Part shown: piece after piece, positions 1 to 64,000 of the stretch
How positions within the stretch are numbered: the first letter of the stretch is position 1
Layout: each line of letters begins with the position of its first letter
Origin: Clostridia bacterium
GTDB taxonomy: Bacteria > Bacillota > Clostridia > UBA1381
Reading direction: 5' to 3'
DNA: 64,000 nucleotides
Assembly (NCBI GenBank): GCA_017621875.1
Contig: JAGASE010000003.1
Span: 5,473 to 69,472 of the forward strand
Notes under the pieces: model-generated
The model's database searches: none
Told to the model about the DNA's origin: nothing
Seen by the model: the letters and a program-made list of their open reading frames with translations, nothing else
Program-made: the position numbers and the translations under genes

Positions 1-566
1 TCAAGCTCATTTTTGACGTTTGCAACGCCGCTGTCGCACATGGACACAAGATATTCGGCAGTGTCCTTTGATATTTTCTTGCCTGCCTTTTGGACCTCCC
101 GCGAAACCCACGCGACAACCTCATAATCCTTCATGAACTTAAATTCCACGCAAAGACCGTACTTTGCCAAGGCCTTGTAAAGTACACTCCGCTTGTCCAC
201 CTCCTGCTCGTCGAAAATAAGCAGGACGTAGTCGGCAAGGGTGGAAAGGTGCGACTGCCAAAATTCCTTAACCTCGTCTGAGGCAGTCTTAAAAATACCG
301 CTGTTTTTTATTATAACCAGCTTTTTTTCCGCCATCATCGGAAAGGAATTTAAAGCGTCGTCAATTTTGTCAAAATCGGCATCCTTGCCATCTAAAAAAA
401 TGTGATTGAAATCCCCAAAGCCGTCATCGGGAATAAGCTTTTTCATCTGCTCAAGATACATATCCTTAACAAAGCCTTCCTCGCCAAAAAACAGATATAA
501 ATTGCCTGCAGAGCCATTCTTTAGCTGCTGCTTTAGTTTTAAAAAATTATCTTCCTTTGCTGCCAT
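1..566 (-). CDS. holA: DNA polymerase III delta subunit (HolA), N-terminal part; the gene runs off the left edge of the window
   Basis: Absent from the ORF track because it has no in-window stop. Manual minus-strand translation from the ATG at 566-564 (AGGAGG upstream) gives MAAKEDNFLKLKQQLKNGSAGNLYLFFGEEGFVKDMYLEQMKKLIP... and stays open to position 1. It lies directly downstream of comEC, the conserved Firmicute comEC-holA arrangement. Confidence 0.7.
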   Translation of the reverse strand, partial: MAAKEDNFLKLKQQLKNGSAGNLYLFFGEEGFVKDMYLEQMKKLIPDDGFGDFNHIFLDGKDADFDKIDDALNSFPMMAEKKLVIIKNSGIFKTASDEVKEFWQSHLSTLADYVLLIFDEQEVDKRSVLYKALAKYGLCVEFKFMKDYEVVAWVSREVQKAGKKISKDTAEYLVSMCDSGVANVKNEL

Positions 567-571
567 GGTTA

Positions 572-2887
572 TCAGCCTCCTTTTAGTGTGGTATACTTTA
601 TTTTACCGTTTTTCTTAATCTTGAAACGAATATCGCCGAGCTTGTCGGTACGCAGAATTTTTGAGCCTTCGTCGTTAAATCTTTGTAAAACTTCTTTTGA
701 TGGAAGTCCGTAGGAGTTATCCTCGCCAACACTGACTACAGCGTAAGCAGGGCTTAACTGTTTCACGTATTCCGGGAAACTGCCTGTGTCCGAGCCGTGA
801 TGTGCGACCTTTAAAATGTCGATATCGGCAGGATATTCTTCGCTTAATTTATCGGTGGAGTCGCCGGTAAAGACGGCACAAAATTCGCCGTAGCGAATCT
901 CGGCAACCAAAGACGTATCGTTAAGTTCAGGGCTTAACAGCTGATTCCGGTCGGGAGCAAGAAATTTTATTGTAAGCCCTGATTTAAAGCGGATTTCGTC
1001 GTTTTCCATCAAGTATCTGACGTTGATATTTTTCGCTTGTGCAATTTCTTCAAGCTTCAGTCGATACAAATTATCGGGAGAGCTGTCCGGCATTATAAGA
1101 GTATTTATTTTCAGATTTTCCGCGGCGGCGATTATTCCCTCAACGTGGTCCTTGTGATAATGCGAAACGATTGCCGTATCAATATCGGTAAAACCGTGGG
1201 AGATAAGATAGGGAAGGTATACCGCTTCGCCCAAGTTGTAGTCAGTCTGGTACTCGGCAGCACCACCGCCGTCAATTAAAATGGTGTCGCCGGCTGTTGT
1301 GCAAAGAACTGCACCGTCGCCCTGACCGACATTCACAAAGTAAATCGAAAGAGTATTAAAGCTATACTCCGATACAGAGGAAACCATAAGACCGCACATT
1401 ATAACCGAGAGAACACGCGTTTTGTCGGTCGCTGTCTGCAGGCTCAGGCGGCGTATACAAATCCACCAGCTGAGGCAGAAAATGATAATCGCTAAAAGCG
1501 ACGGAGTTTTGAGCGGCAGATAGTAAAACGGCAGCTTTTGTACCAAGTAGGGGATCCGCTCAAAAATCTGCAAAAGCTTGTCAATAACTGTGCCTATAAC
1601 GGGAGCAGTACCGAAGACTGTCAGCAATAAGAACAAAAATGGTGAAAGAGCAATGATGACAATTACCGCCGGCATTAAGAGCGTCATAAGCGGTATCGCG
1701 TATACTGATGAGCCGTTGTAATAGTAAGCCGAAAAGGGAAGCGTTCCTACAACTAAAATAATCCATATAGTGAGTGTTTGGTACAGTTTTGGGGATTTTA
1801 TACGGTGCTTTAGGAAAAAAGCGGATATTCTTTTGTAAAGCGTCGGGAAGGAGAGATACACCATCAGTGTGGAGATAACCGACATCGCAAAACCGCTGTT
1901 AAAGCACAGCATGGGGTCTATAACTGTCATAACGAGAACAATCAGCGACAAAACATCTGCCTTGTTTGCAAAGCCGAACAGACTTTTGCGGAAGATAATG
2001 ATGCCGGAAAGAGCTGCCGCCTTTAATATGGAGGGCGAGCCGCTGTTAAAAAGGGCATAAATTATAAGCAAAAGCATAGCGGTAAAGTCGCGGTTTTTCT
2101 TTGAGGAGCAGAGAAATGCTGCAATCAGAGAAATTAAAGTGATATGCAAATAGGATGCGTAAAGCACGCGTTTCATGCCCGTACGGGTAAGCAGCAGACT
2201 GTAGTCACGGGAAAACCCCGTTTTGTTGCCGGTTGTTATTGCTTTTAAGAATGCCGCACGATTGCCATCAAAATATGTATCTGTCAAATTGCATATTTTC
2301 TGCCGCAGTGTTCCGAAAAGAAACGCAGGAGAAAAAGAGGTCTTTTTGCCGACCTTGCTTATTTCATATGCGGTTAAACGGTTATAAATGCCCCGGCTTT
2401 TGTAGTAAAGCGAAAAATCGTACTCGTTTTCGTTGCTTATGCCTTCAAGCTCGGTTAAAAAGCCGGATGCGGTGATTTTGTCACCGAAATTAAAGGCTTC
2501 CTTTGTGCTTAAAATAATATTTGTATTTATTGAGTAGGTGGTTTGTAAATATGATATAGCGTCGGCTTTTAAGGTATATCTGTTTTGGTATGTATCCTCC
2601 GAGTATGCAGGCTGTGAATTGATAAAGCCGGTAACTGTCACATATTTTTCGGGAAATTCCTGATAAAGCCTATTCTGCGAAGCACCGTAATACCGCAGCG
2701 AGCCGAACGCGAAGGCAAGGCAGACGAACAGGAACGTAAATGCGGGGGCTTTTTTTATGAGACTGCGTATCAAAAATATAACGAAAACGGCGATTGCGGC
2801 AAACAATACTGCGGTCATGCCGATGTGGTGGGACAAAATTACGCCGAGAACGAATGCTATGGCAATAATCATGCAATCCGAAAACAT
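572..2887 (-). CDS. comEC: DNA internalisation competence protein ComEC/Rec2 (polytopic membrane domain plus C-terminal metallo-beta-lactamase domain)
   Basis: The ORF is open over 572-2959. It has many TM segments, and the C-terminal VNVGQGDGAV and VSHYHKDHVEG motifs are typical of the ComEC MBL domain. The start is placed at the internal ATG 2887 (MFSDCMII...) because GGTGG lies about 8 nt upstream. The longest ORF would start at 2959. Confidence 0.9.
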   Translation of the reverse strand: MFSDCMIIAIAFVLGVILSHHIGMTAVLFAAIAVFVIFLIRSLIKKAPAFTFLFVCLAFAFGSLRYYGASQNRLYQEFPEKYVTVTGFINSQPAYSEDTYQNRYTLKADAISYLQTTYSINTNIILSTKEAFNFGDKITASGFLTELEGISNENEYDFSLYYKSRGIYNRLTAYEISKVGKKTSFSPAFLFGTLRQKICNLTDTYFDGNRAAFLKAITTGNKTGFSRDYSLLLTRTGMKRVLYASYLHITLISLIAAFLCSSKKNRDFTAMLLLIIYALFNSGSPSILKAAALSGIIIFRKSLFGFANKADVLSLIVLVMTVIDPMLCFNSGFAMSVISTLMVYLSFPTLYKRISAFFLKHRIKSPKLYQTLTIWIILVVGTLPFSAYYYNGSSVYAIPLMTLLMPAVIVIIALSPFLFLLLTVFGTAPVIGTVIDKLLQIFERIPYLVQKLPFYYLPLKTPSLLAIIIFCLSWWICIRRLSLQTATDKTRVLSVIMCGLMVSSVSEYSFNTLSIYFVNVGQGDGAVLCTTAGDTILIDGGGAAEYQTDYNLGEAVYLPYLISHGFTDIDTAIVSHYHKDHVEGIIAAAENLKINTLIMPDSSPDNLYRLKLEEIAQAKNINVRYLMENDEIRFKSGLTIKFLAPDRNQLLSPELNDTSLVAEIRYGEFCAVFTGDSTDKLSEEYPADIDILKVAHHGSDTGSFPEYVKQLSPAYAVVSVGEDNSYGLPSKEVLQRFNDEGSKILRTDKLGDIRFKIKKNGKIKYTTLKGG

Positions 2888-2995
2888 ATTAATTTCCACC
2901 GCCCCTCTGTCTGCAAAATGATATGCATATATTGTATCATAAAAAGATATAAAGTGCAAATAAAAAAGGACAGATTACAATCTGTCCCTGAATTA

Positions 2996-4348
2996 CTACA
3001 TTACACGCTTAGCACCAACATATTTCAGTGAGCCGGTGAGCGAACTTAGCGACTGATAACGAACGGTTTTGCCTGCTCTCGGTGCGTGAAGTACCTGACC
3101 GTTGCCGGCGTATATGGCAACGTGGGATATACCGCCGCCGCGTGAGAAGAATACAAGGTCACCCGGCTGAAGGTTGCTTCTTGATACCGAAACTCCGCTT
3201 GAATACTGTGAGCTTGCGGAGCGGCCTATTGAAACGCCCAATTTTCTTAAAGAATACTGAACGAGTCCTGAACAGTCGAAACCTGACGGAGACGTTCCGC
3301 CGTAAACGTAGCGAGTACCGATGTATTTTGACGCCTCGTTAAGCAGCTTTGAGCCGCTGCCCGTTGCCGGAGCAGCCTGCTGTGTGCCGGCGGACTTAGC
3401 TGATTTAGCAGATTTTGCTGAATTAGCTGATTTATTTGCGGTCTTTGTTTGGGTGATAACCGAAACATTTGCGGTTTTTACGTATCCGATTTCGTTTGTT
3501 GCGGAAACGATAATTTTTGTCCAGTTTGTACCGCCGCTGATAACCTTGCAGTTTACCTTGTTTGCAAGTGTTGTTATAGTCTCGCTTTCATCGCTCGGAA
3601 GCACCTTTACGGGAACGGCTGCTTCGGTTGTGGTGATTTTTGCGTTTTTAGCCACAGCTGCAAGGCGGCTGTTTCTCTTTGCTGCGATATCGGTTCTTTT
3701 AACCATGTCGCCGATAGTAATGTACTGTGCCGAAACATAACCTATGTCGTAATTTTCACCGAAATATACCTTGTGCCAGCCGTTGTCGGTTGATTCGAGG
3801 ACAACAACCTCTTCGCCCTCTCCGATTTGTGCTAAAATCAAGGAATTTTCGTCTGCTGTGCCGCGGACGTTTATGCTTTGAACAGCTTTGCCCTCGCGGT
3901 ACATAACAGAATCTAAAAGAACGCTTTGTACTTTATTGTAATCAAGAGTTACAAATTCGGATTTTACATATCCTGTGTATTCGCCCTTTTCAATTTTGAA
4001 CCAATCCTCATCAATATCAATTATTTTAACCTGTGTGCCGACCTCAAGTACGTCTAAAATTGTGCTTTCTGTGTCCGCTGCGGCTCTTAAGTTGATACTG
4101 CCGCCGGAGGTTAAAATATATCCGTCATTTCCGACATAAATCTGCAGAGCAGGAGCGGAAATAGAGAAATCTGCGGTTTCGCCCTCGCCGTCGCCTGTTA
4201 AAACGGCAGGAGGTGCGTCAAAAGTTTCGATTTCCTGAGTGAGCTTGGTCGCTCTTACTGCTGAAAATTCAAGTGCCTGAACAGCAGCAAGTGAACCCAC
4301 TAACGATACTGCAGCAATGGCAGCCATCGCGTGCTTTAAGTTCCCCAT
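2996..4348 (-). CDS. Secreted NlpC/P60 peptidoglycan endopeptidase with SH3b-type repeats
   Basis: It has an N-terminal signal peptide (MGNLKHAMAAIAAVSLVGSLAAVQA). SH3-like repeats are present (W.KI..G..GYV). The C-terminal YVYGGTSPSGFDCSGLVQY...HVAIY is the NlpC/P60 Cys-His core. AGGAGG lies upstream. Confidence 0.85.
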   Translation of the reverse strand: MGNLKHAMAAIAAVSLVGSLAAVQALEFSAVRATKLTQEIETFDAPPAVLTGDGEGETADFSISAPALQIYVGNDGYILTSGGSINLRAAADTESTILDVLEVGTQVKIIDIDEDWFKIEKGEYTGYVKSEFVTLDYNKVQSVLLDSVMYREGKAVQSINVRGTADENSLILAQIGEGEEVVVLESTDNGWHKVYFGENYDIGYVSAQYITIGDMVKRTDIAAKRNSRLAAVAKNAKITTTEAAVPVKVLPSDESETITTLANKVNCKVISGGTNWTKIIVSATNEIGYVKTANVSVITQTKTANKSANSAKSAKSAKSAGTQQAAPATGSGSKLLNEASKYIGTRYVYGGTSPSGFDCSGLVQYSLRKLGVSIGRSASSQYSSGVSVSRSNLQPGDLVFFSRGGGISHVAIYAGNGQVLHAPRAGKTVRYQSLSSLTGSLKYVGAKRVM

Positions 4349-4625
4349 TATAATCCTCCTAAAAATATTTCTTAATTGTTACAAAATTATTATACAACAA
4401 AAAAGCTGATTTGTCAAACATTTTTAACAAGTTTTTAAAATTTTGTAACAATTAGGAATAAATTCTCACAAATAATTTTTTAAAAAATCGCATAGCTAAG
4501 CGGATTCTTGATGAAAAATAAATTTTTAATAATTTTAATAAAATTCTGTTATGTGAAGAAAAAAAGGAAATAATTGTTACAATATTACAATTTATTAAAA
4601 AATACGTCGTGAATGAAAATTAAGA

Positions 4626-4654
4626 TTGACAAACATAAAAAAATGGTGTATAAT
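4626..4654 (+). promoter_or_regulatory. Sigma-70 promoter for tRNA-Leu
   Basis: TTGACA (4626-4631), a 17 nt spacer, then TATAAT (4649-4654), about 40 nt upstream of the tRNA. Confidence 0.6.
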
Positions 4655-4694
4655 ATATAAGCAATTCAGAAATGAATAAATTAATTATTAATAT

Positions 4695-4781
4695 GCCGCT
4701 GTGATGGAATTGGCAGACGTGCGAGACTCAAAATCTCGTGGTAGTAATACCGTGTCGGTTCGACCCCGACCAGCGGCACCA
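4695..4781 (+). tRNA. tRNA-Leu (anticodon CAA), long variable arm, encoded CCA
   Basis: Cloverleaf read by eye. The acceptor stem is GCCGCTG/CAGCGGC. The anticodon loop is CTCAAAA. The long variable arm is GGTAGTAATACCGTG, the T-arm is TCGGTTCGACCCCGA, and the 3' end is ACCA. Confidence 0.9.
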
Positions 4782-4785
4782 CGTC

Positions 4786-4828
4786 GGAAATGGCTTAAAC
4801 ACTAGTGTTTTGAGCCATTTCCTTTTTT
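4786..4828 (+). terminator. Rho-independent terminator after tRNA-Leu
   Basis: The stem is GGAAATGGCT...AGCCATTTCC, followed by TTTTTT. Confidence 0.7.
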
Positions 4829-4942
4829 ATTTCTGCATGCAATTTTTATATTTTCTCGGTTTTTCCCCCAGTTTTCCCCCAGTTTCTTTTCAAGTAATGT
4901 ATTTATTACCATCCCTGCCTTTACCTTTTCGTTCATAAGCTG

Positions 4943-5728
4943 ATATTCTCGCCGGAATTTTTGAGAGAAGGCAGAGCACTTTTTGATAACCTTTATCCGT
5001 CAAGAATCATTGTTGGAGCAGTAGATGAATTAAAGGATAAGGCACATCAGTTTGCAGGTCTTTTAGCAGCGGGTGCAATTAAAGAGGATATTCCTGTTCT
5101 CATAATGAATACAACAGAAGCAGAGGCTGTTAAGCTGTTTGCAAACACATACTTAGCACTTCGTGTTTCATACTTCAATGAGCTTGATACATATGCTGAG
5201 GTAAGAGGACTCGATACAAAATCAATTATCGAGGGTGTAGGACTTGACCCGAGAATTGGCAGTCACTATAATAATCCGTCCTTCGGTTACGGCGGATACT
5301 GTCTACCAAAGGATACAAAACAGCTTCTAGCAAACTACAATAATGTTCCGAATAACATTATCGGTGCAATCGTTGATGCCAACAGAACAAGAAAGGATTA
5401 TATAGCCGACAGAATACTTCAATTAGCCGGCTTTGGAGTTAAGAAGAATCCTGTTGTTGGAATATACCGCCTTACGATGAAATCGGGAAGTGACAACTTC
5501 CGTCAAAGCTCTATTCAGGGTGTTATGAAGCGCATCAAGGCAAAGGGAGTTCAAGTTGTGGTATATGAGCCGACACTCGAAGCAGAAGATTTCTTCTCAT
5601 CAAAGGTGATGAAAGACATTGATGAATTTAAGAGCACTTGCGATGTTATAGTGGCAAACCGCTTTAGCAGTGAAATAGAAGATGTGATTAAAAAGGTTTA
5701 TACAAGAGATTTATTCTTCAGAGACTAA
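4943..5728 (+). pseudogene. ugd: 5'-truncated UDP-glucose 6-dehydrogenase fragment (central and C-terminal domains only)
   Basis: Homology starts abruptly at [25 protein letters not shown]. This motif sits roughly 130-140 residues into full-length UDP-glucose/GDP-mannose dehydrogenases. GGYCLPKD, the catalytic Cys motif, is present. No NAD-binding N-terminal domain, ATG or RBS is present, and the in-frame upstream sequence is unrelated. Confidence 0.7.
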
Positions 5729-5741
5729 TTGAATATATAAT

Positions 5742-5770
5742 AAAAACCTACGGACTTTCCGTGGGTTTTT
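5742..5770 (+). terminator. Rho-independent terminator after the ugd fragment
   Basis: AAAACCTACGGA-CTT-TCCGTGGGTTTTT. Confidence 0.65.
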
Positions 5771-5897
5771 AATTTGTCCCATATGTCCCGCACTATTATG
5801 TTATTATCTTCTACAGGAGAGAAGTATGAAGAGAGGATGATGCAACATGTGGGTATAAAATATTACTGAGAACAAAAAAGTAATAGGAGGAAAGAAA

Positions 5898-6457
5898 ATG
5901 GAATTTAATTTTGCGATAAAAAATGATATGCTTGTTTTAAAGGGACAGGCAAAATGTGTAACAGGAAATGTGAACTCATACATTTGTAAATTTGAAATTC
6001 TTACAAACAGCGAGCTTACATGGCTGTGCGTGTTTAAACAGGATGAAAATGCATATCAGCAGGTAATCGAAAACGGTAAATGTGTAATACCCAAAGAGGT
6101 GTTGGAGCAAGCAAAAGATATTCAAATTGGATGCTATGCTACCAATGGTGATATGCGAATCAGCACTAACTGGATTGAATTCAATGTGGTGAGGGGGCAT
6201 ATACCGAGGCAACTGCTCCTGATGAACCGACTCCGGATGTATGGGAAACACTTGTAATGCGTACACTCCCGTACATAGGCGAAAATGGGAATTGGTATGT
6301 ATATGATAAGGAAAACAATGAATATGTAGACAGCGGAAAAGTCGCAAAGGGCGAAAAAGGTGATATGCCGATAAAAGGCACGGACTACTGGACAGAGGAG
6401 GATAAAACAGAAATTAAAGCATATGTGGATGATGCCATTTTGGGAGGTGCATGGTAA
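5898..6457 (+). pseudogene. Phage tail-fibre-like protein split by a frameshift at a G5 tract
   Basis: ORF 5898-6257 (119 aa) ends in an out-of-frame tail. The -1 frame is open from 6179 and reads ...EGAYTEATAPDEPTPDVWETLVMRTLPYIGENGNWYVYDKENNEYVDSGKVAKGEKGD... through to 6457. The IGENGNW...GEKGD motif is typical of Firmicute phage tail fibres. The only homopolymer in the overlap window is GGGGG at 6193-6197. Confidence 0.55.
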
Positions 6458-7269
6458 TGAGTGTAAAAGAAAAGATGACTGCACTTGCAGATGAAATCCG
6501 TGCAAAAACCGGAGAGGATGAGCCCATGGCATTAGATGAAATGGCAAGTAAAATAGAAGATGTTTATAATATAGGAGTAGAAAAACAAAATAATATGTTT
6601 TGGGAATTATTTCAATGTGGAGGAAATAGAAATGCATATACATTTGCCTTTTCTTATTGGGATGCAGAAATGTTTTATCCTAAATATGATTTGAAAGTGG
6701 TCAGCGGGGACAGTATGTTTCGTTTTTTTGGACGAAGATTTGATGAGAACGGGACAATATACATTCCTGACAAGACTATTGATTTGACTGAACGATTGAA
6801 AAGCTGTGGAGTGAAACTCGATACATCAGAGTGGACATCTGGGGCTTTATTCACATTGCAGTCGGGATTTCATAGAATACCGGAGATAGATAGCAGGAAT
6901 ATAGATACTTTGTTAAATATATTTTCTTGGAATAGTCTTTTGGAAAAAATAGATAAAATAATATTAAAAAACGACGGAAGCCAGGTTTTTAGTGGCGTAT
7001 TTGTACATTGTTTAAAATTGAAAGACGTTATAATTGAAGGGAAGATAGGAAATGATTTTGACATTCATTGGTCTCCATTATCTAAAGAGAGTATATTATC
7101 AATTTTTAATGCACTTTTAGATATCAGTGAAGAAAAAAGCATATCACTTTCATTATCCGCAATCGATGAAGCATTTGAAACTACGGATGGTGCAGGAGAT
7201 GGCAGCACATCGGATGAGTGGAAAGAACTTTTAGGTACAAAATCGAATTGGACAGTTGTGTTGATGTAA
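6451..7269 (+). CDS. Phage tail-associated hypothetical protein
   Basis: It overlaps the preceding gene (ATGGTAATGA). The N-terminal KMTALADEIRAKTGEDEPMALDEMASKIEDV motif recurs in prophage tail-fibre-region proteins of gut Clostridia. This is from memory and was not searched. Confidence 0.55.
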   Translation: MVMSVKEKMTALADEIRAKTGEDEPMALDEMASKIEDVYNIGVEKQNNMFWELFQCGGNRNAYTFAFSYWDAEMFYPKYDLKVVSGDSMFRFFGRRFDENGTIYIPDKTIDLTERLKSCGVKLDTSEWTSGALFTLQSGFHRIPEIDSRNIDTLLNIFSWNSLLEKIDKIILKNDGSQVFSGVFVHCLKLKDVIIEGKIGNDFDIHWSPLSKESILSIFNALLDISEEKSISLSLSAIDEAFETTDGAGDGSTSDEWKELLGTKSNWTVVLM

Positions 7270-7282
7270 AGGGGTGCGTTAA

Positions 7283-7453
7283 ATGAAAATAAGAAAAATT
7301 TTATATGCTGAAGATGGAAAAATTCTTACTGATGGTAACATTTATGGTAAAGTAATATATCTTGCAAATAACCTGGATGAAAGTGATTTTTATGAAATTA
7401 CAGAAAGTGAATATGAGACGAAATTGGAAAAGACTTTAGAGGATATTGTGTAA
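7283..7453 (+). CDS. Small phage protein (56 aa) downstream of the tail-fibre genes
   Basis: Below the ORF-track cutoff. A GGGGTG RBS precedes the ATG at 7283. The product is MKIRKILYAEDGKILTDGNIYGKVIYLANNLDESDFYEITESEYETKLEKTLEDIV. Its position and style resemble the short ORFs that follow tail fibres in Firmicute prophages. Confidence 0.45.
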   Translation: MKIRKILYAEDGKILTDGNIYGKVIYLANNLDESDFYEITESEYETKLEKTLEDIV

Positions 7454-7560
7454 TTATAGTATTTGAATTTTTTATATTAACATATTTAGAACCAATCATA
7501 TTTACAGGAGCATTATCCAAAGGTTAATGCATAATTAAATTGACAAAATATTGTTGACGG

Positions 7561-7581
7561 ACTTTCTAACATTTTTCTAAC
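7561..7581 (+). repeat. Arm-type site candidate (2 x TTTCTAAC[A]); exact inverted copy of 28999-29019
   Basis: ACTTTCTAACATTTTTCTAAC is the exact reverse complement of GTTAGAAAAATGTTAGAAAGT at 28999-29019. Each contains two direct TGTTAGAAA units. Confidence 0.6.
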
Positions 7582-7638
7582 CAAACGTACTTTAATTGTA
7601 ATTTTAGTAAATGATTGATGGTGGCTGGGTTACTCTTG

Positions 7639-7741
7639 AAAAGTGGAAAAATTTCGCATCATTATGCGGGTTTTAGGTGATTTTACATAATGTTACTTAA
7701 TGCATTATAATATCACCTAAAACCGCCCTTTTTCCACTTTT
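7639..7741. repeat. About 100 bp long imperfect inverted repeat abutting and overlapping the att core
   Basis: The outer arms are AAAAGTGGAAAAA (7639-7651) and TTTTTCCACTTTT (7729-7741). The inner arms are GCGGGTTTTAGGTGAT (7666-7681) and ATCACCTAAAACCGC (7712-7726). Confidence 0.6.
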
Positions 7742-7781
7742 AATCAAGTTGTCCGGAGTTCGAATCTCCGATGGCTCACCA
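7736..7781 (+). mobile_element. attR-like 46 nt duplicate of the 3' part of tRNA-Lys(UUU)
   Basis: ACTTTTAATCAAGTTGTCCGGAGTTCGAATCTCCGATGGCTCACCA is identical to the anticodon-loop-to-CCA portion of the complete tRNA-Lys at 29086-29161, which is on the opposite strand. No 5' half is present here. Confidence 0.85.
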
Positions 7782-8046
7782 ATCAAAGACGCTTAAGCAC
7801 TATGTTTGAGCGACTTTTTGTTTGCAGATTTTTAAACAAAATATTTGGCATTACACAATTTGTTTTATATACCTACCCTATTGTTTGCCATAAAAACGAT
7901 AGAAAACTCCGAAATTACTCATCCCCGCTTTTATTATAAATATGCTGCGTGAAAAGACAGAAAGCGGCTTTACAGACTTGACAAGATTATTGAGTTGTGC
8001 TCAAAATTTCATCTTATAAAAGAATAAGTTTTGTACCCTATTTCCC

Positions 8047-8075
8047 TTGACAAAGACTGAACGCTGTGATATATT
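8047..8075 (+). promoter_or_regulatory. Sigma-70 promoter for the MFS transporter gene
   Basis: TTGACA, a 17 nt spacer, then TATATT. Confidence 0.5.
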
Positions 8076-8153
8076 ACATGTGTTTGAGTAAATATGTGGC
8101 AAATTTGAGCCTTAAAGAGCCCAATCCACGGAATCTGAACGGAGGAATGGTAT

Positions 8154-9362
8154 ATGCAATTATTCAAGGACACAGAGGTAAGAAAAGCATTTTACTTAGG
8201 AGCAATTTGTACGATTTCTTACATGGCAATTTATTTCGCAAGAAATATTCTCGGCGTAATAACGCCGGAAATGATTGAAACAACAGGCTTCACGATTGAA
8301 TTTATCGGCACACTCTCCACCTCCTGTATGATTTTTTATGCCGTAGGTCAGCTCATAAACGGCTTGGCAGGCGATATAATCAACGCAAAGTATATGGTCA
8401 GCGGCGGTTTGTTTTTGGCGGGAATATGTAATTTTATCGTTCCCTTTTCAAGCTCGTCTATGGTAATGCTTGCCGCATATAGCATGAGTGGCTTTTTCCT
8501 TTCTATGATTTATGCACCAATCACAAAGGTTGTTGCTGAAAACACACTCCCCGAATACGCCGTAAGATGCTGTTTGGGATATACGGTTGCGTCATTTTTG
8601 GGAGCTCCTGCAGCATCAATTGCGTCAATATTTTTTAATTGGAAAAATGTCTTTATATTATGCAGCCTTGTTCTTATGCTTATGGGAATCTCCTGCTTTA
8701 TCGTCTTTACAATATTCGAGAAAAACGACATAATACAATATAATCGGGTAAAAAAGGATAAAACCAAAGGCAGCGTCAAGGTTTTAATTCAAAATTCAAT
8801 CATAAAATTCACAATAGTTTCAGTTTTAACAGGTATTGTACGTACCTCGGTTGTTTTCTGGATTCCTACATATTTATCTCAGTATCTTGGATTTTCCTCC
8901 ACTGCAGCCGCCGCAATATTTACGGCTATAACTCTGATGAAATCGGCATCGCCGTTCTATAACGTATTTATATATGAAAGAATATTAAAGCGAAACATGA
9001 ATGCTATGCTGCTTCTTATGTTCAGCCTGAGTGCGGTATGCTTTGCCCTGATGTTTGTAATGCACAATCCGATACTAAACACCCTGTTTTTACTTCTTGC
9101 ACTGGTATCCTCGGCAGGTGCGTCCACAATGCTGTTCAGTGTATATTGCCCAAGTCTAAGCCATACCGGAATGGTTTCAAGTGCAACCGGCTTTCTCGAT
9201 TTTATGAGCTATGTTGCCGCAGCTACCGCGAATCAGCTGTTCGCCAATGCTGTTTCCGATATAGGCTGGGGAAACCTGATTCTTGTATGGGCAGCATTAA
9301 TGCTTGTCGGTGTTATCGCATCACTGCCGTTTAAAAAAACCAAGACCTTATCTGTTAAGTAA
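8154..9362 (+). CDS. MFS transporter (12 TM; organophosphate/sugar-phosphate antiporter-like)
   Basis: The 402 aa product has about 12 hydrophobic segments in a 6+6 layout with a basic central loop (RVKKDKTKGS). GGAGGA lies upstream of the ATG. Confidence 0.8.
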   Translation: MQLFKDTEVRKAFYLGAICTISYMAIYFARNILGVITPEMIETTGFTIEFIGTLSTSCMIFYAVGQLINGLAGDIINAKYMVSGGLFLAGICNFIVPFSSSSMVMLAAYSMSGFFLSMIYAPITKVVAENTLPEYAVRCCLGYTVASFLGAPAASIASIFFNWKNVFILCSLVLMLMGISCFIVFTIFEKNDIIQYNRVKKDKTKGSVKVLIQNSIIKFTIVSVLTGIVRTSVVFWIPTYLSQYLGFSSTAAAAIFTAITLMKSASPFYNVFIYERILKRNMNAMLLLMFSLSAVCFALMFVMHNPILNTLFLLLALVSSAGASTMLFSVYCPSLSHTGMVSSATGFLDFMSYVAAATANQLFANAVSDIGWGNLILVWAALMLVGVIASLPFKKTKTLSVK

Positions 9363-9401
9363 TTCTGTTTACATTTACCTGAACAATTTTTCGCTAAAGC
9401 A

Positions 9402-9430
9402 TTGACATTTACAAAAAATAAATTTATAAT
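9402..9430 (+). promoter_or_regulatory. Sigma-70 promoter upstream of hydG
   Basis: TTGACA (9402-9407), a 17 nt spacer, then TATAAT (9425-9430). This leaves a leader of about 130 nt. Confidence 0.55.
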
Positions 9431-9569
9431 TTAATTAGAAAATCAAATCTGACTCTGACGGTAAAGGGATTCCTGCACGGAAAGATGAAGGTGTCATTTA
9501 TATTATACAAGATACCTCTGTCTTTTTCGGCAGAGGTTATTATATTGGGAAAACGAAAGGAATGATTTT

Positions 9570-10988
9570 ATGTATAATCCGAAATCAATGAAGGCAGAGG
9601 AATTTATCTCTCATGACGAAGTTCTCGACACCCTCAAATATGCCGATGAAAATAAAGATAATTTTGAGCTTATTGACGCTCTTATCGAAAAAGCAGCCGA
9701 GAGAAAAGGACTTTCGCACCGAGAGGCATCTGTTCTGCTTGCCTGCGAGGACGAGGTGCGTATTCAAAAAATATACAGCCTTGCCGAACAGATTAAAAAG
9801 GACTTTTACGGCAACCGTATCGTAATGTTCGCACCGCTGTATCTGTCAAACTATTGCGTAAACGGCTGTACCTACTGCCCGTATCACGCAAAAAACAAGC
9901 ACATTGCTCGCAAAAAGCTTACGCAGGAGGATATCGTGCGTGAGGTAACGGCTCTGCAGGATATGGGACACAAGCGTCTTGCCATTGAGGCAGGCGAGCA
10001 CCCAACGATGAACCCGATTGAATATATCCTTGAATCAATTAATACCATCTATTCAATCAAGCACAAAAACGGTGCTATTCGTCGTGTTAACGTAAATATT
10101 GCGGCAACCACTGTTGAAAACTACAGAAAGCTCAAGGACGCCGGAATCGGAACATATATTCTTTTCCAGGAAACCTACCACAAGGAAAGCTATGAAAAGC
10201 TGCACCCGACAGGTCCTAAGCATGACTATGCGTACCACACCGAGGCAATGGACCGTGCCATGGAGGGCGGCATTGACGACGTAGGCTTGGGCGTACTGTT
10301 CGGACTGGAGCTTTATCGGTACGAGTTTGCGGCACTACTCATGCACGCAGAGCATCTTGAGGCAGTTCACAATGTAGGTCCGCACACAATCAGTGTTCCG
10401 CGAATTAAACATGCCGACGATATCGACCCTACCGCATTTGACAACAGCATCAGTGATGAAATATTTGCAAAGCTATGTGCACTTATCCGCATAAGCGTGC
10501 CGTATACAGGCATGATTATTTCCACACGCGAATCAAAAGAGGTACGCGAGAAGGTTATACGCCTTGGAGTATCGCAGATAAGCGGTGCATCCCGAACCAG
10601 CGTGGGCGGCTACGACGCTCCTGAAGAGGAGGACGATTGCTCCGAGCAGTTTGACGTAAGTGATAAGCGTACTCTTGACCAGGTTGTAAAATGGCTCATG
10701 GAGCTGGGATATATCCCGTCCTTCTGCACTGCCTGCTACCGCGAGGGACGTACCGGTGACCGCTTTATGACGCTGCTTAAAAACGGACAAATTCAGAACT
10801 GCTGTCACCCCAACGCTTTGATGACGCTTAAGGAATATTTGATGGATTACGCCTCGGAGGAAACAAGAGAAATCGGCGAAAAGCTTATTATTGCCGAGCT
10901 TGAAAATATCCCAAAGGAAAATGTGCGTAAAATATGCGAAGAAAACCTCAGAAAAATCGGCGAGGGTATCCGCGATTTCAGATTCTAA
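9570..10988 (+). CDS. hydG: [FeFe]-hydrogenase H-cluster maturase HydG (radical SAM tyrosine lyase)
   Basis: It has the radical SAM motif CVNGCTYCPY. It also has the HydG-type C-terminal cysteine cluster SFCTACYREGRTGDRFM...NCCHPNA. The length of 472 aa fits HydG rather than ThiH. Confidence 0.85.
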   Translation: MYNPKSMKAEEFISHDEVLDTLKYADENKDNFELIDALIEKAAERKGLSHREASVLLACEDEVRIQKIYSLAEQIKKDFYGNRIVMFAPLYLSNYCVNGCTYCPYHAKNKHIARKKLTQEDIVREVTALQDMGHKRLAIEAGEHPTMNPIEYILESINTIYSIKHKNGAIRRVNVNIAATTVENYRKLKDAGIGTYILFQETYHKESYEKLHPTGPKHDYAYHTEAMDRAMEGGIDDVGLGVLFGLELYRYEFAALLMHAEHLEAVHNVGPHTISVPRIKHADDIDPTAFDNSISDEIFAKLCALIRISVPYTGMIISTRESKEVREKVIRLGVSQISGASRTSVGGYDAPEEEDDCSEQFDVSDKRTLDQVVKWLMELGYIPSFCTACYREGRTGDRFMTLLKNGQIQNCCHPNALMTLKEYLMDYASEETREIGEKLIIAELENIPKENVRKICEENLRKIGEGIRDFRF

Positions 10989-11046
10989 AGATTTCATAAG
11001 TCAAAAAGTGCTGCACGAGCGTGCGGCACTTTTTAATTATATACTT

Positions 11047-13545
11047 TTATTTTTCCATTCTTTTGCTTACCGCCTTTTGCAGCTCCACAATAACAATAGG
11101 CAGCACCGACAATACTGCAACAATCACCCATTGTGTTCCCGTTAGCGGTGTTACTTTAAACAGCTTTGCCAAGACGCTTATGTTCACTACACAAGCCTGC
11201 ATCAAAATTCCTGCCGCAAGCGACACCAAAAGCATAGGGTTTCGGAAAAATTCTTTGTTTAAAACCGAGCCTTCGCTCCGCATATTAAACGCATGGAAAA
11301 GCTGCGACATTGACAGCACGCAAAACGCCATTGTTCTGGCGATTTGAGGTGACGTCCCCATATCGAACAGGTTATGCCCTATCGAAAATGCAAGAAGTGC
11401 AAGCGCTCCTATCATGCCGCCCTCAACGCAAATCGACGCCCACAAGCCATCCGCAAACAGACTTTTTTTCGGATTTCTCGGTTTTCTGAGCATTATCCCC
11501 TCATCAACCGGGTCAAGTCCCAGTGCAATCGCCGGCAAAGAATCGGTTACAAGGTTTACCCAAAGCAGCTGAATTGCCAAAAGCGGCGGCTCCCAGCCGA
11601 ACAGCATACCTATAAAAATCGTAATAACCTCGCCTATATTTGACGAAAGCAGGAATTGTATAGATTTTTTTATATTTTCAAAAATCCCTCTGCCCTCACG
11701 TACCGCCGCAACAATCGTTGCAAAATTATCGTCCGCCAGAACAAGGTCGGAAGCCTCCTTTGCAACATCTGTACCCTTCATTCCCATACTGCAGCCGATA
11801 TCTGCAGCTTTTAAAGCCGGTGCGTCGTTGACACCGTCACCCGTCATTGCCACAACATCTCCGTTTTTCTTAAATGCCTTGATAATCCGCATTTTATCCG
11901 CAGGTGTAACTCTGGCAAAAATTCTATACCCGCAAATTTCCTCATCGCTTTTTTCGGCAAGCTCCTCGCCGGTGAGAGCCTTGCCGCAGATTCCCACCTG
12001 CTGTGCAACAGCCTCCGCCGTAATTTTGTTATCGCCTGTAATCATAACAGGCTTTATGCCTGCACGAATACATTCGCTTACCGACCGCTGCACCTCCGGT
12101 CTCGGCGGATCCATCATTCCGATAAGCCCCGTAAAAACCAAGCCGCTTTCGCTTATGCTGCTCTGCATCGTGTCCTTATATGCCACGCCGATAACACGCA
12201 AAGCCGCCTCGCCCATTCGCCGCACGTCTGCAAGAATTTGTCTTCTTTTCGGCTCAGTCAGCTCGCACATCGCACCATTTTCGATGCAATGCGTACATTT
12301 TTTCAGCAAAATTTCCGCTGCACCCTTGGTTATTATTCGCCTTTTACCGTAGTACATAACCATAACGCTCATCAGCTTACGCTTGGAATCAAAGGGCAGC
12401 TCGCAAATGCGTGAATGTCCCTGCACATCGCTGATTCCGAGCCGCTTTGCTTCATTTAAAATTGCCGCCTCGGTAGGGTTTGCTGTGCCGTCGCAGCATA
12501 GCGACGCCATCTCAAACAGCTGCAGCTTATCCTCTGCCACACTTTCGGTAACGGTCATGCGATTTTGTGTGAGTGTCCCCGTTTTATCGGCACAAATTAC
12601 GGTTGCACCACCCAATGACTCCACAGCAGAGAGCTGCTTTACAATGGATTTTTTCTTTGCCATTCGCTGTACTCCCATTGCAAGCACCACCGTAACTATT
12701 GCCGGAAGTCCCTCAGGGATTGCCGCTACCGCAAGACTTACCGAAGTCAAAAACATTGAAAAAGGCGGCATATTTTTTAAAAGTCCCATAACGAAAATAA
12801 CTGCACAAATCGCAAGTGCTCCTATGCCTAAGTATTTGCCTGTTTCCGCCAGTTTTTTCTGCAGTGGTGTCGGCTCTTCCGCCTCGCTTGTCAGCATATC
12901 AGCAATTCTGCCCATTTCCGTGTCCATTCCTATTGCTGTAACAATCGCCTCCGCCTTTCCCTGTATAATGCAGGTGGAGGCAAAGACCATGTTCCGACGC
13001 TCGGCAAGAGGCGTAAATTCGTCAAGAACACAGTCACTTTCCTTGCCTGCCGGCATCGCCTCGCCTGTCAGGGTGGATTCATCGGCTTCGAGATTGACCG
13101 CCTTTAAAAGACGTGCATCGGCACTTACGCAGTCACCCGTTTTAAGCAGCAGTACATCGCCTATACGTACCTCCTCGGAGGGTATTGTCATAAGCTTTCC
13201 GCCGCGTCTTACCTCCGCCTGCGGCGATGACATTTTTTTGAGTGCCTCAATAGCGTTGTCCGCTTTGCTTTCCTCAAATACACCAAGTACCGCGTTTAAT
13301 ATCACAATCGCTAAAATTATTATAGGATCAAGAAAATCGCTCTCCTCTCCTATAACAGACACAAAAAAGGAGATAGCCGCGGCAATCAGCAGTATTATTG
13401 TCATAAAATCGGAAAACTGCATGAAAAATCGTTGTAAAAGACTTTTTTTCTTTTTTGTACGCAAACAATTTTTGACCCGTACATCAAAGCCTGTGCGGGA
13501 TATGTACTCTGCAGCTTCTGCTGCCGTCATCGCATAAAAGTTCAT
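11047..13545 (-). CDS. Calcium-translocating P-type ATPase (P2A/PMCA-SERCA-like)
   Basis: It has DKTGTLT, TGDN and GDGVNDAPALK motifs and 10 predicted TM segments. The start is chosen at ATG 13545 (MNFYAMTAAEA...), which has GAGGG upstream. The longest ORF extends to 13581. Confidence 0.9.
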   Translation of the reverse strand: MNFYAMTAAEAAEYISRTGFDVRVKNCLRTKKKKSLLQRFFMQFSDFMTIILLIAAAISFFVSVIGEESDFLDPIIILAIVILNAVLGVFEESKADNAIEALKKMSSPQAEVRRGGKLMTIPSEEVRIGDVLLLKTGDCVSADARLLKAVNLEADESTLTGEAMPAGKESDCVLDEFTPLAERRNMVFASTCIIQGKAEAIVTAIGMDTEMGRIADMLTSEAEEPTPLQKKLAETGKYLGIGALAICAVIFVMGLLKNMPPFSMFLTSVSLAVAAIPEGLPAIVTVVLAMGVQRMAKKKSIVKQLSAVESLGGATVICADKTGTLTQNRMTVTESVAEDKLQLFEMASLCCDGTANPTEAAILNEAKRLGISDVQGHSRICELPFDSKRKLMSVMVMYYGKRRIITKGAAEILLKKCTHCIENGAMCELTEPKRRQILADVRRMGEAALRVIGVAYKDTMQSSISESGLVFTGLIGMMDPPRPEVQRSVSECIRAGIKPVMITGDNKITAEAVAQQVGICGKALTGEELAEKSDEEICGYRIFARVTPADKMRIIKAFKKNGDVVAMTGDGVNDAPALKAADIGCSMGMKGTDVAKEASDLVLADDNFATIVAAVREGRGIFENIKKSIQFLLSSNIGEVITIFIGMLFGWEPPLLAIQLLWVNLVTDSLPAIALGLDPVDEGIMLRKPRNPKKSLFADGLWASICVEGGMIGALALLAFSIGHNLFDMGTSPQIARTMAFCVLSMSQLFHAFNMRSEGSVLNKEFFRNPMLLVSLAAGILMQACVVNISVLAKLFKVTPLTGTQWVIVAVLSVLPIVIVELQKAVSKRMEK

Positions 13546-13627
13546 TAAAATCAATCCCTCTCTGTTTATTCTTACTAACATTACTATGTTTTTTTAGTAT
13601 AATTATGCAAAGTTTTTTGTGTCCCTA

Positions 13628-13655
13628 TTGCAATTTCCAAAACCTGTGGTATAAT
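13628..13655 (+). promoter_or_regulatory. Sigma-70 promoter for the Y1-transposase-like gene
   Basis: TTGCAA, a 16 nt spacer, then TATAAT. It is flanked by two GTGTCCCTA boxes (about 13618 and about 13712). Confidence 0.45.
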
Positions 13656-13740
13656 AACAACAAGGGGTGCTGTACTGCAGCGAAAACGAGGTATAAATAA
13701 TTTAATTATTAGTGTCCCTAATAACAAAAGAGGTGATTAT

Positions 13741-14511
13741 ATGGCTCGAAAAGGCAGAGTTTTAAGTGACATAGGAATTTATCATATTCTTCTGCGCGGT
13801 GTAAACGTACTTTTTGAAAGCGACGCGGATTTTAATGAATTTACGGCTATTCTCCAAAGATATTCCGAGGATAAAAGCGTACAGATTTTTTCCTATACAC
13901 TTTTGAAAAACAGAATTCATTTGGTTATTTACTCAGACAGTGATATCGGCAAAGCGTTAAAGCCGATTTGTACAAGCTATGCAAGATACTTTAACCGCAC
14001 CTACGGCGGTAGCGGAAAACTGTTTTATGACCGTTTCAAAAGCGAGCCGATTAATTCAAATGATGAGCTTCGCAGTGCAGTTGGCTTTGTAAATGCAATT
14101 TCGGCAAAATCCGCCAGCGACTATCCCTACTGCTCCCTTTCGGACGCCGGCAGAAAAATTTGCACAGGAAGCGGCAGACTTACCGCTGCTGAACTCACCG
14201 CCGCTCAAGTTACCGAAATGTACATAGAGGACTATGATTGTCTGTCCCCAAAAGAAATTTCTGAATATATTACGGATATATGCGGCATCGCACCAAAGGA
14301 TTTCAAGACACTTGAAAAGCAGCAGCTTGATGCGGCTCTTGAAAGGCTTACAAAAAAGCGCTGGATTTCACGCACTAAGCTGTACGATATTTTGGGCATC
14401 AAAAAAATCCAGACAAAACCATCGGCTCCAAAGACCACGCCAAAGCCTGCTCCAAAGACTGAGCCGCAGCCGAGACAGCAGAAGCAGGAGCTGAGCGTTT
14501 GGCTTTTATAA
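13741..14511 (+). CDS. IS200/IS605-type Y1 (HUH) transposase-domain protein, apparently catalytically degenerate, with a basic and proline-rich C-terminal extension
   Basis: IYHILLRGVN...FSYTLLKNRIHLVIY...YARYFNRTYGGSGKLFYDRFKSEPI matches the Y1_Tnp / COG1943 fold pattern. No IS ends or partner tnpB are visible. Confidence 0.65.
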   Translation: MARKGRVLSDIGIYHILLRGVNVLFESDADFNEFTAILQRYSEDKSVQIFSYTLLKNRIHLVIYSDSDIGKALKPICTSYARYFNRTYGGSGKLFYDRFKSEPINSNDELRSAVGFVNAISAKSASDYPYCSLSDAGRKICTGSGRLTAAELTAAQVTEMYIEDYDCLSPKEISEYITDICGIAPKDFKTLEKQQLDAALERLTKKRWISRTKLYDILGIKKIQTKPSAPKTTPKPAPKTEPQPRQQKQELSVWLL

Positions 14512-14521
14512 GGAGGATAAC

Positions 14522-15100
14522 ATGAACAAAAAGCTTAAATACACAATTTTCGGACAAATACTTCATACACTCACATCACATGCCGGCATTGCGGTTATGT
14601 TTGCGTTTTTATGGCTCATTATGATTGCAGTGTGGACTACAAAAATAGGCGGTTATGCTTTTGGAATAATAGGCATACTTACATATTTCCTTGCAATATA
14701 TAACGCCGGCTGCGACGCTGCACTGGACGACAAAAAGCCGTATAGTCCGTTAACGCCAAAGCCTGCCAAAGGCTTAATTTTGCCGGTTCTGCTCACCGCC
14801 GTGAACATTTTATTCATCGTTCTTTACAAATGCTCATGGGCGTTTGGCTCTACTGACGGCTACATCAAGGAGGTGTGGGCAATTATAGGAAATATACTTT
14901 CAATATTGTGGTTTTCTATGTATAAAACCTTCCTTGGCATGGAAAGAGGACATTTTGAGCTTCAGGGATATCTAATCATTCTCATTCTGCCGTTTATCGC
15001 TTCGGCTTTGGGTTACTTTGCAGGATACAACGGATATGATATCTACGGCAAACTCAACAGCCTGGCTTATGAAAAAAGCAAAAAAAAGAAAAAGAAATAA
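14522..15100 (+). CDS. Hypothetical integral membrane protein (about 5 TM, poly-Lys tail)
   Basis: It has a hydrophobic segment pattern and appears translationally coupled to the upstream gene, with GGAGGA 5 nt upstream. Confidence 0.6.
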   Translation: MNKKLKYTIFGQILHTLTSHAGIAVMFAFLWLIMIAVWTTKIGGYAFGIIGILTYFLAIYNAGCDAALDDKKPYSPLTPKPAKGLILPVLLTAVNILFIVLYKCSWAFGSTDGYIKEVWAIIGNILSILWFSMYKTFLGMERGHFELQGYLIILILPFIASALGYFAGYNGYDIYGKLNSLAYEKSKKKKKK

Positions 15101-15113
15101 AATGTATCTGATC

Positions 15114-15150
15114 AAACGCAGGCCTATGCATAACCTGCGTTTTCTTTTTT
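15114..15150. terminator. Bidirectional terminator between convergent genes
   Basis: AAACGCAGG...CCTGCGTTT is followed by TCTTTTTT. Confidence 0.65.
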
Positions 15151-15173
15151 GCGTATATATAATAGGAAGAAAG

Positions 15174-15440
15174 TCAGACAAACCGCGATACTATAAATAT
15201 GCCCACGCCGAGCAAAATAACTCCTGCAGAGACTATTCCTGCAGCAAGCCGCGTATTATTCCTCGCAACCGGCTTTACCATGGTTTTTGTTCCCATATAT
15301 TTTTCAACAATCCTCTCTGCCTCAAGCATTACATTTGTGTCACTTTCCCCTGCAGTGTCCTTTAAAATTAAAATCGCCTGCGAAATTAAAGCTGAATTTA
15401 CATTTTTTAGTATAACAACCCTATGAGTAGTGTTTTTCAT
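15174..15440 (-). CDS. Hypothetical small protein with a C-terminal membrane anchor
   Basis: The 88 aa product has a soluble N-terminal region and a C-terminal TM segment (LAAGIVSAGVILLGVGIFIVSRFV). Confidence 0.5.
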   Translation of the reverse strand: MKNTTHRVVILKNVNSALISQAILILKDTAGESDTNVMLEAERIVEKYMGTKTMVKPVARNNTRLAAGIVSAGVILLGVGIFIVSRFV

Positions 15441-15734
15441 TCCAAAATTCCCCTTTCATATTCTATATGTAGTGGTTGTGCTTTTAACATTTTTGTAATA
15501 TTTATCTTTTTCTCTTAACACCCCTTATTATGGTCTAAAATTGCCGTTTATATACCATTTTTTCATGATTTTGCCGTATTTTCGAGCGAAAAAATGGGTG
15601 AAAATATTTTTTCCAATTATTCACATTTGTAAAAACTTCTAATTTTATTATGCAATATGCACAAAAACACCAAATATTTATGTCAAAAAATGTTGCTTAA
15701 TTCGGTCAAATGCAACAATTTTGTAATAAAATGC

Positions 15735-15763
15735 TTGACTTGTACATAATATAGTTATATAAT
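15735..15763 (+). promoter_or_regulatory. Sigma-70 promoter for the yabE-like gene
   Basis: TTGACT, a 17 nt spacer, then TATAAT. Confidence 0.55.
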
Positions 15764-15791
15764 ATGCGGGAAGGTATAGGAGGAAAGAAAA

Positions 15792-16853
15792 ATGTTTTTT
15801 AATAAAAAAGGCAGTAAGTCAGCAGCAATGCTTACTAAATTTATTGCCGTATTTATGTCAGCAGTAGTATTTAGCCTTCTGACCGGTGCAGTTATAGACC
15901 TGCAGGCAAAGCAGGTTACACTGGTTATGGTTGATGCATTTGCTGACAGCGAGAAAACACAGGAACTGACCACCAGACAAAACACCGTATCCGAATTTTT
16001 GGAGGAAAATGAAATAAAGCTCGGCGAGTTTGATAAGCTCAGCATGCTGCCGGAGGATGAGCTCTACAGCGGTGCAAGACTTATCATCAGAAAGGGCAGA
16101 AATTTTATCCTCAATATTGACGGAAATATAGAAATTATTACAACAACAAAGAAAACCATAAGAGAGGCCTTTGAGGAAGCCGGGGTTTCTGTCAGCGGAA
16201 TTGACAGAGTAGAGCCGTCTTTAGACAGCGAGGTCACTGAGGATATGCAGGTAAGCGTATTTCGCGTTGCTCATCAGGAAATCACCGAGGATAAGGAAAT
16301 TCCTTTCACAAGCAAGGAGGTTTCCGACTCAAGTCTTGAAAAGGGCAAAACAAGAATTAAAGTAAAAGGCGTTAACGGTCTTAAGCGGACAACCTACTCA
16401 GTTACAACAGAAAACGGTGTTGAAACAAAGCGTGAGGTCATTTCCGAGGTTACTGTAAAAGAGCCGACAGCTCAGGTTGTTGCTGTTGGTACAAAGGCAA
16501 AGGCGTCCTCGAGCGGCAAGAAGACTGTTACCACAGCTGCAGGCAAGAGCCTGAGCTATTCAAAAAAGCTTACCGTTACCGCAACAGCGTATACCGCTGC
16601 AGCAGGTAAGAAAACAGCTTCCGGCAGAGTTGCTGAATACGGCGTTATAGCGGTTGACCCGAAAGTAATTCCACTCGGAACAAAGCTGTACGTTGAATCT
16701 ACCGATGACGGTAAGTCATGGCAGTACGGATACTGCGTTGCAGGCGATACCGGCGGTGCCATAAAGGGAAACAAAATTGATTTGTATTATAATTCCAAAA
16801 GCCAATGCTTGCAATTTGGCAGAAGAAGTGCTATAGTATATGTATTAAATTAA
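15792..16853 (+). CDS. yabE: YabE/RpfB-like cell-wall protein (DUF348 repeats, G5 domain, C-terminal 3D domain)
   Basis: It has an N-terminal TM segment. The G5-like segment is KEIPFTSKEV..GKTRIKVKGVNGLKRTTYSVTTENGVE. The 3D-domain motifs are TATAYT...GVIAVDPKVIPLGTKLYVE...AGDTGGAIKGNKIDLY. It sits upstream of rsmA as in Bacillus. Confidence 0.8.
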   Translation: MFFNKKGSKSAAMLTKFIAVFMSAVVFSLLTGAVIDLQAKQVTLVMVDAFADSEKTQELTTRQNTVSEFLEENEIKLGEFDKLSMLPEDELYSGARLIIRKGRNFILNIDGNIEIITTTKKTIREAFEEAGVSVSGIDRVEPSLDSEVTEDMQVSVFRVAHQEITEDKEIPFTSKEVSDSSLEKGKTRIKVKGVNGLKRTTYSVTTENGVETKREVISEVTVKEPTAQVVAVGTKAKASSSGKKTVTTAAGKSLSYSKKLTVTATAYTAAAGKKTASGRVAEYGVIAVDPKVIPLGTKLYVESTDDGKSWQYGYCVAGDTGGAIKGNKIDLYYNSKSQCLQFGRRSAIVYVLN

Positions 16854-16884
16854 AAATGAGGATGATTTAATCATCCTCTTTTTT
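16854..16884 (+). terminator. Rho-independent terminator after the yabE-like gene
   Basis: GAGGATGA-TTTAA-TCATCCTC followed by TTTTTT. Confidence 0.7.
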
Positions 16885-16914
16885 GTTCATACAGAGATTT
16901 GAAAGGATAAAGCT

Positions 16915-17772
16915 ATGGATTTAACATCACCGAGAGTAATTAAGGATATTGCAGCGAGATTTGATTTTGGTTTTTCAAAGGGGTTGGGACAAAACTTTCT
17001 TTTAGATGATGGCGTGCTGGATAAAATTGTTGACGCTGCCGATATTGACTGTGGCGTGCTTGAGGTAGGTCCCGGCTTCGGCGTGCTTACAAAGCGGCTT
17101 TGCGAAACGGGCAAAAAGGTTGTTTCGGTAGAAATTGACAAGCGGCTTATACCTGTCCTCGATTTCACCCTTGCAGAGTTTGATAACGTGAAGATTATAG
17201 AAAAGGACATTTTAAAAACCGATGTTGCAGAGCTTATAAAAACCGAGTTTGGCGATGAAAAAATCAGCGTTGCGGCAAATCTGCCCTACTACATCACCAC
17301 TCCTATTATAACCAAGCTGATTGAAGAAAAGCTGCCTCTTAAAAACATTGTAGTAATGGTACAGCGTGAGGTTGCAGAGCGAATCTGTGCCAAGCCGGGC
17401 AAAAAGGATTACGGTGCAATCAGTGTGTTGTGTCAATACTACACAAACCCTTATCTTGTGACAATTGTTCCTGCCGGCAGCTTTTATCCACCGCCCAAGG
17501 TCGATTCCGCGGTTCTTTGCATGGAGGTATGCGAGACGCCCAACGTCAAAACAAAAGACGAAAAATTGTTCTTTAAGGTGGTAAAAGCAGCGTTTGCACA
17601 ACGCAGAAAAACTCTGCTCAACTGTCTTTCAAGCGGATTTTCTGCCGACAAGCAGACAATTTGCGAGCTGATTTCCGTGGCCGGAATCGAGCCGGGTATA
17701 CGCGGCGAAAAGCTGGGGCTTGCGGAATTTGCAAAAATTGCAGACGTATTTTTTGATGCAGGCATCGAATAA
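16915..17772 (+). CDS. rsmA: 16S rRNA (adenine1518/1519-N6)-dimethyltransferase RsmA/KsgA
   Basis: It has FSKGLGQNFL, VLEVGPGFGVLT (the SAM motif) and ANLPYYITTPI. Confidence 0.92.
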   Translation: MDLTSPRVIKDIAARFDFGFSKGLGQNFLLDDGVLDKIVDAADIDCGVLEVGPGFGVLTKRLCETGKKVVSVEIDKRLIPVLDFTLAEFDNVKIIEKDILKTDVAELIKTEFGDEKISVAANLPYYITTPIITKLIEEKLPLKNIVVMVQREVAERICAKPGKKDYGAISVLCQYYTNPYLVTIVPAGSFYPPPKVDSAVLCMEVCETPNVKTKDEKLFFKVVKAAFAQRRKTLLNCLSSGFSADKQTICELISVAGIEPGIRGEKLGLAEFAKIADVFFDAGIE

Positions 17773-17834
17773 TTCGCATCACGTTACAATCAGCAATAAT
17801 ACGGGTATAAATATCTATAAGGAGTGTGACTGAA

Positions 17835-19739
17835 ATGAAAAGAATTATCGCAATTTTGTGCATAGCGTCTCTTGCCTTGGGTATTACATCAACTGCCCTT
17901 GCCTATACGGCAGAAACTACGCCCAATTACTTTTTTGCGGGAGAACGCTACGGAATTTCAAACATTGATACAAACGGCGAAATTTTTGTCGGTATAAACC
18001 AAAACAAAATTGCGGTCAGCCGCGATTTTGAAAACTGGGAAGTGCTTCACGAACTGGATGACGTGACTGCTGTGCAGTATTTACAGGGAAGGTTTTGTGC
18101 CTTCACAAAGGGCTATACTTATGTATCGTCGGACGGAGCAACATGGAATAAGGTTGAAAATAACTTAACATTAATTCCTCAGAACGAGTACATTATAAAA
18201 AATAATGGCTCTGTCGTACTTTTTGCACGCGATGAAAATTACGCAAACGCCGGAACATACCAAACCTTTGACGGAATTACCTGGAAAAGAGTTCAAAATA
18301 TCCCCGACGGAATATGGATGAGCCATGTTAACGGTATGATTATGTTTGAATCTACAGGCTATATGAGGGGCTTTTACTATTCCGAAACCGGCGAGGAATT
18401 TACTCACCTTACAATAGACGGCTATGACGAATCTTACGGCGGATTTAATCTTGAATTTAACGGCAACGAATATACCGTCTGTGATTTTTGGAGAAGCGGC
18501 GATTCTGAGCCGGGCTATCTCTATCGATCCGCTGACCTAAAGGAATGGCCAACCGAACGCATACCGAGAAATGACACCGTAAATTTGAACAACCCTAACG
18601 GACACTATATAAATATCAACGGAGAATGGCATGCACTTTCACAAAACGGCTATGACTGGGTATATAAAGACGGTGGCTGGCAGCAGGGACAGTACCACGG
18701 CATGACGGGACTTATTGAATATAGCCCTGATGATAGTGTAATTCCCAATCAGGCTTATGTTTACTACAACTTTACCGATTACGGTATATTTGCATGGTCA
18801 ACCAACAACAATTCTGCATTTATCAAAAACAACGGCGAAATGCTACAATACAACGGTCAGGAACGCAATATAAGCAGCTTTTTTGTCAAAGACGGTAAAT
18901 TTATCGGTCAGAATTGGTCGCTCGAAGGTCAGTGGGAAAGCGAAAACGGCAAGGATTGGATAAAAACCAATACCAAAGACGACTACGGCTCATACCACCG
19001 CAGCGTAAAGTCCAACAACGGCAGCTCAGACCTTGAAAGTGAAATTATTGAACGCGGCAGTTGGCGATATCACGAGGACAACAAGGAAATCACCGCAGTT
19101 CTTACCGAAAATGGCGGAAGTACAAAGAAGATTTTCTACGAGGGTACAAAAAGCAGCGACTGCGTCACCGTTTTCGGCGGAAACGGCTACTATATCATGG
19201 GAAATGACGAGGGACGGTATTGGCTCTCACGCGACGGTATAACGAGGGACGAGTATATAGAATTTCCCGACAGTACGACAAACCTATATGCGAATGATAA
19301 ATACTTCTTCTGCAGCACACAAAGCGGAATCCTTCACATAGGTGAAATGTCGCAGTTTGAAGGCTTGCCGTCTGATAACGCTGTAAAGGTTAGGCTTGGC
19401 GATGAATACCTGAGCTTTGAGATATCTCCCGTTATCGACCGCAGCAGAACACTGGTTTCAGCACGCTTCCTGTTTGAGAAGATGGGTGCAAAAGTCGGTT
19501 GGAACGATGAGAAAAAAGCGGCTTATATACACTTTGGCGAAAATTTTGATAACTACATCGAGGTTGCAATCGGCAGTAATACGGCACTGGTAAACGGCGA
19601 GGAAAAGCCTCTTGACTGCCCTGCACAGCTTATAAATGAAAAAACCATGCTTCCTCTTAGATTTATCGCAGAGGAAATGGGCTACACTGTAAATTATGAT
19701 GCAAATACAAAAACGGCAGAAGTCACTGATGCAGATTGA
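17835..19739 (+). CDS. Secreted protein with Asp-box/BNR-like repeats and a C-terminal copper-amine-oxidase-N-like (stalk) domain
   Basis: It has a signal peptide. Repeated S.DG..W motifs are present (SSDGATWNKV, TFDGITWKRV, SENGKDW). The C-terminal ARFLFEKMGAKVGWNDEKKAAYI...MLPLRFIAEEMGYTVNYD is typical of the Cu-amine-oxidase N-terminal-like domain. The start is moved to ATG 17835, which has AAGGAG upstream. Confidence 0.65.
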   Translation: MKRIIAILCIASLALGITSTALAYTAETTPNYFFAGERYGISNIDTNGEIFVGINQNKIAVSRDFENWEVLHELDDVTAVQYLQGRFCAFTKGYTYVSSDGATWNKVENNLTLIPQNEYIIKNNGSVVLFARDENYANAGTYQTFDGITWKRVQNIPDGIWMSHVNGMIMFESTGYMRGFYYSETGEEFTHLTIDGYDESYGGFNLEFNGNEYTVCDFWRSGDSEPGYLYRSADLKEWPTERIPRNDTVNLNNPNGHYININGEWHALSQNGYDWVYKDGGWQQGQYHGMTGLIEYSPDDSVIPNQAYVYYNFTDYGIFAWSTNNNSAFIKNNGEMLQYNGQERNISSFFVKDGKFIGQNWSLEGQWESENGKDWIKTNTKDDYGSYHRSVKSNNGSSDLESEIIERGSWRYHEDNKEITAVLTENGGSTKKIFYEGTKSSDCVTVFGGNGYYIMGNDEGRYWLSRDGITRDEYIEFPDSTTNLYANDKYFFCSTQSGILHIGEMSQFEGLPSDNAVKVRLGDEYLSFEISPVIDRSRTLVSARFLFEKMGAKVGWNDEKKAAYIHFGENFDNYIEVAIGSNTALVNGEEKPLDCPAQLINEKTMLPLRFIAEEMGYTVNYDANTKTAEVTDAD

Positions 19740-19752
19740 GTTTGGATAAAGC

Positions 19753-19788
19753 AAAAGGATTATCCTCATTGTTGGGATAATCCTTTTT
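19753..19788. terminator. Bidirectional terminator between convergent genes
   Basis: AAAAGGATTATCC...GGATAATCCTTTTT. Confidence 0.7.
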
Positions 19789-19796
19789 ATTATACA

Positions 19797-22700
19797 TTAT
19801 TTATAAACGGGCATTTTGAGCACTTCCTGTTCACGCACGCCGCAAAGCCGCGGGAAGGAATAGCCGCGAATACTATTCTGCGTCCAGATTTCCTCGCCGT
19901 ATTTATCACTTCCCCAACCCAACAGTCCGCCTTCGGATATGGGCTTATAGTAAAAATCTGTATTTTTCAGCACCGACAGGCTCTTTACAGTACCGTTATT
20001 AACGCTGCTCAGAATATACTTTGAATTTATCAGAGTTTTGTCGCAGCTGTAATTATCGCTTACCTCGCTAAGCTCATATTCACCGACAATAGCACCGATA
20101 GAGCCAAGACCGTTTATTGCCGAATTAAGCGAAACGTTCTGCATCACAAAGCCATTCTCGGCATATCCGCAGATTCCGCCGACGGCAAGCTCACCAACAG
20201 TAACCACATTCCCCGATGAATACGTATTCTGCACATTTGAAGCAGAATTACATCCAACGATACCGCCTGCGTAGCCTCCTTCAGCTGACACGTAAATATC
20301 GGTATTTGAAAAGCAGTTATACACGGTAGCCTCCTGAACAAGACCACAGATTCCGCCGATATACACATTATCTGCATCGTCCGAAACAATCCTTCCCGCC
20401 GATGCACATTTGTAAACTCCTGCCGCCTCATTTATTCCGCAGATTCCACCGACATAGCCCGACGCAAGTCCGCCCAAAATTTCCGCCCCGGAAAAGCACT
20501 CAAAAATATCTCCGCCGGCATTATAGCCGCAAATTCCGCCCGCCACCGCATTCTCGCCGCTTAAGGTTATCACTCCGCGGTACACCGAATCGGTAATTCT
20601 TCCGCCGTTTTCGGCACAAATTCCGCCGACAGTAATGTTGTTATTGTTGATGTTTATATCAATCACCACGTCACAGCCGTCGATTTCGCCATGATTTTCG
20701 CCCGCAATACCGCCCACGTATCCGCTCTTTTTTGTATCAATTTTTCCGTATATTTTACAGTTTATTATATATCCGTAATTGCACGCAGTAAGTATTGCAC
20801 CGCTTGTTCCCAAAGACGCTTTTACATCTCTTAGCGTTAAATTCCTTACCGTACCGCCGGTAATGTTGGAAAACATTCCTGCCTCGCTCTTTAAATTGAG
20901 GCTATAAATGGTGTGACCGTCTCCGTCCAGGCTGCCCGAAAAGCCGTTTTTCGCACAAATAGTCTTCCATGGCAAGTCAATCGTTATATCCTTTGTCAGA
21001 ATATAGTGCCCCGCCTCATTTTCATCTATCGCACGAAGCTCTGCCGCACTTGTTACAGCCTTAGGGAAATACATTGTTTTTCCTGCCAAAAGCTGCGGCT
21101 CGGACACATTTTTCGGACAAATCAGCCTAAAGCCGCCTTTAACCGCAGTCCACGCACCTTGAGCGAAGCCGATTCCCTCATAAAAGCTCATAGTGCACAG
21201 CTCTTGCCACGATACGTCATAGCCGTTCTGTGAAAACCGTCCGGGCTCCTCATATGACGCATTTGAATTGACGTCCTCATAGCAGTAGTTATTTTTCGTT
21301 ATTCCGCTTTTCTTATTTGTAGTAAGCCTTCCGCTGTTTTTTGTCAGCGTATCGTAAACCGTCATGCACGCAGAAACGCAGGTATCAATACGTCCGTTGT
21401 CGTTAGTGCCGCAGATTCCTCCGGCATACATATCTGCCGCCACAACCTCAACCGCGGCAATGCAGTTTTCTACCGTCCCAAAATTCTGTCCTGCAATTCC
21501 GCCGGCAAACGAGCCTGCAACAACAGAATACACAGCAGACAGACAATTCCTTATTGTTCCGCTGTTTGTTCCGCAAATTCCGCCTGCGTTATCGGTATTT
21601 GCCGAAACACTTCCGGTCACGCTGCAGTTAAGTATACTTCCGCCCTCGTTTTTACCTGCAATAATTCCTGCATTCTTTTTTGTATTAATGACGGCGTCAA
21701 CCGCCAGATTTTTAACCGTTCCGCCTGTTATCTTTTTAAAAAGGCCGACAGCCTCTGCGTTTTTATCAATCGTTATTCCGCTTATTCTGTATCCGTTTCC
21801 GTCAAAAGTACCTGAAAAATCCTCAACTCCGTTCCAGCTTCCGCTCACCTCTATATCCGAGCCGAGCCGATAGCACTTATCAGGTCTTGCCGAAACCTGT
21901 GCAAGCTGCTGCTCTGTATATATCACATACGGCATATCCTCACTGCCGTCACCTGCGGCAATCGCAAACGGCTGCACATTTTTTATAACCGCAGTACCGC
22001 CGGAAATACCGTCAGCTGTTACCGCTTTCAAATACACATCATAGGTTACATTTGAGTTCGCACCAATGCTTACACTTACCGCCGCCTTCGGGTTGGTAAT
22101 CTCGCAAAGCTTGGTATCTGCATTGTAGTACGGGGCTCCTGCCTCCGCAAGTCCGTAGTAGATGGTACATGGCTTATTCGTTCTAACCTCGATGGATATG
22201 TGATTAAAAACTCCCTCCGATGCCAACCGCGGATATTTTGTTAAAAAACGCACCTTAGCCGTACTCTGTATATCATAGTCATACATCAGCTTTACAAGCT
22301 CGCCCTTTGTCACGAACTCCTGCGGAGCTTTTTCGTTTTGAGTGTCCAGCAGATTATTTTCAAGTGCATATGCGTAGTACCCGACCGCATACTCCGAAAC
22401 GCCCTCGGTTTCGGCACGATTTTCACTTTCTGCAGCAAACCACCGTCCGAGAATTGTTATGGCGTCCTGACGGCTTATCAAATCCTGCGGCTTTGCTCTT
22501 CCGTATTCATCGCCCACAATCAGCCCGTGATAATTTGCCGCGGAAAGTGCGTCCGCATACCAATCCCCGTCCCTCACATCGGAAAAAACGTTCATTCCTC
22601 CGTCTATATTCAAAAACCTCGTCAGCATAACCGCAAATTCTGCACGCGTGGCAGCTTTGTCGGCATGAAAATTACCGCTTTCATCACCCGAAATCACGCC

Positions 22701-22802
22701 GTCGGAAAACGCAGTCGCAATATACTCCGACATTGAATATTCTGCCGAAGCCTTCGGGATAAAAGCCGCAAAAAGCAGCAATAAAATCAAAACTTTTTTC
22801 AC
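19797..22802 (-). CDS. Large cell-surface protein: signal peptide, SLH-like N-terminal region, many GLUG-motif repeats
   Basis: The signal peptide is MKKVLILLLLFAAFIPKASA. SLH-like segments are present (FSDV.DGDWY, ATRAEFAVMLTRFL). About 20 GG(I/L)(A/C/V)G motifs occur (GGICG, GGIAG, GGIVG), as in the GLUG repeat family. Confidence 0.7.
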   Translation of the reverse strand: MKKVLILLLLFAAFIPKASAEYSMSEYIATAFSDGVISGDESGNFHADKAATRAEFAVMLTRFLNIDGGMNVFSDVRDGDWYADALSAANYHGLIVGDEYGRAKPQDLISRQDAITILGRWFAAESENRAETEGVSEYAVGYYAYALENNLLDTQNEKAPQEFVTKGELVKLMYDYDIQSTAKVRFLTKYPRLASEGVFNHISIEVRTNKPCTIYYGLAEAGAPYYNADTKLCEITNPKAAVSVSIGANSNVTYDVYLKAVTADGISGGTAVIKNVQPFAIAAGDGSEDMPYVIYTEQQLAQVSARPDKCYRLGSDIEVSGSWNGVEDFSGTFDGNGYRISGITIDKNAEAVGLFKKITGGTVKNLAVDAVINTKKNAGIIAGKNEGGSILNCSVTGSVSANTDNAGGICGTNSGTIRNCLSAVYSVVAGSFAGGIAGQNFGTVENCIAAVEVVAADMYAGGICGTNDNGRIDTCVSACMTVYDTLTKNSGRLTTNKKSGITKNNYCYEDVNSNASYEEPGRFSQNGYDVSWQELCTMSFYEGIGFAQGAWTAVKGGFRLICPKNVSEPQLLAGKTMYFPKAVTSAAELRAIDENEAGHYILTKDITIDLPWKTICAKNGFSGSLDGDGHTIYSLNLKSEAGMFSNITGGTVRNLTLRDVKASLGTSGAILTACNYGYIINCKIYGKIDTKKSGYVGGIAGENHGEIDGCDVVIDININNNNITVGGICAENGGRITDSVYRGVITLSGENAVAGGICGYNAGGDIFECFSGAEILGGLASGYVGGICGINEAAGVYKCASAGRIVSDDADNVYIGGICGLVQEATVYNCFSNTDIYVSAEGGYAGGIVGCNSASNVQNTYSSGNVVTVGELAVGGICGYAENGFVMQNVSLNSAINGLGSIGAIVGEYELSEVSDNYSCDKTLINSKYILSSVNNGTVKSLSVLKNTDFYYKPISEGGLLGWGSDKYGEEIWTQNSIRGYSFPRLCGVREQEVLKMPVYK

Positions 22803-22813
22803 ATTTGCACCTC

Positions 22814-24232
22814 CTACATAATAGGTGAAAATAATCTGAAAAAACCTTCCTTAATCATTTTTATAATTCCGCGTTTTTTATACGCCTCTATAGTCAGCTC
22901 ATTGCACACCGACTGATCTTTTTCAAAAATTCTACGACATTCGATTGCTTTTTTGTCGCTGTACATAAACGCATTCAGTTCAAACAGCAGACGGAAGCTG
23001 CGGATATCAATATTAGTGCTTCCTATAGTACATATGTGGTCATCTACAGTCATGGTTTTGGAATGTATAAAGCCGGGATACAGATATACCTTAACACCTG
23101 CCTCCAAAAGCTCGCCCATATATGACATTGTCGTGTTGTAAACATATTTTTTATCAGGGATTCCCGGAATCATCACACGCACGTCCACGCCTGACTTTGC
23201 CGCAGAGGAAACCGCCGTCAAAAACGCATCATCAGGAACAAAGTACGGGGTTTGTATATAGGCATACTGTTTTGCACCATAAAGCATTCTTATCATACCG
23301 CACTTAATTTCTTCACTCTCAGAGTCAGGACCCGATGCGACAATCTGCATAGCGGTATCTCCTGCCGCAGCCGCATCTCCGCCTGTCTTTACCGGGATTT
23401 TCTTACCTGTGGAAAATTCCCAGTCCATCGCAAAGCATCGCTGTACGTATTCCACAGCATCGCCCTCAAAGCGGATATGCGTATCTCGCCAGGGCAAATT
23501 CTTTTTATTTCTTCCCATGTATTCATCGCCGATATTCATGCCGCCGAGATATGCGATTTTATCGTCCACCACAACAATTTTGCGGTGGTTTCTGTGATTT
23601 ATTTTAGACATTGAGAAAATCCGCACCGGGAAAAATTCCTCAACCTCGCTCGACTCCACTGCACGAAGTCTGTTAAAAAGCCTCCGCGGCGTCAATATTG
23701 AGCCGAAGCCGTCATACATAAGGCGGACCTTGACTCCCTCTCTTGCCTTTTCGCACAAAAGGTCGATAAGGCGGTTTCCGATGTTGTCGTTTCTTATTAT
23801 AAAATACAGGATATTTATGCTTTCCTTTGCATTTTTGATGTCCTCTAAAAGAGCGTCATACTTTTTTTCCGCATCGGCGAAAATTTCTACCGAGTTATTT
23901 GCACAGTAAACACAATTATAGTTAAGGAAATATTTTATCATTCCCGAATGAGGCAGCTCTTCACCGCGTTGCTCGCGAATCAGCTCCTTTTGCTTTTTAA
24001 GGATAGATTTCTCGTTCATTTCCAATTTTTCCATATATTTTCGCCTTGTATACGCCTTTATACCCACGCCGAAAATCAGAAACAAAATTCCGCCAACCGT
24101 AGGCACTAAAATGAGAAATAAAATCCACGCCATAGAGGAAATCGGATTTCGTCTTTGAAAACATACGATTGTTATTATTATGATAATATTAAGCAGATAC
24201 GATATCCAAATAAGATTTGTCAAGGCTTCCAT
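22814..24232 (-). CDS. cls: Cardiolipin synthase (PLD superfamily)
   Basis: It has two N-terminal TM segments and two HKD motifs (HRKIVVVDD and HSKTMTVDD). Confidence 0.9.
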   Translation of the reverse strand: MEALTNLIWISYLLNIIIIITIVCFQRRNPISSMAWILFLILVPTVGGILFLIFGVGIKAYTRRKYMEKLEMNEKSILKKQKELIREQRGEELPHSGMIKYFLNYNCVYCANNSVEIFADAEKKYDALLEDIKNAKESINILYFIIRNDNIGNRLIDLLCEKAREGVKVRLMYDGFGSILTPRRLFNRLRAVESSEVEEFFPVRIFSMSKINHRNHRKIVVVDDKIAYLGGMNIGDEYMGRNKKNLPWRDTHIRFEGDAVEYVQRCFAMDWEFSTGKKIPVKTGGDAAAAGDTAMQIVASGPDSESEEIKCGMIRMLYGAKQYAYIQTPYFVPDDAFLTAVSSAAKSGVDVRVMIPGIPDKKYVYNTTMSYMGELLEAGVKVYLYPGFIHSKTMTVDDHICTIGSTNIDIRSFRLLFELNAFMYSDKKAIECRRIFEKDQSVCNELTIEAYKKRGIIKMIKEGFFRLFSPIM

Positions 24233-24261
24233 CGCTCTTCGACCTCCCTAAAATAGCGATT

Positions 24262-24690
24262 TTATTTTCTCCTGAATTTGTACGAAACTCCCGCAACAGC
24301 CGTTCCGACTATAGTTCCGATAAAATCTATAAACACGTCCTGTATCATGCCTGCCCGCCCATACGAGAAAAGCTGGATATACTCGTCAATGCACGCAGTA
24401 AGCAGTCCGAAAAACAGTATGTAAATTATTCGGCGGTTATACGGCATTTCAAAGCAGTTCGCAAGGAGAATCCCATGAAGTGTAAATTCGGCAATATGTG
24501 CCGTTTTACGCACTATCAGTATTACAAGCTCCCTATCCGGGGCTTGTCCGAGCAGCCCGAAAATCCACAGGATTCTGTCCGCAATGCCTCCACTGTTTTG
24601 CGAGGATATCTCGGCAGTCTGCATTGAATTGCTGAATATAAATAATGTTGCTATCACCGTAGCAACAATAAACGGTAAACGTCTTTTCAC
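24262..24690 (-). CDS. VanZ-family membrane protein
   Basis: It has 4 TM segments. RKTAHIAEF and DEYIQLF...D...D..G are VanZ-like signatures. Confidence 0.7.
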   Translation of the reverse strand: MKRRLPFIVATVIATLFIFSNSMQTAEISSQNSGGIADRILWIFGLLGQAPDRELVILIVRKTAHIAEFTLHGILLANCFEMPYNRRIIYILFFGLLTACIDEYIQLFSYGRAGMIQDVFIDFIGTIVGTAVAGVSYKFRRK

Positions 24691-24864
24691 AATCTTTTCT
24701 TCCTTATTATTAGTATATATAAGTTTATTATATCACAAATTTGCGATTTGGGAATAGCTTTTGCGGTTTTTTAGTAAAAATTTATTATTTTGCAGCAAAA
24801 AAGAGGCTGAAGAAGGGTCAGCCTCTGTGAGTTATAGAAGTGGCATCGCAGACAATACCAAAGA

Positions 24865-25053
24865 TTACAACCTGTTTTTTATTCTGCTCACTATTTTATT
24901 ATATTCTCCCAAATAATACTGATAGATAGGACATTCGTCCGTATTACAGCTGCTGCAAAATTTTTCGTGCATTTCATCGGTTATTGACTTTCCGCCCAAT
25001 TCGCAATAATAACCGCTTTCTGTCTTCGAGCAAGAGCTACATTTTTCAGCCAT
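24865..25053 (-). CDS. Small Cys-rich (zinc-ribbon-like) hypothetical protein
   Basis: The 62 aa product has CSSC...C and CSSCNTDEC pairs, GGAGG upstream and its own terminator at about 24801-24835. It is divergent from an XRE gene. Confidence 0.5.
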   Translation of the reverse strand: MAEKCSSCSKTESGYYCELGGKSITDEMHEKFCSSCNTDECPIYQYYLGEYNKIVSRIKNRL

Positions 25054-25179
25054 ATTACAGCCTCCTTTTTAATATATCTTCATTTTAACACAAATAATAG
25101 CGTATGTCAATAATTTTATACAAGCATTGATATTTTTAATTCGATAATTGTATATTATAGTTAACATAAGGTGATAGTT

Positions 25180-25476
25180 ATGTATAAACTCAGTGAAAGA
25201 TTAAAAGAGCTTAGAAAACGTAATAACATTAGTCAAAATGCACTTGCAAAACAAATGAATTTGACAAGAGCAACCATAAATGCATGGGAAATGGGGATAA
25301 ATTATCCCACCGCTCAATCTCTTATTATGCTTGCAGATTTTTTCAACGTAACTTCTGACTATATTTTGGGCTTGGATTCTGTTGAAACAATAAACATCAG
25401 CAAACTAAATGACGCAGAAAAGAAAATGATTTGTGACATGGTTAAATATTTAGGTGATATAAAATCGGATATGTAA
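25180..25476 (+). CDS. XRE-family HTH transcriptional regulator
   Basis: LKELRKRNNISQNALAKQMNLTRATINAWEMG is a classic HTH_3 motif. The start is placed at ATG 25180, which has AAGGTGA upstream. Confidence 0.8.
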   Translation: MYKLSERLKELRKRNNISQNALAKQMNLTRATINAWEMGINYPTAQSLIMLADFFNVTSDYILGLDSVETINISKLNDAEKKMICDMVKYLGDIKSDM

Positions 25477-25553
25477 AACGTGCGACCAATTTCTGTCGCC
25501 TGCTTGTATTTCCGACTCTTGACAAATCGCCCAATATGCTATATAATAAAAAT

Positions 25554-25638
25554 ACAAAAGGCAAGACCTCAAACGGTTATGCCAAAAGAATGTATTTATA
25601 AAAATAACGCTTCATTTGACCGTGGGCGTTATTTTTTT
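25554..25638 (+). ncRNA. Candidate antisense sRNA (antitoxin-like), copy 1
   Basis: A perfect TTGACA (25519-25524), 17 nt spacer and TATAAT (25542-25547) are present. The hairpin AATAACGC/GCGTTATT (25603-25633) plus U5 follows about 85 nt downstream. It is convergent with, and overlaps the 3' end of, the 22-codon ORF. It is homologous to the minus-strand unit at 33819-33906. Confidence 0.5.
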
Positions 25639-25697
25639 ATGGAAATTACTAAAAGTAACAGAATTATCATAAATGATATTATGTATTCATTATCCAT
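25629..25697 (-). CDS. 22-aa hydrophobic peptide MDNEYIISFMIILLLLVISIKK (type I toxin-like), copy 1
   Basis: Too short for the ORF track. A GGGGGTGA RBS lies 5 nt before the ATG at 25697. It has a single TM-like core and a KK tail. It is a paralogue of the ORF at 33760-33828, with 17 of 22 residues identical by eye. Confidence 0.5.
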   Translation of the reverse strand: MDNEYIISFMIILLLLVISIKK

Positions 25698-25773
25698 AGC
25701 TATCACCCCCTTTGCAAGAGATGATGGCATAACCGCCCAGCTTTTACGCTTGTTTTGGTCTTACCCGATAAAT

Positions 25774-25802
25774 ATTATACCCCAATTCTACAATTTTTGC
25801 AA
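25774..25802 (-). promoter_or_regulatory. Sigma-70 promoter for the small-peptide mRNA, copy 1
   Basis: On the minus strand: TTGCAA (25802-25797), a 17 nt spacer, then TATAAT (25779-25774). This gives a 5' UTR of about 70 nt. Confidence 0.5.
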
Positions 25803-26028
25803 TATGACATTCTTCAATTTATCCATTTGCAGTTTTCTATATAATAAATTTATAATTTATCAATATATTTACCCCGATTTTTATGCAAAATTTGCAAAAA
25901 ATGAAAAAAACGTCAAAAAAATAACGTAATAGGCTTGTATATTTTGCATTTTTGGTGTAAAATATAGTAAGATAAGCAAGGAATGGTTTTTTCTTGTTTA
26001 AAATATTATGTATTGGAGGACTTTTAAC

Positions 26029-27060
26029 ATGGCAGTTAAAGTTGCAATTAACGGTTTTGGACGTATCGGCCGTCTGGCATTCCGTCAGATGTTCGGTGCA
26101 GAGGGATATGAAATTGTTGCTATCAACGATTTGACAGATCCAAAAATGTTGGCTAACCTTCTTAAGTATGACACAGCTCAGGGCGGTTACTGCGGAAGAC
26201 TTGGCGAAGGCTTACACACAGTTGAAGCAGGCGAAGGCTCAATCACAGTTGACGGTAAAAAAATCACAATCTACGCTGAAAAGGACGCTAAGGATCTTCC
26301 TTGGGGCGAACTGGGTGTAGACGTTGTTTTAGAGTGTACAGGTTTCTACTGCTCAAAGGCTAAATCACAGGCTCACATCGATGCAGGTGCTAAGAAGGTT
26401 GTTATTTCCGCTCCTGCTGGCAATGACCTCCCAACAGTTGTTTACAGCGTAAACGAAGGTACATTAACAGCTGATGATACTATCATTTCAGCAGCTTCCT
26501 GTACTACAAACTGCTTGGCTCCTATGGCTAAGGCTCTTAACGATTACGCTCCTATCCAGTCAGGTATCATGTCAACAATCCACGCTTACACAGGCGACCA
26601 GATGATTCTTGACGGTCCGCACAGAAAGGGTGACCTTCGTCGTGCAAGAGCAGGTGCTGCTAACATCGTTCCTAACTCAACAGGTGCTGCAAAGGCTATC
26701 GGTCTTGTAATTCCTGAGCTGAATGGTAAGCTTATCGGTTCTGCACAGAGAGTTCCTGTTCCTACAGGTTCAACAACTATCCTTACAGCTGTTGTTAAGG
26801 GTACAGACGTTACTGTTGACGGCATCAACGCTGCTATGAAGGCAGCCGCTTCTGAAAGTTTCGGCTACAATGAGGATCAGATCGTTTCTTCAGACGTTAT
26901 CGGCATGAGATACGGCTCACTCTTCGATGCTACTCAGACAATGGTATCTAAGGTTGCTGATGACCTCTATGAGGTACAGGTTGTTTCTTGGTATGATAAC
27001 GAAAATTCATACACAAGCCAGATGGTTAGAACAATTAAGTACTTCGCTGAACTTAACTAA
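26029..27060 (+). CDS. gap: Type I glyceraldehyde-3-phosphate dehydrogenase
   Basis: It has [15 protein letters not shown] and the active site SCTTNCLAP. The start is placed at ATG 26029, which has GGAGGA upstream. Confidence 0.95.
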
Positions 27061-27074
27061 TTACAGCATTTTAA

Positions 27075-27100
27075 AAGAACCGGTTCGCCGGTTCTTTTTT
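27075..27100 (+). terminator. gap terminator
   Basis: GAACCGG-TTCG-CCGGTTC followed by TTTTTT. Confidence 0.8.
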
Positions 27101-27196
27101 ATTATGCAGGAAATTGCGTACAGCAATGACGGAATAACAAAACTGCTACCTTATTCCTACGCCCGCAGGCGGGGCTTTTATCAAAAGCTTTTTTAT
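27101..27196 (+). repeat. About 96 bp intergenic repeat element, copy A (second copy at 50230-50325)
   Basis: ATTATGCAGGAAA...AGCAATGACGGAATAACAAAA.TGCTACC....TCCTACGCCCGCAGGCGGGGCTT.TATCA.AAGCTTTTTTAT. Roughly nine positions in ten are shared with the copy at 50230-50325, which has the same orientation. Both copies begin immediately after a terminator T-run. Confidence 0.8.
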
Positions 27197-27204
27197 ACAT
27201 TATT

Positions 27205-27366
27205 TTATTGAGGTAATTCCTTTTCTTGTTTTTTCTTTAAATGAATTTTTAAAACCATATTTATATATTGAGAAAAAGAGCGTTCGGAATTTTCAGCCAA
27301 GTCCTTTATTTCGTTAATAACATTTTCATCTAACGTAATACTAACCTTTTGCTTTAGCGGTCTCAT
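27205..27366 (-). CDS. Ribbon-helix-helix (CopG/Arc/MetJ-like) DNA-binding protein, 53 aa
   Basis: Below the ORF-track cutoff. AGGTGA lies 6 nt before the ATG at 27366. In MRPLKQKVSITLDENVINEIKDLAENSERSFSQYINMVLKIHLKKKQEKELPQ, the KVSITLDE beta-strand plus the two-helix pattern is typical RHH. Confidence 0.6.
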   Translation of the reverse strand: MRPLKQKVSITLDENVINEIKDLAENSERSFSQYINMVLKIHLKKKQEKELPQ

Positions 27367-27411
27367 TTTTATCACCTCTGTCACTATAATACTACAAAAT
27401 AAAACAAAATA

Positions 27412-27442
27412 TTGACTTTTCTTATAAAGTAGTATAAAGTAG
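27412..27442 (+). promoter_or_regulatory. Promoter with a tandem 10-mer operator candidate (TATAAAGTAG x2) between the divergent RHH and Zn-ribbon ORFs
   Basis: TTGACT lies at 27412-27417. Perfect tandem repeats at 27423-27432 and 27433-27442 cover the spacer and -10 region. RHH proteins typically bind tandem repeats. Confidence 0.4.
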
Positions 27443-27456
27443 TATTAAAAGGGAGG

Positions 27457-27696
27457 GTGAGAATTTTGGCAGAATTTTGTTTGGACTGTTATAACAAATT
27501 TTTTTCAAGTAGTGATGAAAATTTAACAGAAAATGATATTATCTCCGATTTAGACTTATGTGAAGGCTGCGGAGAATATAAGCTTTGTATTATTAAAATA
27601 AAAGAAGACTATCTTCATAAGGTGACAAAGAAACGAAATACTAAATGGTATAGTTTTTTGAAGAAGCTTAGTACGAGGATATTTGGCAAATGCTAA
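27457..27696 (+). CDS. Small zinc-ribbon hypothetical protein (79 aa)
   Basis: It has a GTG start with GGGAGG upstream. CLDC...CEGC pairs and a basic C-terminus are present. Confidence 0.45.
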   Translation: MRILAEFCLDCYNKFFSSSDENLTENDIISDLDLCEGCGEYKLCIIKIKEDYLHKVTKKRNTKWYSFLKKLSTRIFGKC

Positions 27697-27717
27697 CCAT
27701 GAGATATTTATGTTTTA

Positions 27718-27851
27718 GCTAAATTTTGCAACAAGTCGCAAAGCTAAATTATCTCATTCCATTCGATAGCTAAATTGTTTTTTCAAAACAGCTAAATTAA
27801 ATTCGCCGTTAGCTGACCGCAGGTCAATTTAGCTACGAAGTAATTTAGCTA
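27718..27851. repeat. Array of six AGCTAAATT 9-mers (4 direct, then 2 inverted)
   Basis: AGCTAAATT occurs at 27718, 27743, 27769 and 27791. The reverse complement AATTTAGCT occurs at 27827 and 27843. A degenerate TAGCTGACC lies at 27811. Confidence 0.8.
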
Positions 27852-28568
27852 ATGTACATTTGTTTTCGATGGCAGAAAACAAATATAAAAGGATTAAAGC
27901 TTAAAAATGCTTGCAACATTTTTACGAGGATAAATCATATATTTCTGAAAAAGGTTCACAGTAATATATGATTGGTTGATAATTAAATAAGAGAAAAATC
28001 AGAATGTAGAAATTATCAAAGAGGATACCTACAATCTTTTTTTATCCTGATTTAGTTTGAAAGGTAAACGGGCCAAAAAAGGAAAACAACATTAGAAAGT
28101 CCTATCGGCACTTTTATACTGTCTTATAAAAGATGTACGGACAAAGGATGAAGATTAATATATAGAGGTTGGAATAAACGCAGAGTTTTCCATCGGATTT
28201 ATATGCGTAGACTTACAAAAACCGAAGAGGTAGGACAGTAGCTCAAACACGTTAGCGGACGTGGATAATATTACACATATGTCACCGCTATGACATATTT
28301 CAGTATCGGACGTATAGTCGCTTGAGTTTAGCAGGTAGGGATGTAACCGCAGGATTTTATCCAACCCAAATAAGCGGGAATATTACTAACCGGGCAATAT
28401 GCCGATAAAAGAATAAAGACCTCATATAAATGGAGACGAGTAAGATTTGGATGAAGATAAAGCTCGAATCTGTGCGGTTTGTAGGTATTTCATACAGGGA
28501 AATACAGTGGTAACTCATATAAAAACACCTACTACAACTATGTCCGATGTGCGAAAGAAAGGATTAAA

Positions 28569-28996
28569 ATGAATAATACATATAAAAATTTGGAAGTACA
28601 ATTTAACAAACTATTCCGTCATATAAATGTCGGAAGCTACAAAACAAGCGAGCGATATGCAAAAGCCTTTAAAAGATTTATGGCGGGTTGTCCTCGCGGA
28701 CAATCAAAATTGAAAGCCAATATGTCTTTACGCGTGAAGACGGCAGAATGTATTATCCAAGCTACCCGACTGAAATGCTTACAAAATGTCTCAAAAAGAA
28801 TAACATGCCTCACATACGCTGGCATGATTTAAGGCACTCATGTGCAAGCCTGCTTATACTGAAAGGTTGGCAGATGAAAGAAATATCCGAGTGGTTAGGT
28901 CATGCAGATATTGAAACAACAATGAACATTTACGGCCACTTAAATCTTGTGCACAAGCGCAAATTGGGCGATACACTAAATGGTTTACTTGGATAA
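28569..28996 (+). pseudogene. int: Tyrosine recombinase (phage integrase) remnant
   Basis: Frame 28688-28996 encodes only the C-terminal catalytic part, ...QYVFTREDGRMYYP...IRWHDLRHSCASLLILKG...LGHADIETTMNIYGHL (HxLRH and the Tyr box). An out-of-frame 38-aa N-terminal stub starts at 28569. The roughly 200 residues of core-binding domain and box I are missing. Confidence 0.75.
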
Positions 28997-28998
28997 AT

Positions 28999-29019
28999 GT
29001 TAGAAAAATGTTAGAAAGT
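28999..29019 (+). repeat. Arm-type site candidate (TGTTAGAAA x2) between int and the tRNA-Lys att core
   Basis: It is the exact reverse complement of 7561-7581. Confidence 0.6.
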
Positions 29020-29085
29020 GAAAAATCAAGGGTTTTACGAAAAAAGAAAAATCGCTCAAAACCCTTGGTTTTAAGCGATTTTTAC

Positions 29086-29161
29086 TGGTGAGCCATCGGA
29101 GATTCGAACTCCGGACAACTTGATTAAAAGTCAAGTGCTCTGCCAACTGAGCTAATGGCCC
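29086..29161 (-). tRNA. tRNA-Lys (anticodon UUU), encoded CCA
   Basis: The reverse complement is GGGCCATTAGCTCAGTTGGCAGAGCACTTGACTTTTAATCAAGTTGTCCGGAGTTCGAATCTCCGATGGCTCACCA, which folds as a cloverleaf with anticodon loop CTTTTAA. Confidence 0.92.
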
Positions 29162-29237
29162 TGGCAGGGATAGCAGGATTTGAACCTACGAAATGCCGGA
29201 ATCAAAATCCGGTGCCTTACCGCTTGGCTATATCCCT
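29162..29237 (-). tRNA. tRNA-Gln (anticodon UUG)
   Basis: The reverse complement is AGGGATATAGCCAAGCGGTAAGGCACCGGATTTTGATTCCGGCATTTCGTAGGTTCAAATCCTGCTATCCCTGCCA. It directly abuts tRNA-Lys. Confidence 0.9.
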
Positions 29238-29383
29238 AAATAACAAACCGAAAACCGCATATTTATGCTGCTTACGGCTTACAGGATACTTCTCCTGCTC
29301 TTTATTTATCTTGGAATCTTGTCCCAAAATCCAACCTTTTTTACACAGAAATTTCTGAAAATAAAAAAGGATGTTTGTAAAAG

Positions 29384-29461
29384 TGGGGTGGATAGTGGGA
29401 TTCGAACCCACGACATTCAGTGCCACAAACTGACGCTCTAACCAGCTGAACTATATCCACC
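29384..29461 (-). tRNA. tRNA-His (anticodon GUG) with G-1
   Basis: The reverse complement is GGTGGATATAGTTCAGCTGGTTAGAGCGTCAGTTTGTGGCACTGAATGTCGTGGGTTCGAATCCCACTATCCACCCCA. Confidence 0.88.
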
Positions 29462-29473
29462 ATATCAAAAAAG

Positions 29474-29550
<77 letters not shown>

Positions 29551-29563
29551 GTATTAAAAAATA

Positions 29564-29638
29564 TGGAGCGGGTGATGGGAATCGAACCCACACAGCCAGC
29601 TTGGAAGGCTGGAATTCTAGCCATTGAACTACACCCGC
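29564..29638 (-). tRNA. tRNA-Gly (anticodon UCC)
   Basis: The reverse complement is GCGGGTGTAGTTCAATGGCTAGAATTCCAGCCTTCCAAGCTGGCTGTGTGGGTTCGATTCCCATCACCCGCTCCA. Confidence 0.9.
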
Positions 29639-29677
29639 ATATAATTATGAATTTATCCAAATCAGTTGACCTTGTCT

Positions 29678-29706
29678 ATTATAGCAGAATATGCCTCATT
29701 TGTCAA
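29678..29706 (-). promoter_or_regulatory. Consensus sigma-70 promoter of the Gly-Arg-His-Gln-Lys tRNA operon
   Basis: On the minus strand: TTGACA (29706-29701), a 17 nt spacer, then TATAAT (29683-29678), about 40 nt upstream of tRNA-Gly. Confidence 0.7.
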
Positions 29707-29806
29707 CACTTTTTTTGATTTTTTTTTCAGCTCTTTTCAAAGGGGCTTATTGCATATATTCTTGATACGATTCATATTAAAATTTTGCAAAAGCCCCATG
29801 ATGATA

Positions 29807-30937
29807 TTATCTACTGTCCGCTGCTATTTTATTCACCGCAAAAAGAAGCTTTTCTGCCTCTGCCTTGGTGGAGAACAGCCCAAAACCAATGCGAACGGCT
29901 CCACTTTTTTCGCTGCCGATGCTCCGGTGTGCGATATATGAGCAGTGATATCCGCCGCGTGTTGCGATTCCGAATTTTCTATTCAGAATATCCGCCGCCT
30001 CCTGAGAATCCATATCTCCTATATTGAACGCAACAGTGCCGTTGCGGTTTCCTGTGGCAAGACCGTATACAGTTACTCCTTTAATATTCATAAGCCCTTC
30101 AAAGAGCTTCTGTGCAAGAAAACGCTCCTTTCGGTCGATGTTTTCTATCCCTATATTTCTGATATACTTTACTGCTGTGGAAAGCGTCATAATTGCAGGA
30201 GTATTTAAAGTCCCCGAATGAAGCATATCGGGCATGGAATCGGGCTGATTTTTGTTTTTGGATTCCGTCCCGGTGCCGCCGACAATTACAGGATTCAGCT
30301 TGATTCCCTCCCGTACGTACAGTCCGCCTGTGCCTAAGGGCCCCATAAGTCCCTTGTGTCCGGAAAAGGCAAGAAGTGATATATTCATTGCCTCGGCGTC
30401 TATCGGAATTATTCCTGCTGTTTGTGCCGAGTCCACAAGATACGGAATGCTGTATTTCCTGCAAATTTCTCCGATTTTTCGGACAGGCATAATTGTGCCG
30501 CACACGTTGGAGGCGTGAGTGGTTATCACAAGCCGTGTATTTTTGCGTATTGCACGCTCAATATCGGCAGGATTTATTTCTCCCGCTTGGTTTGCCTGAA
30601 CCATTGTATAGCTGCAAATGCGATGAACCGGACGCAGTACACTGTTATGCTCCATGGAGGTTATAATAGCGTGGTCGCCGGGTTTTAAAATTCCGCCGAT
30701 TGCCATGTTTAGGGCGTAGGTGGCGTTTTGAGTAAAGGCTATGCGTTCGGGATTTGTAATATTAAAAAGCCCGGCAAGCTCCTCCTGTGCCTCGGCAATA
30801 CCCTCAGCACCTGCAATGCTTGCCCAATGTCCTCCTCTGCCGGCATTTACGCTGTATCTGACGGTGTTTCTGTACATCGCGTCATACACAACCGACGGCT
30901 TCTGCATGCTTGTAGCGGGGTTATCAAGATATATCAT
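29807..30937 (-). CDS. Class V aminotransferase / cysteine desulfurase-family protein
   Basis: It has a PLP fold. The SGHKGLMGPLGTGGLY lysine motif is present, and a C-terminal RGGYHCS active-site Cys loop. Confidence 0.8.
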   Translation of the reverse strand: MIYLDNPATSMQKPSVVYDAMYRNTVRYSVNAGRGGHWASIAGAEGIAEAQEELAGLFNITNPERIAFTQNATYALNMAIGGILKPGDHAIITSMEHNSVLRPVHRICSYTMVQANQAGEINPADIERAIRKNTRLVITTHASNVCGTIMPVRKIGEICRKYSIPYLVDSAQTAGIIPIDAEAMNISLLAFSGHKGLMGPLGTGGLYVREGIKLNPVIVGGTGTESKNKNQPDSMPDMLHSGTLNTPAIMTLSTAVKYIRNIGIENIDRKERFLAQKLFEGLMNIKGVTVYGLATGNRNGTVAFNIGDMDSQEAADILNRKFGIATRGGYHCSYIAHRSIGSEKSGAVRIGFGLFSTKAEAEKLLFAVNKIAADSR

Positions 30938-31181
30938 AGTAATATTTCTCCTTCCCGTCAGTTTCTTCTATATAAATTTTTTTAATGGTTATTCCATGAA
31001 GATTATTTCTTATAAGCTGCTCATCAGAGCGTGGGGCACGAACTGAATAGGAGCATCCGCTGCCGCCCAGGGCTGCCGGAGTATTTATTACGCGTGCATT
31101 TGAATTACCGTATTTGGCAAGACGTTTTGCAAGCCGCGTTGCACTTGTAATTGAGCCGACTACAACTAAAATCTCGGACAT
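30924..31181 (-). CDS. DUF3343-like small protein (putative S/Se carrier partner of the desulfurase)
   Basis: The product is MSEILVVVGSITSATRLAKRL...GGSGCSYSVR. AGGAG lies upstream of ATG 31181. It overlaps the desulfurase start by 14 nt. The longer ORF call to 31292 has no RBS. Confidence 0.55.
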   Translation of the reverse strand: MSEILVVVGSITSATRLAKRLAKYGNSNARVINTPAALGGSGCSYSVRAPRSDEQLIRNNLHGITIKKIYIEETDGKEKYYYDIS

Positions 31182-31326
31182 TTTTCCACTCCTTTCAAAA
31201 ATCGTACTGATATATAATATGAAAGAAATCGGAAATGGTGTGTTGGGATAATTAATATCGTTCCAAAGAAAAATAAGACAACATAAGAGCATGCCCTTAT
31301 ACTGTCTTATTTTTTATTACATATAA

Positions 31327-31548
31327 TTAAGACCTTTTTCTTGGATATGGCTTATTGTCATCAGTTAAATCCATTAAAAAATCAATGCTTGTATTATAAA
31401 ATTTTGCCAATATCACAAGATTGTCTCCTGTAGGTATAAGCTCGCCGCGTTCATATTTTGAAAGCACGCTTTGACTTATTCCTGTTTCCATTTGTACTTT
31501 AAGCTGTGTATAATCCTTTGTTACACGAATTAATTTTAAATTTTTCAT
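31327..31548 (-). CDS. XRE-family HTH transcriptional regulator (73 aa)
   Basis: It has the HTH_3 motif TQLKVQMETGISQSVLSKYERG. A strong terminator hairpin lies at about 31267-31310. Confidence 0.8.
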   Translation of the reverse strand: MKNLKLIRVTKDYTQLKVQMETGISQSVLSKYERGELIPTGDNLVILAKFYNTSIDFLMDLTDDNKPYPRKRS

Positions 31549-31588
31549 ATCTACAACTCCTTATATTCAATTATGTCATAAAATATTC

Positions 31589-31617
31589 TTGACATTCATA
31601 AATATTTGGAATATAAT
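31589..31617 (+). promoter_or_regulatory. Consensus sigma-70 promoter divergent from the XRE gene
   Basis: TTGACA, a 17 nt spacer, then TATAAT. It lies about 480 nt upstream of the 402-aa ORF. Confidence 0.55.
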
Positions 31618-32095
31618 ATTCACATAATGACTATTTACTATAATATCTGCAAGGAAAGGAAAAGAAGATAAAATGATTATTTTTTACGAAATACCCACAT
31701 AAAAGCGATAAAAAATGCAGAAAAATTTTTTGTTGTCATTTTACTGAACCTTTATAAAATGTATTGATAAACAAAATAGTGATATAATAATTATGCCAAA
31801 TTACTTTAATAATTTATTTTAGGTATTCTATACGAGATAGCTGTATATTTTTTATGCTATTTTACAAACTACCAATGAATTTTGTTAAAAACGCAATTTC
31901 CATTTGGTAGGATGTGTAAAAGTATACCTATCTATTAAAGGAGTTTGGCGACTATCGGAGTTTGCGTTTTTTTATGCGTCTACTCTGGTAGGTGCATTTT
32001 TTAATTTGTAAATAAGTAGTGAAGGAGGTTTTAATTTTTTTTTCAAATTGGAATTTGTGCAACATATATTTTTAATGTAGAAAGGATTTGATATT

Positions 32096-33304
32096 ATGAA
32101 AAGAAAAATTTCTTTGATTTTAACATTTATTCTAATGTTATCAACCATTTTTAGTGTAAATGTATTTGCTGCGAGTTATCCATCAATATCTTCTAGTAAA
32201 TATATTGAATTTAAGGCACAACAAAATATAAATGTATACAAAGACACAAACTGTAAAACACGAGGAACAAGTAGTCCTTCAAAAAAGTACAATGCTTCAA
32301 TTTCAAGTGGTGATACATGCTATATATACAAAATAGAGAAAAACTATATACAAGTAAATTACCCGACCTCATCCGGAAGACGTACGGGATATATAAAAAG
32401 AAATGCATTATTTGATAAAACTGCACCTATAAATTATATCTCATCTTCAAAAGCTAAAGTTACTATTCACAAATCTTCAAGCGGTAGTTGTGTAGCAAAA
32501 GGAGATAAAGTATGGGAAGTAGATACTAAAAAAGAATTTAGTGGATATAAAGCTGTGATATATGAGGCTAAATCAGGTAAACGTGCATATAAATTGGGAT
32601 ATGTTACAGAAAGCGACTTAAACAAAATTAAAGGAAACAAATCCACTCAAAAAACTAACACATCAAAGAATGATGTGCCTGATAGCGTGAAACTTGAATT
32701 TAAATTGACAATGTTACATAATGCAGCGGCTAATTTGTCATCAAAAAAAGCAAATGCGGAAAGTGTAATAGATGTTGCTTGTGATGCAGAATTAATGAAA
32801 AACATTCAAAAAACCCTTGGTGTCTCAACTATTGCAGTTGCTACACTAAATCCAACTAAAATGTTGGAAGTTTTGGATACTAGTGCAGCTTCAGGAGTAG
32901 TTGCTCTTACAATAACAAATGCCTTTTATGAAAGTGCGGTTGAGTCTCACAATAAATATCTTAAAGCTGCAAAAAATATTACAACGATAAAACAAGCAGA
33001 CACAGCATTCAAATATTGCGTTGATGCTCTCTCAAAATACAATGCTGTTATCGATGCTAATATAGACACAGTTAAAAGATATACAAGTTTAGCAAATTGT
33101 ACGATTGATATGTTAGAAAGCTACTGTTCTTCTGTTGCAAATGCAGCTATTCCGGGTAATGAATATAAAGCAATCTTGAATGCTTGTGAAATAGCAACTA
33201 CGGTCGCAGAGTTAGGCGATTTAGTTGGAGATAAATATGCTGGATATGATGCATTGAAGAATACAGTGAATACTTGGTATGCTTCTTGGAATAAAATAAA
33301 ATAG
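32096..33304 (+). CDS. Secreted hypothetical protein: signal peptide, two SH3b-like modules, Ala-rich helical C-terminal domain
   Basis: The signal peptide is MKRKISLILTFILMLSTIFSVNVFA. SH3b-like GYIKRNALF and GYVTESDL repeats are present. The roughly 200-aa helical C-terminal half has no motif I recognise. It lies in an AT-rich islet. Confidence 0.6.
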   Translation: MKRKISLILTFILMLSTIFSVNVFAASYPSISSSKYIEFKAQQNINVYKDTNCKTRGTSSPSKKYNASISSGDTCYIYKIEKNYIQVNYPTSSGRRTGYIKRNALFDKTAPINYISSSKAKVTIHKSSSGSCVAKGDKVWEVDTKKEFSGYKAVIYEAKSGKRAYKLGYVTESDLNKIKGNKSTQKTNTSKNDVPDSVKLEFKLTMLHNAAANLSSKKANAESVIDVACDAELMKNIQKTLGVSTIAVATLNPTKMLEVLDTSAASGVVALTITNAFYESAVESHNKYLKAAKNITTIKQADTAFKYCVDALSKYNAVIDANIDTVKRYTSLANCTIDMLESYCSSVANAAIPGNEYKAILNACEIATTVAELGDLVGDKYAGYDALKNTVNTWYASWNKIK

Positions 33305-33759
33305 TATACTTTATAGCAAAAAGAAACAGGCAAGTCAAGGGTAAATGCACGAGCTTACGCTCGCCTTTGACAAACCTGTTCTTTTTTGCAGTATGCCAAT
33401 TAAGGGGATTTAAGTCAAAAGCGGACTTAAATTTCTTTTTTCAAAAAGTGTTGATTTTTAGGTTTTTGTCCCGCAATAGAACCCCATCTTCGAGATGTTG
33501 AATATAAAACCATTACCTTGTGCGTTTTAACACTTTTAAACCGCTAAAACATGGCATTTTCAACCTCTATTGCGTGACATAAATGCCATATTTGAAAAGT
33601 GTAATAATATAACCCATTTTCTGCTAAAATTCTTGCCTTTTCTTATAAACTATGTTCAAATACCATTGTTGGAGAAATCCAACTTGATGTTGGGCAAGTT
33701 CGAGGGCGGTTAGCCACCTTTTTTATTCTGCTGACTTCAGCAGGGATTGGGGTGGTTTT

Positions 33760-33828
33760 ATGGAAAACGAATACATAATTTATTTTATGATAGTTCTATT
33801 ACTTCTAGTAATAACCATAAAAAAATAA
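33760..33828 (+). CDS. 22-aa hydrophobic peptide MENEYIIYFMIVLLLLVITIKK (type I toxin-like), copy 2
   Basis: A GGGGTGG RBS lies 4 nt before the ATG at 33760. The stop codon is embedded in the hairpin at 33824-33859. It is a paralogue of 25629-25697. Confidence 0.5.
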   Translation: MENEYIIYFMIVLLLLVITIKK

Positions 33829-33906
33829 CTGCGCCTCCCGTCAAGATGAAGCAGTTATTTTAACTAAATCTCTTGGCTAACCGCTTTACGGTCTTGCCCT
33901 TTATCT
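33819..33906 (-). ncRNA. Candidate antisense sRNA (antitoxin-like), copy 2
   Basis: On the minus strand there is a perfect TTGACA (33941-33936), a 17 nt spacer and TATAAT (33918-33913). The hairpin GCAGTTATT/AATAACTGC plus U5 follows about 87 nt downstream. The sequence is conserved with the copy 1 sRNA (GGCAAGACC, CGGTTA.GCCAA.AGA, AAAATAAC.GCTTCAT.TTGAC). Confidence 0.5.
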
Positions 33907-34093
33907 GTTTATATTATAATCCAAATATTTGATTTTGTCAATAAAAATTACGAAAAAAGCTATGCGGACGAAAAATCGTCTGTATAGCTTTTATTCTCTG
34001 CAACCCTTTGAGGCCGTCGATACCTATACTGTTTTATTGAGGCTGTCATATTAGGTGCTTTTTTGATAGTTGTTGGCTATGGTGAATGGTTAA

Positions 34094-34882
34094 TTACTTA
34101 TTTAAAATCAATCTTTCCAGTGCCTTTGCAACGCCGTCATTTTCGCAGGTATCGGTGACGATGGTAGCAATGCTCTTTACCTCGTCCGAGGCATTGCCCA
34201 TTGCTACACTGATTCCTGCGGCGGTCATAACGTCGATATCATTTACCGAATCGCCTACAGCGATACAGTTTTCTATTTTAACGCCGAGCTTTTCTGCCGC
34301 CATTTTCATTCCGCCGGCTTTGGAATTGCCGCGATTCCAGCCCTCAACGTAAAAGCTGTGATAATATACCGAAAAATTATCTTCAAAAAGCTTTCTCTGA
34401 GAGTCGGTTATTTCTGATGCAAAAATTTCAACCTTTTGAATGTTCGCATTGGGATATTTTTTATCAAAATCGTCCGCAGCGGTTATTTTGATAAATTCCG
34501 GCGAATCCCATTCTCCGTCGGGATTTGCCACAAAAACATTTTCCATTCCGCCGAACATTACAGTTTTTCCTGCCGGAAGAACCTCCTCCAAAACGCGTCT
34601 TAAAGTTTTTCTGTCCACAAAATCCTCAAAAAGACTTTCACCTCTGAAGATGATGCTTGTTCCTATTCCCGAAACAACGCCGTCATATTCCGCACCGTTT
34701 AAAACCGGCTTGGGAATCCAACCGTAGGCTCTTCCCGTATTGATAAAAACGTAATGCCCAAGCTCGCGTACAGCCTTTATTACACGTGCATTCTCCGCGG
34801 AAACCTTTCCTCCGAAGGGGAAGTTGTCGGGGAATGCGAGAGTCCCGTCAACATCAAGAAAAATTGCATATTTGTCTGTCAT
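34094..34882 (-). CDS. Cof-type HAD-IIB phosphatase
   Basis: It has the FLDVDGTL motif I, the TGR motif and the C-terminal GDSVNDIDVM motif. Confidence 0.85.
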   Translation of the reverse strand: MTDKYAIFLDVDGTLAFPDNFPFGGKVSAENARVIKAVRELGHYVFINTGRAYGWIPKPVLNGAEYDGVVSGIGTSIIFRGESLFEDFVDRKTLRRVLEEVLPAGKTVMFGGMENVFVANPDGEWDSPEFIKITAADDFDKKYPNANIQKVEIFASEITDSQRKLFEDNFSVYYHSFYVEGWNRGNSKAGGMKMAAEKLGVKIENCIAVGDSVNDIDVMTAAGISVAMGNASDEVKSIATIVTDTCENDGVAKALERLILNK

Positions 34883-34892
34883 AATTCCACTC

Positions 34893-35666
34893 CTATTTTA
34901 TTATATCTCCCACGCCGTTCAAAATATATTTGGGGCGGTAGGGGAATTTATCTATGTTTTCCATGCTTGTTACACCTGTAAGCACTAAAACGGTATCAAC
35001 ATTTGACTCAATTCCTGCTATAATATCGGTGTCCATTCTGTCGCCGATAAACGCGATTTCGTCACTGTGGCAATTCAGCTTTTTAAGTCCGTGACGAAGC
35101 ATGAGCGGATTCGGCTTGCCGACAAAATACGCTTTTTTGCCGGTTGCGATTTCAATCGGAGCAATCAGCGAGCCGGTTGCGGGCATAACTCCGCGTTCGG
35201 TAGGCCCTGTTATGTCGGGATTTGTGCCGATAAGCTTTGCACCCTTGTTTACAAGCTCAATAGCCTTCTCAAGCTTTTCAAAGTTATATGTTCTAGTTTC
35301 GCCCACAACCACGTAGTCGGGGTTTACGTCGTTCATATAAATTCCCTGGTCGTAAAGTGCCTTGGTAAGAGCCGCTTCACCGATAACATAGGCGGTACAG
35401 CCCGGATTCTGGCTATGTAAAAACTCCGCCGTTGCCATGGCACTTGTATAAAAATGCTCCGCAGAAACTGAAAGCCCCATTCTTTGAAGCTTCATGCTCA
35501 GCTCATGAGGAGTTTTTTCCGGGCTGTTTGTTAGGAACACAAATTTTTTGTCGTTATCAATCATCCAGTTTACAAATTCTGCAACGCCGTCCAAAATTTT
35601 GTTGCCGTGATAGATAACACCGTCCATATCGCTTATAAAGCCTACTTTGTTCAAAATTTCTCTCAT
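34893..35666 (-). CDS. HAD-IIA family hydrolase (NagD-like sugar phosphatase)
   Basis: It has ISDMDGVIYHG, FLTNS and IGDRMDTDI motifs. Confidence 0.85.
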   Translation of the reverse strand: MREILNKVGFISDMDGVIYHGNKILDGVAEFVNWMIDNDKKFVFLTNSPEKTPHELSMKLQRMGLSVSAEHFYTSAMATAEFLHSQNPGCTAYVIGEAALTKALYDQGIYMNDVNPDYVVVGETRTYNFEKLEKAIELVNKGAKLIGTNPDITGPTERGVMPATGSLIAPIEIATGKKAYFVGKPNPLMLRHGLKKLNCHSDEIAFIGDRMDTDIIAGIESNVDTVLVLTGVTSMENIDKFPYRPKYILNGVGDIIK

Positions 35667-35716
35667 AATTACTAACCTTCTTTCTGTTCTATTATTTCTC
35701 TTTTGTCCTTGTTTTA

Positions 35717-36550
35717 TTATATATTGTGATATTCACTATAAACATCTCTTTTTGCAAGACCTCTGTCCTTTGCGGTCAGCTTTACCGCCTCTTTTGAGTC
35801 TATGCCCTCCGAAATGTATTTTTCCACATGCTCGGTTATAGATATGTCCTCCCACCAGACGGTCCGGGGTTCGGGAGCGGACGCGCCCTCGATAACTATT
35901 ACATATTCGCCCTTGGGCGATTTTTCGGTATATAAATCCTGTGCCGCCAAAAGCGTTGTGCGTATTATTTCCTCATGGAGTTTTGTAAGCTCGCGGCAAA
36001 GGGCAATCCGCCTGTCGCCGAAAATATCCAGCATATCCTTTAAGGTATATGTCAGCTTGTGCGGTGCCTCATAAAAAATCAGTGTGTGGGTGTCATTTTT
36101 CACACTTTCCAGATGCTCGCGTCTGTGACGCTTATTCACCGATAAAAAGCCCTCAAACGCAAATCTGCGGGTGGGAAGCCCCGACACAATCAACGCGTTT
36201 ATGCCTGCCACGCAGCCGGGGATTGAGGTTACTGCAAGCCCATTTTCGATACAGAGCTTAACCAAATCCTCGCCGGGGTCGGAGATTGCCGGAGTGCCGG
36301 CGTCGGATACCAACGCGACGTCTTTGCCCTCCTTTAAAAGTCCGATTATATATTCGCCTTTTTCATGCTTGTTATGCTCGTGATAGCTTGTGAGCTGCTT
36401 TTTAATCCCGAAATAGTTTAAAAGCTGCACCGTTCTTCTGGTGTCCTCACATGCAATCAAATCAACGCTTTTAAATACCTCAAGACATCTTGAGGACACA
36501 TCGCCCAAGTTGCCGATGGGTGTTGCACATAAATATAAAGTTCCGTTCAT
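35717..36550 (-). CDS. rsmI: 16S rRNA (cytidine1402-2'-O)-methyltransferase RsmI
   Basis: It has LYLCATPIGNLGDVSSRCLEVFKSVDLIACEDTR and SDAGTPAISDPG, the tetrapyrrole-methylase fold. Its ATGA overlaps the upstream gene. Confidence 0.9.
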   Translation of the reverse strand: MNGTLYLCATPIGNLGDVSSRCLEVFKSVDLIACEDTRRTVQLLNYFGIKKQLTSYHEHNKHEKGEYIIGLLKEGKDVALVSDAGTPAISDPGEDLVKLCIENGLAVTSIPGCVAGINALIVSGLPTRRFAFEGFLSVNKRHRREHLESVKNDTHTLIFYEAPHKLTYTLKDMLDIFGDRRIALCRELTKLHEEIIRTTLLAAQDLYTEKSPKGEYVIVIEGASAPEPRTVWWEDISITEHVEKYISEGIDSKEAVKLTAKDRGLAKRDVYSEYHNI

Positions 36551-37281
36551 CGTCCGTAAATCCTTCTCAATTCCTCGGTTTCCGAGCCGTCCTCGTTATA
36601 CAGATACAGCGGAGGCAAAATTTTAAGCTCAACTCCGCCCTTGTATGCACCGTCTGCAAGCAGCAGACTCGGCTCGCTCCCGATTTTTTTATGTATAAAC
36701 CGTATTCGTTTCGGTTCAATGTCATATTTTCTCATTCCTGCCAGTATATCCACAAGCCTTGACGGCTTATGCACCAGCATCAGGTGTCCCTGCTGCTTTA
36801 AAAGCTGTGCCGCTGCCGAAAGCACGTCCTCTAAGCTGCACATTATTTCATGCCGGGCGATTATTTTTGTGTCAAGCTCGTTTTTTATGCCGCAGTCTGC
36901 CGGCATATACGGCGGATTGCAGGTGATTAAGTCAAAGCTGCGTTTTCCGTAAACGGCTGCGGCATTTTTCAGGTCGCCGTTTTCTATAAAAATCCTGTCT
37001 TCAAGCCCGTTCATAATAACCGAGCGGCATGCTGTTTCAGCAATTTCCTGCTGTATTTCGATGCCGCAGATGCGGCTTATGTGGGATTTGTGCGACAGGA
37101 GTATAGGAATAATTCCGCTGCCGGTACACATATCAAGAGCTTCTGCGGCACGTGCGTCTTTTGCAAAGTCGGCAAGCAGCACCGCGTCAACTCCGAAACG
37201 GAAACCGTCTTTTTTCTGAATAAGCCGAAGTCCTCCTGCCTGAAGGTCCTCAAGCGTTTCATTTTCCTTTAAAAAATCCAT
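36547..37281 (-). CDS. tRNA1(Val) (adenine37-N6)-methyltransferase-like SAM MTase (YabB/TrmN6 family)
   Basis: It has the FRFGVDAVLLADFA, DMCTGSGIIP and NPPY motifs. The start is placed at ATG 37281, just after the mreB stop. Confidence 0.75.
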   Translation of the reverse strand: MDFLKENETLEDLQAGGLRLIQKKDGFRFGVDAVLLADFAKDARAAEALDMCTGSGIIPILLSHKSHISRICGIEIQQEIAETACRSVIMNGLEDRIFIENGDLKNAAAVYGKRSFDLITCNPPYMPADCGIKNELDTKIIARHEIMCSLEDVLSAAAQLLKQQGHLMLVHKPSRLVDILAGMRKYDIEPKRIRFIHKKIGSEPSLLLADGAYKGGVELKILPPLYLYNEDGSETEELRRIYGR

Positions 37282-37282
37282 A

Positions 37283-38296
37283 TCAGCATTTGGTGAAAAC
37301 ATATGTGTTTTCTGACATTTTATCCATGTTATCTGTTACCGAGCCTGCACCGCGTGCCACGCAAAGGTCTGCATTTTCGGCGAGAAATACCTTAACGCCA
37401 AGCTCAATACGAAGCTTTTTTGCAAGCCCGTACAGCATTGCACCGCCGCCGATTAAGAGGATTCCGTCCTCCATTATATCACCCAAAAGCTCGGTAGGCA
37501 TTTCGTCAAGTGCCGAACGGATTTGGGCGGCGATTTTTTCGGTAAGTCCCGAAAATGCCTCGCGTGTTTCCTCGGAATATATCAGAATTTTTTCCGGCTT
37601 GCGTGTTTTTGTGTTGTATCCGCCGATTAAAATTGAATCGTTGTTATCACGCTGAAAAGCACAGCCGACCTCTTTTTTGATTTTTTCCGCAGTCTGCTCG
37701 CCGATAAGCATATCATGCTTTTCCATAACGTAATCAATAAGAGCGTTTGTAAAGTCTCCGCCGCCGATTTTTACCGAGCGGCCGATAACCGTCTGACCGA
37801 GCGAAATTGCCGCGATGTTGCACTTTCCGCCGCCGATATCAACAAGCATCATGCCTCTGGCGAGGCTTACGTCGCAGTTTGCTCCGATTGCACCTGCGAT
37901 TGGTGCCTCGATAAGATATACGTCGCGGATTTCCGATGCCTTTACCGCATCGCAGACCGCACGGCGTTCAACATCGGTAATTCCGCATGGTACGCTTATC
38001 ATAACACGCGGCTTTAAAACGCCGCCGATAACCTTGTTTAAAAATCCGTTTATCATACGGCAGGCAAGGTCAAAATCAGTTATTACGCCCTTGGAGAGCG
38101 GTTTAACAACGGTTATCGCGTCGGGGCATCTGCCCATCATTTCCTCAGCCTCCTTGCCGAGTGCCACGATTGTACCGTCGTAGGTGTCGTATGCTATCAC
38201 CGAAGGCTCGTCAATTATAGTTCCTTTATAGTAAATACGAGTGTTGTCTGTTCCCAAATCTATTGCAACGTCATTTGTAAGAGTTCCAAACCTCAT
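37283..38296 (-). CDS. mreB: Rod-shape-determining actin homologue MreB/Mbl
   Basis: It has DVAIDLGTDNTRIY, MLVDIGGG and LIGGGA nucleotide-binding motifs. GGAGGAG lies upstream. Confidence 0.9.
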   Translation of the reverse strand: MRFGTLTNDVAIDLGTDNTRIYYKGTIIDEPSVIAYDTYDGTIVALGKEAEEMMGRCPDAITVVKPLSKGVITDFDLACRMINGFLNKVIGGVLKPRVMISVPCGITDVERRAVCDAVKASEIRDVYLIEAPIAGAIGANCDVSLARGMMLVDIGGGKCNIAAISLGQTVIGRSVKIGGGDFTNALIDYVMEKHDMLIGEQTAEKIKKEVGCAFQRDNNDSILIGGYNTKTRKPEKILIYSEETREAFSGLTEKIAAQIRSALDEMPTELLGDIMEDGILLIGGGAMLYGLAKKLRIELGVKVFLAENADLCVARGAGSVTDNMDKMSENTYVFTKC

Positions 38297-38364
38297 CAAA
38301 TTCTCCTCCTATTATATCATACTTACATTTTAACTCAACTTGAGTAAAAAATCAACAAAAACTA

Positions 38365-38393
38365 TTGAATTTACAATATTTGAATGTTATAAT
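38365..38393 (+). promoter_or_regulatory. Sigma-70 promoter for the SNF2 helicase gene
   Basis: TTGAAT, a 17 nt spacer, then TATAAT. Confidence 0.5.
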
Positions 38394-38425
38394 AAAAGGA
38401 TACAGCGGAAAAGAGGTGAGTTTTT

Positions 38426-41400
38426 GTGAAAATTTCCGAAAATGATATTAAAAAAATATGTTCTCCCGGCATATACAGGTCCGGCGTGGACTATTTTAAG
38501 GAGGGACGCGTGCATATCCGCGTGCGTGATAAAAACAGCATTGTCGCATCGGTTGACAGCGACAAGCTTTATAATGTGCATATCGGCTTTGACGATGAAG
38601 AGCATATCTCGGAAACCTTCTGCACCTGTCCGTATTACCAGACTATGGGTGCAAACTGCAAGCATATTGCGGCGACATTAAAAATGCGGCAGAAGGAGCT
38701 TGAGGCAGGAGAGGACTTTGCAGACGATAATGACCGCGTCGCAAAGGATTTGTGCCGCGAGTTTGAGCTGCTAAGGGACGACAAGCAGACGCTTCATGCA
38801 GGCTTCATTTTCAGAATAAACACAAATCACAAAAGGGAGTGCAGCTACTCGGTGTCGATAACGCTCGGCGAGTCCGAAACGCCGATTGCCGCGGTGGAGA
38901 GCTTTCTTGAGGCATTCCTTTCCGGCGGAGAATACAAGCTTTCAAAGCATAAGGCTTTTTCGACGTCACGCTTTTCCTTTTCGGGACTTGAGGAAAATAT
39001 TCTAAAGATTTTGGCAGAGGCTTATCAGAATAAATCCGAAACACTGGCTGTTTATACACCAAAGCTTACCGCCTGTGATTTCGGCTGGTATACCGCAAAG
39101 CGTCTTATTCCGCTTTTAAAAAATGCGGACTGCAAATTTGTGATTAACGGCATGACGCAGCAGGGCTTGCTAATCAGGGACGAGGACCCCGACATTCTCA
39201 TTGACGTAACCGCTACCGACGACAACATTAATATATCCATACCTCAGAGCGGACTTGCCGTTACTCCGGACGGAAGCTGGTTTTTATATGACGGCGATCT
39301 TTATGGCACAAGCTGCGAGTGGCAGAACTGGTTTATGCCGCTTTATAACGCACTGGCGACCGAAAGCCGCACGCAGATTGATTTCAAAGGTACAAATTCC
39401 ATCGCATTTGCCGCGAATGTTTTACCGCTTTTAAAAGACCGCCGCGGAGTTGTTCTGCAGGGTGTGGAAAATGTGGTGGTTGATGATAAGCCGGGATTTG
39501 ACATATATTTTGACCGGTTTGATGACGGCATTTCTGCAGTAATAACGGCAAGCTACGGCAAAATCTGCATAAGACTGCCCGATCCGGGAGAGGAGCAGGA
39601 AAAGATAATTGTCCGCGACTACAATGCCGAACGCTATATTCTGTCCTTTTTCGAGGAATTTTCGGCAAGCGGTCAGACCTTATATATGAGCGGAAATGAC
39701 GAGCTTTACGAGTTTTTGACATCGGGAATAAAGCGGCTTTCGCAGATGGCACACATACACACCTCGGAAAGCTTTGATAAAATGACGGTTTCTGTGCCGC
39801 CGATGGTAAGCGGCAGGGTTTCGTACGACACAAAAATTGACCTTCTTGAGGTTGGCTTTGAGAGTGATTTGTCGCCGTCCGAAATAATGGGAATCCTGCA
39901 CGCAATCCGCCATAAAAAGCGGTATTATCGTATGCGTGACGGTGCGTTTTTGAGCATGACCGACGAGCTTTCCGTTTTTGAAATGCTGAGTAATCTTGAT
40001 TTTTCATACGGCGATGTAAGGGACGGTAAAAAGCTCCTTACTAAACACAATGCACTATATCTTTCGGGACTTTCGGAAAGCGGCTTGGTAGCCTCGGACG
40101 CGGGATTTGACGGGCTGATTGAAAAAATACGCAGCCTTCGTGCCGATATCCCCGATTATCTTGAAAATGTACTGCGTGATTATCAGAAAACGGGCGTTCA
40201 CTGGATGAAGCAGCTTTCCGAGCTTGGCTTTGGCGGAATACTTGCGGACGATATGGGCTTGGGAAAAACGATTGAGGTTATTGCGTTTGTTATGAGCGAA
40301 AAGCCCGAAAAGCCGGCACTTGTTGTAACGCCCAGTGCGTTAACGTATAACTGGCTCTCCGAAATAAAAAAATTCGCACCCAAGGCACGTGCAAAAATTA
40401 TTGACGGAACAAAAGAGGAACGCACAAGAGAGCTTGCCGATGTTTCGGGATATGATTTTATAATAACGTCTTATCCGCTTTTACGGCGTGACATTTACGA
40501 ATATGGCGAGCATACATTTTCCTACTGCTTTATAGACGAGGCACAGCATATAAAAAATCCGAAAACCTTAAGTGCAAAGGCGGTTAAAAAAATCCATGCC
40601 GAAAAATGCTTTGCCCTAAGCGGTACGCCGATTGAAAATTCACTCGGAGAGCTGTGGTCGATTTTTGATTTTGTTATGCCGGGTTATCTTCTTTCGCGTC
40701 AGCAGTTTTCGGACAGGTATGAAAAGCCGATTTCGCATGATGACGAATCGGCAAGAGAATCGCTTCGGAGTAAAATAAGACCGTTCATTCTTCGGAGAAT
40801 GAAATATGAGGTGCTGTCCGAGCTTCCCGATAAAATCGAAAATACCTTCTTCGCCGAGCTTGATTCCTCGCAGAAGAAGATATATTCAGCGTATCTTGCC
40901 GCAGCAAGACGTGAGGCACGTGAGCTGGTGGAGTACGGCGATAATATACGGATTTTGTCACTGCTTATGCGACTGCGACAAATCTGCTGTCACCCTAAGC
41001 TGATTGATGAGGAGTATGACAAGGACAGCGGAAAGCTGCAGCTTTTGGAGGATTTAGTGAGAAATGGTATTGATGCGGGACACAGAATACTTATTTTTTC
41101 ACAGTTTACCTCCATGCTCTCAATAATTCGGGAGCGGCTCGCTGCGTTGGGAATTGACGCTTTTTACCTTGACGGCAGCACGCCTGCACCCCTTCGCACA
41201 GAGCTTGCGGACAGGTTTAACGGCGGCGAACGCAGTGTGTTTTTGATTTCCTTAAAGGCAGGCGGAACGGGACTTAATCTTATCGGAGCGGATATGGTTA
41301 TCCATTATGACCCGTGGTGGAATCCTGCGGCGGTAAATCAGGCGTCCGACCGTGCGTACAGAATAGGTCAGACGAAGGCGGTGCATGTTATAAAGCTTGC

Positions 41401-41536
41401 CGCAAAGGGTACTATTGAGGAGCAAATTATAAAGCTTCAGGCAAAAAAACAAAATCTTGCAGATGATTTGATACAAAAAAATTCCTCTATGCTTTCAAGT
41501 CTTTCAAAAGAGGAAATAATGAATCTTTTTAAATAA
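38426..41536 (+). CDS. SWIM-zinc-finger / SNF2-family helicase (YwqA-like)
   Basis: The N-terminal SWIM motif is FCTCPYYQTMGANCKHIAA. Helicase motifs are LADDMGLGKT, DEAQHIKN and the C-terminal ISLKAGGTGLNL...QASDRAYRIGQ. Confidence 0.88.
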   Translation: MKISENDIKKICSPGIYRSGVDYFKEGRVHIRVRDKNSIVASVDSDKLYNVHIGFDDEEHISETFCTCPYYQTMGANCKHIAATLKMRQKELEAGEDFADDNDRVAKDLCREFELLRDDKQTLHAGFIFRINTNHKRECSYSVSITLGESETPIAAVESFLEAFLSGGEYKLSKHKAFSTSRFSFSGLEENILKILAEAYQNKSETLAVYTPKLTACDFGWYTAKRLIPLLKNADCKFVINGMTQQGLLIRDEDPDILIDVTATDDNINISIPQSGLAVTPDGSWFLYDGDLYGTSCEWQNWFMPLYNALATESRTQIDFKGTNSIAFAANVLPLLKDRRGVVLQGVENVVVDDKPGFDIYFDRFDDGISAVITASYGKICIRLPDPGEEQEKIIVRDYNAERYILSFFEEFSASGQTLYMSGNDELYEFLTSGIKRLSQMAHIHTSESFDKMTVSVPPMVSGRVSYDTKIDLLEVGFESDLSPSEIMGILHAIRHKKRYYRMRDGAFLSMTDELSVFEMLSNLDFSYGDVRDGKKLLTKHNALYLSGLSESGLVASDAGFDGLIEKIRSLRADIPDYLENVLRDYQKTGVHWMKQLSELGFGGILADDMGLGKTIEVIAFVMSEKPEKPALVVTPSALTYNWLSEIKKFAPKARAKIIDGTKEERTRELADVSGYDFIITSYPLLRRDIYEYGEHTFSYCFIDEAQHIKNPKTLSAKAVKKIHAEKCFALSGTPIENSLGELWSIFDFVMPGYLLSRQQFSDRYEKPISHDDESARESLRSKIRPFILRRMKYEVLSELPDKIENTFFAELDSSQKKIYSAYLAAARREARELVEYGDNIRILSLLMRLRQICCHPKLIDEEYDKDSGKLQLLEDLVRNGIDAGHRILIFSQFTSMLSIIRERLAALGIDAFYLDGSTPAPLRTELADRFNGGERSVFLISLKAGGTGLNLIGADMVIHYDPWWNPAAVNQASDRAYRIGQTKAVHVIKLAAKGTIEEQIIKLQAKKQNLADDLIQKNSSMLSSLSKEEIMNLFK

Positions 41537-41609
41537 AAAGGGACATATAAATGCCGCAGCTTTGGCAATAATCTATGCCACGCTGCGGTGTTGTTATTTT
41601 TATGTCCCT

Positions 41610-42377
41610 TTATACATATTTTCGCATGTGCTTTAACGCACTTTTCTCAAGCCGTGAAACCTGGGCTTGGGATATGCCTATTTCGTCTGCAACCTCCATT
41701 TGAGTTTTGCCCTGAAAAAAGCGGAGGTCGAGAATGTGCTTTTCGCGTTCGCCCAAATGCTTCATTGCCTCGGAAATGGCGATGTTCCGGAGCCAGTTTT
41801 CGTCGGTATTTTTGGAATCCTTCACCTGGTCCATAACATAAATTGCCTCTCCGCCATCGTGATAAACCGGCTCGAAAAGGCTTACCGGATCAGCAATTGC
41901 ATCAAGTGCAAAAACAACGTCCTCCTTTGGAATATCAAGCTTTTTTGCAATTTCGGCAATGGTCGGCTCCTTTGAATTTTTGTTCATAAGGCTTTCCTTT
42001 GCGTAAAGTGCCTTATACGCAATATCCTTTAAGGAACGGCTTACACGTATTGAGTTGTTATCTCTTAAATATCGTCTTATTTCACCTATAATCATCGGTA
42101 CGGCATATGTGGAAAACTGTACGTTTTGAGAAAGGTCAAAATTATCAATCGCTTTAATCAGTCCGACACAGCCGACCTGAAACAGGTCATCGGCATTTTC
42201 GCCTCGGTTGGAAAACCGCTGAATAACGCTTAAAACAAGCCTTAGATTTCCGTGGATAAATTCTTCTCTTGCCTTTTCGTCGCCCTGCTTTATTTTAATA
42301 AAAAGCTCTTCCTTACGCTGACGGGAAAGTACCGGCAGTTTAGATGTGTTTACTCCGCAGATTTCTACTTTATTCAT
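41610..42377 (-). CDS. sigG: Sporulation sigma factor SigG
   Basis: By eye it matches the remembered B. subtilis SigG sequence closely throughout (NKVEICGV.TSKLPVL, GNLRLVLSVIQRF.NRGE..DDLFQVGC.GL.K.IDNFDLS.NV.FSTYAVPMIIGEIRRYLRDNN.IRVSRSL, FFQGKTQMEVA.EIGISQAQVSRLEK). Confidence 0.9.
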   Translation of the reverse strand: MNKVEICGVNTSKLPVLSRQRKEELFIKIKQGDEKAREEFIHGNLRLVLSVIQRFSNRGENADDLFQVGCVGLIKAIDNFDLSQNVQFSTYAVPMIIGEIRRYLRDNNSIRVSRSLKDIAYKALYAKESLMNKNSKEPTIAEIAKKLDIPKEDVVFALDAIADPVSLFEPVYHDGGEAIYVMDQVKDSKNTDENWLRNIAISEAMKHLGEREKHILDLRFFQGKTQMEVADEIGISQAQVSRLEKSALKHMRKYV

Positions 42378-42534
42378 TGCACAAGTCCCCTTTTATTTTG
42401 AAATATGTACTGTCTTAGGGACATATAATAGGGAAGAGCTTCGGCAGGAAAAGCCCTGCCGAAGTTCTTGATTTATTTGTTTATACAGCCTTCTGATTCT
42501 CACACTTTTTGACGGAGTTTTTTGCAGAAGTCTT

Positions 42535-44121
42535 TTATAATATATCCTCTATCTGTGATTTTATAACCGTAACCTTAGGACCATAGATAACCTGAACGCC
42601 GTTGCCTTTTTTGATAACGCCCGAAGCACCGCTTCGCTTTAAGGTGGCGTCGGTCACCTTTGATGAATCCTTTACGGTAACTCTCAGACGTGTTGCACAG
42701 CAGTCGAGGTCGGCAATGTTGTCCTTACCGCCAAGTCCGTCCAAAATCATCTTTGCACGCTCATAGTCGCCGCCTGCCTGTTTTTCCTTATAATCCTTTT
42801 TGGTATAAAGCTTTGTTTCCTCGCCTTCGTCCTCGCGTCCCGGTGTTTTCAGATTGAATTTTCTGATTACAAATTTGAACAGGAAGTAGTAGATGAAGAA
42901 ATAGATTACACCTACGGGAATTGCATACAGCCAGTGCGTTTTTGCCTGTCCCTGCATGATACCAAACAGCAGAAAATCAATAAATCCGCCCGAGAAGGTC
43001 ATTCCGATTGCCACGCCCAAAATATGCATGAGCATAAATGACAGACCGGCAAGAACGCAGTGTATACCGTAATAAAGCACCGGTGCAACGAACAGGAAGG
43101 TAAATTCAAGCGGTTCGGTAATACCTGTTAAAAAGCTTGTAAGTGCGGCAGAAAAGAGCAGCGAGCCTACCACCTTCCGTTTTTCGGGCTTGGCACATTG
43201 ATACATGGCAAGTGCAGCTCCGGGCAGACCGAACATCATAAACGGGAATTTACCCGTCATAAATCTTGCTGCGTCTACGCTGAATCTTGTGGTTGACGGA
43301 GACGCAAGCTCGGCAAAAAAGATGTTTTGGGCACCTGTAATTGTTGCTCCGTCGATAATTTTTGTGCCTCCGAGTCCCGTCTGCCAGAAGGGCAGATAGA
43401 ACACGTGATGAAGTCCGAAAGGAATCAATGCTCTTTCGATATAACCGTAAATCAGCGTACCGAAGTAGCCTGCACTGGTTACAAGGTTACCGAGGGCGTA
43501 GATTCCGCTTTGGATAATCGGCCATAAATAGTACATTATTATTCCGACTAAAGTATACACAAGAGTTGAAATAATCGGAATAAATCTCGTACCGCCGAAG
43601 AAGGACAGCATCTGCGGAAGCTCTATCTTGTAAAATCTGTTATGAAGAGCCGCAACACCCAGTCCGACTATAATACCGCCGAATACGCCCATCTGCAGCG
43701 TTTCGATGCCCAAAACACTTGCCACAGCACCGTCTGCCAGACTGTCCGCACTGCCGGTAATTGCCAGCAGCGAGGAAATGGTAATATTCATTACAAGGAA
43801 TGCTATTGCAGCGGAAAGCGTTGCAATCTCCTTCTCCTTCTTTGCCATACCGAGGGCAACTCCCATTGCGAATATAAGCGGCAGATTGTCGAAAATAACA
43901 CCGCCCACCTTGGAAAATATGGTAAGAAGTCCGAATAAAAATGTACCTTCGCCAAGCAGCCATTCAAGGCCGTATTTTGCAACTGTAGTCTGATTTGAAA
44001 AGGACGAGCCTATTCCCAAAAGCAATCCCGCCACCGGCAAAAGAGCTATCGGAAACATGAAGCTCCGTCCGACTCTTTGAAGGACGCCGAAAACGCCGCC
44101 TTCGTTATTTTTATTGCTCAT
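42535..44121 (-). CDS. PTS sugar transporter EIICB (glucose/N-acetylglucosamine family)
   Basis: It has a polytopic EIIC domain and a C-terminal EIIB domain with CATRLRV. The start is placed at ATG 44121, which has AAGGAG upstream. Confidence 0.85.
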   Translation of the reverse strand: MSNKNNEGGVFGVLQRVGRSFMFPIALLPVAGLLLGIGSSFSNQTTVAKYGLEWLLGEGTFLFGLLTIFSKVGGVIFDNLPLIFAMGVALGMAKKEKEIATLSAAIAFLVMNITISSLLAITGSADSLADGAVASVLGIETLQMGVFGGIIVGLGVAALHNRFYKIELPQMLSFFGGTRFIPIISTLVYTLVGIIMYYLWPIIQSGIYALGNLVTSAGYFGTLIYGYIERALIPFGLHHVFYLPFWQTGLGGTKIIDGATITGAQNIFFAELASPSTTRFSVDAARFMTGKFPFMMFGLPGAALAMYQCAKPEKRKVVGSLLFSAALTSFLTGITEPLEFTFLFVAPVLYYGIHCVLAGLSFMLMHILGVAIGMTFSGGFIDFLLFGIMQGQAKTHWLYAIPVGVIYFFIYYFLFKFVIRKFNLKTPGREDEGEETKLYTKKDYKEKQAGGDYERAKMILDGLGGKDNIADLDCCATRLRVTVKDSSKVTDATLKRSGASGVIKKGNGVQVIYGPKVTVIKSQIEDIL

Positions 44122-44365
44122 AAACTTTCTCCTTTTTTGTTTATTTGCTGTTAGTATTTTCAACTTTTGCAACACTTATACTTTTCTTATCAGTTATTTT
44201 TTTAACATAATGCATAAAAATACGAAATATTACAAATTTATCACAAATAATTATTGATTTTAGAGCAGAAAAGTGCTATTATATATTATGTATGGATTTT
44301 ATTAATTAATTCTTGCAAAAACAGGATTTTATAAATCCGAACCAATAAAAAGGAGGAAAATTTTC

Positions 44366-47300
44366 ATGGGAAGAAAAATGAAAACCATGGATGGTAACAC
44401 CGCTGCCGCATATGCTTCTTATGCGTTTACGGACGTGGCTGCTATCTATCCTATCACCCCGTCATCAAACATGGCAGAGGTTACTGACAAATGGGCTACT
44501 GCCGGACAGAAGAACATCTTCGGCAGAACCGTGCAGGTAACCGAAATGCAGTCAGAAGCAGGTGCTTCGGGTACAGTTCACGGCTCACTTGCAGCAGGTG
44601 CACTCACCACAACCTACACGGCATCACAGGGACTTCTTTTGATGATACCTAATATGTACAAAATTGCAGGTGAGCTTCTGCCTTGCGTATTTAACGTATC
44701 TGCAAGAGCTCTTGCATCACACGCACTTTCAATTTTCGGCGATCATCAGGACGTTATGGCTTGCCGTCAGACAGGCTTTGCTATGCTCGCATCAACAAAC
44801 CCGCAGGAGGCTATGGACTTAGGTGCCGTTGCTCACCTTACAACAATTAAGGGTAAGGTTCCGTTCCTTCACTTCTTCGACGGCTTCAGAACAAGCCACG
44901 AGTATCAGAAGGTTGCTTGCTGGGATTATGCTGATCTTGCAGAAATGGTTGACTGGGACGCTATCAATGAGTTCAGACAGAATGCATTGAATCCTGCTCA
45001 CCCTGTTCAGAGAGGTACTGCACAGAATCCTGATATATTCTTCCAGGCAAAGGAAGCTTCAAACAAGTATTATGAGGCTATTCCGGAGCTTACACAGCAG
45101 TATATGGACAAGGTTAACGCTAAAATCGGTACAGATTATAAGCTGTTCAACTACTATGGTGCAAGCGATGCTGAAACAGTTATCATCGCAATGGGCTCTG
45201 TAAACGACACAATTTCAGAGACTGTTGACTATATGAACGCAAACGGTGAAAAGGTTGGTATGATTAAGGTTCGTCTTTACAGACCTTTCTCTGTAAAGCA
45301 CTTTGTTGAATCTATTCCTGCATCAGTTAAGAGAATTGTTGTTCTTGACAGAACAAAGGAATCAGGTTCAGTAGGCGAGCCGCTTTACCTTGACGTTGTT
45401 GCAGCCCTCGGCGGCACACAGTTTGCTAACGTTCCTGTTTTTGCGGGTCGTTACGGTCTGGGTTCAAAGGATACAACTCCTGCACAGATTATCGCAGCAT
45501 TCAGAAACACCGAGAAGAAGCAATTCACAATCGGTATCTGCGATGATGTTACAAATCTGTCACTTGAAATTAAAGAAAATCCGAACACAACTCCTGAGGG
45601 CATCAAGAGCTGTAAGTTCTGGGGACTGGGTGCAGACGGTACTGTTGGTGCTAACAAGAACTCAGTTAAGATTATCGGTGACCACACCGACATGAACGTT
45701 CAGGCTTACTTTGATTATGACTCAAAGAAGTCAGGCGGTCTTACAGTTTCTCACCTTCGTTTCGGTAACGCTAAAATCACATCTACCTACCTTATCAACA
45801 AGGCTGATTTCGTAGCTTGTCACAAGGCTTCTTATATCAGACAGTATGATATGGTTCAGGATGTAAAGCCGGGCGGAGTATTCCTGTTAAACTGCTCATG
45901 GGATGCAGCAGAACTGGAAACACATCTTCCGGGTCAGGTTAAGAGATATATCGCTGAAAACAACATTCAGTTCTATACAATCGATGGTGTTAAGATTGGT
46001 AAGGAAATCGGTCTTGGCAACAGAATTAATACGGTTCTTCAGTCAGCATTCTTCAAGCTTGCAGACATTATCCCTGCAGAGGACGCTATCCGCTACATGA
46101 AGGAAGCGGCTACAGCTTCTTACTCAAAGAAGGGTGACGCTATCGTTAAGATGAACCATGACGCTATTGACGCAGGTGCAGAAGCTATCGTTAAGGTTGA
46201 GGTTCCTGCTTCATGGAAGGACGCAAAGGACGAGGATTTGTCAGTTAAGCATGAAGGCGAAGGCAAGTTGGTTGATTACGTAAATAACGTGCTTGTTCCG
46301 GTTAACGGCTTCCGCGGCATGCAACTGCCTGTATCAACATTTGTTCCTTATGCAAACGGCGAGGTTCCGCTCGGCTCATCAGCATATGAGAAGAGAGGTA
46401 TCGCTATAGATGTTCCTACTTGGAACGGCGACGTATGTCTGCAGTGCGGACTTTGTTCATATGTATGTCCACACGCTTGTATCCGTCCTGTAGTTCTTAC
46501 AGAGGAAGAAATGAACAATGCTCCTGAGGGCATCAAGTACGTTAAGATGAAGCAGCTTGACGGCTATTACTACGGTATGGCTATCTCTGTTCTTGACTGT
46601 ACAGGCTGTGGCTCATGTGTAAACGTATGTCCTGAGGTTAAGGGTACAAAGGCTCTGTCTATGTCACCGCTTGACATGAATCTTAACGAGCAGAAGGGCT
46701 TCGACTACGGCATTAAGCTTGCTACAAAGCCATCAGTGCTTGAAAAGTTCCCGCTCACAACAGTTAAGGGCTCACAGTTCAGAACTCCTTACCTTGAGTT
46801 CTCCGGTGCTTGTGCAGGCTGTGGCGAAACACCTTACGCTAAGCTGATAACACAGCTGTTCGGTGACAGAATGTATATCGCAAACGCAACAGGCTGTTCA
46901 TCAATCTGGGGCGGCTCAGCTCCTTCAACACCTTACACAACCGACGAATGCGGCAGAGGTCCTGCATGGGCTAACTCACTCTTTGAGGATAATGCTGAAT
47001 ACGGCTACGGTATGTTCTTAGGTCAGAAGGCTATCCGCGAAAAGAATATTGAAAAGCTTGAAAAGCTTGCAGAAGATGAGCCATCAGTTAAGTCTGCAGT
47101 TGACAAGTTCATCGAAACAAAGGATTGCGGCACAGCAAACCGTGTTGCTACAGATGAGCTGTTAAAGGCTATCGCTAACTTAAATTCACAGGAAGCTAAG
47201 GACGTTCTTGCTGATAAGGACTTCTTGAATAAGAAATCTGTATGGATCTTCGGTGGAGACGGTTGGGCATACGATATCGGCTTCGGTGGTCTTGACCACG

Positions 47301-47878
47301 TTCTTGCATCAGGCGAAGACGTAAACGTAATGGTATTCGATACCGAAGTTTACTCAAATACAGGCGGTCAGTCTTCAAAGGCTACACCTACAGGTGCAAT
47401 CGCTCAGTTTGCAGCAGCAGGTAAGGCTGTTAAGAAGAAGGATTTGGCTGCAATCGCTATGAGCTATGGCTACGTTTACGTTGCACAGATTGCTCAGGGT
47501 GCTGATTACAACCAGTGCTTAAAGGCTATGCTTGAGGCTGAAAGTTACAACGGTCCGTCACTTATCATCGGTTATGCTCCATGTATCAACCACGGTATCA
47601 AGGGCGGCATGAGTATCGCTCAGACAGAGGAGAAGAAGGCTGTTGAAGCAGGCTACTGGCACCTCTTCAGATATGACCCAAGACTTGCTCTTGAGGGTAA
47701 GAATCCGTTCCAGCTCGATTCAAAAGAGCCTAAGGGTAATTATGAAGACTTCATCATGGGCGAAGTTCGTTACAATTCACTTGTTCGTGCTAACCCTGAA
47801 AGAGCAAAGGCTCTGTTTGAAAAGGCTCAGGCTGATGCAAAGGCTAAATATGATAAGCTGGTTGAGCTTGCAAAATAA
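44366..47878 (+). CDS. nifJ: Pyruvate:ferredoxin (flavodoxin) oxidoreductase
   Basis: The 1170 aa product has two 4Fe-4S ferredoxin motifs (CLQCGLCSYVCPH and CTGCGSCVNVCPE) and a TPP-binding GGDGWAYDIG motif. Confidence 0.95.
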   Translation: MGRKMKTMDGNTAAAYASYAFTDVAAIYPITPSSNMAEVTDKWATAGQKNIFGRTVQVTEMQSEAGASGTVHGSLAAGALTTTYTASQGLLLMIPNMYKIAGELLPCVFNVSARALASHALSIFGDHQDVMACRQTGFAMLASTNPQEAMDLGAVAHLTTIKGKVPFLHFFDGFRTSHEYQKVACWDYADLAEMVDWDAINEFRQNALNPAHPVQRGTAQNPDIFFQAKEASNKYYEAIPELTQQYMDKVNAKIGTDYKLFNYYGASDAETVIIAMGSVNDTISETVDYMNANGEKVGMIKVRLYRPFSVKHFVESIPASVKRIVVLDRTKESGSVGEPLYLDVVAALGGTQFANVPVFAGRYGLGSKDTTPAQIIAAFRNTEKKQFTIGICDDVTNLSLEIKENPNTTPEGIKSCKFWGLGADGTVGANKNSVKIIGDHTDMNVQAYFDYDSKKSGGLTVSHLRFGNAKITSTYLINKADFVACHKASYIRQYDMVQDVKPGGVFLLNCSWDAAELETHLPGQVKRYIAENNIQFYTIDGVKIGKEIGLGNRINTVLQSAFFKLADIIPAEDAIRYMKEAATASYSKKGDAIVKMNHDAIDAGAEAIVKVEVPASWKDAKDEDLSVKHEGEGKLVDYVNNVLVPVNGFRGMQLPVSTFVPYANGEVPLGSSAYEKRGIAIDVPTWNGDVCLQCGLCSYVCPHACIRPVVLTEEEMNNAPEGIKYVKMKQLDGYYYGMAISVLDCTGCGSCVNVCPEVKGTKALSMSPLDMNLNEQKGFDYGIKLATKPSVLEKFPLTTVKGSQFRTPYLEFSGACAGCGETPYAKLITQLFGDRMYIANATGCSSIWGGSAPSTPYTTDECGRGPAWANSLFEDNAEYGYGMFLGQKAIREKNIEKLEKLAEDEPSVKSAVDKFIETKDCGTANRVATDELLKAIANLNSQEAKDVLADKDFLNKKSVWIFGGDGWAYDIGFGGLDHVLASGEDVNVMVFDTEVYSNTGGQSSKATPTGAIAQFAAAGKAVKKKDLAAIAMSYGYVYVAQIAQGADYNQCLKAMLEAESYNGPSLIIGYAPCINHGIKGGMSIAQTEEKKAVEAGYWHLFRYDPRLALEGKNPFQLDSKEPKGNYEDFIMGEVRYNSLVRANPERAKALFEKAQADAKAKYDKLVELAK

Positions 47879-47897
47879 TCAAATAAAGCTATAATTG

Positions 47898-47929
47898 AAA
47901 AAGTCCGAATTTTCGGGCTTTTTCTTTTT
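47898..47929 (+). terminator. PFOR terminator
   Basis: AAGTCCGA-ATTT-TCGGGCTT followed by a T-run. Confidence 0.7.
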
Positions 47930-47960
47930 GTATAAAGTCTACGGGAAGGAGATAAAACTG

Positions 47961-47989
47961 TTGACTTTAGCGGTAAAATGAAATATAAT
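47961..47989 (+). promoter_or_regulatory. Sigma-70 promoter for the GH65 gene
   Basis: TTGACT, a 17 nt spacer, then TATAAT. Confidence 0.55.
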
Positions 47990-48028
47990 ATATGAATAGG
48001 AAAGAAATGGGACGGAAAGGACATTGAA

Positions 48029-50188
48029 ATGAGAGCTTTTACAATAACAGCAGATAAATTTACGGCAGAAAATATTCCGCACTGCGGAAATAAATTTCTG
48101 ATAGGCAACGGATATTTTGGTATCCGCGGCACAATGGAGGAGTACACAAAGGAGCATATGCCTGCGGTGAATATGGCAGGAATTTACGATAAGGTCGGAG
48201 ATGCATGGCGTGAATCGGTGAATGCACCAAATCCGCTTTCTACATATGTAAAAATCAACGGAAAAAAGCTTGCCCTGCCTGATGCAGAGCCGATTTCGCA
48301 CAAGCAGGAGCTTGATATCGCAAAGGGTATTCACACACGCTGCACAACATGGCAGACCGAGGGCGGAGAAGTATGCGTAACCTGCGAACGCTTTGCAGAC
48401 ATGGCACGCCGAAACGCCGTTGGTATGCGGTATACGCTTAAAACGGATTTTGATTGCACTGCGGAAATCACAACAGGAATTGACGGCGACGTATGGGATA
48501 TAAACGGACCTCACTTTGTAAAGATTGATACTGCGAGCCGCGGCGATATAGAAGCGGTTTCGGGAACAACAGGCGAAAAAGGAATCATTGTAACTGCACA
48601 GGAGTGCGTAAGCTACCGATTTGACGGAGAAATCAATGTCAGATGTGGCGAAAAGCAGGTGTTAAAAACAATCACCTTTACAGCAAAAGCAAATACCGAG
48701 TATTGCTTTGAAAAAACAGCACTTATTTACGCCTCCTGCGATGAAAAGCCATGTACCGATGCGGCAGACGAATTGAATTATGCTGATTTAAAAAGAGAGC
48801 ATATCGCTGCTTGGGAGAGAATATGGGACGTTTCCGAGGTTGAAATCGACGGCGATGATGAGGCGATGCTTGCACTCAATTATTCGATTTATCATTTGAA
48901 TTGTATTGCCCCCAGAGGCTTGTCGGGAATTTCCATTCCGGCACGCGGTCTGTCGGGACAGGTTTATAAGGGTGCGGTGTTCTGGGACACCGAAATGTTT
49001 ATGATAGATTATTACATTCACACCGAGCCTGCAGTTGCCAAAACGCTTTTGCAGTACAGAATTGACACCCTTTGCGGTGCAAAAACAAAGGCGGCGGAAT
49101 ATGGACTTGACGGTGCATATTATGCATGGGAAAGCCAGGAGGGCGGTTTTGAGGCATGCTCGGATTATAACGTGGTAGACGTATTCACAAAGCGTCCTAT
49201 GCGTACCTATTTCCGCGATAAACAGTATCACGTTTCGGCGGCTGTTGTGTATGGAATTATGAAATACATAAATGCGACGGGTGATACGGGCATTTTATCA
49301 GAGGGAGCATTAGAGGTAATTATAGAATGTGCAAGAATGTACCGCTCGCTGCTTATTAAAAAGGCGGACGGAAGTCAATATGAAATCCGCGACGTTGTCG
49401 GACCGGACGAGTACCATGAGCGTGTCAGCAATAATGCCTATACCAACAAAATGGCACAGTTTGTCTTTAAAACCGCATATGACATGATTAAGGCACTGGA
49501 TAATGACAGCTACGATGAGCTGAATAAAAGATACGACCTCGAAAAGCTGCTTGATGTCTTTAAGGATTCCTATGAAAATATGTATATACCGCAGCCGAGC
49601 GAGGATACAGGTCTTATAGAGCAGTTTGACGGATATTTTAAGCTTGAGGACGTAAGCGTAGACGAGGTGCGTTCACGGCTTTTAGATCCAAAGGAATACT
49701 GGGGCGGTGCATACGGCGTTGCAGCGGATACGCAGGTTTTGAAGCAGGCGGACGTTGTGGCTATGCTCAGTATGTTTAAAAATGATTATAACGCAGAGAT
49801 TATGCGTAAAAACTGGGAGTATTACGAGCCGAGAACTGAGCATGGCTCATCTCTTTCGGCATGTATGTACTCGCTGCTTTCCTGCCACATTGGAAATCCC
49901 GACGCGGCATATCCGCTGTTTATGAAGTCGGCGTCTGCCGACATGAATCCGGGCGGTAAGGAATGGGCAGGCGGAATCTATATCGGAGGAACGCACCCGG
50001 CATCAGAGGGCGGTGCGTGGATTGTTGCAGTCAAGGGCTTTGCAGGAATTGATATTGCAGACGGCGAGCTTGTGTGTAATCCGAATTTGCCGAAGAAGTG
50101 GAAAAAGCTGAGCTTTAAGCTGATGTTTAAGGGCGAGCTGTACTGTATCTCTATCGAAAATGGCAAAGGAACAATAAATAAAATATGA
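48029..50188 (+). CDS. Glycoside hydrolase family 65 disaccharide phosphorylase (maltose/kojibiose/trehalose-phosphorylase-like)
   Basis: The GH65 N-terminal pattern FLIGNGYFGIRGTMEE is present. The central (alpha/alpha)6 region has LSGQVYKGAVFWDTEMF and a C-terminal beta domain follows. Substrate cannot be assigned from sequence alone. Confidence 0.8.
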   Translation: MRAFTITADKFTAENIPHCGNKFLIGNGYFGIRGTMEEYTKEHMPAVNMAGIYDKVGDAWRESVNAPNPLSTYVKINGKKLALPDAEPISHKQELDIAKGIHTRCTTWQTEGGEVCVTCERFADMARRNAVGMRYTLKTDFDCTAEITTGIDGDVWDINGPHFVKIDTASRGDIEAVSGTTGEKGIIVTAQECVSYRFDGEINVRCGEKQVLKTITFTAKANTEYCFEKTALIYASCDEKPCTDAADELNYADLKREHIAAWERIWDVSEVEIDGDDEAMLALNYSIYHLNCIAPRGLSGISIPARGLSGQVYKGAVFWDTEMFMIDYYIHTEPAVAKTLLQYRIDTLCGAKTKAAEYGLDGAYYAWESQEGGFEACSDYNVVDVFTKRPMRTYFRDKQYHVSAAVVYGIMKYINATGDTGILSEGALEVIIECARMYRSLLIKKADGSQYEIRDVVGPDEYHERVSNNAYTNKMAQFVFKTAYDMIKALDNDSYDELNKRYDLEKLLDVFKDSYENMYIPQPSEDTGLIEQFDGYFKLEDVSVDEVRSRLLDPKEYWGGAYGVAADTQVLKQADVVAMLSMFKNDYNAEIMRKNWEYYEPRTEHGSSLSACMYSLLSCHIGNPDAAYPLFMKSASADMNPGGKEWAGGIYIGGTHPASEGGAWIVAVKGFAGIDIADGELVCNPNLPKKWKKLSFKLMFKGELYCISIENGKGTINKI

Positions 50189-50229
50189 GCTAAGATAAAA
50201 ACACTATCCCGATACGGGATGGTGTTTTT

Positions 50230-50325
50230 ATTATGCAGGAAACCTGCGTTTAGCAATGACGGAATAACAAAATTGCTACCAAAATCCTACGCCCGCAGGC
50301 GGGGCTTCTATCAGAAGCTTTTTTA
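50230..50325 (+). repeat. About 96 bp intergenic repeat element, copy B
   Basis: See 27101-27196. It starts right after the GH65 terminator T-run and ends 2 nt before the DeoR stop codon. Confidence 0.8.
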
Positions 50326-50327
50326 TC

Positions 50328-51071
50328 TTAAACTTCTATAAAATTAACGGTTTTATACTTATTTTTTACCTCATCGGAAAATCCGAAATCACTTATCACT
50401 CCGGATACATCTGAAAGAGTGCCGCGATACTCGCCGCAGGGGCGGTCGACCTTTTCGTGGTCGATAAGAAAATAGCTCTCGGAGGAATTATCTATCATCA
50501 TGTTTATAATGAGAGAATAAATTCCGCCGCCCGATATTTTCCCGTCGCTTGTAACCACGGCTGCAGAAAAGAACATCTTGTCCGCGTGATACCGCTGTGC
50601 ATATTCGGCGGTTTCGGCACTGCAAATAACCGATGGAGGGTCGGATATTTTTCCACCGAGGCAGATGACCTCTATATTATATTCGCTCAGGAATGCCGCA
50701 AGCGAGAGATTGTTGGTTATAACTCTTAAATTTTTTCTGTCCGTAATATATTTGCCTATGTACTGGGAGGTGGTTGACGCATCAATAAAAACGATATCAC
50801 CGTCGCAAATAAGCTCTGCTGCCTTTTTTGCTATTTTGTTTTTTGCCGGTCGCATTTTGTTGTAGCGGAAGATGAATGGAACTGCTTTGGATTTAACCGG
50901 CTCCGCACCGCCGTAGCTGCGTTTTATAAGCTTTTGCTTCTGCATAACGTTCAGGTCGCGGTTTATGGTTGCGGTGCTGTAATGCAGCTCCTCGGTCAGA
51001 AATTTCACCGTCACAAATCCGTTCTTTTTTAATATGTCCTCTATAAGCTTTATACGCTCTTTTTGATGCAT
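50328..51071 (-). CDS. DeoR/GlpR-family transcriptional repressor
   Basis: It has an N-terminal DeoR HTH (VTVKFLTEELHYSTATINRDL) and a C-terminal sugar-phosphate-binding domain. Confidence 0.85.
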   Translation of the reverse strand: MHQKERIKLIEDILKKNGFVTVKFLTEELHYSTATINRDLNVMQKQKLIKRSYGGAEPVKSKAVPFIFRYNKMRPAKNKIAKKAAELICDGDIVFIDASTTSQYIGKYITDRKNLRVITNNLSLAAFLSEYNIEVICLGGKISDPPSVICSAETAEYAQRYHADKMFFSAAVVTSDGKISGGGIYSLIINMMIDNSSESYFLIDHEKVDRPCGEYRGTLSDVSGVISDFGFSDEVKNKYKTVNFIEV

Positions 51072-51216
51072 TCTGTGACACCTCTTTTGATAAAAGTTGA
51101 GAAATCTTCAATATTTTTGACTGTATTGAAAAATGTTGAGAAAGATTATATAATAATTATACTTGATTGTCAAAAAAAGTCAAGGGCAAAATATAAACCC
51201 TGCGGAGGATAACACG

Positions 51217-52566
51217 ATGAAAAAGCTGACTGAAGGAAATCTTTACAAAAACTTTATTTTATTTGCGATACCGATAGTGCTGTCGGGGCTTCTGTCGCAG
51301 GGGTATACGATAATAAACACTATTATCGCAGGAAAATTTCTCGGAAATGACGGACTTTCGGCGGTTGGCTCATGCTCCTCGCTTGTGACCTTTATATCCT
51401 CGATTTTTTGGGGCTACAGTGCGGGTTATTCCATATATGTGGCAAAGCTTTTCGGTGCAGGTGATAACAAGGAGCTTAAAAAGGTTGTTTGCAATAACAT
51501 CGCGGCAATATTTTCGGTCACAATATTTGTTTCGGCGGTTGTGATATTGTTTCGCAATCAAATTCTTGATTTTTTGAAGGTTGATGAATCAATAAGAAGT
51601 CAGGCGGCTGTTTATATGACTACGATTTTCTGCGGCTTGTGCCTTGCAACGGTGAATACAAGCTGCGTGTTTGTGATGCAGGCGATAGGACTTAGTACCT
51701 TTCCTTTCGTAATGTCGGCAATTTCCGCAGTAACCACTATTATCGGGAATGTTTTTACCGTAACAGTCCTTGAGTGGGGAGTTTTCGGGATAGCCATTTC
51801 ATCTATAGCAGCGTCGGTCATTGTGAGCATCTGCTACGGCATAAAGATTAAAAAGTGCTTTGCCGAGTTGGGAGTGGAGAAACACAGAGTCTCCTTTGAC
51901 ATAAAGGTATTTAAGGAATCCTTTCCCTACAGCGTTCCGACTATGCTCCAGCAGATGGTTATGTATTTTGCTACCCTGCTCATCGCTCCGATGGTGAATG
52001 CAATAGGAAGTGCTGCCACTGCAAGCTACGTTGTAGTGCAAAAGGTGTATGACTTAAATGCCGGAGTTTACCAAAACTCGGCAAAATCAGTGAGCAACTA
52101 TACTGCACAGTCTGTCGGTGCAAGAAGATTTAAAAATCTCAAAAAGGGTGTGAAGGTAGGGTTTATTCAGGGCGTGGTGCTTTTGTCACCGATGCTTCTT
52201 GGGTGCGTATTTTTTGCTGAGCCGGTGTGTAAGCTTTTCTTCCCGAAAAACGGCGGTGCGGAGGCTCTTGAATACTCGCTGATTTTTTCAAGAATATACC
52301 TGCCATTTATTTACATAAATGTAATAAACAATCTGTTTCACGCATTTTTCCGCGGTACTGCGTCTATGAAGCTGCTGTTTACATCAACGGCTATAGGTGC
52401 TGTGTCAAGACTGATTTTTACCGCTTTGTTTGTGGAAAAATTCGCGATGTCGGGCGTATTTATAGGCTGGGTTATTTCGTGGGCAGTTGAGGCAGTTTTT
52501 GCTGTGGCGATGTACCTGTCCGGCAGATGGAAAAAGAATATTAAGGGCTACAGCCTGCAGCAGTAG
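51217..52566 (+). CDS. MATE-family efflux transporter
   Basis: It has 12 TM segments. The N-terminal LTEGNLYKNFILFAIPIVLSGLLSQ is typical of MATE proteins. The start is placed at ATG 51217, which has GGAGGA upstream. Confidence 0.8.
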   Translation: MKKLTEGNLYKNFILFAIPIVLSGLLSQGYTIINTIIAGKFLGNDGLSAVGSCSSLVTFISSIFWGYSAGYSIYVAKLFGAGDNKELKKVVCNNIAAIFSVTIFVSAVVILFRNQILDFLKVDESIRSQAAVYMTTIFCGLCLATVNTSCVFVMQAIGLSTFPFVMSAISAVTTIIGNVFTVTVLEWGVFGIAISSIAASVIVSICYGIKIKKCFAELGVEKHRVSFDIKVFKESFPYSVPTMLQQMVMYFATLLIAPMVNAIGSAATASYVVVQKVYDLNAGVYQNSAKSVSNYTAQSVGARRFKNLKKGVKVGFIQGVVLLSPMLLGCVFFAEPVCKLFFPKNGGAEALEYSLIFSRIYLPFIYINVINNLFHAFFRGTASMKLLFTSTAIGAVSRLIFTALFVEKFAMSGVFIGWVISWAVEAVFAVAMYLSGRWKKNIKGYSLQQ

Positions 52567-52699
52567 ATTGTTGTATTTACTATCCCCAAGGTCTTGAAAA
52601 AAGCTTGGGGACTTTTCATTTTTAGCCGATAAAGATATTGACATTGTCATAGGGGCGTGATATAATCTTGAAAAATTTAACTGTTTATGAGGTGTGGTA

Positions 52700-55015
52700 A
52701 TGAGAGTTGTATATTCTGACAAAGCATGCGGAGCTATATCTGAAATAGAAGCAAACGGTATAAGAGTTCCATTTTATGAGAATTTAGGACCTTCCTTTTA
52801 CTATAAAGAGAATAGAAAGCAAAAGCCGGTAATTCTTGAACAAACGGACGGAATATACACCGCAGAGATTGGCGGAGTGCGTTTTTCTTTAGAGCATATA
52901 ATTTCGGACGACACGCTCACTTTAAAGGCTGTGATAAAGAATAATGCGGAAAGTGATTTTGCTCCCGAGGCGATAGGCTTAAAGCTCGGAATCAACTCCT
53001 ATATGGTGGAATATCCGCAGTGGAACGATAAATTTTTTCCGAGCTTTTTAAGGTGCGAAAAAACTCATTTTACGGGATATTTTATGTCCCCGCTTGAAAA
53101 TGCTGTTGCCGTAACCTGCGATTCGCCTGTTGCGGCATGGGAGCTTGACTATAACACCATTGGCTGTGATAACGACCTTGAATGTCATTTCGGTCACAGA
53201 ATTTTTACGGGAAATCTTCTGCTGACGGTAAATGATAGGCTGCCGGAGCGTCACCCGGATAATTTGAGGGGGATAAAAGCGGGAGAGGAAAAAAGCTGGA
53301 CTGTGAGTATAACGCCATTTGACGACGTAAAGGACTTTAAAAAAATGGTTTCGCAAAGGTTTGGACTGCCGATGCTTGAATTTGAGGCGTATACCTTGGC
53401 AAAGGGAGAGACGGCAAGACTGTCGGTATTCAGCAGGGAGAATTATACCGTTAAGGTAAAAAGTCCGAGCGGCAAAATAAGCAGCGGTGAGAGCTTTGTG
53501 CCTTGTGAATACGGCGTATATACGGCGGAGGTTACAACTGCAAGCGGCAAAATAAGCGAGGCAAAGCTTTACTGCCGCCATGACTACGGTTGGTATTTAA
53601 GAGCTGCACGAAAAAATGCGGTATACAAGCCGCAGAAGGCTACCACGCATACCGAAAGCTGGTACGGGCATTTTTCTGCCGCTCTTGCAAAAAAGCACTA
53701 TCCGAATAAAAAGCTTGACAGCTTGGCAAAGGCAAATTTTGACGAGATAATGCCGTTTATGTATGATTTTGAAAAGGGCGAGGCTATTGTTATTCCGAAC
53801 AGGATTCAGAATACGGCTTGCCTTATAGGTCTGCTTACGGATATCTATGAGGCTGACCCTGAGGGCTGCGAAATTTATCTTGACTATGCAAATAACATGG
53901 CGGAGGACCTTTTGGCACGGCAAACCGAGGACGGTGCGTACAGAAACCGTGACGAGCATTATACTTCGGTAATTTATATTGCAAAAAGTGTTCTTGAACT
54001 GGCTTTGTGCGAGAAGGAACTGGCAAATAGGGACATAAAATATAAGGAAAGATATGAGCGGCATTATAACTCCGTAAAAGCGGCAGCAGACGACCTTTTA
54101 AAGCTTGGCGAGAGAATAGGCACCGAGGGTGAGCATACGCTGGAGGACGGCATGATTACCTGCTCGGCACTGCAGCTTGGATATTTTGCACTTACGCTTC
54201 CTGAAAGTGAAAGAGCTCCGTATATTGAGGCAGCCGAGCATCTTATGTCGGTTCACAAGTGCCTTGAGGAGCTTGAAACTCCGGACTGCAGAACAAAAGG
54301 TGCAACCTTAAGGTTCTGGGAGGCACAGTACGATGTGATGATAAGAGGAAATATGATGAATACTCCTCATGGCTGGACTTCATGGAAAAATTATGCTACA
54401 TATTACCTATATCTCCTTACCGGCAAGGAGGAATATCTTAAAGACACGATTGACACAATGGGAGCGTGCCTACAGATGGTGGACGAAGATGAAAATTTGC
54501 ACTGGGCGTTTATAAAGGACCCGTATAATAAGGTTAAGGTCATGATTCCTGACCTTAATGAACCGCTTGAGGACGGATATGAGAGCGTTCCGAAGGACAT
54601 TGAGCCTGCATACAGAGGCAGGTATGTGGAAAAGGTCTTAGGCGAGGAATATGTTGACCTTGTTTCAGGCTGGTACAGAGCAGGAGAACAGAAGATGATG
54701 GGCGGCTATCAGCTTTGTCCGCTTATTTACGAGGATTATTCGGTAGATGTTGATAATCAGGGCGGTGCCTGCGACAATGACGTTCATGAGCATTTTAAAT
54801 GTCTTGAGGAAACCCTGCTCAAAAAAGCGTTTTTGATAGTGAGAGATGAGGTTAAGGGTTATAACTGTGCTGCTTTAAAAAGCGGCGATATTATCAAGGT
54901 ATCGTTGTTTGAGGAGTGCGAGTATATCCACATAAACGCCGACAGACCTGTTATCGTAAACGTAAATGGGAAAGAGATAAAGGCTGATAAGGGACTTCAT
55001 ATGATAAAGCTGTGA
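52700..55015 (+). CDS. Large cytoplasmic hypothetical protein, possibly an (alpha/alpha)6-barrel carbohydrate-active enzyme
   Basis: It is about 771 aa with no signal peptide. A beta-rich N-terminal half is followed by a helical repeat half. It lies in a GH65/DeoR/MATE cluster. I recognise no family motif. Confidence 0.5.
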   Translation: MRVVYSDKACGAISEIEANGIRVPFYENLGPSFYYKENRKQKPVILEQTDGIYTAEIGGVRFSLEHIISDDTLTLKAVIKNNAESDFAPEAIGLKLGINSYMVEYPQWNDKFFPSFLRCEKTHFTGYFMSPLENAVAVTCDSPVAAWELDYNTIGCDNDLECHFGHRIFTGNLLLTVNDRLPERHPDNLRGIKAGEEKSWTVSITPFDDVKDFKKMVSQRFGLPMLEFEAYTLAKGETARLSVFSRENYTVKVKSPSGKISSGESFVPCEYGVYTAEVTTASGKISEAKLYCRHDYGWYLRAARKNAVYKPQKATTHTESWYGHFSAALAKKHYPNKKLDSLAKANFDEIMPFMYDFEKGEAIVIPNRIQNTACLIGLLTDIYEADPEGCEIYLDYANNMAEDLLARQTEDGAYRNRDEHYTSVIYIAKSVLELALCEKELANRDIKYKERYERHYNSVKAAADDLLKLGERIGTEGEHTLEDGMITCSALQLGYFALTLPESERAPYIEAAEHLMSVHKCLEELETPDCRTKGATLRFWEAQYDVMIRGNMMNTPHGWTSWKNYATYYLYLLTGKEEYLKDTIDTMGACLQMVDEDENLHWAFIKDPYNKVKVMIPDLNEPLEDGYESVPKDIEPAYRGRYVEKVLGEEYVDLVSGWYRAGEQKMMGGYQLCPLIYEDYSVDVDNQGGACDNDVHEHFKCLEETLLKKAFLIVRDEVKGYNCAALKSGDIIKVSLFEECEYIHINADRPVIVNVNGKEIKADKGLHMIKL

Positions 55016-55076
55016 GGGAATTAAAACGGATTTGGACTGATGCTCAAAAAAGGGGACTGAAATTTTCGACAGTCTG

Positions 55077-55110
55077 AACAAAGCGGTGTAGGAACTACAC
55101 CGCTTTGTGT
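55077..55110. terminator. Bidirectional terminator (hypothetical gene / spoIIID)
   Basis: ACAAAGCGGTGTAG-GAA-CTACACCGCTTTGT. Confidence 0.75.
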
Positions 55111-55123
55111 TTAAATATTCAGG

Positions 55124-55384
55124 TCATGTAGTGCGTGCAAGACGCAGATATTTTTCTTTTGTAGCCATGCCTCCTCTGATGTGGCGTTCTGCCTTGTTTT
55201 TGTCGAGTACACTGTGTACTTGTGCCGCCAATACAGGATTTACGTCCTGCAGCCTTTCGGTGATGTCTTTATGTACAGTCGATTTAGATATATTAAACCT
55301 TTTAGCGGCTTTTCTGACAGTGGATTCATTTTCCAGAATGTAGTGTGCGAGTTCCAAAACCCGCTCTTCGATATAATCCTTCAT
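55124..55384 (-). CDS. spoIIID: Stage III sporulation protein D (mother-cell transcription regulator)
   Basis: The product, MKDYIEERVLELAHYILENESTVRKAAKRFNISKSTVHKDITERL, matches the SpoIIID signature almost exactly. Confidence 0.92.
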   Translation of the reverse strand: MKDYIEERVLELAHYILENESTVRKAAKRFNISKSTVHKDITERLQDVNPVLAAQVHSVLDKNKAERHIRGGMATKEKYLRLARTT

Positions 55385-55412
55385 TTTTCTCCCCCATAAT
55401 CATCGTTGTTAA

Positions 55413-55442
55413 ATTTATATGCCATGATACTGCGGATTATGA
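55413..55442 (-). promoter_or_regulatory. SigE-type promoter candidate for spoIIID
   Basis: On the minus strand: TCATAAT, a 14 nt spacer, then CATATAAAT. This resembles the SigE consensus (..ATA.. 14 nt CATACA.T), and spoIIID is SigE-dependent in Bacillus. Confidence 0.4.
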
Positions 55443-55629
55443 TTAATGTGAGGGCGGAATTGGTTAAATAGATTTGATAAAAATAACGTCTTGAGAAGAT
55501 AATTTAAAAGGCGGCATAAGGGGAATATAAGGTCAGAATATTTAATTTTTTATGAAACGGCAAAGTAAAAACACATCTGATGAAAGCAGATGTGTTTGAA
55601 TTTTGACTTCTGTCTATATTATTGTTAAA

Positions 55630-56247
55630 TTATCGTATAAAGTTAGTAGGTGTTGCAGGCTCTTTTTCCGGCACGCCGTATTCTTTCTTGCCGAGAGCAA
55701 TGCTTTTCATTAAAAATACCATATTTCTTGCAAGTGTACGCATGGTCTGCATACCTTCGGCGTCCTGACAAGCCTCGCCCGCGTTTCTGCCGTGAACGCT
55801 GTTCCAGTATTGGCTGGACGCAACAGGCATACCGCTGATGGTAAAATATTTATTAAGCTCGTCAAAGGTTGCGGAGCAGCCGCCGCGTCTTGCTACGGCA
55901 ACGCTTGCACCGACCTTCATGGTTTTATCGAAGCCTGTGCTGTAAAACAGGCGGTCTAAAAATGAAATCAAGGTGCCGTTTGCAGAAGCATAGTAAACCG
56001 GGCTTGCAATAACCATTCCGTCACATTCTTCAAGTTTGGGAGCAATCTCGTTTACGATATCATCAAATACGCATTTGCCTGAATTTTTGCAGGAATAACA
56101 CCCAATGCAGCCTCTTATGTCCTTATGTCCGACCAGTACGATTTCGGTGTCTATTCCTTCGCTTGCAAAAATCTTTTCCATTTCAGCAAGAGCGATAGCG
56201 GTGTTGCCGTCTGAATGAGGACTTCCGTTAATCATTAATACTTTCAT
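55630..56247 (-). CDS. Flavodoxin-like NADPH-dependent FMN reductase / iron-sulfur flavoprotein
   Basis: It has MKVLMINGSPHSDGNT and a CIGCYSCKNSGKC cysteine cluster. GGAGG lies upstream of ATG 56247. Confidence 0.75.
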   Translation of the reverse strand: MKVLMINGSPHSDGNTAIALAEMEKIFASEGIDTEIVLVGHKDIRGCIGCYSCKNSGKCVFDDIVNEIAPKLEECDGMVIASPVYYASANGTLISFLDRLFYSTGFDKTMKVGASVAVARRGGCSATFDELNKYFTISGMPVASSQYWNSVHGRNAGEACQDAEGMQTMRTLARNMVFLMKSIALGKKEYGVPEKEPATPTNFIR

Positions 56248-56363
56248 TTTAATTACCTCCGATGACAAATATTATTTATAGTTATTATATACCTTTTTTA
56301 CGCAGTCGTCAACGGAGATTGAGGCTTTTGGGATAAAAATGAACATATGATATTGTTTGACTG

Positions 56364-57665
56364 TTAAATATTTGCATCACCTGTTGCGGGATTATCGATG
56401 AGCGTACCGTTTTCTTCAAAGCGTGAGCCGTGGCAGGGACAGTCCCAGGTATGCTCCGCCTTATTCCATTTAAGAGCACAGCCCAGGTGCGGACAGCGTT
56501 TTGGAGTGGGTGTAAGCAGATTTTTTGTTGCCTCAAAACCGTTTGCAAAAAGTTGCGGCTTTAGCATACTTCTTTGGGGCGAAAATACCTCGGCAAAGTC
56601 GTTTGTTTTATCCTGCACCATATCTGAAAGTATCATGGCAGCTGCCATTGATGAGGTTATGCCCCATTTATTAAAGCCCGACGCCACATACATATTCGGT
56701 GTGTTTTTTGAATACTGTCCGATATATGGGATTTCGTCAAGGCTCATGCAGTCCTGTGTTGCCCATTGGTACTTGAGCTGTGATGAGGGATAATATTTTT
56801 CGGCAAAGCTTACGATTTCACGCCATGCACTGCCTTGCTTTCCTGTCCGGTGTCCGCCTCCACCGATAAACAAAAGCTTATCGTGGTTTCTAAAGGACAT
56901 TCCATTGCTTGCCTCATCGACGTACATTCCGTTTATATCAGCGGCGTTTTCAAATGCTGCAACATAGGAGCGGTGCTGATATAGCTTTAAAAAATAGCTG
57001 CCGTGCTTATTGATAAACGGAAAATGTGTCGCAACAATAATTTTATCCGCAAAAATTTTGCCGCAGTCGGTGATTGCGGCGTTAGGTGTTAGCTCGCGAA
57101 TCGGAGTATTTTCATATATATTAAGCCCTTTTGCAATTTCGGATAAAAATTTGAGCGGATGAAACTGTGCCTGATTTTTGAACCGTATTGCTCCCTTTGT
57201 GCGAAACGGAAGCTCGGTTTCCTCCGCAAAATCGGCGTCAAAGCCGAGGCTGTTAACGGCAGCGACCTCCGCCTCAATCTTTGCCCTGTCAATTAGGGAA
57301 TAGGTGTAGGCGTCCTTTTTTTCAAAATTGCAGTCGATGCTTTGGCACAGCTTTTCGTATTCCGCCAAGGCTTTTTGATTTGCGGCTAAATACATATGAG
57401 CCTTCTCTTTTCCGCAGTTGCGAATGAGCTTTTCATAGATAAGTCCGTGCTGCGAAGTGATTTTCGCGGTGGTGTTTTTTGTTATACCTCCGGCGATTGT
57501 GCTTGCCTCGCAGAGAATATAATCAATTCCCGACTGCTGAAGATAATAAGCACACAATATGCCGCAAATACCTCCGCCTATTATCAGGACGCCGGTTTTT
57601 TCATCGTTGCATAAAGCTTTAAATTCCGGCAGATTTGCATTGGCTGTCCATACCGATTCTTTCAT
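56364..57665 (-). CDS. FAD-dependent oxidoreductase fused to a C-terminal Rieske [2Fe-2S] domain
   Basis: It has the GVLIIGGGICGILCAY dinucleotide motif. The C-terminal CPHLGC...CPCHGS is a Rieske motif. The start is placed at ATG 57665, which has GGGAGGA upstream. Confidence 0.75.
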   Translation of the reverse strand: MKESVWTANANLPEFKALCNDEKTGVLIIGGGICGILCAYYLQQSGIDYILCEASTIAGGITKNTTAKITSQHGLIYEKLIRNCGKEKAHMYLAANQKALAEYEKLCQSIDCNFEKKDAYTYSLIDRAKIEAEVAAVNSLGFDADFAEETELPFRTKGAIRFKNQAQFHPLKFLSEIAKGLNIYENTPIRELTPNAAITDCGKIFADKIIVATHFPFINKHGSYFLKLYQHRSYVAAFENAADINGMYVDEASNGMSFRNHDKLLFIGGGGHRTGKQGSAWREIVSFAEKYYPSSQLKYQWATQDCMSLDEIPYIGQYSKNTPNMYVASGFNKWGITSSMAAAMILSDMVQDKTNDFAEVFSPQRSMLKPQLFANGFEATKNLLTPTPKRCPHLGCALKWNKAEHTWDCPCHGSRFEENGTLIDNPATGDANI

Positions 57666-57809
57666 AGCATATCCTCCCAAATATAATTTTTTAATAGTAT
57701 GCACCGGTTTTATTTTCGTAATCAGAAAAAGCGACAGATAAAATTAAATTTTTACATAAAAAAACCGAGAGCATAGCTCTCGGTTATGAAAAGTCAATTA
57801 TACGCAAAA

Positions 57810-58283
57810 TCAAAAAGATATTCCTGATTTTTTTATTGCTGTGTAAAGAATTGTACCCAAAATCCCACAGGAAAGTATTTCTCCGATTCCGACTGTCAGC
57901 ATAAAATACGGGATTCCGCCCTCAAAGCCGTAGGCATAGGAAAGCACGAACGGAATTATAAGGGTGTTGGACAAAATCGGCGGGAGTGTTGCCAAAATCG
58001 GGTATGTTTTTAATTTTGCGGTAAAAAATGCACCGATTAATGTGGCAAGACTGCCGAAAATCACGTCCCAGACAACGGCACCTGCGAGAATGTTGGACAA
58101 CACGCAGCCTATAAACAGTCCGGGAACGGCGGCAGGCGTAAAGCAGGGAAGAATACAGAGTGCTTCGGAAAAGCGAACCTGTATCACGCCGCTGTCCAGT
58201 CCAAACAGTCTTGAAACCATGGTCAGAATTACGTACAGTGCTGCAATAATTGCAGCTTGGGTGAGTTGTTTTGTGTTTTTCAT
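57810..58283 (-). CDS. queT: Queuosine-precursor transporter QueT (ECF S-component)
   Basis: It has about 5 TM segments. The QueT-like TQAAIIAALYVILT...VQVRFSEAL motif is present. A preQ1-type riboswitch lies immediately upstream. Confidence 0.7.
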   Translation of the reverse strand: MKNTKQLTQAAIIAALYVILTMVSRLFGLDSGVIQVRFSEALCILPCFTPAAVPGLFIGCVLSNILAGAVVWDVIFGSLATLIGAFFTAKLKTYPILATLPPILSNTLIIPFVLSYAYGFEGGIPYFMLTVGIGEILSCGILGTILYTAIKKSGISF

Positions 58284-58292
58284 ATTAAATTT

Positions 58293-58337
58293 CTCCTTTA
58301 GTTTTGATTTAAGTGAGGAAGGTTTCGAACTCACTGC
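58293..58337 (-). promoter_or_regulatory. preQ1-I riboswitch (translational, SD-sequestering)
   Basis: The minus strand reads GCAGUGAG-UUC-GAAACCUUC-CUCACU-UAAAUCAAAACUAAAGGAG. This gives a 5-6 bp P1, UUC after the P1 5' strand and an A-rich tail. The loop CCUU is able to pair with AAGG of the SD, as in known class I preQ1 aptamers. Confidence 0.65.
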
Positions 58338-58342
58338 ATTAA

Positions 58343-58371
58343 ATAATATCACAAAAAAGAGAAAAATGCAA
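58343..58371 (-). promoter_or_regulatory. Sigma-70 promoter for the preQ1 riboswitch and queT
   Basis: On the minus strand: TTGCAT, a 17 nt spacer, then TATTAT. It lies directly after the bioY stop. Confidence 0.5.
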
Positions 58372-58908
58372 TCATTTTATGAATTTTTCTGCCTTTTTTG
58401 AACATAGTGTTGCCAAAAAAACTTTTATTATGTCGGGGATAATAAAAGGAAGTACGCACGAGGAAAGTACTGCACCCAGACTTTTCGGTGCGGAGAGGTA
58501 AACTGCCATGTACCATGCCGTACCAAAGGCATAGCACACCAAAAGACCTGCCGTCATGGAAATAAGCATAACCGGCAGTTTCCTTCCAAAGCGGCTGCAG
58601 AAAAAGCCGGGAATTGCCGCAAGTGGTATAAAGCCTAACGTATAACCGCCTGTTGCACCCAATAAAACCGCTGCACCCGATTTAAAGCCCGAAAAAACGG
58701 GAAGACCGATAATTCCCAAAAGTATGTATATGCAAACAGCTGCCGCACCGCGTTTTGCACCCAAAAGTACGCCACACAAGGAAACTGCAAAGGTTTGCAT
58801 TGTAAAAGGCACTGCGGCAGGAATGCAAATCCATGCGGATACACAGATAAGTGCTGCAAAAAATGCCGGAAATACCGCGGCTTTTGATGATAATGCTTTT
58901 TTCTTCAT
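58372..58908 (-). CDS. bioY: Biotin transporter BioY (ECF S-component)
   Basis: It has 6 TM segments and a BioY-like TMQTFAV.L.G.LLG...G and GATGGYTLGF signature. Confidence 0.8.
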   Translation of the reverse strand: MKKKALSSKAAVFPAFFAALICVSAWICIPAAVPFTMQTFAVSLCGVLLGAKRGAAAVCIYILLGIIGLPVFSGFKSGAAVLLGATGGYTLGFIPLAAIPGFFCSRFGRKLPVMLISMTAGLLVCYAFGTAWYMAVYLSAPKSLGAVLSSCVLPFIIPDIIKVFLATLCSKKAEKFIK

Positions 58909-58962
58909 ATATAATAATCTCCGTTTGATTTATTTTGTGTAAAAACCGACAGTTTTATTTTA

Positions 58963-58979
58963 ACATCAATATATTGTGT
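58963..58979. promoter_or_regulatory. NrdR-box-like palindrome (distal)
   Basis: ACATCAATATATTGTGT. It is far from the nrdD promoter and adjacent to the BirA box. Confidence 0.35.
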
Positions 58980-59009
58980 TGTCAACCTATTTTTTAAAAG
59001 GGTTGACAA
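58979..59009. promoter_or_regulatory. BirA operator candidate upstream of bioY
   Basis: TTGTCAACC, a 13 nt spacer, then GGTTGACAA. This is a perfect 9-bp inverted repeat matching the Firmicute BirA box pattern TGT.AACC-N-GGTT.ACA. Confidence 0.65.
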
Positions 59010-59082
59010 TGCTGCAAACGCATAGAATGCAGACCTTAGCGGACTTTGTGAAAAAAAACGTTAAATGAAACATAATTGTAAC

Positions 59083-59098
59083 ACACAATATATAGAAA
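59083..59098. promoter_or_regulatory. NrdR box candidate just upstream of the nrdD -35
   Basis: ACACAATATATAGAAA is a left half-site and centre match to the consensus acaC.AtATaT.Gtgt. Confidence 0.45.
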
Positions 59099-59114
59099 AA
59101 TTTTAAAATAATGC

Positions 59115-59142
59115 TTGCATTTATAACAAGATGTGGTATAAT
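59115..59142 (+). promoter_or_regulatory. Sigma-70 promoter for nrdDG
   Basis: TTGCAT, a 16 nt spacer, then TATAAT, with an upstream TG. Confidence 0.55.
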
Positions 59143-59248
59143 AAGAATTGCCCTTACATAAGACATCAAATTATTGACATATATTGGCAAATGAAAAATG
59201 ATAAAAAGAAAGAGGAAAGGATTGCAAAGAAATAATTCGTAAGGCTAT

Positions 59249-59264
59249 ACACAATATATAGTGT
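59249..59264. promoter_or_regulatory. NrdR box in the nrdD 5' UTR
   Basis: ACACAATATATAGTGT is a full-length match to the NrdR box consensus. Confidence 0.6.
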
Positions 59265-59293
59265 GGGAATTATTTCGGGAATGGTAGAAAAAA

Positions 59294-61471
59294 ATGAAGA
59301 TTATTAAAAGAAACGGGACTGAGGTTATCTTTGATTTAAGCAAGATTAAAACCGCTATCAAAAAAGCGAATGACGGAGTTTTGGAAAGCGAGAGAATGAC
59401 TGCCGAGCAGATTGAGCTGATTTCAGAAAACGTGGCGAATGCCTGTGCAAACGTTAAGAGATCGCTGAATGTGGAAGAAATTCAGGATATGGTGGAGGAC
59501 CAAATCATGAATCAGAAGGCGTTTTCTGTAGCACGTAACTACATTACATATCGTTATGTGCGTTCCTTGGTTCGTAAGTCTAACACAACCGATGAACAGA
59601 TTTTGTCGCTCATCGAGTGCAATAATGAAGAGGTAAAGCAGGAAAATTCAAATAAAAATCCTACAGTAAACAGCGTTCAGCGTGATTACATGGCAGGAGA
59701 GGTGAGTAAGGATATCACAAAAAGACTGCTGCTTCCGCAGGAGGTTGTTGAAGCACACGAGGACGGACGTATTCACTTCCACGATGCGGACTATTTTGCA
59801 CAGCATATGCATAACTGCGACCTTGTAAACCTTGAGGATATGCTGCAGAACGGAACTGTTATTTCGGGAACGATGATTGAAACTCCGCACAGCTTCTCAA
59901 CCGCGTGCAACATTTCAACGCAGATTATCGCACAGGTGGCGTCCAGCCAGTACGGCGGACAGAGTATTTCGCTTACCCATCTTGCACCGTTTGTTGATGT
60001 AAGCCGAAGGAAAATCCGCAAGGACGTTGAAAGCGAAATTGAGGCACTCGGAGCAACTGCGTCGGAGGAGTCGATTTCGGATATCGTTGAAAAGCGTCTT
60101 CGTGAGGAGATTAAAAAGGGCTGCCAGATGATACAATATCAGGTGGTTACTCTTATGACAACGAACGGACAGGCACCGTTTGTAACGGTATTTATGTATT
60201 TGAACGAGGCGAAGGACGAAAAGACAAAGCACGACCTTGCAATGATTATCGAGGAAATGCTGAATCAACGTATTGTCGGCGTAAAAAATGAATCCGGTGT
60301 GTGGATTACACCTGCATTCCCTAAGCTTATTTATGTTCTTGAAGAGGACAATATTCACGAGGATTCAAAGTATTACTATCTCACAAAGCTTGCAGCAAAG
60401 TGTACGGCAAAGCGTATGGTTCCTGACTATATCTCGGAGAAAATGATGCTGAAGCTCAAGATAGACAAAAACGGCGAGGGACACTGCTACACCTGTATGG
60501 GCTGCCGCTCATTCCTCACACCGTATGTGGACGAAGAAGGAAAGCCGAAATATTACGGACGCTTTAATCAGGGCGTTGTAACGATAAACCTTGTGGATAT
60601 AGCACTTTCGTCGGGCGGAGACAGGGATAAGTTCTGGCAGATATTTGATGAAAGACTGGAAATCTGCTATACCGCGTTGATGTGCCGCCACAACCGCTTA
60701 AAGGGTACTCTTTCGGACGCTGCTCCGATTTTGTGGCAGTACGGAGCGTTGGCACGTCTGGAAAAGGGCGAGACCATTGACAAGCTGCTTTACGGCGGAT
60801 ATTCAACAATTTCTCTCGGCTATGCCGGACTTTATGAGTGCGTGAAGTATATGACGGGAAAATCTCATACCGAGCCTACCGCAACGCCGTTTGCACTGGA
60901 GGTTATGCAGTACCTGAATGCTGCCACCAAGAAGTGGAAGGAAAAGCACAATATTGATTTCAGCCTGTACGGAACTCCGCTTGAAAGCACAACATATAAG
61001 TTTGCGAAGTGCCTGCAGATGCGTTTCGGTATAGTTCCGGGCGTTACCGACAAGAATTATATCACAAATAGCTATCATGTTCATGTAACCGAGGAAATTG
61101 ACGCATTTGAAAAGCTTGCGTTTGAGTCACAGTTCCAGCAGCTGTCGCCGGGCGGTGCTATCAGCTATGTTGAAGTGCCGAATATGCAGAATAACCTTGA
61201 GGCAGTTTTAGATGTTATGAAGTTTATTTATGACAATATTATGTATGCTGAGCTTAACACAAAGTCGGATTATTGTCAGGTTTGCGGCTTTGACGGCGAA
61301 ATTCAAATTGGCGAGGACGAGGACGGAAAGCTTATCTGGACCTGTCCGAAATGCGGTAACACTGATGAAAGCAAGCTGAATGTTGCAAGAAGAACCTGCG
61401 GATATATAGGAACGCAGTTCTGGAATCAGGGAAGAACACAGGAAATAAAGGAAAGGGTTCTGCATCTGTAA
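59294..61471 (+). CDS. nrdD: Anaerobic ribonucleoside-triphosphate reductase (class III)
   Basis: It has an N-terminal ATP-cone, a C-terminal Zn site (CQVCG...CPKCG) and the glycyl-radical motif RRTCGYIG. Confidence 0.95.
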   Translation: MKIIKRNGTEVIFDLSKIKTAIKKANDGVLESERMTAEQIELISENVANACANVKRSLNVEEIQDMVEDQIMNQKAFSVARNYITYRYVRSLVRKSNTTDEQILSLIECNNEEVKQENSNKNPTVNSVQRDYMAGEVSKDITKRLLLPQEVVEAHEDGRIHFHDADYFAQHMHNCDLVNLEDMLQNGTVISGTMIETPHSFSTACNISTQIIAQVASSQYGGQSISLTHLAPFVDVSRRKIRKDVESEIEALGATASEESISDIVEKRLREEIKKGCQMIQYQVVTLMTTNGQAPFVTVFMYLNEAKDEKTKHDLAMIIEEMLNQRIVGVKNESGVWITPAFPKLIYVLEEDNIHEDSKYYYLTKLAAKCTAKRMVPDYISEKMMLKLKIDKNGEGHCYTCMGCRSFLTPYVDEEGKPKYYGRFNQGVVTINLVDIALSSGGDRDKFWQIFDERLEICYTALMCRHNRLKGTLSDAAPILWQYGALARLEKGETIDKLLYGGYSTISLGYAGLYECVKYMTGKSHTEPTATPFALEVMQYLNAATKKWKEKHNIDFSLYGTPLESTTYKFAKCLQMRFGIVPGVTDKNYITNSYHVHVTEEIDAFEKLAFESQFQQLSPGGAISYVEVPNMQNNLEAVLDVMKFIYDNIMYAELNTKSDYCQVCGFDGEIQIGEDEDGKLIWTCPKCGNTDESKLNVARRTCGYIGTQFWNQGRTQEIKERVLHL

Positions 61472-61542
61472 GAAATTTCAAATTGCCGCTTTTAAAAAAG
61501 GCGGCAATTTAAACGTAAAAAGCAGAGGGCGAAGATAGAAAA

Positions 61543-62064
61543 ATGAATTATTGCGGTATAAAAAAATGCGATATTGCCAACGGCATCGGCGTTCGGGTTA
61601 CGCTGTTTGTGTCGGGCTGCACACACCACTGCAAGGGCTGTTTTCAGCCTGAAACGTGGGATTTTGACTATGGCGAGGAATTTACCGAGGAAACCGAAAC
61701 TGAGCTTATTGAGGCACTCTCGCCGTCCTATATTCACGGTCTTACGCTTCTTGGCGGCGAGCCTTTTGAGCCGGACAATCAACGCAAGCTTATCGGCTTT
61801 TTAAAGAAGGTAAAAGAGACATATCCCCAAAAGACAATATGGTGCTATACGGGATATCTGCTTGATGAGGAGCTTTTAAAAAAGTCGCGTGCAAGATGCG
61901 AGGTAACGGACGAGATGCTGGGACTTATTGACGTTTTGGTGGACGGAGAATTTGTACTGGAAAAGAAAAATATCAGCCTGCAGTTTTGCGGTTCGGAAAA
62001 TCAGCGATTGATTGATATGAACGAAACAAGAAAGGCAGGAAGGATAGTGCTGTGGCGAGAATAG
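61543..62064 (+). CDS. nrdG: Anaerobic RNR activating protein (radical SAM)
   Basis: It has the GCTHHCKGCFQPETW (CxxxCxxC) motif and lies directly downstream of nrdD. Confidence 0.9.
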   Translation: MNYCGIKKCDIANGIGVRVTLFVSGCTHHCKGCFQPETWDFDYGEEFTEETETELIEALSPSYIHGLTLLGGEPFEPDNQRKLIGFLKKVKETYPQKTIWCYTGYLLDEELLKKSRARCEVTDEMLGLIDVLVDGEFVLEKKNISLQFCGSENQRLIDMNETRKAGRIVLWRE

Positions 62065-62091
62065 TTTTCGCCAAGGGAAAGGGAATAGATT

Positions 62092-62526
62092 ATGAAGATT
62101 GAAATAAAGAAATTGAGGGAAAATGCAACCATACCTACAAGAGGCTCGCAGCAGGCGGCAGGCTATGACCTTTATGCCGCAATTGACGATGCGGTTACGA
62201 TAAAGCCGCATACCACCGAAAAAATAGGTACGGGACTGGCAATCGCTGTGCCGGACGGCTATTTCGGTGCGATTTTTGCACGCAGCGGTCTTGCGGCAAA
62301 GCAGGGACTTCGCCCGGCAAACTGCGTGGGTGTTGCGGACAGCGATTATCGCGGCGAATATATCGTGGCACTGCATAACGATACCGACGAAGACCGTACA
62401 ATAGAGCCGAATGAGCGTATTGCACAGCTGGTTGTAATGCCGTATCTTTCGGTGGAATTTGAGGAAACCGATACCTTGAGCGAAACTGCACGCGGAGCAG
62501 GCGGCTTTGGCAGTACGGGAAAATAA
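62092..62526 (+). CDS. dut: dUTP diphosphatase
   Basis: It has AAGYDL, ARSGLA, VADSDYRGE and GAGGFGSTG motifs. Confidence 0.92.
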   Translation: MKIEIKKLRENATIPTRGSQQAAGYDLYAAIDDAVTIKPHTTEKIGTGLAIAVPDGYFGAIFARSGLAAKQGLRPANCVGVADSDYRGEYIVALHNDTDEDRTIEPNERIAQLVVMPYLSVEFEETDTLSETARGAGGFGSTGK

Positions 62527-62611
62527 AGACGGGATTTTAAGAGAAAAGAAATACTGCAAAAAATAAGGACAGCAGGGCTGAGTAAGCCCGGCTGTCCTTT
62601 TGGGTTTTACA

Positions 62612-63070
62612 TTAATATCTGCTGTAAAGCCAGATAAAAAAATTAAGATAAGCCGCAAAGGTTGCCCATAACAAATATGGTATCTGAAGAAATGCGGCTA
62701 TTTTGTTGATTTTGTAAAACTCAACAATCATGGCGATAATCAGCACCCACAAAAGCACAAGCCAGATAAGTGCAAAAAGATACGCCTGCATATTAAAGAA
62801 AATTATCGGCCACAGGAAGTTTACAAAAAGCTGCAGCCAGTAAATAAACGGTACACGGCTCTCGGTTTTGTGAACAATTCCGCTGCTTATACCCATGAGG
62901 ATATACAAAATGCTCCATACTATGGGAAAAACAATAGGCGGCGGAGCAAGTGCAGGCTTTATGACTTCATCGTATACGCTGAAGTTTCCCATAACGGCAA
63001 GTGCAGAAAGACCACCCACAGCCAGTGCGATAAGTATTTGAATTATATATGATTTGTATTTTGAAAACAT
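62612..63070 (-). CDS. tspO: TspO/MBR-family tryptophan-rich sensory protein
   Basis: It has 5 TM segments and is Trp-rich (FPIVWSILYILMG, WLQLFVNFLWPIIFF, PYLLWATFAAYLN). The start is placed at ATG 63070, which has GAGGTG upstream. Confidence 0.8.
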   Translation of the reverse strand: MFSKYKSYIIQILIALAVGGLSALAVMGNFSVYDEVIKPALAPPPIVFPIVWSILYILMGISSGIVHKTESRVPFIYWLQLFVNFLWPIIFFNMQAYLFALIWLVLLWVLIIAMIVEFYKINKIAAFLQIPYLLWATFAAYLNFFIWLYSRY

Positions 63071-63254
63071 GAATGTCACCTCACACGTTAGTATATGATC
63101 TGATATAAAAAAATTATGCAGATATTGTAAAAATATTCCAATTTATCTTCAAAAATGCATATCTTGTGGATAAAAAAATAAAAAAAGCAAAAAAACTACA
63201 ATATTTATTAAGAAAAGACTTGAAATTTGTATATAGGTATGCTATAATATAAAT

Positions 63255-63328
63255 GTAGAAGGAAATTACTTTCTACCCTTTTATCCTATACATATCAAGC
63301 CTAAAAGCATCGAGCCTCGATGCTTTTT
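63255..63328 (+). ncRNA. Orphan promoter-hairpin-terminator unit; candidate small RNA
   Basis: TTGAAA (63220-63225), a 17 nt spacer and TATAAT (63243-63248) are present. A hairpin GTAGAA...TTCTAC (63255-63276) follows, then an intrinsic terminator GCATCG-AGCCT-CGATGC plus T5 (63307-63328). No ORF with an RBS is present. Confidence 0.35.
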
Positions 63329-63595
63329 CGTTTTGTATGCCGAAAATAAAAAAACTGCCGCATAAGGCACCTGTTCTTAAGGACAGTTAAAAGGCAGAAA
63401 CGGAATTAATCGTTTCTGCCTTTTTCGTAGGGTTCGGCGGTTTCCGACGAATCGCATCGCCCCCTACGATTATTTTGGATAACTATTCTTTTCGGTCTTT
63501 TGCACATATCGTTATAAAATATGCTCTGGTGTTGAATAATCATACCCTTTTAATCTTGTTGGGTTTCGTTTTGGTAGATTCATAATATAAACAAC

Positions 63596-63796
63596 CTATT
63601 TTAAATATTTTTCGTTTGACAATCCTAATATATAATCTGTGGAAACGTTATAGTATTTAGCTATTTTTATCAGCATATCTATTGGGAGTTGTCTTTGCCC
63701 ATTCTCATATTGTGAATATGTGTTTTGCTTAATATGCAAATATTCGGCAATTTCTTTCTGCTTTAAATCATTATCTTCTCGTAAATCTTTTAATCT
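63596..63796 (-). CDS. XRE-family HTH transcriptional regulator (66 aa)
   Basis: It has LKQKEIAEYLHIKQNTYSQYENG. AAGGAGA lies upstream of ATG 63796. A divergent TTGACT-17-TATTAT promoter is embedded in an inverted repeat (TCACAATGAGAT / ATCTCAAATTGTGA) at about 63835-63875. Confidence 0.8.
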   Translation of the reverse strand, partial: RLKDLREDNDLKQKEIAEYLHIKQNTYSQYENGQRQLPIDMLIKIAKYYNVSTDYILGLSNEKYLK

Positions 63797-64000
63797 CATA
63801 ACACATTCTCCTTGCCAAAATATTATATGAAATCTCACAATGAGATATTGACTTTTATCTCAAATTGTGATATTATATTGCTATAATATTAGGTAGTGTA
63901 AAGTTAAAATGAAAGAATGGCATAACAATTTCACAAAATATCGCAGATTTTCGCCTGAAAGCTTGTAAATGCTCGACTGCAATTTGTCAAGGGTAAAATA

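Follow-up and report, generated by a model that had tools for sequence, protein, structure and literature searches.

The antitoxins of two type I toxin-antitoxin systems of Bacillus subtilis, bsrG/SR4 and txpA/RatA, overlap their toxin mRNAs at the 3' end and promote decay of these mRNAs, and SR4 in addition passes a structural change on to the distant Shine-Dalgarno (SD) region. For neither pair do we know of a description of a 5'-3' fold-back or of a 5' module common to both RNAs, and to our knowledge the control of toxin mRNAs by 5'-3' fold-back has been worked out only for hok of enterobacterial plasmids and AapA of Helicobacter. In hok (hok/Sok of plasmid R1), the 5' tac element pairs with the 3' fbi element, and the stable closed mRNA that results cannot be reached by its antisense RNA (PMC9841398). 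For activation, exonucleases trim the 3' end, and tac then switches its pairing to the anti-SD sequence; the antisense RNA Sok targets the mok leader and not the 3' end. The full-length AapA1 mRNA of Helicobacter pylori is closed by a long-distance 5'/3' interaction, and the 5'-3' helix doubles as the terminator, the internal hairpin terminating poorly (PMC5416894). The SD of AapA1 is held by the 5'-3' interaction itself, and in the processed mRNA it is the 5' UTR to which its antitoxin, IsoA1, is complementary.

A third arrangement is that of par (Fst RNA I/RNA II) on plasmid pAD1 of Enterococcus faecalis, in which convergent promoters share a bidirectional terminator, a 5' stem-loop sequesters the SD, and a further structure involves the extreme 5' end of the toxin mRNA. 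The RNA I and RNA II genes carry a second repeat element in their 5' regions (PMC7472228). These repeats, DRa and DRb, are direct in the DNA, so that the 5' ends of the two RNAs are complementary and the start site becomes blocked (PMC7472228).

Here, we describe two cassettes of related layout in a 64,000-nucleotide stretch (the window) of contig JAGASE010000003.1 from a Clostridia bacterium of the UBA1381 lineage. They combine some features of each of these systems with an element at the 5' end of both RNAs that has a probable role in closing the toxin mRNA.

The two cassettes

In copy 2, which lies on the forward strand, a putative weak promoter for the toxin mRNA can be read at 33633-33661 (TTGCCT, 17-nt spacer, TCAAAT); it falls below the promoter-scan threshold, and its position fits the TATAAT-N7-hairpin layout of homologous cassettes. 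A stem search places a small 5'-terminal hairpin, GTTGGAGAAATCCAAC, at 33668-33683, where it is present in both folded forms of the mRNA, and homologous GTCGGAGnAATCCGAC hairpins occupy the same place in most cassettes. There follow the sense 5' module (33692-33716), the adjoining anti-SD/SD region (CCACC ... GGGGTGG, 33714-33759) and an open reading frame for a toxin-like peptide of 22 residues, MENEYIIYFMIVLLLLVITIKK (33760-33828). The shared bidirectional terminator hairpin T1 (33822-33861) has perfect 11-nt arms, and its U-run comprises seven residues in the antisense direction and four in the sense direction. Beyond it, on the reverse strand, lie the 5' hairpin module of the antisense RNA (33874-33899) and the antisense promoter (33913-33941). 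We propose that the toxin mRNA uses the forward-strand complement of the antisense module as its 3' docking site; CCCTTTATCTGTTT follows this complement.

Copy 1 has the opposite orientation. Its antisense promoter (25519-25547) and antisense 5' hairpin module GGCAAGACCTCAAACGGTTATGCCA (25560-25584) are on the forward strand, the reverse-strand complement of the module being the proposed docking site, and the shared terminator hairpin (25597-25639) has a U-run of seven in the antisense direction and five in the sense direction. On the reverse strand are a 22-residue toxin-like reading frame, MDNEYIISFMIILLLLVISIKK (25629-25697), the sense 5' module (25725-25766), in which GGGTAAGACC and CGGTTATGCCA are separated by an inner hairpin, and a sense promoter (TTGCAA-17-TATAAT, 25774-25802), 7 nt upstream of the module. 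The antisense promoters of both copies, TTGACA-17-TATAAT, match the consensus at 12 of 12 positions and lie 12-13 nt upstream of the module. An XRE-family gene adjoins copy 1.

The initial annotation had claimed that in each cassette a leader segment of about 25 nt recurs as an inverted copy, and the repeat is real in both. In copy 2, the sense module reads GGGCAAGTTCGAGGGCGGTTAGCCA and the reverse complement of 33874-33899 reads GGGCAAGACCGTAAAGCGGTTAGCCA, and a repeat search returns a perfect 11-nt inverted pair (33706-33716 with 33874-33884). The corresponding perfect pair in copy 1 joins 25574-25584 to 25725-25735, and the outer arm GGCAAGACC (25560-25568) is matched by GGTAAGACC on the opposite strand. 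About 0.02 inverted 11-mer pairs are expected by chance in some 360 nt, and here such a pair stands at the equivalent place in each cassette. A single base distinguishes the arms of one locus from those of the other (TTAGCC versus TTATGCC); both arms of a locus carry the change, as had been claimed. The second copy had been placed beyond the hairpin inside the antisense region; more precisely, the element forms the first ~25 nt of both predicted transcripts.

Both window copies thus contain a small hydrophobic peptide frame with its own SD and promoter, together with a predicted cis-encoded antisense RNA of about 85 nt that would form two hairpins and end at a 7-U terminator overlapping the 3' end of the frame. 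As judged from sequence, the cassettes are best explained as type I toxin-antitoxin-like units with putative toxicity and neutralisation, and the repeat as a cis-acting RNA element of the cassette. The layout resembles par and other Fst/Ldr loci in its convergent promoters, shared bidirectional terminator, SD-sequestering 5' stem-loop, structure at the very start of the toxin mRNA and repeat common to the 5' regions of the two RNA genes, and it resembles the Bacillus pairs in being a Firmicute type I arrangement with an antitoxin that overlaps the mRNA 3' end. Unlike DRa and DRb, however, the repeats here are inverted in the DNA, so that the two RNA 5' ends are alike rather than complementary. 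Nor is there similarity in sequence: the peptides match no Pfam family at E values up to 10, Fst included, and the cassette RNAs match no Rfam family above noise, par/Fst included. An Rfam match to BsrG was rejected as noise, its 15.4 bits (E = 0.14) being below the gathering score of 55. A tRNA-like or CCA-ending minihelix reading of GGTTATGCCA was likewise discarded, the CC being paired and ARAGORN/Rfam-type signals absent. Short AT-rich complementary matches of 7-9 nt can be seen by eye between the antisense spacer and the start of the reading frame.

A cassette family in gut Clostridia

By sequence comparison, the module is the most conserved part of a large, undescribed family of such putative cassettes from gut Clostridia. 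A 24-nt form, GGCAAGACCTCAAACGGTTATGCC, is identical in most members, and with up to three mismatches it occurs about 170 times, in 80 of the 164 genomes of the bacterial family; the reversed pattern, searched in the same way, gave no match in any of the 164 genomes. The module begins both predicted RNAs even in cassettes with unrelated toxin peptides, and toxins, terminators and promoter spacers diverge freely while the 24 nt stay nearly invariant. Between paralogues, homology outside the modules is confined to the promoter hexamers. The cassettes are multi-copy, often tandem at contig ends and patchily distributed, and some lie on viral contigs.

A search of genomes at the level of the order found little beyond the family (6 of 55 genomes in f4, 1 of 19 in f3). 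A contig search with a 14-mer returned 120 matches, most of them due to chance because the query was too short, the real cassettes being those of L052, L072, L080 and L160. The collections of cultured phages and plasmids that were searched contained no match, and no annotated or cultivable carrier was found there.

Co-variation of the two arms

The claim that the two arms co-vary, originally made from the two window copies, holds and generalises, both in the set of genomes and in an independent set from metagenomes, the two copies of the module changing together across over 90 cassettes. We count at least 12 types of change that, within a single cassette, are found in both arms. Deletion of T21 is mirrored in window copy 2 and independently in L175, L176 and L184, where a different toxin is encoded, and A20G in L178, L180 and five metagenome cassettes. 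Other mirrored changes are GAGCC (L181), ATAC (L174), GCT with a change in the loop (L185), TACGCC and ATGTC (both in the metagenome set) and several in the 5' arm (L201, L049, L192/L197, L033, L195 and the second cassette of L205). Module positions 5 and 20, which are unpaired in the local hairpin, both carry mirrored changes, and the mirrored GAGCC and T21 deletion weaken that hairpin. Three genomes (G103, G043 and G000) each contain standard and variant cassettes, and this cassette-specific variation within one genome argues against a shared factor acting in trans.

Counts were made on a module alignment of anchored blocks. To say that one module "pairs" with the complement of the inverted copy is formally to say that the two copies are identical, and homogenisation at the DNA level could also give rise to mirrored changes. 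Read with this in mind, the sense 5' module and the complement of the antisense module have 95.7% paired cells, and 14 of the 25 pairs have changed on both sides. Cells changed on both sides number 36 in this long-range structure versus 5.2 ± 2.1 in shuffles, none of 500 shuffles reaching as high a count. The local hairpins have 89.3% paired cells, both-sided changes at 4 of 16 pairs, and 6 such cells versus 3.6. Dimers of a sense module with its cognate 3' site have a mean energy of -38.8 kcal/mol versus -35.9 kcal/mol for non-cognate dimers (permutation p = 5e-5), and the variant cassettes rank their own partner first. The association replicates in 49 metagenome cassettes (Fisher p = 6e-5 at position 20; permutation p = 5e-5).

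Where the sense and antisense copies differ, the differences are nearly all of a kind that preserves wobble pairing, with 187 G·U-compatible versus 4 incompatible transitions in the genome set and 136 versus 4 in the replicate metagenome set. Part of this asymmetry has another explanation, since at locally paired positions an invariant antisense hairpin together with a looser local constraint on the sense hairpin would also give rise to it. Some differences between the copies are lasting, such as T/C at position 3 (30 of 44 cassettes) and GG/AA before the 3' arm (about 40 of 44). In L201, mirrored changes at positions 5 and 8 flank position 7, which is non-identical but wobble-compatible, and a single conversion tract does not explain this pattern. 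The mirroring is not universal. The insertion variant GGTTCATGCC, found in 10 metagenome cassettes, is not mirrored, about eight variant types are both unmirrored and incompatible with pairing, and the one-sided changes at position 20 divide into four A·C and three G·U, as would be expected of conversion intermediates.

Predicted folding of the transcripts

The initial annotation had offered two readings of the repeat, of which one was 5'-3' closure of a read-through mRNA into a translationally inert form, and had proposed folding the read-through forms in silico as a check. In such folds, 47 of 48 cassettes close 5' to 3', with a median probability of 0.99, and closure of the long form is favoured by a ΔΔG of -13.7 kcal/mol relative to a shuffled 3' site. 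A conserved U-tract comes after the 3' site, with T at 6.8 of 9 bases on average. When T1 and its U-run were located automatically, the wrong hairpin was picked in many cassettes, and the result was used only for the window copies and for this U-tract.

The sense module of copy 2, taken alone, has no hairpin of its own (-5.7 kcal/mol, z = +0.39), yet it pairs almost continuously with 33874-33899 in both the minimum free energy structure and the centroid of the long form, and its cognate dimer with the 3' site (-40.3 kcal/mol) ranks first of 49. That of copy 1 pairs with the complement of 25560-25584, the long form having -67.9 kcal/mol versus -43.1 kcal/mol for the short form. The antisense modules fold well by themselves (-10.9 kcal/mol, z = -3.9 in copy 2; -11.4 kcal/mol, z = -4.5 in copy 1), and most sense modules in the family can also form a local hairpin.

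The inert character of the closed form fares less well. In the long form of copy 2, CCACC pairs with the GGGGTGG region of the SD, and the short form folds differently, but copy 1 has an identical local anti-SD/SD hairpin in its predicted short and long forms, and in its predicted folds closure does not sequester an SD that removal of the 3' end would free. Since the predicted sequestration of the SD is unchanged by closure, a hok-like translational switch is not evident. An alternative pairing of the module with the anti-SD, equivalent to that of tac in hok, was looked for and not found; a candidate seen by eye was rejected, as it offered only about 4 bp of complementarity.

Weighing the explanations

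The 5'-3' complementarity is conserved and co-varies, provided that transcription of the mRNA extends through the 3' element. Among the explanations, a fold-back like that of hok or AapA1, in which the 3' partner of the mRNA is the template of the antitoxin's 5' hairpin, fits best, and on the comparative data, the closing folds and the analogy with these systems we consider it somewhat probable. It is favoured by the mirrored changes that fall where the local hairpin is unpaired or that weaken this hairpin, and by the sense module of copy 2, which pairs with the 3' site without having a hairpin of its own. A rather unlikely alternative is that one and the same hairpin of purely local function, serving protection or processing, simply stands at the start of both RNAs, comparable as a 5' stabiliser to the 5' upstream helix of par RNA I, and that the two copies are kept alike in the DNA by template switching between inverted repeats or by micro-conversion, with no 5'-3' pairing at all. 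Such a hairpin would account for the stable antisense module (about -11 kcal/mol, z about -4), for the two compensatory changes in the antisense stem (GGT...ACC in L174 and AGC...GCT in L185), for the ability of most sense modules to form one too, and for the even split of one-sided changes at position 20, which conversion intermediates would show; local constraint alone also predicts a wobble bias at locally paired positions. However, the hairpin is weakened by the mirrored GAGCC and T21 deletion, is lost from the sense module of copy 2 while complementarity to the 3' site is kept, and co-varies weakly in comparison with the long-range structure. Homologous conversion by RecA-mediated recombination needs more than these arms of only 9-13 nt, which in the sense copy are split by an insertion of 16-20 nt; moreover, long-standing differences between the sense and antisense copies have been kept across the family and not erased, and in L201 and L181 unmirrored positions adjoin mirrored ones or lie between them.

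The other reading of the initial annotation was that the 5' hairpins of the two RNAs, identical and self-complementary, bring them together, the arms cross-pairing as a recognition step. Both RNAs do carry the module at or near the 5' end and their arms could in principle cross-pair, but such pairing repeats the intramolecular pairs and so brings no net gain in energy. It would also predict co-variation of a position with its stem partner, and gives no reason for same-position mirroring, which includes the locally unpaired positions 5 and 20. Considering further that the copy 2 sense module lacks the hairpin and that the loops are not complementary (UCAAAC in the antisense RNA, a different and larger loop in the sense RNA), we regard this reading as very improbable. 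Hardly more credible, and if anything less so, is an element that acts in the DNA, either as the terminal inverted repeats of a mobile mini-cassette or as paired operator half-sites for a DNA-binding protein. The multi-copy and often tandem cassettes at contig ends, their patchy distribution with some viral contigs, and the XRE-family gene beside copy 1 would suit it; against it, both promoters lie outside the repeats, which are therefore not terminal, and paralogues share only promoter hexamers beyond the modules. The strong strand-specific G·U asymmetry indicates selection on RNA rather than on duplex DNA, and a protein acting in trans cannot explain cassette-specific co-variation in one genome.

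A model for closure and opening of the toxin mRNA

In the fold-back reading, the peptide mRNA and the convergent antisense RNA share T1. With its 4-5 U residues in the sense direction, T1 may be where most sense transcripts end; some, however, would pass it, its U-run being weaker in that direction, cross the first ~25 nt of the antisense gene and stop at the conserved U-tract UUUUUCUAU. The weaker sense-direction U-run of T1 and the U-tract beyond the 3' site lend indirect support to such long transcripts. In these long transcripts, the 5' module (AAAGGUAAGAC ... GGGCGGUUAUGCCA) would pair with the complement of the antisense 5' hairpin through two helices, of about 12 and about 13 bp, from between which an inner hairpin protrudes, closing the molecule 5' to 3' in the manner of the tac/fbi stem of hok or the end-pairing of AapA1. 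Closure could stabilise the mRNA or protect both of its ends and would shield the docking site of the antitoxin. The same DNA encodes the antitoxin's 5' hairpin, and hence the antitoxin's 5' end would be a perfect-match mimic of the mRNA 5' end, with which it would compete for the one 3' site. Self-pairing of the mRNA is rich in G·U and would thus be weaker than the antitoxin duplex. The antitoxin might open the closed mRNA and lead it to decay. Any change in the antitoxin's 5' hairpin would have to be matched in the mRNA leader, which would account for both the extreme conservation and the co-variation.

A possible but more tentative extension takes the mimicry itself as the principle. The mRNA might first use the 3' site for termination and for a circle-like closure by G·U-rich helices, yielding a nuclease-resistant form; the antitoxin, perfectly complementary to the site, might then invade by strand displacement, open the molecule and commit it to decay. 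In that case, a single DNA segment would serve as terminator arm, fold-back partner and recognition hairpin, which would explain why it is the best-conserved part of the cassette.

Among described systems, the proposed structure comes close to AapA1, because the predicted 12-bp helix of the 5' arm abuts the conserved U-tract downstream of a terminator that is weaker in the sense direction. The differences are considerable. IsoA1 is directed at the 5' UTR, whereas the antisense RNA here overlaps the mRNA 3' end, its 5' hairpin and the docking site coming from the same DNA; the SD appears to be held by a separate local hairpin rather than by the end-pairing; there is no homology of sequence or peptide by Pfam or Rfam; and the host of AapA1 is a Gram-negative epsilonproteobacterium, not a member of the gut Clostridia. 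With hok/Sok, the cassettes share the pairing of a 5' with a 3' element, but they have no mok-like overlapping frame and no Hok homology.

Implications

The fold-back reading predicts that arm-swap mutants and their compensatory partners would alter the 3' ends of the mRNA, its stability and its sensitivity to the antitoxin. The cassette family is abundant in uncultured Clostridia of the gut and rumen, and its module, nearly invariant while the rest of the cassette diverges, is a sharp sequence tag by which metagenomes can be searched for cassettes that would otherwise escape annotation. If the reading is correct, the arrangement would be a new one, with the fold-back partner of the mRNA and the 5' hairpin of the antitoxin encoded as the two strands of one DNA segment, and a fold-back supported by co-variation in these uncultured Clostridia would mean that the logic evolved independently in the Firmicutes.

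Anatomy of the cassettes

Each of the window's two toxin-like-peptide/antisense-RNA cassettes contains a 22-codon hydrophobic ORF and a convergent antisense gene, with a bidirectional terminator (T1) common to both. A module of ~25 nt is present as inverted arms. The copy 2 sense module (33692-33716, plus strand) reads GGGCAAGTTCGAGGGCGGTTAGCCA, and the reverse complement of the antisense-side arm (33874-33899) reads GGGCAAGACCGTAAAGCGGTTAGCCA. The toxin gene of copy 1 lies on the minus strand; there, the sense module (reverse complement of 25725-25766) reads GGGTAAGACCAAAACAAGCGTAAAAGCTGGGCGGTTATGCCA and the antisense-side arm (25560-25584) reads GGCAAGACCTCAAACGGTTATGCCA. A repeat search returned perfect 11-nt inverted pairs in copy 2 (33706-33716/33874-33884) and copy 1 (25574-25584/25725-25735). 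The loci differ by one base (TTAGCC versus TTATGCC), and both arms of each do carry the difference, as the initial annotation had claimed.

Both antisense promoters are perfect (TTGACA-17-TATAAT), and the predicted antisense RNA of ~85 nt consists of two hairpins, module first and terminator second, so that the module forms its 5' end. The copy 1 sense module starts 7 nt past a TTGCAA-17-TATAAT promoter, while that of copy 2 and of most relatives comes after a small 5'-terminal hairpin (GTCGGAGnAATCCGAC). Because the DNA repeat is inverted, the two RNAs have the same starting sequence, the reverse of the par system, in which direct DNA repeats make the 5' regions of the two RNAs complementary (PMC7472228). 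In the antisense orientation, the T1 loops of many cassettes, those at window 25611-25625 and 33833-33850 among them, share the motif YUUUGRC(N)GKGGG, which is kept though the terminator stems differ between cassettes and which recalls the loop-loop initiation site of par.

Directly 3' of the module, a predicted anti-SD/SD hairpin sequesters the ribosome-binding site (25698-25726, minus strand; 33714-33759, plus strand), as it does in homologous cassettes. The copy 1 version is AUCAUCUCUU-GCAA-AGGGGGUGAU, with a GNRA-type tetraloop. Coaxial stacking of this hairpin on the 3'-arm helix is expected in local and long-range folds alike.

Distribution and genomic setting

The antisense module AGGCAAGACCTCAAACGGTTATGCC, with ATAGAAAA ahead of it, is nearly invariant among relatives. 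It is kept across unrelated peptides (MDNEYII..., MEYVHIM..., MKKHILRV..., MKKVISKV... and a longer class) and despite differing terminators and promoter spacers. Allowing up to 3 mismatches, the 24-mer module occurs ~170 times in 80 of the 164 genomes of the bacterial family, while the reversed 24-mer pattern gave no match in any family genome searched. Sister families seldom have the module; it occurs on 6 IMG/VR contigs and is absent from the collections of cultured phages and plasmids searched. Rfam and Pfam searches of the cassettes yielded no matching family; a BsrG hit in Rfam at window 25623-25739, minus strand (15.4 bits, E = 0.14, gathering score 55), was sub-threshold and treated as noise.

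The window's genome (G000) has six or more cassettes, of which several form tandem arrays at the ends of contigs. Two copies lie ~730 bp apart on contig C21 (200-1170), and contig C18 (329-705) has a full cassette and a second antisense gene whose toxin partner is reduced to a truncated 3' end (loci L003 and L004). One metagenome locus (L249:1144-2366) has four modules within 1.2 kb of a single contig. An XRE-family regulator gene (window 25171-25476) adjoins copy 1, and between copies 1 and 2 lies a region (27.2-29.7 kb) containing an integrase remnant and a tRNA cluster. An island or prophage remnant may thus contain or border the cassettes.

Mirrored changes between the arms

Forty variant loci were retrieved, and 50 cassettes with both modules were tabulated. 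The proposed co-variation was borne out: derived states in the antisense arm are found again in the cassette's own sense leader. Thus, ΔT21 (GGTTAGCC) is in both arms of window copy 2 and, independently and with a different toxin, of L175/L176/L184, and A20G (GGTTGTGCC) is in both arms of L178 and L180 and partly of L172. Other mirrored changes are GGTCGAGCC / GGTTGAGCC (L181), GGTTATACC / GGTTATACT (L174), and ...ATGCT in both arms with a mirrored loop change (L185). Mirrored 5'-arm changes occur in L201 (A5G and C8T), L049, L192/L197, L033, L195 and the second L205 cassette (GATCT in both). Genomes G103, G043 and G000 each contain standard and variant cassettes together; the matching is therefore cassette-specific, which rules out adaptation to a host factor as its cause.

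A metagenome replicate of 49 cassettes, chosen solely on the antisense 5' arm and loop, gave the same picture. G at position 20 was associated between the arms (table [[5,1],[2,41]]; Fisher p = 6e-5), and cognate partners differed from shuffled ones (permutation p = 5e-5, a type of value that overstates independence because cassettes are related). New mirrored variants, TACGCC and ATGTC, also appeared. Overall, there are ~12-14 distinct mirrored variant types versus ~8 unmirrored, incompatible ones. The largest exception is an extra C in the antisense 3' arm (GGTTCATGCC) facing a standard sense arm (GGTTATGCC), an unmirrored insertion in 10 distinct metagenome cassettes.

Some antisense genes with intact promoter, module and terminator have no recognisable sense 5' module (L171, L177, L179, L182, L186, L188, L189); all that L171 retains is the inner-hairpin remnant CAGTGTAAAAGCTG. 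This orphan class includes four of the six GGTCATGCC variants, in which the local G6-C19 pair is stronger. The sense 3' arm of L209 (G167:C21:10020-10570) is apparently split by ~95 nt (GGGCGGTT | insert | ATGCCATCC) with the outer arms kept; the insert may represent either an additional structured domain or an inserted element.

G·U asymmetry of the two copies

Where the copies differ, the sense module has U for antisense C and G for antisense A: 187 cells of this kind versus 4 opposite transitions in the genome set, and 136 versus 4 in the metagenome replicate. A further 32 transversions in the genome set are mostly at helix ends. Differences of exactly this kind produce G·U pairs when the sense leader is paired with the complement of the antisense module, and in ~40 of 44 cassettes two such pairs (sense GG versus antisense AA) lengthen the 3'-arm helix into the antisense loop. 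The asymmetry shows strand-specific selection at the RNA level. It thereby excludes duplex-DNA explanations, and readings of the repeat as a mobile element or operator are poorly supported. At locally paired positions, given an invariant antisense copy, local constraint would suffice to produce this bias, and the asymmetry by itself does not discriminate between the two RNA models.

Long-range pairing and local hairpins

The structures were compared across 44 distinct cassettes in an anchored alignment. Pairing of the sense 5' module with the complement of the antisense module (the 3' site of a proposed read-through sense RNA) accommodates 95.7% of cells, versus 89.3% for local hairpins and 31-50% for slid controls of the long-range structure. 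Both sides have changed in 14 of 25 long-range pairs versus 4 of 16 local ones; a mirrored deletion inflates several long-range columns, and without it at least 11 pairs are still two-sided. Cells changed on both sides number 36 for the long-range structure (shuffles 5.2 ± 2.1; 0 of 500 as high) and 6 for local hairpins (shuffles 3.6), with the proviso that, from sequence alone, pairing of one copy with the complement of its inverted counterpart is inseparable from the two being identical. Positions 5 and 20, opposed but unpaired in the local hairpin, account for several of the mirrored changes, and the mirrored GAGCC and ΔT21 weaken that hairpin.

The copy 2 sense module folds without a hairpin (-5.7 kcal/mol, z = +0.39) and pairs near-continuously with its 3' site, the dimer (-40.3 kcal/mol) ranking first of 49 partners. 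Mean dimer energy is -38.8 kcal/mol for cognate versus -35.9 kcal/mol for non-cognate partners (p = 5e-5). An interaction of the two RNAs through their identical hairpins, the other reading offered in the initial annotation, is poorly supported.

Predicted closure of a proposed read-through RNA

A 5'-to-3' closure had also been proposed. When the sense RNA ends just past the module complement, both the MFE and centroid structures are predicted to be closed in this way. The long forms of copies 1 and 2 fold at -67.9 and -87.0 kcal/mol, versus -43.1 and -58.3 kcal/mol for the short forms. Among 48 cassettes folded, 47 long forms close (median probability 0.99), and a shuffled 3' site as reference gives a ΔΔG of -13.7 kcal/mol.

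In the two window copies, the T1 U-run is 4 and 5 in the sense direction versus 7 in the antisense direction, and a conserved TTTTTCTAT, with a mean T content of 6.8 of 9 bases, lies directly 3' of the 3' site. This layout parallels that of AapA1, in which an internal hairpin is a poor terminator and a 5'-3' helix both terminates and closes the mRNA (PMC5416894). In short and long predicted forms alike, a hairpin adjacent to the SD sequesters it; this hairpin is identical in both forms of copy 1, and the copy 2 short form folds differently. There is thus no sign in these folds of a hok-style translational switch (PMC9841398) or of a translationally inert closure.

What keeps the arms alike?

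The main rival is a purely local 5' hairpin whose two copies stay similar through template switching at the DNA level. This proposal is favoured by the one-sided changes at position 20, which are A·C as often as G·U, and by the unmirrored insertion variant. Against it stand the interrupted arms, which are very short, the family-wide persistence of old sense/antisense differences, and the mosaic patterns of L201 and L181, which a single conversion tract would not produce. We consider this account as a whole unlikely, if still a serious contender.

The best-supported explanation, and to our minds a somewhat probable one, is that the repeat is a fold-back element, with the strand opposite the antitoxin's 5' hairpin serving as its 3' partner. 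Fold-back would account for the near-invariance of the module, because several constraints would act at once, for the mirrored changes between arms, and for intramolecular pairing that is rich in G·U and therefore displaceable. Sense transcription would read through T1 and terminate at a second site, giving a transcript with both ends protected and the antitoxin's docking site shielded; the antitoxin would open this mRNA, and decay would follow.
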